The notes under the pieces are model-generated. The model was given only the letters and a program-made list of their open reading frames with translations. It did not search any database and was not told where the DNA came from. The position numbers were made by a program, and so were the translations under genes. Of a stretch of 40,940 nt of DNA, positions 1 to 40,940 are shown piece after piece (the stretch's first letter is position 1; each line of letters starts with the position of its first letter). Source of the stretch: Methanobacteriota archaeon (lineage in GTDB: Archaea; Halobacteriota; Methanosarcinia; Methanosarcinales; Methanogasteraceae); contig JAYEGI010000114.1 of assembly GCA_034659035.1 (NCBI GenBank), positions 1 through 40,940 on the forward strand, given 5' to 3'.

Positions 1-190
1 CAAGTTCTATGTATTTGAACAAATCAATTGTTTTATAAAAGTCCACAAGGACATCTAAGTCACTACCTTTTTTCTGCTCACCCAAAACATAAGAACCAAA
101 TATTTCAAGGTTCTTTACACTGTATTTTTCTTCAAGAACCGGCTTATTTTCTCGAAGCTTCAGGATAATCCGGTCAATTTTCTTTTTCAT
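1..190 (-). CDS. Minimal nucleotidyltransferase (MNT-type, antitoxin-like), N-terminal part only; the gene runs off the window
   Basis: Not in the ORF track (too short inside the window). Minus-strand ATG at 190-188. It reads [63 protein letters not shown], which contains the G-S-x(9-11)-D-x-D minimal NTase signature. The start overlaps the preceding TGA (ATGA at 187-190). Confidence 0.75.
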
Positions 191-383
191 ACTGCCGCCG
201 CCAATGCTGCATTCATTTCACTAATAACCACATTCATTCCACTCCCAAAAAGCTGAAACATCTTACCACGTCCACCGATCGCATCAAACGGCGTGTAGTC
301 CAGATCGTCCACTTCAATATGAAAACTTGTTGCAATATGTTCTTTCATCATCCTCAGCCAGTTCATCTACTCTTCATTAAACT
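187..383 (-). pseudogene. Detached C-terminal tail of hsdR, cut off from the main ORF by a frameshift and an in-frame TAG
   Basis: In a different minus-strand frame from the 857-aa ORF the sequence reads ..NFQKWVFEKQAGALKFNEE, then TAG (367-369), then [59 protein letters not shown], then TGA (187-189). This is the conserved tail pattern of EcoEI-type R subunits (W..hi......D....PF...GG......FG). Confidence 0.6.
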
Positions 384-2957
384 TTAATGCTCCCGCCTGC
401 TTTTCAAACACCCATTTCTGGAAATTTCTGCCACTGTTTTATCATAAGCTGTCAGTGGATCATCGATACCTGTTACCCTCCGGAGAAGTGAAACAAGAGC
501 AACCAGCTCACTCTTCGGGCTTTTCCCACTCACCTTTTCAAGTTGCTCGTATGCCTGCCATACATGCAGCGGTGCAAGCAAAGGTCTATCCAGTTTCAAT
601 TTTTCAAGAACACCGCTAACCATTCCAAAAGTCAACTCTCTAAGCCGATATGGCTGATTATAGAAGATGCTAAGCGCAACTATTTTATCCTTATGTGCTT
701 CCATGTACTCAGAAAAATCTTTTACTATTTCTCCGGCTTTATCGGCGGCATCATCACCCCATTCCGCCTTTATGAGTTTGTCGATATTCACAGTATCAAT
801 AATCTGTTCATGGACCTTACGAACATTTTCAATATATCCGTTAAGTTCTCCACCAAAGATTGAACTTGCTGTTTTGCTCAAGTGTTCCTTTGCCATCTCA
901 TGAGCTTCAGTTGCTGTTATTTTAGGATTCTTCCCCTTCAGCTCCTCCGCCCTTTCTTCGATCATGTCCGGATTATGAGCATTCAACAGGTCTTTGACTG
1001 TCTGATTTATAGTCTTGCCTTCTGCCTTTTCTTTAAAAGTTTCTTTTTCCTTCTCAGTAAGTTGTTTTTCCAGTCTGGAAAGGCGGCTTGCAAGTGAAGT
1101 GAACAGGTCTTTATCACAGGCTCCCATGGTTACAGCGTTCAGCAACTCCTTCATCGGGGTGGCGCGTTTTCGTTCCAGAGGGCGGCTGTCGGTTTTAAGT
1201 GATTTTGTAACCCCTACAGCATCCACAACAACAACAAAATGGGTCTTTGCTGAAATTGTCGAGGGAGTGACTTTTACGAGATCATCATATCCGAAAGTGC
1301 GGGTACCGCGTCCCTTCATCTGCTCAAAGTAGTTTTTGCTTTTCACATCGCGCATAAATAGCAGACATTCAAGGGGTTTAACATCTATACCTACAGAAAT
1401 CATAGCCACGGTGACAGCAATTCTCGGATTATAGGAATTTCTGAACTGGTTGAGTACAGATTTTACGTCCTCTTCAGTTTTATAGGTAACTTTCTTACAA
1501 AATTCATTGCCCTCATTAAATTCTTCTCTGACTATCTGAATAATATCCTCGGCGTGGCTGTCGGTTTTAGCAAAAATTAGAGTCTTTGGTACTTCTTTTC
1601 TACCCGGAAAGATCTCAGGAAGTTTATCTTTAAAAGCACGGATGATATTCCTAATCTGACTGGGATTTACAATATCCCTATCCAGATCTTGTTTAGAGTA
1701 AGAAACATCTTCATCCAGTTGTTCCCACCGTCTCTTTCTGCTCAGCCTTTCTCGTTTATCCACATACTCATCAGCTTTTATCTCTGATCCATCTTTTGAA
1801 ATTTCGGTCTCAATAATGTAAACATCGTATCCAACATTTACGCCGTCTGCCACAGCTTCTTCGTGGGAATATTCACTTACAACATTCTCATTGAAAAATC
1901 CGAAAGTTCTTTTATCCGGTGTGGCAGTTAACCCGATAAGAAAAGCATCAAAATAATCAAGCACCTGTTTCCACCGGTTGTATATGGAACGGTGACATTC
2001 ATCGATTACAATAAAATCAAACTGTTCTATCGGTATCTTTTCATCATAAACAACCGGCACCGGTTCTTTCGGTCCCCCTTCATTCTCATTCGGATTTTCA
2101 TCCTCCACCTCTTCATCCAGTTTCTCACCTTTTAAAATAGAATAAAGCCTCTGGATAGTACTGATGCATACTTGGCTGTCCGGTGCAATATAGTTTGATT
2201 GCAACCATTGAACATTATATAGTTCAGTAAATTTGCGGTTGTCATCAGATGGCTGATATGCCATATACTCCTGTTCTGCTTGTTCTCCAAGGTTTCTGGT
2301 GTCAACCAGGAATAATACCCGTTTTGCATCGGCAAATTTCAGTAAACGGTAAATAAATGTGATCTCAGCGTATGTTTTACCGGCACCTGTAGCCATCTGG
2401 ATCAAAGATCGTGGTTTATTATCCTTGAAGGATTTTTCAAGATTTTTAATCGCATTTATCTGGCAGTCTCTTAAACCGGACTGTGGAAGTTCGGGAATAT
2501 CCAGTAGTCTTGTTCTTAATGAATTGCCCTCCTTCAGCCATGCTTTAAAAGTTTCAGGTCTATGAAAAGTAAATACAGGTCTTGAACGCGGGTGCGGATC
2601 TTTACAATCAGTAAATCGGGTTAAAGTTCCCGTGCTTTTATAAACAAATGGAAGCGGGTCATTGTCCAGATATTTGAGCTTATTTTTTGCATAATATTCC
2701 GCTTGGGGTTTATGATATGTAAGTCTGTGTCCCTTTTCTTCTTCTTTTGCCTCAATTATTCCAACAGGTCTTCTTTCAACAAATAATACATAGTCAGCAG
2801 GTCCCACGTCAGTCTGATATTCGCGGACGGCAATACCAATGCTCGCATTCCAGTCAATTTTATCCTTATCCTGCACTGCCCATCCCGTGGCATGGAGCTG
2901 TTTATCAATGTTGTCTCTTGCTATCTGTTCAGGAGATTGGTTTATAGATCCATACAT
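384..2957 (-). CDS. hsdR: Type I restriction enzyme R subunit (HsdR); the reading frame ends prematurely
   Basis: 857-aa ORF with SF2 helicase motifs MATGAGKT (Walker A), VIDECH (motif II), GLTATP (III) and QMKGRGTR (VI), plus an N-terminal restriction-endonuclease-like region. Visibly AT-richer than the core genes. Confidence 0.9.
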   Translation of the reverse strand: MYGSINQSPEQIARDNIDKQLHATGWAVQDKDKIDWNASIGIAVREYQTDVGPADYVLFVERRPVGIIEAKEEEKGHRLTYHKPQAEYYAKNKLKYLDNDPLPFVYKSTGTLTRFTDCKDPHPRSRPVFTFHRPETFKAWLKEGNSLRTRLLDIPELPQSGLRDCQINAIKNLEKSFKDNKPRSLIQMATGAGKTYAEITFIYRLLKFADAKRVLFLVDTRNLGEQAEQEYMAYQPSDDNRKFTELYNVQWLQSNYIAPDSQVCISTIQRLYSILKGEKLDEEVEDENPNENEGGPKEPVPVVYDEKIPIEQFDFIVIDECHRSIYNRWKQVLDYFDAFLIGLTATPDKRTFGFFNENVVSEYSHEEAVADGVNVGYDVYIIETEISKDGSEIKADEYVDKRERLSRKRRWEQLDEDVSYSKQDLDRDIVNPSQIRNIIRAFKDKLPEIFPGRKEVPKTLIFAKTDSHAEDIIQIVREEFNEGNEFCKKVTYKTEEDVKSVLNQFRNSYNPRIAVTVAMISVGIDVKPLECLLFMRDVKSKNYFEQMKGRGTRTFGYDDLVKVTPSTISAKTHFVVVVDAVGVTKSLKTDSRPLERKRATPMKELLNAVTMGACDKDLFTSLASRLSRLEKQLTEKEKETFKEKAEGKTINQTVKDLLNAHNPDMIEERAEELKGKNPKITATEAHEMAKEHLSKTASSIFGGELNGYIENVRKVHEQIIDTVNIDKLIKAEWGDDAADKAGEIVKDFSEYMEAHKDKIVALSIFYNQPYRLRELTFGMVSGVLEKLKLDRPLLAPLHVWQAYEQLEKVSGKSPKSELVALVSLLRRVTGIDDPLTAYDKTVAEISRNGCLKSRREH

Positions 2958-2960
2958 ATC

Positions 2961-3615
2961 TTACTTCTCCAGACTTATGATAGAGTCCAATGGACTTTTA
3001 ATCCTCTTAACAACCCTATTACCCACACGCGCATACATTTCTGTCGCCTTTGAGCTTTTGTGTCCAGGTAATTATTGGACATATCCCATATCAACATCAA
3101 TCTATAATAAACGTGTTGCGAGACTATGCCAGAGAGAATGAACCGTGGCATTCTTGTTAATAGTAGCCGCTCTACGAGAATTCGAGAACACCTTCCCCGC
3201 CGCCACCACGCCAAACTCACTGTGCAGCGTAGACTGGTCGATCTTCCACATCCGCCACCAGCGCGCTGCCGAGTTCAGACTGTATGATGCGCTGCACCCT
3301 ACCACTACCCTCTGCGACCAGCTGGACACGCGCCATCATCGCTTCCCGCTCTTCGTGGAGGAAGTCGTTGCTCTGAACCACCCGGTGTATGCTAATGTCA
3401 CGCCGCTGCAACCGCGCAATAAGTCCGGTCGTGCCTGCTGTGACGTCGTTTGGGCTGGTTGAGGTTACGAACACGAGATCACCAACATCAATGTGCAGTA
3501 CACTAGAGAAGTTGTGCGGGCTCCTGATCTCAATGGTCCGTAGCAAGCGGCTCTTCAAGTCGTTGATCACGTGATTTGATATCCCGGTCAGTGCAATACA
3601 GCGCATCATGATCAC
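2961..3615 (-). pseudogene. Tyrosine recombinase (phage-integrase/XerCD family) remnant with internal stops and frameshifts
   Basis: Minus strand 3140-2961 reads NATVHSLWHSLATRLL*IDVDMGYVQ*LPGHKSSKATEMYARVGNRVVKRIKSPLDSIISLEK*. This is the H-x-L-R-H..AT.LL / LGH.s...T..Y catalytic block, but with R->W and with TAG and TAA inside. Upstream pieces are split over two other frames (track ORFs 3102..3329 and 3217..3615). There is too little room for a full-length N-terminus. Confidence 0.7.
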
Positions 3616-4346
3616 CCGTACATCGAAAGAGATTTTGGAGGCTCGTCCTGTTCAACAGTCTCTCTCACAGTCTCTGCAAGTTTCTGCATCTCAAGTTCGA
3701 TCTGCTCTGCCTGTTTGACCAGCTTTTCGGTATCGATCGAGAGGTCGTATAAATTATTAAGAACCTTGAGCACAGCAGCAGCGGCAATCGGGTTCGGGTT
3801 CGGATCGGAAGTACTCCCGAGCAGACTGATCGCAGGGAGTTTGCGTGTAAAGCACTCGGTCATGATACTGCCTGCGATTCCTGAGATCGACCCCATCTGG
3901 AAGATCTCGACCTCTTCCCTGATACTCTCAAGCCCTTCCTCGGTTGTTGCTGCGCCAAATACGATATGATCCGCGCCTACGACCGGCATCCCAGCAATCG
4001 AGACGATTTGACGGGTATTAACAGACGCTGCCCAGTCGACAAGCGATTTACTGATGATATAAGCGATACTCGGATGAATCGGTATATCTGAGACCACCAC
4101 GATCATCTCTTTCTCCGTGCTTTCGTATATCCGCACAGGCATGTTCACCCGCCCCTCGAGCAGCATCGCAACCGGCGGGAAATGTTTCGAGTTGATCGCA
4201 CCCAGATACTCCATGTCCAGTTCGTCGATGATCTGCTGGCTCGCAATGTTCCCTACAAGCCCGATCCCGGGGAACCCTTCGACGACCACAGGATTCTCTG
4301 ACTTTGGCTTGTCTGCAATCACGCACACTTCAGAGTCCTCTGCCAT
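3612..4346 (-). CDS. PAC2-family proteasome assembly chaperone-like protein
   Basis: Internal Met of track ORF 3612..4733. MAEDSEVCVIADKPKSENPVVVEGFPGIGLVGNIASQQIIDEL... matches the archaeal PAC2 N-terminus (vEGlPGiG.VG), followed by a C-terminal coiled-coil tail. The longer ORF would run through the tRNA-Cys gene. Confidence 0.75.
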   Translation of the reverse strand: MAEDSEVCVIADKPKSENPVVVEGFPGIGLVGNIASQQIIDELDMEYLGAINSKHFPPVAMLLEGRVNMPVRIYESTEKEMIVVVSDIPIHPSIAYIISKSLVDWAASVNTRQIVSIAGMPVVGADHIVFGAATTEEGLESIREEVEIFQMGSISGIAGSIMTECFTRKLPAISLLGSTSDPNPNPIAAAAVLKVLNNLYDLSIDTEKLVKQAEQIELEMQKLAETVRETVEQDEPPKSLSMYG

Positions 4347-4471
4347 AAGAGTAACAGTGGCGATACTGATAGATAAATACTTCGAAAGCGCAGGCATCAC
4401 TTTTATATGGCATAACGCCAAAGAGTCGATCCGCAAACTGTCGACCGGTCGGCAGCAGTGACCAGAACAAC

Positions 4472-4544
4472 GCCAGGGTGGCGGAGCGGCTAACGCGATC
4501 GCCTGCAGAGCGATTCTATTCCGGTTCGAATCCGGACCCTGGCT
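4472..4544 (+). tRNA. tRNA-Cys (GCA)
   Basis: 73-nt cloverleaf folded by hand: acceptor GCCAGGG/CCCTGGC, anticodon stem ATCGC/GCGAT with loop CTGCAGA, T arm TCCGG-TTCGAAT-CCGGA, discriminator T. Confidence 0.85.
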
Positions 4545-4551
4545 TATCGCA

Positions 4552-5412
4552 ATGTTTAACAGCACAATTTTTAAGAAACTGGAAAAAAATGATTTTCGCA
4601 CACTCATCGGGATAGAGATCGGCATGAGGCAGCACCGGTGGGTTCCAGCAGAGATGCTACCTTCTTTCTCAAAGCTGTTTACCGAGGAGGTCAGGTATCG
4701 CATCAACCGGCTTCTCGGATTTAATCTCGTCAAGAAATCCGTGGTGCCTTACGACGGCTACAGGATCCACTTCGATGGGTATGATGCGCTTGCGGTAGGC
4801 GCGCTGACGCTTCGAGGCTTGTCAGCGATCGGGGATAATATAGGGGTTGGCAAGGAGTCGGTCGTGTACGAAGGGGTCTATGATGGCGAGCCGGTCATCC
4901 TGAAGTTTCACCGCGCCGGATACACAAGTTTCAAACAGGTGGCACGTCAGCGCGACACCGGAGACCGGAATCACTGGATCTTTATCGCAAGACGCGCGGC
5001 GAAGCGGGAATACGAGGCCCTTGGCACCTTTGCCGAGCTTTCCGGTGATAGTGCTGTCAGCGTGCCTGCGGCGATCGATCACAACCGGCATCTGATTGCC
5101 ATGAGCATCGCACCCGGAAGCGAGCTATCAAAGACGAAGGTTGATGATCCCGATTGGTTCCTGGACGCGATCATAGAGCAGATCCGGAAAACATACGCTG
5201 CAGGATTCATCCATTCCGACCTGAGCGAGTACAACGTCTTTGTAAGCCCAGGTGGCGTCATGCTTATCGATTGGCCCGGATACGTGACCACGGCGCACCC
5301 ACAGGCAGAGTTTCTGCTTGAGAGGGACGTTAAAAACGTATTAGCATTTTTTAACCGGAAATACGGTGTAACGCGGGACTGCGAAGAAGTGGTTGAGCGT
5401 GTAAGTGTGTGA
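4552..5412 (+). CDS. rio2: RIO-type serine protein kinase (Rio2-like, N-terminal winged helix)
   Basis: 286-aa ORF. N-terminal wHTH-like region, then kinase core GVGKESVVYEG, ILKFHR, and the catalytic/metal loops FIHSDLSEYNVFV and MLIDWP. Confidence 0.8.
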   Translation: MFNSTIFKKLEKNDFRTLIGIEIGMRQHRWVPAEMLPSFSKLFTEEVRYRINRLLGFNLVKKSVVPYDGYRIHFDGYDALAVGALTLRGLSAIGDNIGVGKESVVYEGVYDGEPVILKFHRAGYTSFKQVARQRDTGDRNHWIFIARRAAKREYEALGTFAELSGDSAVSVPAAIDHNRHLIAMSIAPGSELSKTKVDDPDWFLDAIIEQIRKTYAAGFIHSDLSEYNVFVSPGGVMLIDWPGYVTTAHPQAEFLLERDVKNVLAFFNRKYGVTRDCEEVVERVSV

Positions 5413-5760
5413 AATGCCCAGCCAGCCCGGTCGCATCAGTTCCCTATTCATCTGTCTTCAGCTATGGTCAAGCGCTGTGGCTGGAAACCCCTCGGGCAAC
5501 CGAAACAATTATTACGTTTTGAATCATAACCGACTCAAACCAAGCAGGTGCGGTTGAGCGAAGAATTATGGGTGAAACCCTCCTGTTCGATAAAACAAGG
5601 CAAAGGGTCAAATCATGAAACACAGACACAACATAAGACCGGATCAACCGATTGTAAACGTTACATATAACACATTCACACTCTTCGCAGCAACACGTAC
5701 GCTTGCACCGCCAGTCTGCGTCGCAGCAGACAGCTCGACTGCAAACAGTGGAGGGGTACG

Positions 5761-8700
5761 ATGAACGCCAGGGGTACGATGAACGCCCGCAGAAGCATCC
5801 AGGGGAAATGGTGCAGCATGGCGGTCTTGACCATATTTGCTGCTGTGATGCTTGCCGCATCCATAGCGCCTGCGCTGGCATCGCCATTGGTCGGTTTCAC
5901 ACCCCCAACACCAGCAAATGGATCAATTCAATCAGCAACAAACGTAGAAATGAATGTTTCGATTACAGAAAGCAACCTCGATAAAGTCAAATTCAATTGG
6001 AATGGAACTAATTTTACTTTGTATGACCATTCTTCTTTGATGTTGATGTATAATTTTGACAATGTTAGTGCTTTGGGTGAATACACTAGCGATACAGATG
6101 GATGCGTCAAAGATTTGAGCGGATATGGCAATAATGGAACCCTTGGAAATGATACTGCAGGAACACCTCCTCCTACTTGGAATTCATCTGGGAAATATGG
6201 TGGTACGTTTGTATTTAATGGAGTAAATACTTCAATGACCACTAATAAGAGTCTGCTGAATAATCTATCGCAGTTTACCCTATCAGGATGGGTAAAGCCA
6301 AGCGAGGAACGCAGAATGAGCTTCTTTGGACAGAATAATGTTATTGAGTTTGGCTTCGTGAATGGTAGCAGCATCTCGGCATGGGCTGAGCATAGTAATA
6401 ATAATAAAGGTGGTTCTATACAGTGGATCTTTGAACAAGGCACTTTCAAAGGTACATGGCATTTTGTGTGTTTTGTCGGGAATGCTACAAACATAAGCCT
6501 GTATGTTGATGGCGCGCTTAAATCTTCGGATGAAGTAGACATAGACCCAACAATTGAGTATGGAACATCAAATGATAGTTTTAATATAGGGTATGGCGTT
6601 TGGGATTCTGACGGAGACCATTTCAATGGTTCTATTGATGAGGTTCGGGTATGGGATAGAAGTTTATCTGATGATGAAGTTTATCAACAATATATCTCAA
6701 ACTTGAATAAATACAATTCATCCCAGTGGTATCTTTATGTAAACCAGAGCAAGAATGCAAATGCTGGCTTAGATAATGGGACATATACTTACCAGGCATT
6801 TGCTTCTAATACTACAGGGAATGAAGATGCAACAGAAGAGCGGACTGTTACGATTGGTTCAGATACAAAATCGCCCGTAATCACAATAGACGCGCCAACC
6901 CAGTCCTCTCCGGCTAATAGAACCGGAGGTGAGCAGATATGGGTCAACTTCACCTACGCCGAACCCTGTTCTGAAAACAACTATACAGTCACGATAGGGA
7001 ACGCAACCGCGGTCATCAACTCGACCAAACATACAGGTGTGGCTGGCGGAACAAACAGGACTGCAAACGAGAGCTTCAATCTGAACACAAGCGCAGCAGA
7101 CGGATTGTATAACGTGACGGTCGAGATGTATAACTGCTCATCGAACTATAGTATCTCGCACCAGAACAACTCGGTCAGAAAAGGATCTTATAATGCCTCA
7201 ATAATCTCACAGCCGGAAAACCGGACAACGGAACCGAGCGTCAATGCAACCTACGAGCTAAAGATCACGAACACCGGAAGTTTCACAGGCACATTCGTGC
7301 TTGCGGTGACCAACCTCGATACTGCAGATGTTGCAGCGCTGAACAAGACACAGATAAAGGATCTTGCCAGCGGTGCTTCACAAAGCGTCACACTGAACGT
7401 CAAAGATTCGACTCCAGGAACGTACAACGTCACTGTGAATGTCACATCTACCCACTCAGGAAGTAAGGTTGCAGAGACTAACATCACGACCACGGTCGTC
7501 AGTCCAGGTCAAACACTTACTCTCGGAAACGTCACCGACATAACAAGCGACTGGGGCAGAAGCTTCAACCTGAACCACTCAGTCGCAGTAACCAATGCAA
7601 CCGCAAGCAACGTGAACGTTACCTACAACGTCCCATGGATCACGGACAACATCACCATGGGAACGATAGCGAAAGACGGAGTGAAATGGCACAACCAGTC
7701 AATCGAGAACTCAATAGTACAGAAGATCACGGTCACGGTGGATGCGACCACGACAACCACATCCACAACAAACGACAGCGAGACGTTTAGCATCAACATC
7801 ACCAAAAGAGCGATCAATATCACTGCTGATCCGGTCACCTCCCAATCCGTTAATTCCAACACCACATTCTGGATAAATGGAAGTGCAGATGGTGAATATG
7901 CTGAGACGTTCATCGGTAAAGCCGATCTGATAAGAGCTGGAAGCGTCATCAGGAATCAGACCATATCAGACGGAAACGCGAACTTCAGCAGAACAGAATC
8001 CACAGAAGGGACGTTTAACTTCTCAATCCGGTTCTACAACACGACGCATTACAACAACAACACAACGAATAACGCAACCATGCATATCGTCGGTGATACA
8101 CCGCCTGCAAGCATTACGGGTCTTAACAGTCTGACTGAGCAGAGCCGCATCCGCTGGACATGGACAGATCCGGCGGACGCTGACTTCGCAGAGGTGATGA
8201 TCTACCTCGATGGAATATTAGAGACGAACGTTTCAAGGGGCGTCCAGAACTACACCGCAACCGGACTTACACCTAACACCGAATACACGATCGGCACGCA
8301 CACGGTCGATGACAAAGGAAACATCAACCGGACATGGGTGAACGACACTGTAAGGACGCTGCCATTACCAGGGCTTCAGCGCATCAATGTGACGCCGACC
8401 GCATGGACGCTGAACATCAGCGAGTCTGTGAATTTCAATGCCACCGGATATGATCATAACAATGACTCGATAGATCCGGCAAACCTAACATTCGGATGGG
8501 GCACTGCCCCGGCAGGCGTTGGGACGCTCAACGCGACGACCGGCTCTGTTGTGAACTTCAAAGCACTACATACAGGGCGCACCGAGATATGCACTGTCAA
8601 CGGCAATGTATCGAGTAACGAGACCTACGAGGTATGGATCACAGTAAACACGCCTCCTGAAACAGAAGACGTCACCAACGGAACCGGTAATGCCACATCA

Positions 8701-9444
8701 GGCAGTTCAACAGCGATCGTCATGCTCAACAACGGATCAGTCAACGGCACGATCACCATCGAGGAGATCGGCGACCCGATCAACGGAACAGAAGACAGCG
8801 GGAACCGGACAGGCCTTGGCACAGACTCCATACCTGTCAAGGGCGCCAACGTAACAGTAAACGGAAGTATCAAGGCAGCACTCAATGACACGGGCGGCTA
8901 CGTGCATATCAGGATCGGGTACAACGAGTCGCAACTCGGGAACATCGATGAGAATGCGCTCTACATCTACAAGTTCGTAAACGGCACTGGCTGGGTGAAA
9001 CTGGTTAAAGGCAAGCCATCCTACTGCATCGCAAACGGCAGGAACACAACTGCAAACTATGTCTGGGTCAATGTGACCGAATGCAGCAGATTACTGCTTG
9101 CCGGCAGTCCGAAAGCGACGCCAACTCCACCCCGCGACGGTGGCAGCGGTGGCGGAAGCGGCGGAAGCGGCACATATCCGCCAGGATGGTTCACAACCCC
9201 GACGCCGACTGTGACCGCGACGAAAGCACCGACAGCATCGACTACCGCGACAGCTGCGACTCCAGGCAAGCAGGTGACGCCAGTACCGACGAAGGCGAAA
9301 CCCACGGCGATAAAGGCGACCACACCGGTGGCGGAAGGGGCGACAGCAGGGACGGCAAAGAAGAGTGCGCCCGGGTTCACTGCGGTATTTGTGATCGCGG
9401 GGATGCTTGCAGTTGCTTACGCGATGATGCGACGCAGGGAGTAA
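5761..9444 (+). CDS. Large cell-surface glycoprotein with LamG-type domain, FN3-like region, Thr/Pro linker and PGF-CTERM anchor signal
   Basis: 1227-aa ORF with signal peptide (MAVLTIFAAVMLAASIAPALA) and the LamG_3-type motif FNGSIDEVRVWDRSLSDDEV. By manual count it has roughly 80 N-x-S/T sequons. The C-terminus is GSGGGSGGSGTYPPGW..TPTPTVTATK..KKSAPGFTAVFVIAGMLAVAYAMMRRRE, a PGF-CTERM archaeosortase sorting signal. Confidence 0.85.
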   Translation: MNARGTMNARRSIQGKWCSMAVLTIFAAVMLAASIAPALASPLVGFTPPTPANGSIQSATNVEMNVSITESNLDKVKFNWNGTNFTLYDHSSLMLMYNFDNVSALGEYTSDTDGCVKDLSGYGNNGTLGNDTAGTPPPTWNSSGKYGGTFVFNGVNTSMTTNKSLLNNLSQFTLSGWVKPSEERRMSFFGQNNVIEFGFVNGSSISAWAEHSNNNKGGSIQWIFEQGTFKGTWHFVCFVGNATNISLYVDGALKSSDEVDIDPTIEYGTSNDSFNIGYGVWDSDGDHFNGSIDEVRVWDRSLSDDEVYQQYISNLNKYNSSQWYLYVNQSKNANAGLDNGTYTYQAFASNTTGNEDATEERTVTIGSDTKSPVITIDAPTQSSPANRTGGEQIWVNFTYAEPCSENNYTVTIGNATAVINSTKHTGVAGGTNRTANESFNLNTSAADGLYNVTVEMYNCSSNYSISHQNNSVRKGSYNASIISQPENRTTEPSVNATYELKITNTGSFTGTFVLAVTNLDTADVAALNKTQIKDLASGASQSVTLNVKDSTPGTYNVTVNVTSTHSGSKVAETNITTTVVSPGQTLTLGNVTDITSDWGRSFNLNHSVAVTNATASNVNVTYNVPWITDNITMGTIAKDGVKWHNQSIENSIVQKITVTVDATTTTTSTTNDSETFSINITKRAINITADPVTSQSVNSNTTFWINGSADGEYAETFIGKADLIRAGSVIRNQTISDGNANFSRTESTEGTFNFSIRFYNTTHYNNNTTNNATMHIVGDTPPASITGLNSLTEQSRIRWTWTDPADADFAEVMIYLDGILETNVSRGVQNYTATGLTPNTEYTIGTHTVDDKGNINRTWVNDTVRTLPLPGLQRINVTPTAWTLNISESVNFNATGYDHNNDSIDPANLTFGWGTAPAGVGTLNATTGSVVNFKALHTGRTEICTVNGNVSSNETYEVWITVNTPPETEDVTNGTGNATSGSSTAIVMLNNGSVNGTITIEEIGDPINGTEDSGNRTGLGTDSIPVKGANVTVNGSIKAALNDTGGYVHIRIGYNESQLGNIDENALYIYKFVNGTGWVKLVKGKPSYCIANGRNTTANYVWVNVTECSRLLLAGSPKATPTPPRDGGSGGGSGGSGTYPPGWFTTPTPTVTATKAPTASTTATAATPGKQVTPVPTKAKPTAIKATTPVAEGATAGTAKKSAPGFTAVFVIAGMLAVAYAMMRRRE

Positions 9445-9494
9445 GCAGCAGTACAGACGATGACGGATGAAGGGCGCATTTCCCCTTCACCATC

Positions 9495-9504
9495 TTTCTT
9501 TTTT
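9495..9504 (+). terminator. Oligo-T tract downstream of the surface-protein gene (possible archaeal terminator)
   Basis: tttctttttt lies about 50 nt after the stop codon. Archaeal termination commonly occurs at T-runs. Confidence 0.3.
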
Positions 9505-9863
9505 CGACGGCAACGTGGCATATCCCCTCAACGTGAGCATGTATGGCGTGTGGTACGACGATCACACCGAACTGGAGGTGTTAGCGAACGATGCGCCTCA
9601 GCACATCCATGCTCCTGACAACCTCACACCATCTCAAAAAGGGGCTCTCCGCTGTTTTGTATGGGTACTACAATGTCCCCGACATTAACTGGAGCAGATC
9701 ACAGGAAAGGTGTATCGACTACAAAGCTCCCGCTGTTATCGAAATGTCCAAGATTTCATCATTAAGGCATATCGTTGACATGATATCTTAACCCCATTTC
9801 ACCCACATGACCTATCGAAGAGCCCAAAAAAGTCTTTGGATAATCATTAGCCTCTTTGTATAA

Positions 9864-9970
9864 TGCCCGGGACGGGTTTCGATCCCGTGATTTCCAGATG
9901 TCTCAGGATTTTGGCGCACTGGGATAATTTCCCTATGAGTCTGGCGCCCTCCCGACTAGGCCACCCGGGC
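9864..9970 (-). tRNA. tRNA with CAU anticodon (elongator Met or Ile2) containing a 34-nt intron at the canonical 37/38 position
   Basis: Minus strand: acceptor GCCCGGG/CCCGGGC, D arm GCCT..GGGC, anticodon stem CCAGA/TCTGG, loop CTCATA|intron|A, T arm ACGGG-ATCGAAA-CCCGT. 107 nt = 73 + 34. G1-C72 argues against an initiator. Confidence 0.8.
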
Positions 9971-10075
9971 AGTGCATGACAGATTCGGTGGTGGTGGTAT
10001 TAAAGAGTATCGGCAGGAATTTCCAAATGTTTGCATAGCGACATTCATCATGGATTGGGGGGAAGATAACGCCAG

Positions 10076-10684
10076 ATGAAAACCAGAAGCGATCTCCAGA
10101 TTACAACCGCCTGCCCGACCTGCTCGCCAGATGAGCCGCGGTTGCACCACATAATAAAGCAGCGCGGAGCCGAGGTGCTTGTGCGATGCGATGACTGCGG
10201 AAGCGTGCACACAGTCATATCAAAGCCAGTGCGAACCGCAAGCGTCAGGGTCATCGTGAGCAGGGGGGAAGATTCGGAACGTTACACAATCGAACTGCCG
10301 GTCGACCACGAGGTCTATGTGGGCGATGAACTGCTCGTGGACGATCCAACAGCAGACGAGGTGCATCTGGTAGAGGTCGCCTCGGTCGAGTCTGACGGCA
10401 GGCGGACGGTAGTAGCGACTGCTGCCGAGATCGATACGATCTGGGCGCGGGCGATCGATGAGGTGACTGTGAAGATCGCAATCCACGACGGCACCAAGAC
10501 TGAGTCGGTTCGTATGCAGGTGTTTGGGGATCAGGAGTACACGGTTGGTGCTATCGAGAAAGTTGGCTGGAAAAACGCAAGGATAATACGAATTAAGACA
10601 TATAAAAGAGGATTTAAGAAAAATAAAGGCGATGTTGTACTTGCAAAGGATATCAAGCGAATCTTTGCAGAGCGAATGCGATAA
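10076..10684 (+). CDS. Conserved archaeal zinc-finger protein (CPxC...CDDC)
   Basis: 202-aa ORF. N-terminal CPTC-x(22)-CDDC zinc-ribbon-like motif followed by acidic beta-rich repeats and a basic tail. Resembles the uncharacterised archaeal Zn-finger protein family. Confidence 0.55.
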   Translation: MKTRSDLQITTACPTCSPDEPRLHHIIKQRGAEVLVRCDDCGSVHTVISKPVRTASVRVIVSRGEDSERYTIELPVDHEVYVGDELLVDDPTADEVHLVEVASVESDGRRTVVATAAEIDTIWARAIDEVTVKIAIHDGTKTESVRMQVFGDQEYTVGAIEKVGWKNARIIRIKTYKRGFKKNKGDVVLAKDIKRIFAERMR

Positions 10685-10818
10685 TCGCCTCAGGTCTTGT
10701 ACGATTTGTCACCGAGAGTTGGAGAAGCTCACTGTCGTGTCTGGATGGTCACCGGATGTGGTTTAAGGTGGCTGTTTCCATAACGCCTTCCGGGTTGTCC
10801 CGCCTCCATTCGGCGCAA

Positions 10819-10827
10819 GTTTATAGG
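10819..10827 (+). promoter_or_regulatory. TATA-box-like element upstream of glnA
   Basis: gtttatagg lies about 25 nt upstream of ATG 10852. This would give a leaderless or near-leaderless transcript. Confidence 0.3.
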
Positions 10828-10851
10828 TGCCGCGGTTCATAATATGATGTG

Positions 10852-12177
10852 ATGACCGCCAATGAAGATGTGCTGGGAATGATTGCCGACAATAATATAA
10901 AATTCATCAGGCTCCAGTTTGTCGATGTCCTTGGAATTGTAAAGAATGTCGCGATACCGGCTGCACAGATGAAGAAAGCACTCGACGTCGGGATATCCTT
11001 CGACGGATCATCCATCGAGGGGTTTGCAAGGATACAGGAATCTGACATGGTGTTAAGGCCGGATCCTGAGACGTTCCGGATTCTTCCATGGAAGGCAGAT
11101 AAAAATGAGATTGCCGGAATCGTGTGCAATGTCTGTCTGCCCGATGGTGCACCGTTTAAGGGTTGCCCGCGATACGCGCTCACAAAGGCGATTGCGGAAG
11201 CAGAGAAGATGGGATATGTTATGAATACGGGTCCCGAACTGGAGTTCTTCCTCTTCGAAAAAGAAGATGGCATACCAACAACCACACCTCATGATTCGGG
11301 CGGATATTTCGACTTTCCACCAGTTGATCTTGCAGAGGATATTCGAAGGGATATCGTGATCGCGCTTGAAGAGATGGATTTTGAGATAGAAGCGTCGCAT
11401 CACGAGGTTGCCTGTGGGCAGCACGAGATCGATTTCAAGTACAGCGATGCACTGACAACTGCTGACAGGGTGGTCACCTTCAAGTACGTAACCAAAACGA
11501 TCGCAACGAACAAGAATCTCCATGCCACGTTCATGCCAAAGCCGGTCTTCGGAACCAGTGGGACTGGTATGCATATAAATACATCCTTATTCAATAAAAA
11601 TGGTGAAAATATCTTCTTCGATCCTGATGACGACCACGGGATCAGTGATACTGCAAGATATTTCATCGGCGGATTACTCACCCACATCAAGGCAATAACC
11701 GCGATCACAAATCCACTTGTCAATTCATACAAACGGCTCGTATCCGGATACGAGGCACCGGTCTATATCACATGGTCATGGGCGAACAGGAGTTCGCTGA
11801 TCCGGGTACCGGCAGCGCGCGGAAGCGGAACAAGAATCGAACTCAGATCCCCGGACCCCTCGTGCAACCCGTACCTTGCGTTTGCAGCCATACTGGCATC
11901 CGGGCTTGATGGGGTACGGAATAGGATCGATCCTGGTGAACCGATCGAAGATAACATCTACGAGATGGATTTCAATGATATGACTGACGCTGGCATCGAC
12001 ACGCTTCCGACAAGCCTCAGTCTCGCACTCGATTACCTGGAATCGGATGAGGTGGTGCGGGCCGCCCTTGGCGAGCATGTATACACCGCGTTCATGCGAG
12101 TTGCTGCTGCAGAATGGGAGGAGTACCGGGTTCAGGTGCACCAGTGGGAACTGGATCGATATCTGCAACTGTTTTGA
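10852..12177 (+). CDS. glnA: Glutamine synthetase type I
   Basis: The track ORF starts at GTG 10849, with ATG immediately after at 10852. Characteristic blocks: IKFIRLQFVDVLG, FDGSSIEGF, GPELEFFLF, HHEVA.GQHEIDF, MPKP.....GSGMH and NSYKRLV.GYEAP. Confidence 0.95.
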   Translation: MTANEDVLGMIADNNIKFIRLQFVDVLGIVKNVAIPAAQMKKALDVGISFDGSSIEGFARIQESDMVLRPDPETFRILPWKADKNEIAGIVCNVCLPDGAPFKGCPRYALTKAIAEAEKMGYVMNTGPELEFFLFEKEDGIPTTTPHDSGGYFDFPPVDLAEDIRRDIVIALEEMDFEIEASHHEVACGQHEIDFKYSDALTTADRVVTFKYVTKTIATNKNLHATFMPKPVFGTSGTGMHINTSLFNKNGENIFFDPDDDHGISDTARYFIGGLLTHIKAITAITNPLVNSYKRLVSGYEAPVYITWSWANRSSLIRVPAARGSGTRIELRSPDPSCNPYLAFAAILASGLDGVRNRIDPGEPIEDNIYEMDFNDMTDAGIDTLPTSLSLALDYLESDEVVRAALGEHVYTAFMRVAAAEWEEYRVQVHQWELDRYLQLF

Positions 12178-12298
12178 TGCCGCAAGTACACCTCGTGGGT
12201 GTTTAGTAGGGATCGGATGACCGGAGTAACTTTGCAATCTTACCACCCCATCCCGCCATCCCTATAATCTTAATATCTCTGCATACAATCCCCAGATT

Positions 12299-13336
12299 AT
12301 GGAACAGGTGATCTGGACAGAGAAATACCGACCTCACACGTTCGATGATATCGTTGGGCACGAACATATCATATCCAACCTGAAACATCTGGTCGAGTCG
12401 AACAATCTCCCACACCTGGTATTATACGGCGCTAAAAACACAGGAAAAGGGTCAACAGTGCCTGTACTTGCCAGAGCGATCTATGGAGATCAGTGGGAGA
12501 ACAATCTTGCCATCTTCGACGCATCCAACTTCTTTGATCGCGGCAAGAAGTATCTTGTATCAGATCCGAGGTTTGCAAGACTCATCGGGACCGACGATCC
12601 AAAAAAGATAAAACAGACCGTGATCGCGGTATTCAAACAGGTTATCAACGAATATGCTGGCATGGCTGCCCTTGATTCGGACTTTCGGATGTTGTTCATC
12701 GATAGCGCTGAGGCGCTGAGCATGGATGCGCAGCATGCACTGAGACGTATCATGGAAAAGCATGCCCACACCTGTAGATTTGTCCTGTCCACCACGCATC
12801 TGTCTAGATTGATTCCGGCGCTGCGCTCGAGAGGTCTAAATCTATTCTTTGACCGCGCGAGCGATGATGCGATTGCCGCGCACATTCGCTACATCGCAGA
12901 GGCAGAGCGCGCACCCATCACCGACGACGGAGTTCAGGCGATCGTATACGAGGCAGACGGCGATCTTGCGTTTGCGATCATGGTACTCCAGATCGCAGCC
13001 ATAGAGCATCATGAGATCACAGCAAATACGGTCTACGAGGTCGATCTCGAGCGCATCCCGGAGGGAGTTATGCAAATATTACATGCATCACTTGCAGGCG
13101 ATTTCAAAGCGGCGAGGAAGCGGATAGATGATCTGCTGATGGAAGAGAGCGGCACCGATATTGTACACCGACTGAGCAGGGTTATAGAGCATAAAGGCTT
13201 TGACAGTGTTCTTTTCGCAGAACTTGCAATCCTTCTCGCAGACGCCGATATGAACCTGATCAACGGGAGCAATGAGCGGGTGCAACTCGAAGCATGGGCA
13301 ACCCAGGTCGGGATGCTCATGGAGCGGCGGTCATGA
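12299..13336 (+). CDS. Replication factor C small-subunit paralogue (RFCS2-like) with degenerate ATPase motifs
   Basis: WTEKYRP..FDDIVGHEHI RFC box II is intact. However, Walker A is GAKNTGKGS, Walker B is FIDSAEAL (not DEAD), SRC is SRG, and the sensor-2 Arg context is lost (DGDLAFAIM). Confidence 0.8.
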   Translation: MEQVIWTEKYRPHTFDDIVGHEHIISNLKHLVESNNLPHLVLYGAKNTGKGSTVPVLARAIYGDQWENNLAIFDASNFFDRGKKYLVSDPRFARLIGTDDPKKIKQTVIAVFKQVINEYAGMAALDSDFRMLFIDSAEALSMDAQHALRRIMEKHAHTCRFVLSTTHLSRLIPALRSRGLNLFFDRASDDAIAAHIRYIAEAERAPITDDGVQAIVYEADGDLAFAIMVLQIAAIEHHEITANTVYEVDLERIPEGVMQILHASLAGDFKAARKRIDDLLMEESGTDIVHRLSRVIEHKGFDSVLFAELAILLADADMNLINGSNERVQLEAWATQVGMLMERRS

Positions 13337-13446
13337 TTACTGTAAACATCTCATCGTGACGCAACCAGACCTCGCAACAGTAATATATGCGGTGAAGTAG
13401 AGTACAACTGATACATTATGTATAAGAAAGAAAGGAGTTCTTAGAT

Positions 13447-13677
13447 ATGGTAATCGGAGTTACTATGATTAACGTGGTGCCAGGACAGGAGAAGGCTACC
13501 TACAACGAATTGTGCACTCTGGATGGTATCAAGGAAGTGTATCACGTATTTGGTGAATACGACTTCGTGGCTGTCATCGAGGTGCAGGGATTGAGCACGC
13601 TTAACAAACTGATCGATCTGATCAGGGAGAACAAGAGCGTAACCGCGACCAAAACCGTGATCGGAGCTGAGCTATAA
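13447..13677 (+). CDS. Stand-alone Lrp/AsnC ligand-binding (RAM) domain protein
   Basis: 76-aa ORF preceded by aaaggag. VVPGQEKATYNEL..IKEVYHVFGEYDFVAVIEV is the typical AsnC_trans_reg pattern. Confidence 0.7.
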   Translation: MVIGVTMINVVPGQEKATYNELCTLDGIKEVYHVFGEYDFVAVIEVQGLSTLNKLIDLIRENKSVTATKTVIGAEL

Positions 13678-13693
13678 GCTATGATTATGAAAA

Positions 13694-13766
13694 CGCCCGG
13701 ACCGGGATTCGAACCCGGGGCGGAGCCTCGACAGGGCTCCATGCTAGGCCTCTACACTATCCGGAC
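13694..13766 (-). tRNA. tRNA-Asp (GUC)
   Basis: Minus strand: acceptor GTCCGGA/TCCGGGC (one G-U pair), D arm GTGT..GCAT, anticodon stem GAGCC/GGCTC with loop CTGTCGA, T arm CCGGG-TTCGAAT-CCCGG, discriminator G. Confidence 0.85.
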
Positions 13767-13843
13767 AAGCCAGGCATAATATCCTGAAGGTATTTGATCT
13801 CTACCGAGCTAACTTAAACCTTTGCACAGCGACCGCGTACAAA

Positions 13844-13854
13844 CTTATTTATTA
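13844..13854 (+). promoter_or_regulatory. TATA-box-like element upstream of cdhA
   Basis: cttatttatta lies about 45 nt upstream of ATG 13898. A strong SD-like aaggagg sits at 13884-13890. Confidence 0.3.
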
Positions 13855-13897
13855 CATCAACCACCCGTATCAAAGAAACCCAAAAGGAGGACTATTC

Positions 13898-16222
13898 ATG
13901 ATCAAAGACGGACGATTCATACTCGACGGCATGGAGAATGTGGTGATCAACGTCGGCAAAATCACCACTGAAGAGGAGCTTGCCGAAGAGGAATGGGAGC
14001 CTATGGGTCCTACGCCAAAACCTGGCATCCTCTCGCTTCGAAATTGGGACCACCGCCTGTTAAAGGACTTCCCACCATTCTACGCTCCGATCTGTGATAT
14101 GTGCTGTCTCTGCACATACGGAAAATGCGATCTCACAGAGAACCGCAAGGGCGCATGCGGAATCGGCATCGAAGCGCAGCAGGCGCGCATGGTCACGATC
14201 GCGTGTTGCATCGGGACAGCAGCGCACGCGGGACATGCGAACCACGTGCTGCATGAACTGATCAAATGGCGCGGCAGGGATCATCCGATCAATCTTGGCC
14301 CCTATATCGATGTCGAGGCTCCAATCATACGAACCGTCGTTGGCACCAGACCAAAGACCCTTGGTGACCTTGAGGAGGTACTCAATTATGTGAACCAGCA
14401 ACTTGTTCATGTACTCTCATCGACGCACACGGGTCAGGAAGGTTCGTACATCGATTTTGAGTCAAAGGCGCTGCACGTCTCGATGATCGACAACCTCGCA
14501 AAGGAGGTCGCGGACATAGCGCAGATCGCTGGATTCGACTTCCCGAAAGGTGACCCCGATGCTGCGCTCATCGATTTCGGGTTCGGTTCGGTTGACCGTA
14601 CAAAGCCAGTCATCGTCTTTATCGGGCATTACCCGGCTGTGAGTGTTGCAACGATCGATTACATCGAGGAGCAAGGACTCTCTGACAAGATAGAGGTCTG
14701 TGGAATCTGCTGTACCGCAATTGAGACGAGCAGATACAGTGCATCTGCAAAGGTTATCGGTCCGTTATCCATGCAACAATTCTTTGTGCGCTCAGGAATT
14801 GCTGATGTCATCGTCTTGGACGAGCAGTGCGTGAGGACCGATCTTCTGGAGGAGGCGCAGAAGACCGGAGCGCCACTGATCCTTACAACCGATAAAATAT
14901 GCTACAATCTTCCGGATGTTACTAATCTCGATCCTGACAAAGTCATCGAGGATCTTTTGAACGACGCGCCAGGGGTTCTGATATCAGATCCGCTCATAGC
15001 AGCCAAGGTAATCACAAAGACCGCTCTTGAGGTTAAACCGAAGAGGGATGCGCTCAACCACCTGCCAGAACTCGATGAAGTACAGAAGCTTGCAGAGGAG
15101 TGTATCAAGTGCGGCTGGTGCGACCGGGCATGTCCGAATAGCCTTCCGGTTAAGGACGCGATGATCAAAGCAAAGGAAGGCGATCTCAGTGGTCTCTCGG
15201 ACCTCTTTAGCCCGTGCATGAGTTGCGGCAGGTGCGAATCCGAATGCAAGAAAGAGCTTCCGATCATCAGCATGATTCTTAAGTCCGCTCAGGAGATTGC
15301 ATTTGGCGAGACCTACACGATGCGGGCTGGAAGAGGACCTGTACTTGACACTGAGATTCGGAAGGTGGGCGCCCCACTCGTACTCGGGGAGATCCCTGGA
15401 ATCGTTGCACTCGTCGGCTGTAGCAACTTCCCCAATGGTGAGGTTGAGGTTGCAAAGATCGCTGAAGAGTTTGCACGCCGGAACTACATTGTCGTTGCAA
15501 CGGGCTGTTCTGCGATGGCGATGGCGATGTATCGCTGCGAGGACGGACAGACGCTTTATGAAAAATATCCCGGATCCTTTGATGCGGGAGGTGTTGTCAA
15601 CATCGGCTCGTGCGTTGCAAATGCCCATATCATCGGTGCCGCAATCAAGGTTGCTACAATCTTTGCCCGTATCCCACTCCGTGGAAACTTCGCAGAGGTC
15701 GCTGACTATATCTTAAACAAGGTCGGCGCATGTGGCGTCGCGTGGGGCGCGATGAGTCAGAAAGCAGCATCCATCGGCACAGGTACCAACCGCTGGGGAA
15801 TCCCCGTGATTCTTGGTCCGCACGGATCAAAGTACAGGCGGGCGTACATCAGCAACAAGGAGCTGAGCGGCTGGGAACTCTACGACAAGAGGACTGGCGA
15901 GGTCACGGAGGGCGAACCCGCTCCTGAACACCTGGCATATCCTGCGGAGACGATGGAAGAGGCGATCGTTCTAATTGCTAAGCTATGCATCCGACCGAGC
16001 GACAATGCGAAGGGGCGACAGATAAAACTCTCAAACTACGTCGATTTATACAAGAAATATATGGGAACTCTCCCGCCGGACCTGCATCTCTTTGTGAGAA
16101 AGGAGCAGGATATTCCGATCACGATGAAAGCCGAGATCACGGAGTATCTGGAAGAAGCTGGCTGGACGCCAAGAAAGGCGATAGGCGATCCGAGCAGGCT
16201 TGTACTTGAAGAGGAGGTCTAA
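13898..16222 (+). CDS. cdhA: CO dehydrogenase/acetyl-CoA synthase complex, alpha subunit
   Basis: 774-aa ORF. N-terminal [14 protein letters not shown] cluster motif, internal 2x[4Fe-4S] ferredoxin insert ([12 protein letters not shown] ... [11 protein letters not shown]), and a CODH catalytic-domain pattern throughout. Confidence 0.9.
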
Positions 16223-16224
16223 CA

Positions 16225-16746
16225 ATGACACGAGCATACCAGTGCGCAAACGTCCCGGGTCCGCATCTAGGGAAAGTCGGGACATCCGCGAGCGTTGCAG
16301 CGGCGATCAAGCGGGCAGAGCGTCCGATTCTCATCGTTGGAAGCGAGCTAAGGCATCTTGACTGGGTTCTGGATCTTGCAAAGAAGCAGGATATTCCGAT
16401 CGTTGCGACAGCACACGTTGCAGGTGCGATGCGTGAGAAGGGCGTCCGTCCGGACCGGGAGATGGGCGCAATCGAGATCACGAACCTTCTGAAGAGCCCG
16501 GAATGGGGCGGCGTCCGGGGCGAGGGGCAACACGATCTTGTGATCTTTGTGGATGTTCTGTACTACATGGAAGCCCAGATGCTCTCCGCGCTCAAGCACT
16601 TTGCACCACACCTCAAGACGATCTCACTGACACGGGGGCACCAGCCGAATGCTAATCAATCGCTTCCGAATCTCGGCGAGAAGAAGATGGATGAGTTTCT
16701 GGCAGGGGTTATGGGTGAGCTTAATGAGTCGGGAGTGGTCGGATGA
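16225..16746 (+). CDS. cdhB: CO dehydrogenase/acetyl-CoA synthase complex, epsilon subunit
   Basis: 173-aa ORF starting 2 nt after the cdhA stop. Its length, position and sequence (AAIKRAERPILIVGSE...) fit CdhB. Confidence 0.8.
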   Translation: MTRAYQCANVPGPHLGKVGTSASVAAAIKRAERPILIVGSELRHLDWVLDLAKKQDIPIVATAHVAGAMREKGVRPDREMGAIEITNLLKSPEWGGVRGEGQHDLVIFVDVLYYMEAQMLSALKHFAPHLKTISLTRGHQPNANQSLPNLGEKKMDEFLAGVMGELNESGVVG

Positions 16747-17065
16747 CGGAGAAGAATGTAATGGAAAAGAGCATGAGTACCGCTCGATGAGAGAATTCAA
16801 GGAAAGATTTCCCCCAAAATCTTTAAAAGATCGGCTCTTCGAAACTGAAACAGACCTTGCAAAACAGGGCATCGCGCTTGCGAGGGCGTCTCTGGGAAAG
16901 ATCGGATAGCAGTTGAACTGAGGTCGGGATATTCGTCGATGGTACTATCTCGAACCACAATCCTTGACGTCAGGCATACGCAAAACACAAGTGAAATTGC
17001 TTTTTATCTTAAAAACACAACTCTTAAATAACCCTACACCCCACAACAAGAATCAGGTGATATAT

Positions 17066-17332
17066 ATGGCTAAAGTAATAGTATTTCACTACACAGACGA
17101 GGGCAAGCTTCCACCACTCAGTTCAGAGGAGCTAACTGATCTTAAGGAGAAGCTGGATTCCGAAATCAGGAACCACCCAAATCTCACGTTCAACGGGACA
17201 TTTGTTGACGATTCTGGCAGAGGATTCTGCGACTGGGATGCACCCAGTGCCGAGGATGTCAACGATGTCTTGAAAATTGTTATTGGCGCACCTCCTGCAG
17301 ACGGCACCGTGGTTGTGAAGCAAGTCATGTGA
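17066..17332 (+). CDS. Small DUF4242-like (SCO4226-type) protein
   Basis: Internal ATG with aggtga 6 nt upstream. MAKVIVFHYTD...GRGFCDWDAPSAEDVNDVLKIVIGAPPADGTVVVKQV resembles the tFCiYdAPs.E.v.....G.P core of DUF4242. Confidence 0.45.
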   Translation: MAKVIVFHYTDEGKLPPLSSEELTDLKEKLDSEIRNHPNLTFNGTFVDDSGRGFCDWDAPSAEDVNDVLKIVIGAPPADGTVVVKQVM

Positions 17333-17426
17333 AAGGCAGCGATTTCGGATGGGTGGCGCGGATGCAATTATGAAAAAGGCAATCCGGCTTTACCATGATA
17401 TCTGCAAAAGGACTTCTTGGCATCCG

Positions 17427-17736
17427 CGCCCACCAAAGCGATCGCATACGAACTAAAAGACCAGCTTGAGAGGAGATGTGGTAGTCAACTCAAAAGGTGT
17501 AGTGCTTTTCGGGATCGTACGCCCGGGGCGCTGAAACAGAAGGCTCTGATATCGACATAGCTATTATCTTTGAGGATCTCGACCATGCATGTACCGGAAT
17601 TGAAAGGACGGACAATCTGATCTCTTTACTATCTATGAAATTCGCCTCATCTCACTTGCCCCGGTAAAAGGGAAGGATTGGCTCTGATGCGAACCTCGCT
17701 AATTTCAAATATACCGCGCGAGAGATGGTACTGTGA
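17427..17736 (+). pseudogene. Minimal nucleotidyltransferase (MNT-like) relic, frameshifted
   Basis: No ORF of 60 aa or more here. Pieces read AIAYELKDQLERR.., then after a 1-nt shift FSGSYARGAETEGSDIDIAIIFEDLD.. (GS-x-DxD NTase motif), with a further shifted tail ..YTAREMVL*. Confidence 0.5.
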
Positions 17737-17822
17737 ATGGGACGAACATCGACAGGGCTGTGGAGTTTTTTTTGCTGTGGTCAAAGATTATCTTGAGACC
17801 AGAGACAAGGTACGATTCTCGC

Positions 17823-18431
17823 TCAGATGCCCCTATACTTCATGAATGCGCCAATCCCGAGCAGCGCGCCCATAACAACCACCAGCCAGAACAGAACACT
17901 ATCAGTTAACCGCTCCCCCTCGGTCTCCCGATATTCCTCTGCCGGTCTGGTGGGAATCCCACCTGCAACCGGTGTAACCTTCTCGGTTGGCACTGGTGTG
18001 GATGGTGGGGGCGGCGCCAGTACTGATACCACTACATCCCGCCACGTATTCGGATCGTCTGCAGCGTTATCAGCGATCCCGATGTTATATGTCCCAACAG
18101 ATGTGTTCTCGCTGGCATAGATCGTTATCTCATACGTAGCAGTCTCTCCGATATCGATAACCTGCGGTTCTATCTGCGATTCTTCCGGAGCTATGGTAAT
18201 TCCCTCTGGCAGATCGCGGGGATATTTTAGAATGACACCACTGTAACAGAGATTTCCGTGATTTATGGCAGAGACTGAGAACGCTGTGCTTGAGCCCTGA
18301 TAGACTTCAACCAGCTGGACATCTCCGATATCTACATAATTCTCGTATATCGAGCCGTCCTCAATGATCGATACTGCCGGATGTGTGAGCACTGCAAGAA
18401 GTAGTGCTGCGCAGACGATTGGCTTTACCAT
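17823..18431 (-). CDS. Secreted, C-terminally membrane-anchored hypothetical protein
   Basis: Internal Met gives the signal peptide MVKPIVCAALLLAVLTHPAVS. Then a beta-rich domain, a Pro-rich linker (APPPPSTPVPTEKVTP) and a C-terminal TM helix followed by KYRGI. No PGF motif. Confidence 0.6.
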   Translation of the reverse strand: MVKPIVCAALLLAVLTHPAVSIIEDGSIYENYVDIGDVQLVEVYQGSSTAFSVSAINHGNLCYSGVILKYPRDLPEGITIAPEESQIEPQVIDIGETATYEITIYASENTSVGTYNIGIADNAADDPNTWRDVVVSVLAPPPPSTPVPTEKVTPVAGGIPTRPAEEYRETEGERLTDSVLFWLVVVMGALLGIGAFMKYRGI

Positions 18432-18613
18432 AGCGATGATTATGTTAAACGTTGCAATAAGGTTTACTGTTGCGACTCGCAGGGTCCGGGACACTGCATC
18501 CAGTGGCGTTCAAGCGCTATCTCAGGCTCTGCGCAAGATCTCATAGAGTCTTTAAATGAAAAACGGTACAAACAACATACAATACATGTCCACCAGTGTT
18601 AATGGCAACGCCT

Positions 18614-18690
18614 TTGCTGTTGCAGTCAGTGGCTGATAAGAGTTTTTAGCCACAGACTAACGCAGATTACACGGATTTAATCAATCTAAT
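18614..18690. repeat. Hairpin repeat unit (family built from CRCAGAK-type 9-10-nt subunits)
   Basis: gtggct(18629-34)/agccac(18648-53) form the stem, flanked by cacagactaacgcagattacacggattt. The right end cgcagattacacggatttaatc recurs directly at 20001-20023 (tgcagatttcacgaatttactc). Confidence 0.55.
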
Positions 18691-18699
18691 CGTTTCCAT

Positions 18700-19116
18700 G
18701 CTCATAGTGCATCCGCTTATGCGGGCAAGACCAGTTCGGATACCGAGCGCGCTGTCAAAGAGGACATGGGAGATATCGGAACTCGGGTTGCTGTGATCGG
18801 TCCTGCCGGAGGGAATCTCGTCAAATTCGCATGTATAAACACCGAATGTAGCCGGAATTCCTGGCGCACGGGCATGGGCGCAATCTTTGGCTCAAAGAAC
18901 TTAAAAGCAGTAGCAATCAATGGATCGCATGACCTGCCAGTCCACGACATGGACGCGCTCACCAACGCAGCCGACCGGGCATTCACTGCACCGATCAAGA
19001 CCGGACCGCACGCAGGCGAATTGCTGGATCGTGAATATTTCGAGAGTGCGCTTACAATGTATTACGAAAAGCAGGGATGGGATGAGAACGGAGTCCCGAT
19101 CGCGTTTACAGCGTGA
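18700..19116 (+). pseudogene. Aldehyde:ferredoxin oxidoreductase (AOR family) relic with a large internal deletion
   Basis: Reads ..RVAVIGPAGGNLVKFACI...RTGMGAIFGSKNLKAVAINGS (the mid-protein AOR block) joined almost directly to the AOR C-terminal tail ELLDREYFESALTMYYEKQGWDENGVP. The N-terminal domain and most of the catalytic domains are missing. Confidence 0.6.
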
Positions 19117-19158
19117 ATTCGCGAAACTGTTATTACGCTTGGTGCAAGTGGGATTACT

Positions 19159-19905
19159 ATGTATCCGAATGGGAAGGTCTATCTGGTCGGCTCCGGTCCC
19201 GGCGATCCAGAACTCCTGACGATCAAGGCGCTGCGTCTTATCAAGGAGGCAGATGTGATCGTGTACGATCAGCTTCCAGGGCATGAAATACTTGCGTCGC
19301 TTCCGAAAAGCGCGGAACTGATCGATGTTGGCAAATACGCAGGCGACCACACACTTTCACAGGATGAGATCAACCGGTTGCTGGTCGATTACGCATCGCA
19401 GGAAAAGATGGTGGTTCGTCTGAAGGGCGGCGACCCATACCTATTTGGAAGGGGTGGCGAGGAAGCACTGGAGCTTCGGAAATCCGGGATTGAGTTCGAG
19501 GTGGTGCCCGGCATCACGTCTGCAATAGCGGTTCCCGCGTATGCTGGCATCCCGATCACGCACAGGGATAGCGCATCGATGGTAACGATCATTACAGGGC
19601 ATGAGCAGAAAAAAGACGGGTCGATGCTCGATTGGGAATGGCTTTCGCAGTCGTTGGGCACGCTTGTGATCCTGATGGGGGTGAGCACGCTTGGCACGTA
19701 CATCCCGGAATTAATGCGGTGTGGCAGCGACCCTGATACGCCTGTTGCGATAATCGAGCGCGGGACACGGGATGATCAGGTGGTGACCACAGGAAGTTTA
19801 AGCACGATCGTCGATATCGCAAAGGATCGCGGGGTTAAGGCACCTGCGATTGTCGTGATAGGGGATGTGGTGCAGCTGCACGATGCGCTGGGCTCGTCCG
19901 GATGA
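19159..19905 (+). CDS. cobA: Uroporphyrinogen-III C-methyltransferase
   Basis: 248-aa ORF with VYLVGSGPGDPELLT, VVYD.L, RLKGGDP.LFGRGGEE and VVPGITSA motifs. Confidence 0.9.
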   Translation: MYPNGKVYLVGSGPGDPELLTIKALRLIKEADVIVYDQLPGHEILASLPKSAELIDVGKYAGDHTLSQDEINRLLVDYASQEKMVVRLKGGDPYLFGRGGEEALELRKSGIEFEVVPGITSAIAVPAYAGIPITHRDSASMVTIITGHEQKKDGSMLDWEWLSQSLGTLVILMGVSTLGTYIPELMRCGSDPDTPVAIIERGTRDDQVVTTGSLSTIVDIAKDRGVKAPAIVVIGDVVQLHDALGSSG

Positions 19906-19929
19906 AACTTCAGATCAACAAGAGTTTTT

Positions 19930-20660
19930 GGTATCCACTTCAAAGTAGGTAGTAACCGAGGCACCATCTAAAAAATAGGAGACTTTGATAATTATAGTAG
20001 ATGCAGATTTCACGAATTTACTCCGATATTGCCTTAAATCAGTGCAATCTGCGTTAATCAGTGGCTGATATAACTTTTATCCACAGATTAACACAGATGA
20101 ACGCAGATTGATGTTTTTTTTCATACATTTTCAGAAAGGCCGAAGATGGGTTTTACCACGTTTTTTGGTAACTACTCAGGTATATTGATTGGTCCCCCGA
20201 TTGTGATCCTGTATTTTCTGGCAAGAAAAATAACCGCGGAGGGCGCAGAGGAACGCTAGAAGCACATAACTGTTTATTTCCCCTCTGCGCCTCTCTGCGG
20301 TTAAATCCCCTGTTGGTTGCAGTATGCTCCATGTCTTGGAGAGTTCCTGCATAGTTAAGTCCCCTGAATAGTGGTTTTAGGTGCCTGAGTAGTTACGTTT
20401 TTTGAAGCGGATACAGTTTTTGGCTCTCTGGTATTCCGAGTGCATGCACTTTTTCACTCTTCTGGAGGAGTCGGTTATGGCAAGGAAGATCAAACCACAG
20501 AGGATCGCAGAGAGTTGTTATCTTTATCTTTAGCCCTTTCTGTGCTCTATGTGGTTTTCCGAACTTCATTTCGAAAATATCAAAAAGTCTCCGGGGTTTT
20601 GGTCACCGCAACGCGAGATACCAAAGACCCAAGTTTTTTCGTTTAAAAGATCGCAACAAC
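19930..20660. repeat. Repeat-dense gene-free region (several hairpin repeats plus an imperfect 35-bp long-range inverted repeat)
   Basis: Hairpins: 20047-20100 (atctgcgttaatc / gattaacacagat around gtggct..atccac); 20232-20302 (aaccgcggagggcgcagagg / cctctgcgcctctctgcggtt); 20495-20554 (ccacagaggatcgcagagag / ctttctgtgctctatgtgg); 20605-20636 (ggttttggt..accaaagacc). Segment 19931-19965 matches the reverse complement of 20380-20414 at about 24 of 35 positions by eye. Confidence 0.55.
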
Positions 20661-20680
20661 GTTTCAAATAATCTTCAATC

Positions 20681-21217
20681 CTACCCTATATCGTCCCGTG
20701 CAATCTCCCTGATCCGCTCGATCCCCTTGATATTATCAATCGTCTCTGTCACAGCAGCAGGTACGAGATGTGCCCAATCCACGCCAGAGAGCATCTTTTT
20801 TCGTATAATGGTTCCTGAATAGACATCCCGCTGGTGCATTGGAGAACGCTTGACCTGAACTCCCGCTTCCTCGAACAACCGGAAAACGAGTGGATTGTTG
20901 GTATACGCGAGATCAAAATGCGGAGTCATGGACCTCACATGTGAGACCCAGACTGCATTTCGCTGTATATCCTCGATCGGAATTACGTAACAATCAATAT
21001 CCAAATCTTTCAGCGAACGTGAGACCATAACTACACGTTCGCCTGCGGTAAACGGGTTCTCTAACTCATGGCTACGCTGTGCGCTGCCTATCCCGACGAT
21101 GACTTCGTCAACCTCGCCGGCGATACTTTCAAGGACAGTATGATGCCCTATGTGATATGGCTGAAAGCGCCCGATATAAAAAGCACGGCTAATGCGCCTC
21201 TCCTTCCTTTGGCGCAT
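20681..21217 (-). CDS. nadM: Nicotinamide-nucleotide adenylyltransferase (archaeal type)
   Basis: 178-aa [18 protein letters not shown] (H-x-G-H nucleotidyltransferase motif) and the FTAGER, VWVSHV, SGT.IR pattern typical of archaeal NMNAT. The start overlaps the fpoF 3' end by 29 nt. Confidence 0.85.
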
Positions 21218-22232
21218 TACTCTTGTGCTTCATACCTGCAAGTTTCTTTATGAGGAACATTCCTGGCTTCGGATCATCCATATATTCGATGCCTTTCACC
21301 TTGTTCAGGTACTTCTCTCCGGCATCGGTTCTGACGATTACAGAGTTCCATCCGTCTGGCGCGCCGACCGATCCAACCGAGATATCTGCGTAGTAGGCTG
21401 TGTAATCGAGACAGTGGTGGCACGGGTTTCGTGCAAGCGGTGCGACTTCCTTGATCGCAACATTATGAGGTTCAGGCTCCTCGCCGTTGTCGCCGTTCTT
21501 GGTGAATGCCCAGAACTTACCTCCTCCGAAGTCCATCTTCACGACATCCTTGGGATTAAGACCCATGATATTGGGTATGATGTTTTCGCGGAGCACCTCG
21601 CTTGTGAAGCTCTCCATACAGAGAATGCCTATCACAAGCACGATTCGGTCGGTCATGTTGTCTCGCATGAGTGCTGCGCCGTGTGCCTGGCACGGCACTC
21701 CAACAACTGCGATCTTCTCGTACTTGGTCATAGCCTCCTTGAGCTGCGCAAGAACCGGTGCTGAGCTGTACTTCGTGCCCTTTGATAAATCAACATCTGA
21801 CGCCTTCGTCAGTATGAATGGCTCGATATTCCAGTCATCGTCCCGCCTGATACCGACAGCACAGTCGATCTCACCCTGCTCGAATAGGGATTTGAGAATT
21901 GCTGACACGACAGCACCGTCCTGTCCCTGAAGTTCGCTCTTCCCTCCTCTAAAGCTTCGGACATTGTCAAACTCATCCTCAGGGAATCCATCCACGACAG
22001 GACAAACCCTTGAACAAGTTAGACAGTCTTCACAGACCTCACATGCTGCGCCGTGAATGTAATAAGACAGATTATCTGGATCACGTCTGCTTGCGCTCGG
22101 GACACGCTTTTCGTCTTCTGGCACCTCTGCTTCAGACTCTATGTGAACGGCGTTTAGGGGACATGCCGCTTCGCATGCCCCGCAAGCCGTGCAGACGCCA
22201 TTCTCGATGACCTCTACAATCTTTGGCGGCAA
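21189..22232 (-). CDS. fpoF: F420H2 dehydrogenase subunit F / FrhB-family F420-binding iron-sulfur flavoprotein
   Basis: 347-aa ORF. N-terminal 2x[4Fe-4S] ferredoxin motifs ([24 protein letters not shown]), then FrhB/FdhB N- and C-domain patterns (VGVPCQ, GILC, CHHCLDY, DISVGS). Lies immediately downstream of mer; to my recollection that adjacency is conserved in Methanosarcina. Confidence 0.75.
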
Positions 22233-22237
22233 ATCAC

Positions 22238-23224
<987 letters not shown>

Positions 23225-23399
23225 TTATCCTCCTGTTATCTAATAGGGTTAAGGTGATCGTTGGTGTAATGATTTAAAACCTTATTGGTATGGCAGTGCT
23301 GTGGTGGTTGACAGTCCCATTCCATTTTCAGTAAGGTTAATATATCAATTCATCCAACTAATACCATCTCCACTGAAATATTGTGCCGAAGGTTGCTAC

Positions 23400-23963
23400 A
23401 TGTCCCTTGAAGATATCCCAAAAACGATCAAAATCGAGAATGTGGTTGCGTCCACCTCGATAACAAGTACCATCGATCTCGAACGCGTGTCACAGTTGAT
23501 AGAGGGAGCTGAGTACAACAAAAAGAGATTTCCCGGAGCGATCTATCGCCTAAAGGAGCCAAAGCTTGCGGTTCTTGTCTTCGGAAGCGGAAAGATCGTG
23601 TGTACTGGCGCAAAGAAGATCTCAGATGTAAAGATCGGGGTAACAAAGATATTTGAGAAACTTGAAGAGATCGGGACCAGTACAGAGGGGCAGACCGAAC
23701 TCGTTTTACATAATATCGTTTCATCTGCGGACCTTGGATGCGTGATCAATCTCGATGCTGTTTCGATGGGTCTTGGGTTCGAAAACATTGAATACGAGCC
23801 GGAGCAGTTTCCGGGACTTGTTTACCGAATTAAAGAGCCGAAATCGGTTGTGTTGCTATTCGGATCTGGTAAAATGATAATCACAGGATGCAAAAGTCCG
23901 GAAGATTCGAAACTCGTCGTCATCAAAATTGTAAATGATCTCGATGAACTTGGATTGTTATGA
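23400..23963 (+). CDS. tbp: TATA-box binding protein
   Basis: Internal ATG of track ORF 23301..23963. Two TBP repeats: IENVVAS..DL..V.....AEYN...FPGAIYRLKEPK.A.LVFGSGKIVCTGAK and IVSSADLG..INLD.......NIEYEPEQFPGLVYRIKEPKSVVLLFGSGKMIITG. Confidence 0.95.
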   Translation: MSLEDIPKTIKIENVVASTSITSTIDLERVSQLIEGAEYNKKRFPGAIYRLKEPKLAVLVFGSGKIVCTGAKKISDVKIGVTKIFEKLEEIGTSTEGQTELVLHNIVSSADLGCVINLDAVSMGLGFENIEYEPEQFPGLVYRIKEPKSVVLLFGSGKMIITGCKSPEDSKLVVIKIVNDLDELGLL

Positions 23964-23973
23964 TTTGTGATCC

Positions 23974-24813
23974 ATGATCCCGATAACTGACAATCATATT
24001 CATCTCGATCGCCGGGGAAAGGGACTCATGGCGGTCAAGGAATTTGCCCGCGCGGGTGGCACACACATCATCCTTGTATCAAAGCCATCGTGGACACTTG
24101 GCATGGATATAATAAAGCCAGAGGATTACGAACAGGTCTTTGATGAGACGATCAGTATCGCGCGTGAGGTAAACCGGTCTGATATTGGAGTCACTGCGTT
24201 TACTGTGCTCGGGGTCCATCCTGCCGAGATCACGGTGCTATCCGACCGTGTGGGGCAGACGCGGGCAGAGGAGTTGATGGTTTCCGGGCTTGAGATCGCA
24301 CAGCGTTTTGTTTGTGAGAATAAGGCGATAGCCCTCAAGACCGGAAGACCACATTATGAGGTCTCTGGAAGCGCGTGGGATGCGTCCAACCGCATCATGG
24401 CTTACGGCATGACTCTCGCGCGTGATGCCGGATGCGCTGTGCAACTTCATACTGAGACTGCTGACGCGGCAGTTATCGCGGATCTTACAGCGATCGCTGC
24501 GAGATCTGGGATTTCTCCAGAAAAGGTGGTCAAGCATTATGCCCCTCCGCTGATACGCGTTTTTGAACGCGAAGGGATCTTTCCGGGAGTGCTTGCAGGC
24601 AAGGGCGCAATCGAGAGCGCACTTACAGAGGGGAGCAGGTTCATGATGGAGACTGATTACATCGACGATCCCGAGAGACCGGGCGCAGTGCTCGGGCCAA
24701 AGACTGTACCCCGGAGAACATTGCAGTTGGTCGATAAGTTCGGCGAGGAGGTTTTCTGGAAGGTGCACAAGGAGAACCCTGAGCAGGTGTATGGCATCGA
24801 GATCGTTGTATGA
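23974..24813 (+). CDS. TatD-related metal-dependent hydrolase (TIM barrel)
   Basis: 279-aa ORF. N-terminal ITDNHIHLD metal-binding motif and the internal LHTE and METDY pattern of the archaeal TatD-related family. Confidence 0.75.
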   Translation: MIPITDNHIHLDRRGKGLMAVKEFARAGGTHIILVSKPSWTLGMDIIKPEDYEQVFDETISIAREVNRSDIGVTAFTVLGVHPAEITVLSDRVGQTRAEELMVSGLEIAQRFVCENKAIALKTGRPHYEVSGSAWDASNRIMAYGMTLARDAGCAVQLHTETADAAVIADLTAIAARSGISPEKVVKHYAPPLIRVFEREGIFPGVLAGKGAIESALTEGSRFMMETDYIDDPERPGAVLGPKTVPRRTLQLVDKFGEEVFWKVHKENPEQVYGIEIVV

Positions 24814-24928
24814 GCAACTGCCCACACCGCACATCGGCCTATTTACTCACAGTTTCACAATCGCGTTTCTTAAGCACACATCGATGCATACGCCGCACGC
24901 TGTGCCTTGCTCATGATCGATCATGGCA
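24633..24928. repeat. Junction copy A: intact tatD-like 3' end + 33-nt spacer + about 80-nt rnfB 3' fragment
   Basis: 24633-24846 aligns with 30066-30265. 24847-24928 (tcacagtttcacaatcgcgtttct...) aligns with the true rnfB 3' end at 37277 onward and with 30266 and 35142. Confidence 0.8.
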
Positions 24929-25098
24929 GGTATCCAAGCCACTTATCTGTTTTGATGTAACGGAATTCTAGCTCATCCGGAATCCACGAGATTTGACGAG
25001 ATTTGGTAAGTATTATGATCGATGCCCCGCGTCTAAAAAGAAAGGACAAAAAGCGTCGACACAGGGACTTAAGGTATACCCAAAAAGAGGCTATTCCA

Positions 25099-26529
25099 AT
25101 GGATACGCAAAGTATGCTGAAACAGATGTGCAAAAGCGATATTACTGACTCCGATATAAAGGCGATCTGCAAAAGTCGTGGTTTTTCTGCCAAAGAGGCG
25201 ACTTCTCGCGACGTCTTTGAGAACTTCTTTATCTCCACGATTGGCATAAAGGAAGTACTGGACTCATTAACTTACAAGGAAGTTGTATTTCTCCACTTGC
25301 TAAGTAAGATGAAGGAGGAAGTTGGTATCACGTATTTCAAGAGACTATATGGTTGCGCAGAACTCTCAAAAGGGTATTATAATACAACTTTTACCAAGCG
25401 GTATAACGAAACAGTCAAAAAAGTGAAGAGTAATCTGGTGCGAAAGGGTGTGCTCATCGCCATAGAGCAAGAAACATATAGAAAGTCTACTAAGATGGAA
25501 CGCTTACGATTCTCTTTTCCTCCGGAATTTGGAGAATTTCTTCCACCACTCGTCAAGGCTTCCGAATTCAAAAAAGCCGGGAAGTTCAAGAGAGAAGTTC
25601 TGCGTGATAAACTGCTTGAGCTTGCGGGAAGAGAAGGAAAAAGACCATCCCCCTTATCGAACTCAGACAGAAAATCGTTCAAAATCACAATCAACGAAGG
25701 TAATCTGTCTATTGGTGGTAAACAGTTCAGATCAAAATACCTGTTGGATTGGCAGAAAGCTTGCATGCGTGTGTCTATTAAAACCGATATCGAGGAGCGC
25801 GGTTATCCCGGTTATTCAGGTTATCCGAGCGATGATATGGATCCTGTTGATGTTGTACTCTATGCAATCGCACAACTTGGAGAGCATGAATGGCTACCCG
25901 CAGACAGTCTCGAAGTGATACTCAAGATATTTACAGGAGATGATATAAATCACCCCTGCGAACAGATCTGCGAGGCGGGATGGGAGTGGGGCTGCCTTGT
26001 AAAAGTCGTGGTGGATAAAACGGCATACTACCGGTTACCTGATGATTCATTAGACGATGCAGCCGCACCAACGCCTGAACAGTACCTACAGATTGTGCCT
26101 GACGGTACGGTAGTGTTGAATCTGGTAAAAATTCCTTATGCTGCACTGGAAGTGATAGCTTCGGTTGCACTCCTGGATATTCATAACGCCAATCTGCGAG
26201 CGACCGCAAATATCATTAAGATTGGGAATACGCTCACGACGGTTCGGAAAGAAGGTGTTTTTGAGTGGCTAAGGGGGAATTCATCTGGTTTTCGAAGTGC
26301 AATTGAGATTGCTGAAAAGAGATGGGGTAAACAGATCATTCATGAAGACCTGATGGTTGCACAGGTAAAAGATCTGAGCCTCAAGGTGCAGATCGAAAAG
26401 TCATGCACCGGTTCGCAACTTGTATCGCTTCCGGATGATTATATCGCCTTTCCCTGTGGCGTTCTTCCCGCGATACAGAAAGTAGTGAGCGCGTCGGGGC
26501 ACGTGGTCAAGAAGGCGAGGAATGAATGA
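25099..26529 (+). CDS. Uncharacterised protein A of the XPB operon (wHTH-like N-terminal half, XPB-N-terminal-like module at the C-terminus)
   Basis: The track ORF begins at TTG 25003. The first ATGs are 25015 and 25099, and the latter has aagagg 8 nt upstream. The C-terminal LQIVPDGTVVLNLV...VFEWLRGNSSGFRSAIEIAEKRWGKQIIHE parallels the XPB N-terminus. The stop overlaps the next start (ATGA at 26526-26529). Confidence 0.7.
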   Translation: MDTQSMLKQMCKSDITDSDIKAICKSRGFSAKEATSRDVFENFFISTIGIKEVLDSLTYKEVVFLHLLSKMKEEVGITYFKRLYGCAELSKGYYNTTFTKRYNETVKKVKSNLVRKGVLIAIEQETYRKSTKMERLRFSFPPEFGEFLPPLVKASEFKKAGKFKREVLRDKLLELAGREGKRPSPLSNSDRKSFKITINEGNLSIGGKQFRSKYLLDWQKACMRVSIKTDIEERGYPGYSGYPSDDMDPVDVVLYAIAQLGEHEWLPADSLEVILKIFTGDDINHPCEQICEAGWEWGCLVKVVVDKTAYYRLPDDSLDDAAAPTPEQYLQIVPDGTVVLNLVKIPYAALEVIASVALLDIHNANLRATANIIKIGNTLTTVRKEGVFEWLRGNSSGFRSAIEIAEKRWGKQIIHEDLMVAQVKDLSLKVQIEKSCTGSQLVSLPDDYIAFPCGVLPAIQKVVSASGHVVKKARNE

Positions 26530-28241
26530 TGCAACCAAAACCAGACTTAACCCTGGCAGACATCGACGAGCTGAGAATTGTTTCCAACCCGTACGATCTG
26601 CGCCATGATCTACATGCTTTTGTTGAGTATGTGAAAGAGCGCGATGTAAAACGGTTGCACCGGAGTAATGAGTTGAACAAGTCCGATCAAAAACGATTGG
26701 CAAAACTCATGAGCGATTCTTGTCTGGTAGAAGAAGTAGAGGCGTACGGACGTTCTGACTGGATGAATTATGTCGATTGCCTGGCGCTTACATTCAAGTT
26801 CGTAAACTATGACACCGAGGGGCGGTATATGGGGTATTACAGCAATGAACCGTCATTTCCTGACAATTACATCGACGTTGATACCAAAAAATACGAAGAG
26901 TTCATTAATTTACCGTTAATAGAGCAGGAGAAGAAGCTTCAGGATGAAGTAGTAAAAAATTATCCCGATGGTGAAAATGAGTTTTACGAGACAAGTATAC
27001 TTGGCAGGCTATCCGGGTTCTCGACCTGGGGATCAGGGACTGGCATTATGCCCGGATTAGACTTTGGCAAAGCAAGGCGGTTTATTATCGAGGTTTTGCA
27101 ATCCTGCACACCTGGTGTTTGGTATACTACATCTTCATTGATCCGATATCTGAAAGAACATCATCCATTCTTCCTCATTCCGGAGAATCCCAAATATTCA
27201 CATAAAGAGTATGCAAAGGAGGGTCGGTATGGCAACTTTCAGGAGAAAAAGGAGAGGTGGGGCGAGAGGATGCAGATTTCAGAGGGTGATGCGGATGCGT
27301 TTGAGCGAGTAGAAGGTCGCTTTGTGGAACGGTTCCTTGAAGGATTGCCCCTCATTTTAGGATATATCGAGGTTGCCTACTCCGAAACAGAGTATAAAGG
27401 ACTTCTGCCCGAGATGAATCGGATTCTGGCGTTTCGGATCAATGATCTGTTCCTGCACGTGATGAGCCAGGAGATCATAGAACCAAAAGTCACAGTGCAG
27501 CCGAATTTTGAGATACATGTGGAATCGGAATTGTATCCGGTTCTGATTCTTACGCAACTGACAAAACTTGCGGATGTCGTAACAAAGGACAGAGCAAACA
27601 TATTAAAACTTCGAAAAAAGAAGGTTCTGACCCAATTAAGCGAGAGAGTTGATTTTGATGTGATCAAGCTCCTGGAGAAGATGAGCGGTCAGAAACTGCC
27701 ACAGAATGTTCGAATCGAACTCGAAGAGTGGGCTGGGGCTTCAGAAGCATTCACACTCTATGAGAATGTTGCGCTTCTCGAGGGAGATCGCAATTTGCCA
27801 GAACTCGACGAATTCACGATTGAATCCATATCACCTGCGATTAAGATCGTGCGTTCGCCCGACCAGTTGTTTACGTATCTTCTGCAGAAGGAGTTAATCC
27901 CTCTTCGCATAAAACATCGCTCTTCGGATTTTATGCTGCTCCCGGACGGTGCAGACACGGCGTTTCCCAGACGCGATATGGGAGTTTCAAAAGCAAAAAC
28001 AAAGACAAAAACAAAAACAAAGAAACGTATGACGATCAAACGGGAAGTCCGGATCACATTTCACTTTCCGGCAAAAGAATTGATGGAAGAATTCCGAAAC
28101 GGACTTATAACTTCCGGATGCCCGGTTGCTGCTGATTGGAGCGAATTGACACTCTCCTTTGACAAGCGTTACGAATCAGAGGTAAAGAAAGTCAGCAAGA
28201 AGCTGTTAGATTATACGATCAAAACCGAGGATATTCTATGA
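26526..28241 (+). CDS. Uncharacterised protein B of the XPB operon (contains an XPB-N-terminal-like module, a KT-repeat linker and a small C-terminal domain)
   Basis: 571-aa ORF. KVTVQPNFEIHVES...DVIKLLEKMSGQKLPQNVRIELEEWAGASEAFTLYE parallels XPB LIIQSDRTLMLEV...EITCGLEEFSRYSVPSNVIVDMREWYETYGKLVLQ. The stop overlaps the XPB start (ATGA at 28238-28241). Confidence 0.7.
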   Translation: MMQPKPDLTLADIDELRIVSNPYDLRHDLHAFVEYVKERDVKRLHRSNELNKSDQKRLAKLMSDSCLVEEVEAYGRSDWMNYVDCLALTFKFVNYDTEGRYMGYYSNEPSFPDNYIDVDTKKYEEFINLPLIEQEKKLQDEVVKNYPDGENEFYETSILGRLSGFSTWGSGTGIMPGLDFGKARRFIIEVLQSCTPGVWYTTSSLIRYLKEHHPFFLIPENPKYSHKEYAKEGRYGNFQEKKERWGERMQISEGDADAFERVEGRFVERFLEGLPLILGYIEVAYSETEYKGLLPEMNRILAFRINDLFLHVMSQEIIEPKVTVQPNFEIHVESELYPVLILTQLTKLADVVTKDRANILKLRKKKVLTQLSERVDFDVIKLLEKMSGQKLPQNVRIELEEWAGASEAFTLYENVALLEGDRNLPELDEFTIESISPAIKIVRSPDQLFTYLLQKELIPLRIKHRSSDFMLLPDGADTAFPRRDMGVSKAKTKTKTKTKKRMTIKREVRITFHFPAKELMEEFRNGLITSGCPVAADWSELTLSFDKRYESEVKKVSKKLLDYTIKTEDIL

Positions 28242-36691: not shown

Positions 36692-37216
36692 ATGGATGGC
36701 AATGGAGATATTGTTAGGCAGAGATACAAAGAATTTAAAGAGATGATAGATTATCTCGAGACCAACAAAGAGATCTCCTTGAAAATCGTTGCGGATGACA
36801 ATCTTAAAAAGGTTCTTCTGCTTTCGGCTGCAAGTTATTTTGAAGATGAGATCAAAGATATAATATTAAGTTTTGTGGAGAAAAATTCCGATAATAATCC
36901 AATGATTACATCTTTTGTGAAAAATAAAGCAGTGGAGCGGAAATATCATACTTATTTTGATTGGAGCGCCAGGAACGCTAATAGATTTTTTTCGTTATTC
37001 GGTGACGGATTTAAGGACCAAGCCAGTGAGGATGTTAAAGACAATTCAGAATTGGAAATATCTATCCGGGCTTTTTTAGAGATAGGAAACTTGCGCAATG
37101 AACTGGTACACGGCAATTTTGCTGTGTTCCCAATCGAAAAGACTGTCGAAGAGATTTATGATCTTTATCGTTTGGCTCATCAATTTATCAATTACCTGTC
37201 TTCAAAATTAACATAA
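36692..37216 (+). CDS. Small HEPN-like protein (Rx4H motif)
   Basis: The track ORF starts at TTG 36683, with ATG at 36692. All-helical sequence carrying EIGNLRNELVHGNF (R-x4-H HEPN RNase signature) near the C-terminus. Starts 10 nt after the DUF262 stop. Confidence 0.65.
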   Translation: MDGNGDIVRQRYKEFKEMIDYLETNKEISLKIVADDNLKKVLLLSAASYFEDEIKDIILSFVEKNSDNNPMITSFVKNKAVERKYHTYFDWSARNANRFFSLFGDGFKDQASEDVKDNSELEISIRAFLEIGNLRNELVHGNFAVFPIEKTVEEIYDLYRLAHQFINYLSSKLT

Positions 37217-37230
37217 CTAAAAAATTATAG

Positions 37231-37262
37231 AACCACGAGATTTATATAGAAATCCCGTGGTT
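37231..37262. terminator. 13-bp-stem hairpin between the convergent HEPN gene and rnfB
   Basis: The arms are aaccacgagattt and aaatcccgtggtt, separated by the loop atatag (12 of 13 complementary). It lies 15 nt after the HEPN stop and 15 nt before the rnfB stop. Confidence 0.45.
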
Positions 37263-37276
37263 GTACTGATAAAAGA

Positions 37277-38080
37277 TCACAGCTTCACAATCGCGTTTCT
37301 CGGGCACACATCGACACACGTCCCACACTGGGTGCACTTCTCCTGATCGATCACGGCAACAGCCTTCACCAGTTTGATTGCGCCCTCGGGGCAGTTCTTC
37401 TTGCATATCCCGCATCCGATGCATCCGAACTCGCATATCTCTTTGACATACTTGCCCTTGTCATGCGATGCGCAGACCACATACACTGGTCCATGCTCCT
37501 TTGCAATCGTTAGTACCTGTTGTGGGCAGGATTGCACGCAGCATCCGCAGCCCTTGCAATTATACTTCTTGATCTTTGGAAGCCCGTTATCTGCGATCTC
37601 GATTGCATCAAACATGCATGCACGCACGCAGTCACCAAGACCGATGCATCCATACGAGCAGGCTTTCTTCGTTCCCGAAAGAAGGATTGCGGCTCTGCAG
37701 GTGTCCGCGCCGATGTAATCGTATCTGTCCTTGCAGTTTGTGCCGCCCTGACAGAGGATAACCGGATACATGGGCTCTGCTGCGCTGATATCCATTCCGA
37801 GCAGTTCTCCGATGAGTTCGAACGTCTCTGTGTCGCACGAAGTACACACCTCAGGTGAGACATCCCCTGCCACGATATGTTCTGCACAATCAGCGCATCC
37901 CGGGTATCCGCACGCTCCGCAGTTTGCTCCGGGCATCAGTTCGATCAGTGCATCGACAAGTGGATCAGTCGGGACATAAAACGCCTTTGACGCCCAGACG
38001 AGCATTCCTGCCATCGCAAGTCCGAGTGCACCAAGCACAGCGATTGCAGGCGGCATCAAACTCATAAGATCGACGGTCAT
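37277..38080 (-). CDS. rnfB: Rnf complex subunit B (polyferredoxin)
   Basis: 267-aa ORF. N-terminal TM helix, a CGACGYPGC cluster motif and several CxxCxxCxxxCP ferredoxin motifs. Last gene of the rnfCDGEAB order. Confidence 0.9.
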   Translation of the reverse strand: MTVDLMSLMPPAIAVLGALGLAMAGMLVWASKAFYVPTDPLVDALIELMPGANCGACGYPGCADCAEHIVAGDVSPEVCTSCDTETFELIGELLGMDISAAEPMYPVILCQGGTNCKDRYDYIGADTCRAAILLSGTKKACSYGCIGLGDCVRACMFDAIEIADNGLPKIKKYNCKGCGCCVQSCPQQVLTIAKEHGPVYVVCASHDKGKYVKEICEFGCIGCGICKKNCPEGAIKLVKAVAVIDQEKCTQCGTCVDVCPRNAIVKL

Positions 38081-38703
38081 AGTTTCACCACCGAAAAGTA
38101 GCTGACAACTATCAGTGCGACCATCGTCGCTGCGAAGAATGCGCCGATGAAGCCGCTGAAGAGGTCAACATTACGCATGATCAGCTTCTCTCGCACAGCC
38201 GCTGTCGCAAGCATCACCCATGAGTAGCCAAGACCTGCCGCGAACGCGTATACGATGCTTGCGCCATACGTGTAGCCATTCTGTATATTCATCAGCACCA
38301 CACCAAGAACAGCGCAGTTCGTTGCGATCAGCGGAAGATATATCCCGAGCGACTTGTAGAGCGGTGGGCTGAACTTGCGTATGATGAACTCGACAAGCTG
38401 TACAAACGAAGCGATGATGAGGATGAAACAGATCGTCTTCAGGAATGTCAGGTCACTCCCCAAAAAACTTGCATCGCTCAGGAGATAATAGTAGATGGGC
38501 CACGTAAGGATCGCCGACATCGTCATAACGAAGGTGACCGCCATCGACATGCCCGTTGAGGTCTCTGAGTTGGTGGTCAGACCAACATACGAACAGAGTC
38601 CGAGAAACATGATCAAGAGGAAGTTCTTTGTGAACATCGCCTCCACAAAGAGCGGGAAGATATTCTCTGTCGGCATCAGTGCCGGTATTAATACTTCGCT
38701 CAT
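38077..38703 (-). CDS. rnfA: Rnf complex subunit A
   Basis: 208-aa polytopic membrane protein (..KNFLLIMFLGLCSYVG.., ..LPLIATNCAVLGV..). ATGA overlaps with its neighbours. Confidence 0.85.
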   Translation of the reverse strand: MSEVLIPALMPTENIFPLFVEAMFTKNFLLIMFLGLCSYVGLTTNSETSTGMSMAVTFVMTMSAILTWPIYYYLLSDASFLGSDLTFLKTICFILIIASFVQLVEFIIRKFSPPLYKSLGIYLPLIATNCAVLGVVLMNIQNGYTYGASIVYAFAAGLGYSWVMLATAAVREKLIMRNVDLFSGFIGAFFAATMVALIVVSYFSVVKL

Positions 38704-39404
38704 ATCTCATAACCCTCCTTTCTGAGTTGTTTCATCCGTTTGCGATCACTCATGATCTTGAAGAGAAGCATCAGTGCAGCAATCGTTAAGAACGCGCCTG
38801 GCGGTGTTACCATTACGGTTGCCGGCGGTGGAAGGTATGAAATAAGCCCACCAATCACGGGTAAAGGCATAATCATGTCGATCCCAGTCGATAATTTTCC
38901 AGCATCATAGCCGAGCAGATCGAACACTATATTCCCGGTCCCAAGAAATTCCCTGATGCTACCTAACAATACCAGTGCGATTATAAAACCAATCGATATG
39001 CCAATCCCATCTGCTATCGAGGGAAGTACTGGATTTCGATTTGCATACGCCTCTGCTCTCCCGATGACTATGCAGTTTACAACGATCAATGGTACAAAGA
39101 TGCCGAGCCGCTCGTACATATCTGGCTGATACGCCTCAAGCAGCATATCGACCATCGTAACGAAGGTACAAATGATAAGAATGAATATCGGGATTCTGAC
39201 ATCTGGTGGGATCTGCTTTCGCAGGAGAGAGACCATGATGTTTGAGCCGAGCATCACAAAAGTAAATGCCAGTCCCATACCAAAACCATTTGCAAACGAG
39301 GTGGTTACAGCAAGTACCGGACAGAGACCGAGCACAAGCACGAATACAGGGTTATCCTTGATGATACCTCTGATTATCTCTCCTATAAAGGATTTCTTTG
39401 CCAT
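38700..39404 (-). CDS. rnfE: Rnf complex subunit E
   Basis: 234-aa membrane protein. KDNPVFVLVLGLCPVLAVTTS and VPLIVVNCIVIGRAEAYA are typical of RnfE/NqrD. Confidence 0.85.
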   Translation of the reverse strand: MAKKSFIGEIIRGIIKDNPVFVLVLGLCPVLAVTTSFANGFGMGLAFTFVMLGSNIMVSLLRKQIPPDVRIPIFILIICTFVTMVDMLLEAYQPDMYERLGIFVPLIVVNCIVIGRAEAYANRNPVLPSIADGIGISIGFIIALVLLGSIREFLGTGNIVFDLLGYDAGKLSTGIDMIMPLPVIGGLISYLPPPATVMVTPPGAFLTIAALMLLFKIMSDRKRMKQLRKEGYEI

Positions 39405-39962
39405 TTATGAAACCTCCTGTTGTATCTGTTCAACCAGCTCCCGGACTCCCACCGTAATCGCTGTTGATGATAAGGTTGCGCCGGAGATGCCATCGATCTG
39501 ACCGCCTTTCGAGCTCAGTGCCAGTCCTTCCGGACCGACCCCAATAAACGACTCATTGAACTCGGGTACTTCAATCTTCTCACCATACCCTGGAGTGTCT
39601 TTCTGTTTTATAATAGTAAATCCGGTCATCTTGAAATCAGGGTCCATCCCACCTGCAATCTCCATCACATCCTGCGCCCCCATTATCTCGGCGATGAATC
39701 CATAGCCGATATGGCTGCCACTGCTGTCGTAAGCCTCGTAATATAACACCTCGTCATCGACTGTGACTGCCTTGAACTTGGTAGCATCAGGAACAACACC
39801 CATCTCGAGCAGTTGCTTGTCAGGACCGCCCATGAGCGCTGCTCGTCTATCGAGTTCGTCCTGTGTGGCTCCGTACGTCGCTGTCAGGACTATCGCCGCC
39901 ACCGCAGCAATGAGTGTTAGCTTGACAAGTATCATTATAGTGGAATCTTTTGTTTCTGCCAT
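39405..39962 (-). CDS. rnfG: Rnf complex subunit G (FMN-binding)
   Basis: 185-aa ORF with an N-terminal TM helix and the covalent-FMN site context DGISGATLSSTAI. Confidence 0.85.
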   Translation of the reverse strand: MAETKDSTIMILVKLTLIAAVAAIVLTATYGATQDELDRRAALMGGPDKQLLEMGVVPDATKFKAVTVDDEVLYYEAYDSSGSHIGYGFIAEIMGAQDVMEIAGGMDPDFKMTGFTIIKQKDTPGYGEKIEVPEFNESFIGVGPEGLALSSKGGQIDGISGATLSSTAITVGVRELVEQIQQEVS

Positions 39963-39963
39963 T

Positions 39964-40854
39964 TTATTTCCCTCCGATCGGCTTTGGTATGGTGCTTCTG
40001 TCGATGAGCGGACTGAAGACGTTCATCATGAGCACTGCGAAGCACATCCCTGCGAAATAGGTATTGAAATGGAGCTGGATCAGTATCAGCCCGGCAAGCA
40101 TAATCCCATAGACCAGTCTGCCCCTCTTTGTCATCGGTGATGTGATCGGGTCTGCTGCAAGGAATATCAGTCCGAGGAAGTAGCCGCCGGTTAACACATA
40201 AGGAAGTTGTGAACCCATCCCGACGATCGGCATCAGGAGTAAAAGCAGTATAGTGGCACTGAGCGCCACCCGCCGGTCCACATATTTCTTGTACAGGACG
40301 AATGCACCGCCAAGTAACACAGCTGCCGGTGAGAATTCGATAAGTCTGCCAGCACCAGTCTCAAGGAATAGGTCAGAAAAACTGCCGAGATTCGGTGTCG
40401 ATTCCACACTCATCAGCGTGGGCCACGCAGCAAGCAGGAATGCAAACCCAACCAGTGCCGGATGAAATACCAGCGTCCCTGTACCGCCGAAGATGTACTT
40501 CGGCACTGCAATCGCAAATGCAGCCCCTATGATTGGAATCCAGATCGGGACGTTAAGCGGTAGAATTAGCGCAAGCAACAGACCAATCAACACGGCATTC
40601 CCGTCATTTATGGTGATCGGCTGGGATGCCGCCTTGTAGATGATAATTTCGGTAACCACTGCTGCAATCACGCTTACGAAGAGGATCTTTATGCCGGGGA
40701 AAATGAGTTCTAGTCCGGGCAGTCCAAAGCGGTAGACCAACGCAATGCACATAATACCCACAGATACCATCAGTGCAGCGACTGTCCCCCACATCACACT
40801 CTTCACACTCTCTTTGCTCTTCACATGAGGTAATGGTGATATTGTATATGTCAT
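39964..40854 (-). CDS. rnfD: Rnf complex subunit D
   Basis: 296-aa polytopic membrane protein of the RnfD/NqrB pattern (..ADPITSPMT..). The start overlaps the rnfC stop (ATGA). Confidence 0.85.
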   Translation of the reverse strand: MTYTISPLPHVKSKESVKSVMWGTVAALMVSVGIMCIALVYRFGLPGLELIFPGIKILFVSVIAAVVTEIIIYKAASQPITINDGNAVLIGLLLALILPLNVPIWIPIIGAAFAIAVPKYIFGGTGTLVFHPALVGFAFLLAAWPTLMSVESTPNLGSFSDLFLETGAGRLIEFSPAAVLLGGAFVLYKKYVDRRVALSATILLLLLMPIVGMGSQLPYVLTGGYFLGLIFLAADPITSPMTKRGRLVYGIMLAGLILIQLHFNTYFAGMCFAVLMMNVFSPLIDRSTIPKPIGGK

Positions 40855-40940
40855 TCGGATGCCTCCATCTCGGCAGCGCCATGTTTGCCATACCTGATTA
40901 TCTGCACGATCGGGAGCTTGGACGGGCAGACGTACGCACA
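40851..40940 (-). CDS. rnfC: Rnf complex subunit C, C-terminal end only (runs off the window)
   Basis: The minus strand reads CAYVCPSKLPIVQIIRYGKHGAAEMEASE*. CxYVCPS is the second ferredoxin-cluster motif at the RnfC C-terminus. Confidence 0.7.
   Translation of the reverse strand, partial: CAYVCPSKLPIVQIIRYGKHGAAEMEASE

Follow-up and report, generated by a model that had tools for sequence, protein, structure and literature searches.

Unrelated gene blocks have repeatedly landed at the 3' end of rnfB in methane-oxidising ANME-2c archaea

Casposons and other integrating elements of archaea insert at tRNA genes or at the 3' end of the gene for aEF-2, sometimes in tandem arrays, using a Cas1 or an integrase together with terminal inverted repeats and target duplications of ~14-15 nt. 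Archaeal genetics also makes use, mainly as a laboratory tool, of Campbell-type ('pop-in') integration, in which circular DNA enters by a single crossover. To our knowledge, natural Campbell-type integration has not been described for archaea as a recurrent route of island building, and gene flow among uncultured methane-oxidising archaea is almost entirely uncharted. In Streptococcus thermophilus, ICESt1/ICESt3 and CIMEs at the fda gene provide the reference case for tandem accretion of ICEs, IMEs and CIMEs at the 3' end of a gene (PMC5704250). A different class of locus is represented by the core defence hotspots that lie between conserved core genes, such as cDHS1 and cDHS2 of Pseudomonas aeruginosa, for which homologous recombination in the flanks has been proposed as the route of exchange (PMC10250203). 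How defence and accessory genes travel without visible mobile-element machinery is an open question for such 'core' hotspots.

Here we describe a locus from ANME-2c (Ca. Methanogaster) genomes in which the convergent junction of tatD and rnfB, at the 3' end of rnfB, is a hotspot of recombination and insertion. Within the 40,940 nt of DNA analysed (hereafter the window), an intact tatD-like hydrolase gene (23974-24813, plus strand; Pfam TatD_DNase, PF01026, E 7.6e-24) is followed by the native 33-nt convergent tatD-rnfB spacer (24814-24846), which matches the 32-nt spacer of the empty site of a related locus, L012, on which reference positions are numbered with the prefix J. Next comes an rnfB 3' fragment, A (24847-24928, minus strand; a stop codon and 26 codons, aligning to J867-948), and then the first of three cargo blocks (25004-29911, plus strand), with filler of unknown origin on both sides (24929-25003 and 29912-30065). 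Beyond this lies copy B, which consists of a tatD' pseudogene fragment (30066-30247, plus strand) starting abruptly at J660, a shortened spacer (30248-30265) and an rnfB 3' fragment (30266-30317, minus strand; J870-918). A second block separates it from rnfB 3' fragment C (35138-35372, minus strand; J862 to about J1090), and a third (35373-37276, plus strand) separates C from the intact rnfB (37277-38080, minus strand), after which rnfA, E, G and D follow. Pfam bore out the identities first proposed for the tatD-like gene and for rnfB (FeS and Fer4 domains, then rnfAEGD). The intact rnfB is 82-96% identical to RnfB of ANME-2c/Ca. Methanogaster MAGs, and orthologues of the tatD-like gene are 77-92% identical and adjoin TBP in relatives.

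[quoted passage not shown] The four segments that the initial annotation had reported as sharing one sequence are all present at the places given, and their similarity far exceeds chance: A (24633-24888) and B (30066-30307) are identical at 214/240 positions (89.2%, with 18 gap columns), C (35141-35352) and D (37276-37486) at 176/208 (84.6%), A and D at 87% over 79 nt, and B and C at 90% over 50 nt, while the window contains four occurrences of one 17-nt motif of the rnfB end, against an expectation of 0.02. Copy A includes the last 181 nt of the intact tatD-like gene (24633-24813, plus strand). Some of the limits originally given have moved: copy B, placed at 30066-30336, is present but its homology stops at 30317; fragment C, placed at 35142-35357, reaches about 35372; and in copy D, the last ~230 nt of the intact rnfB (37277-37505, minus strand), the part matching C extends to about 37505 rather than 37495. 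As had been noted, the tatD frame of copy B is destroyed; three frameshifts (1-nt insertions at two places and a 1-nt deletion at a third) and one stop (GAG->TAG) interrupt it, and copy C retains two CxxCxxCxxxCP motifs without a start codon. The rnfB ends of copies A and B translate as ...CLRNAIVKL and ...CQRNAIVKL before the stop codon, whereas copy C reads YVKEICEFGCIGCRICKKNCPDGAIKLVQKVAVIDQEKCTQCGTCIDVCPRNAIVKL up to its stop, with an internal 1-nt insertion shifting the frame further upstream of the part that encodes the motifs.

Fragment A is the most decayed rnfB copy, being 73-80% identical to all intact rnfB ends, and we interpret it as what remains, next to tatD, of the original end of rnfB. 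Its equivalent, reaching J954, is found in L004 and L013, and the tatD-rnfB spacer of the window is nearly identical in L013. The stack grows at its rnfB end, the most decayed fragment lying furthest from the gene.

We compared the locus with about 40 related ANME-2c loci. The ancestral arrangement that had been proposed, tatD-> <-rnfB, survives today as an empty site with a 25-33 nt spacer in L009, L012, L017, L020 and L083, and a further empty target site, between DUF4352 and rnfB, is found in L016. The three blocks are separable units and occur alone or in other combinations: block 1 alone in L004 and L014, block 1 with a variant toxin-antitoxin pair in L013, blocks 1 and 3 in L155 and L156, block 2 directly at rnfB in L005, block 3 beside DUF4352 in L088, L010 and L018, and the full stack in the window and L008. 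The interval thus shows both empty sites and different cargo in relatives; in L023 and L081 an AbrB-like gene lies between rnfB and rnfB', and other small cargo occupies further related loci. The flanks are conserved, with rnfB and the rnf operon on one side in all loci and tatD-TBP-mer or DUF4352 on the other. Since these loci vary as predicted, the hotspot, its ancestral state and the stacking of blocks are all real.

The first block is a three-gene operon preceded by ~100 nt of its upstream leader, comprising c1a (25108-26529), c1b (26526-28241), which has a p52-like fold, and a gene for the helicase XPB (28238-29908; NCBIfam equivalog, 814 bits), all on the plus strand. The same operon is conserved in housekeeping contexts across Methanosarcinales, ANME-1 and Methanoperedens, and the window's version is 77-86% identical over 4.9 kb to copies in other genomic contexts (L147-L150). 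We therefore reject the idea that the block between A and B is a mobile element; it is a conserved Methanosarcinales chromosomal operon that has been relocated.

The second block consists of a giant secreted multidomain protein gene (31239-34817, minus strand; C39-like peptidase, LamG, M23 peptidase, DUF2341 and dockerin domains in Pfam) and its 320-nt upstream region; the gene directly abuts the intact rnfB in L005, and it matches L008 at every position (100%) over about 2.4 kb. Its 3' end (31239-~31426) is itself duplicated at 30407-30579 (minus strand), from the stop codon to ~173 nt inwards, with a 122-nt core that is 85% identical to 31259-31380. This fifth pair had been missed in the initial annotation. 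The two copies, of which 30407-30579 is the distal one, bracket a toxin-antitoxin-like pair (30609-31202, minus strand) made up of a YgiT-type zinc-finger protein (30609-30884; NCBIfam TIGR03831) and a DUF4258 protein (30885-31202; Pfam, E 3.8e-23). The peptidase-end fragment is also present in L008 and in L013, where a 38%-identical toxin-antitoxin-like pair occupies the same place.

The third block carries, on the plus strand, a DUF262/GmrSD_N gene (35503-36681) and a RiboL-PSP HEPN gene (36683-37216), both identified by Pfam and matched in PADLOC by NsnA (E 1.7e-62) and PD-T4-2_A (E 2.5e-38), followed by a terminator hairpin with a 13-bp stem (37231-37262) that now terminates rnfB. The block has a GC content of 32-36%, compared with about 50% for its flanks. 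At a different gene, in L151, a DUF262/HEPN pair with 76% identity to this one lies between cdc6/orc1 and a 247-nt, 92% identical copy of the cdc6/orc1 end, in the opposite orientation and with no non-coding ends in common with the window's cassette. The layout 'intact gene - insert - 5'-truncated 3' fragment' is thus seen at four genes, three in this island (rnfB, tatD and the peptidase gene) and one, cdc6/orc1, in another genome.

In its conserved flanks, its defence and toxin-antitoxin cargo and the signs of homologous recombination in its flanks, the locus corresponds to a core-gene-flanked hotspot. The cargo is rich in defence or toxin-antitoxin genes that differ between close relatives (DUF262+HEPN, DUF4258+YgiT, the AbrB-like gene), the exceptions being one repair operon and one secreted peptidase, and, as in core defence hotspots, it sits between core genes without obvious mobile-element marker genes. 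Unlike those hotspots, this one belongs to archaea and occupies a convergent spacer of 32 nt, and each of its layers repeats a part of the flank; the repeats preserve the order in which blocks were added and supply internal homology arms.

The window's cargo was scanned with Pfam, NCBIfam and PADLOC and the unrecognised cargo of seven related loci with Pfam, the other related loci being mapped by similarity to the window's genes only. In agreement with the initial annotation, no recognisable integrase or transposase was found in the blocks; more broadly, no integrase, transposase or relaxase was found among the profile-scanned cargo proteins of the window and the seven loci, no integrase among the main ORFs of the 41-kb window, no terminal inverted repeats at the block ends, and no tRNA or Rfam RNA in the island. 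The suggestion that virus contigs might hold related cargo led to no related viral contig. The locus resembles casposons and other archaeal integrating elements in being archaeal, in its insertions at gene 3' ends and in its tandem arrays, but lacks their Cas1 or integrase, inverted repeats and short target duplications. A DNA transposon or casposon was rejected on the absence of inverted repeats, transposase and Cas1 and on duplications of 50-260 nt and variable length, and an integron-like array on the absence of an integrase and of Rfam hits, the repeats being coding gene ends and not attC-like palindromes.

The repeats themselves are mosaic. The nearest relatives of each copy switch every ~60 nt, the best relative differs gene by gene along the locus, and identity between the window and L008 ranges from 75% to 100% along 11 kb; inter-lineage recombination at the locus is rampant. 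In the L008 rnfB fragment, the stop-proximal 60 nt match the allele that preceded the insertion (L005) at 97% and the cargo-linked type is confined to the last ~40 nt, whereas in the window this type extends almost to the stop, and the L155 repeat is a third hybrid. Such a change of position in the switch from recipient-type to cargo-linked sequence is the pattern expected from homologous, not site-specific, recombination. In addition, a frameshifting 1-nt 'A' insertion is common to the rnfB fragments of the window, L088 and L018, which flank the third block, and of L081 and L023, which flank the AbrB-like gene; since one frameshift is common to fragments of two cargos, cargo has been exchanged between fixed arms.

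Copy B points in the same direction. Its tatD' fragment is 99% identical in L008 and also found in L013; copy B tatD sequences group together and resemble the alleles of L004 and L083, while the window's functional tatD end resembles L001. In keeping with the first argument, drawn from divergence, that the duplicates were imported, the two tatD copies in the window belong to different allele lineages. Because copy B holds 178 nt of tatD plus the spacer, it derives from the DNA of another ANME-2c chromosome. In L004 and L014, the only repeat around the XPB operon is 88 nt of rnfB, with no tatD' copy; copy B therefore came from a separate event, which carried chromosomal tatD-spacer-rnfB DNA.

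With slightly better than even confidence, and judging from these footprints only, we favour a reading in which Campbell-type duplicative insertion came first and the blocks then spread by homologous recombination that used the duplicated gene ends as arms, because the first block is a relocated operon, copy B contains chromosomal tatD, the same architecture recurs at four genes and the crossovers vary. Gene blocks would be added successively next to the rnfB stop codon, so that the oldest fragment comes to lie furthest from the gene. The resulting bracket of fragment and intact gene would supply two homologous stretches as portable arms, with which the armed block could be moved, swapped or stacked in any relative with rnfB by ordinary homologous recombination, entering as a circle via a single crossover or as linear DNA via a double crossover. 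The joining would probably be carried out by the host homologous-recombination machinery (RadA), making a dedicated integrase unnecessary. The product topology is that of Campbell-type integration, with duplicated homology flanking the insert and the gene kept intact if the homology includes its 3' end. It counts against this mechanism that gene conversion between copies after an integrase-mediated event could also give mosaic repeats, and that repeats of ~50 nt, as between B and C, are short for efficient homologous recombination.

Its main rival is tandem accretion by decayed integrase-driven elements, in which elements with an integrase specific for the rnfB 3' end would have inserted repeatedly and each brought in a replacement end, the integrase genes having since been lost (leaving CIME-like remnants) or the enzyme acting in trans from another part of the genome, these MAGs being incomplete. 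We consider this unlikely, though it explains a good deal. Direct repeats made of the target gene's 3' end stand on both sides of each block, every insertion leaves the gene intact, empty sites exist, the third block has a foreign base composition and brings its own rnfB terminator, and a three-step scenario of accretion and decay is well documented in bacteria (PMC5704250). As at fda, blocks are stacked at one gene's 3' end, the gene stays intact, older blocks without integrases lie distally and relatives have empty sites. Homology begins at or a few nt from the stop codon (the outer boundary is 0-17 nt from it in several cases), which is classic for integrative elements carrying a replacement gene end; it can also be argued that selection sets this boundary, only the tiny intergenic spacer tolerating a primary insertion. 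Unlike the streptococcal arrays, however, the locus, in an uncultured archaeon, has no integrase in the array or in the profile-scanned cargo of seven related loci, and its repeats, of 50-260 nt, vary in length and crossover position. The fragments measure about 36, 49, 82-88, 110, 205 and 230 nt, with variable interior breakpoints, and across fragments of 36-230 nt we found no fixed crossover core common to att sites, the switch points differing between the window, L008 and L155, although gene conversion at a later stage could blur such a core. A conserved core operon would have to count as one 'element', and one repeat extends into the end of the neighbouring gene, tatD, for whose presence in an attP there is no reason. 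Several specificities would be required for the four different target genes, the peptidase and cdc6/orc1 architectures making a single recombinase specificity inadequate as an explanation, and the cassettes at rnfB and cdc6 share no non-coding ends. The first reading of the island, in which elements carrying replacement ends of their own integrated site-specifically, is not supported in that form, given the XPB operon, the tatD of copy B, the several target genes and the varying switch points.

Less probable still is duplication in situ by the primary insertion itself, whether through template switching during replication or repair (MMBIR/FoSTeS-like), in which foreign DNA would be copied before synthesis returned to the chromosome 50-250 nt upstream and so duplicated the segment in between, or through end-joining at a staggered break close to where transcription of the convergent genes terminates. 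This would account for an outer boundary that is constant near the gene end with a variable inner one, for the similar sizes of the duplications made by the same cassette family at two unrelated genes (~230 nt at rnfB, 247 nt at cdc6), and for the identity of the stop-proximal ~130 nt of both cdc6 copies in L151. Against it, the window's two copies belong to different allele lineages, although recombination that replaced an allele afterwards could leave the same picture; copy B and the common frameshift indicate that many arrangements arose by transfer of ready-made modules; and there is no direct evidence of break hotspots. That nothing moved, the arrangement being an assembly artefact of co-assembled strains or an invariant, vertically inherited locus, is scarcely credible: the window and most relatives are metagenome-assembled and the mosaic identity makes strain mixtures likely, but assemblies made independently, in different studies and from different sources, contain the same junctions (the window, L008, L013, L155/L156, L088), the copies are truncated, frameshifted and 75-90% identical, unlike k-mer chaining of strain variants, and the occupancy variants, empty sites and alternative cargo alike, together with the recurring junctions refute it.

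The 3' end of rnfB is thus a recurrent landing site for unrelated gene blocks in methane-oxidising ANME-2c archaea, and the locus offers a natural record in which the decay of gene-end copies gives the order of additions, all occupancy states (empty, single, double and triple) are present in public data, and the mosaic structure of the repeats suggests that species-level lineages have exchanged DNA by homologous recombination. More tentatively, duplicated gene ends might be the working parts of a general, integrase-free movement of cassettes in these archaea, hopping, stacking and swapping between species by host recombination, with any block that comes to lie between an intact gene and a 5'-truncated copy of its end being armed with homology. 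On this reading one defence cassette has exploited at least two genes (rnfB and cdc6), and the insertion itself may produce the duplication. If the homology-arm mechanism favoured here is true, new archaeal cargo would be expected behind 5'-truncated gene-end copies, and the mechanism would be directly testable in the genetically tractable Methanosarcina, which carries an rnf operon.

The island lies between a left flank with the gene order mer, TBP and tatD-like and a right flank made up of rnfBAEGD. Outside it, the main open reading frames are ordinary archaeal housekeeping genes together with a type I restriction subunit (Pfam), an R subunit encoded at the left edge of the window (384-2957, minus strand). 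Alignment and motif counting established that the four repeat segments described in the initial annotation are real. Segments A (24633-24888) and B (30066-30307), each of which joins a tatD 3′ end to an rnfB 3′-end fragment, share 89.2% identity across 240 aligned nt (18 gap columns); for the rnfB fragment C (35141-35352) and D, the end of the intact rnfB (37276-37486), the figure is 84.6% across 208 nt. All four have the final ~50 nt of rnfB in common, and a 17-nt motif from the rnfB end occurs four times in the window against an expectation of 0.02. The segments had been correctly located, and only their bounds required adjustment: B ends at 30317, and C reaches ~35372 with its rnfB counterpart at ~37505. 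Translation bore out the coding details, in that A, B and C all end in RNAIVKL and a stop; C keeps two CxxCxxCxxxCP motifs, lacks a start codon and carries a frameshift upstream; and the tatD frame of copy B is disrupted by three 1-nt indels and a GAG-to-TAG change. An additional repeat pair was found in the peptidase gene of the island, the 3′ end of which (31239 onward) is copied at 30407-30579, beginning at the stop codon, so that the two copies flank a toxin-antitoxin pair. There were no further long direct repeats in the 41-kb window.

The copies of the tatD and rnfB ends separate three blocks. The first (cargo 1, 25004-29911, between A and B) is an operon comprising c1a (25108-26529; 473 aa, no family), c1b (26526-28241, plus strand; 571 aa) and an XPB helicase gene (28238-29908; NCBIfam equivalog, 814 bits). 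The second (cargo 2, 30318-35137, between B and C) holds a YgiT-zinc-finger/DUF4258 pair and the gene for a 1192-aa protein with C39-like peptidase, LamG, M23, DUF2341 and dockerin domains. Within this giant gene, 33574-34184 contains 4-5 tandem repeats of ~150 nt, 63-78% identical, whose products are probably repeated modules of beta-propeller or VCBS-like type; outside the island, 5761-9444 (plus strand) codes for another very large protein with a LamG domain (1227 aa). The third block (cargo 3, 35373-37276, between C and D) consists of two genes of foreign composition, with a GC content of 32-36% in surroundings of ~50%: a DUF262/GmrSD_N gene and a RiboL-PSP HEPN gene, followed by a strong terminator hairpin facing rnfB. 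It matches the PADLOC models NsnA and PD-T4-2_A, and its gene family is widespread in bacteria and also present on a high-GC IMG/VR contig.

Scanning species-representative genomes and metagenome contigs with RnfB yielded ~35 loci from ANME-2c/Candidatus Methanogaster (RnfB 82-96% identical), to which we added loci gathered via homologues of TatD, c1a and the DUF262 protein. All were mapped using the window genes and a reference junction, J, taken from the empty site in L012 (tatD 1-837, spacer 838-869, rnfB 870-1670). As the initial annotation had predicted, both empty sites and alternative cargo exist in relatives, and neither of the refuting outcomes that it named was seen. Five loci (L009, L012, L017, L020, L083) have rnfB and tatD convergent across a spacer of 25-33 nt. 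The XPB operon occurs alone in L004 and L014, with cargo 3 in L155/L156, and in the full stack as in the window in L008 (Ca. Methanogaster E20ANME2); in L013 it is accompanied by a partial tatD/rnfB copy, a different toxin-antitoxin pair and a peptidase gene cut to its first 32 codons. In L005, cargo 2 directly abuts intact rnfB. Cargo 3 has another left neighbour, a DUF4352 gene with its terminator, in L088, L010 and L018, and the corresponding DUF4352/rnfB junction is empty in L016. In L015, L090 and L096, the DUF4352 gene is itself flanked by rnfB and a 110-nt fragment, and a small AbrB-like gene lies between rnfB and an rnfB fragment in L023 and L081. Since the same junctions recur in independent assemblies, an assembly artefact is excluded. 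TatD relatives at ~80% identity (L002, L003) do not have rnfB downstream, so the tatD/rnfB junction is specific to one ANME-2c subclade. In other ANME-2c lineages (L006, L007/L078, L011), rnfB has housekeeping genes unrelated to those of the hotspot directly downstream (cupredoxin/S49 peptidase, acylphosphatase, pyrBI) and no rnfB fragment, making the rnfB 3′ end a synteny breakpoint as well.

Two of these loci show further rearrangement. The DUF4258/zinc-finger pair of L013 (10730-11457 in rnfB orientation) is only 36-38% identical to that of the window and occupies the same position, a cassette swap inside the island. In L155/L156 (2372-3329, two independent assemblies), rnfB and cargo 3 are followed by ~155 nt of rnfA only and then by unrelated genes, GMP synthase and RFC. 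The rnfB of this locus, called as two overlapping reading frames, is probably frameshifted, and the locus may represent a hotspot module that was copied and then detached or translocated.

The lengths of the repeat fragments differ (about 36, 49, 82-88, 110, 205 and 230 nt), and the copies are mosaic, their nearest relative shifting every ~60 nt. In fragment C of L008, 97% identity to the pre-insertion allele (L005) marks the stop-proximal part and only the last ~40 nt are of the cargo-linked type, whereas in the window that type reaches almost to the stop; the repeat of L155 is a third hybrid. These differing switch points indicate that the incoming module crossed over with the resident rnfB at different places. 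One frameshifting 1-nt insertion is common to the fragments beside cargo 3 (window, L088, L018) and beside the AbrB-like gene (L081, L023), which means that cargo was swapped between the same pair of arms. Copy B (J660-918) could be rejected as the attachment site of cargo 1 and marks a separate event that imported DNA of another ANME-2c chromosome, because L004 and L014 hold cargo 1 without a tatD copy. Three loci are known to have a B copy (window, L008, L013); these copies group together and carry an allele like that of L004/L083, the functional tatD end of the window being closer to L001. The whole region is a recombination mosaic: the closest relative of the window varies gene by gene, and identity to L008 ranges from 75% inside rnfB to 100% over 2.4 kb of the peptidase gene. 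The identical stretch (31336-33735) has neighbours of 75-97% identity, which suggests that it passed between lineages very recently. The 75% stretch (150 nt, 37486-37635) lies in an essential gene, with 89-94% identity on either side, and represents a recombination patch or else a linker that is hypervariable.

Everywhere the product has the same topology, an intact gene, an insert and a 5′-truncated copy of the gene's 3′ end, and it is seen at four genes in all: rnfB, tatD and the peptidase gene within the island, and cdc6/orc1 in another archaeal genome (L151; 6604-10655, contig NODE_7168, ERZ2433807). There, a DUF262/HEPN pair 76% identical to that of the window lies between cdc6/orc1 and a 247-nt, 92% identical copy of its end (the last 76 codons plus stop). 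This cassette is reversed relative to that of the window and has only the two coding regions in common with it; a further DUF262 homologue (71%, L158) lacks a flanking repeat.

Such a topology is the product of a single reciprocal (Campbell-type) crossover between the chromosome and a circle carrying the gene end, whether made by an integrase or by homologous recombination. We favour homology over a dedicated enzyme, given the layout at four different genes, the variable fragment lengths, the mosaic copies, the swapping of cargo between shared arms within a region-wide mosaic, and the failure to find recombinase genes in the cargo covered by profile libraries, or to find inverted repeats or a related viral contig. 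A block would first be placed beside a gene end and, once bracketed by gene-end homology, would spread, stack and be swapped by homologous recombination. Selection would explain why rnfB is always intact and, the convergent spacer being only ~32 nt, why primary insertions lie a few nt from the stop.

The site-specific integration proposed in the initial annotation is disfavoured by the four target genes, variable fragment lengths and shifting crossovers. Profile libraries detected no recombinase gene in the cargo to which they were applied (the blocks of the window and the unrecognised cargo of seven related loci), and Pfam no integrase among the main reading frames of the rest of the window. 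Classical accretion by an integrase that works in trans, or that has disappeared from all copies, is nevertheless conceivable if rather unlikely, since the metagenome-assembled genomes are incomplete and could omit its gene, and gene conversion after insertion could imitate variable crossovers. Template switching during replication or repair, duplicating the gene end as the primary insertion is made, is possible for the first step and would fit two observations, namely that the duplications at rnfB and cdc6 are of similar size (~230-250 nt) and that the stop-proximal half of the cdc6 repeat is identical between copies; we consider it decidedly improbable. A viral or plasmid vector with an rnfB-like attP was rejected: the 17-nt pattern has 13 matches in IMG/VR, which we attribute to chance because none is otherwise similar to the island or its proteins, and the DUF262 gene has a single relative in IMG/VR, 58% identical, on a contig of 64% GC. 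Also rejected were a transposon or casposon (none of the block ends bears terminal inverted repeats, and there is neither a transposase nor Cas1), integration targeted to a tRNA or ncRNA gene (the island contains neither a tRNA gene nor an Rfam family) and an origin of the 5′-truncated fragments by retro-copying, considered in view of their constant 3′ and variable 5′ ends but backed by neither a reverse transcriptase nor any other evidence.

Two known systems come closest. One is the accretion in tandem, at the 3′ ends of genes, of ICE/IME/CIME elements (PMC5704250), whose footprint the rnfB locus matches without their integrase. The other comprises defence hotspots that are flanked by core genes and have no mobile-element markers, and for which homologous recombination has been proposed as the means of movement (PMC10250203); the locus resembles these while adding internal duplicated arms that record its history. 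Our literature search found no paper describing a hotspot of this kind from ANME archaea.

Cargo 1 does not qualify as a mobile element. Its operon, c1a-c1b-XPB, has conserved counterparts (57-90% protein identity) in ANME-2, ANME-1, Methanoperedens and other Methanosarcinales, which lie among housekeeping genes (for example cdhD, ATP synthase and homoserine dehydrogenase). At the DNA level, the similarity to these counterparts begins ~100 nt before c1a and ceases precisely at the stop codon of XPB. Within the tatD/rnfB subclade, the operon has either moved to the hotspot or been acquired anew there; in L004 and L014, its sole flanking repeat is an 88-nt rnfB stretch (J867-954), and a decayed remnant of an AbrB-like gene (compare L023, L081) remains between operon and rnfB. 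A PDB sequence search matched neither c1a nor c1b, and the c1a structure model was too poor for use (pLDDT 41.6). For the c1b model (pLDDT 86.7), the best 18 PDB fold matches are all to p52/Tfb2, a subunit of TFIIH (lowest E 3.6e-7), and the XPB N-terminal domain ranks next; no match was found at sequence level. The predicted fold of c1b thus resembles p52, the eukaryotic partner of XPB, and not a recombinase; together with the housekeeping contexts of the operon, this led us to reject c1a and c1b as hidden recombinases. A 2026 perspective describes Archaea as having no TFIIH subunits apart from XPB and XPD (PMC13153155), and a conserved gene for a putative p52-like partner beside XPB in Methanosarcinales therefore merits a study of its own.
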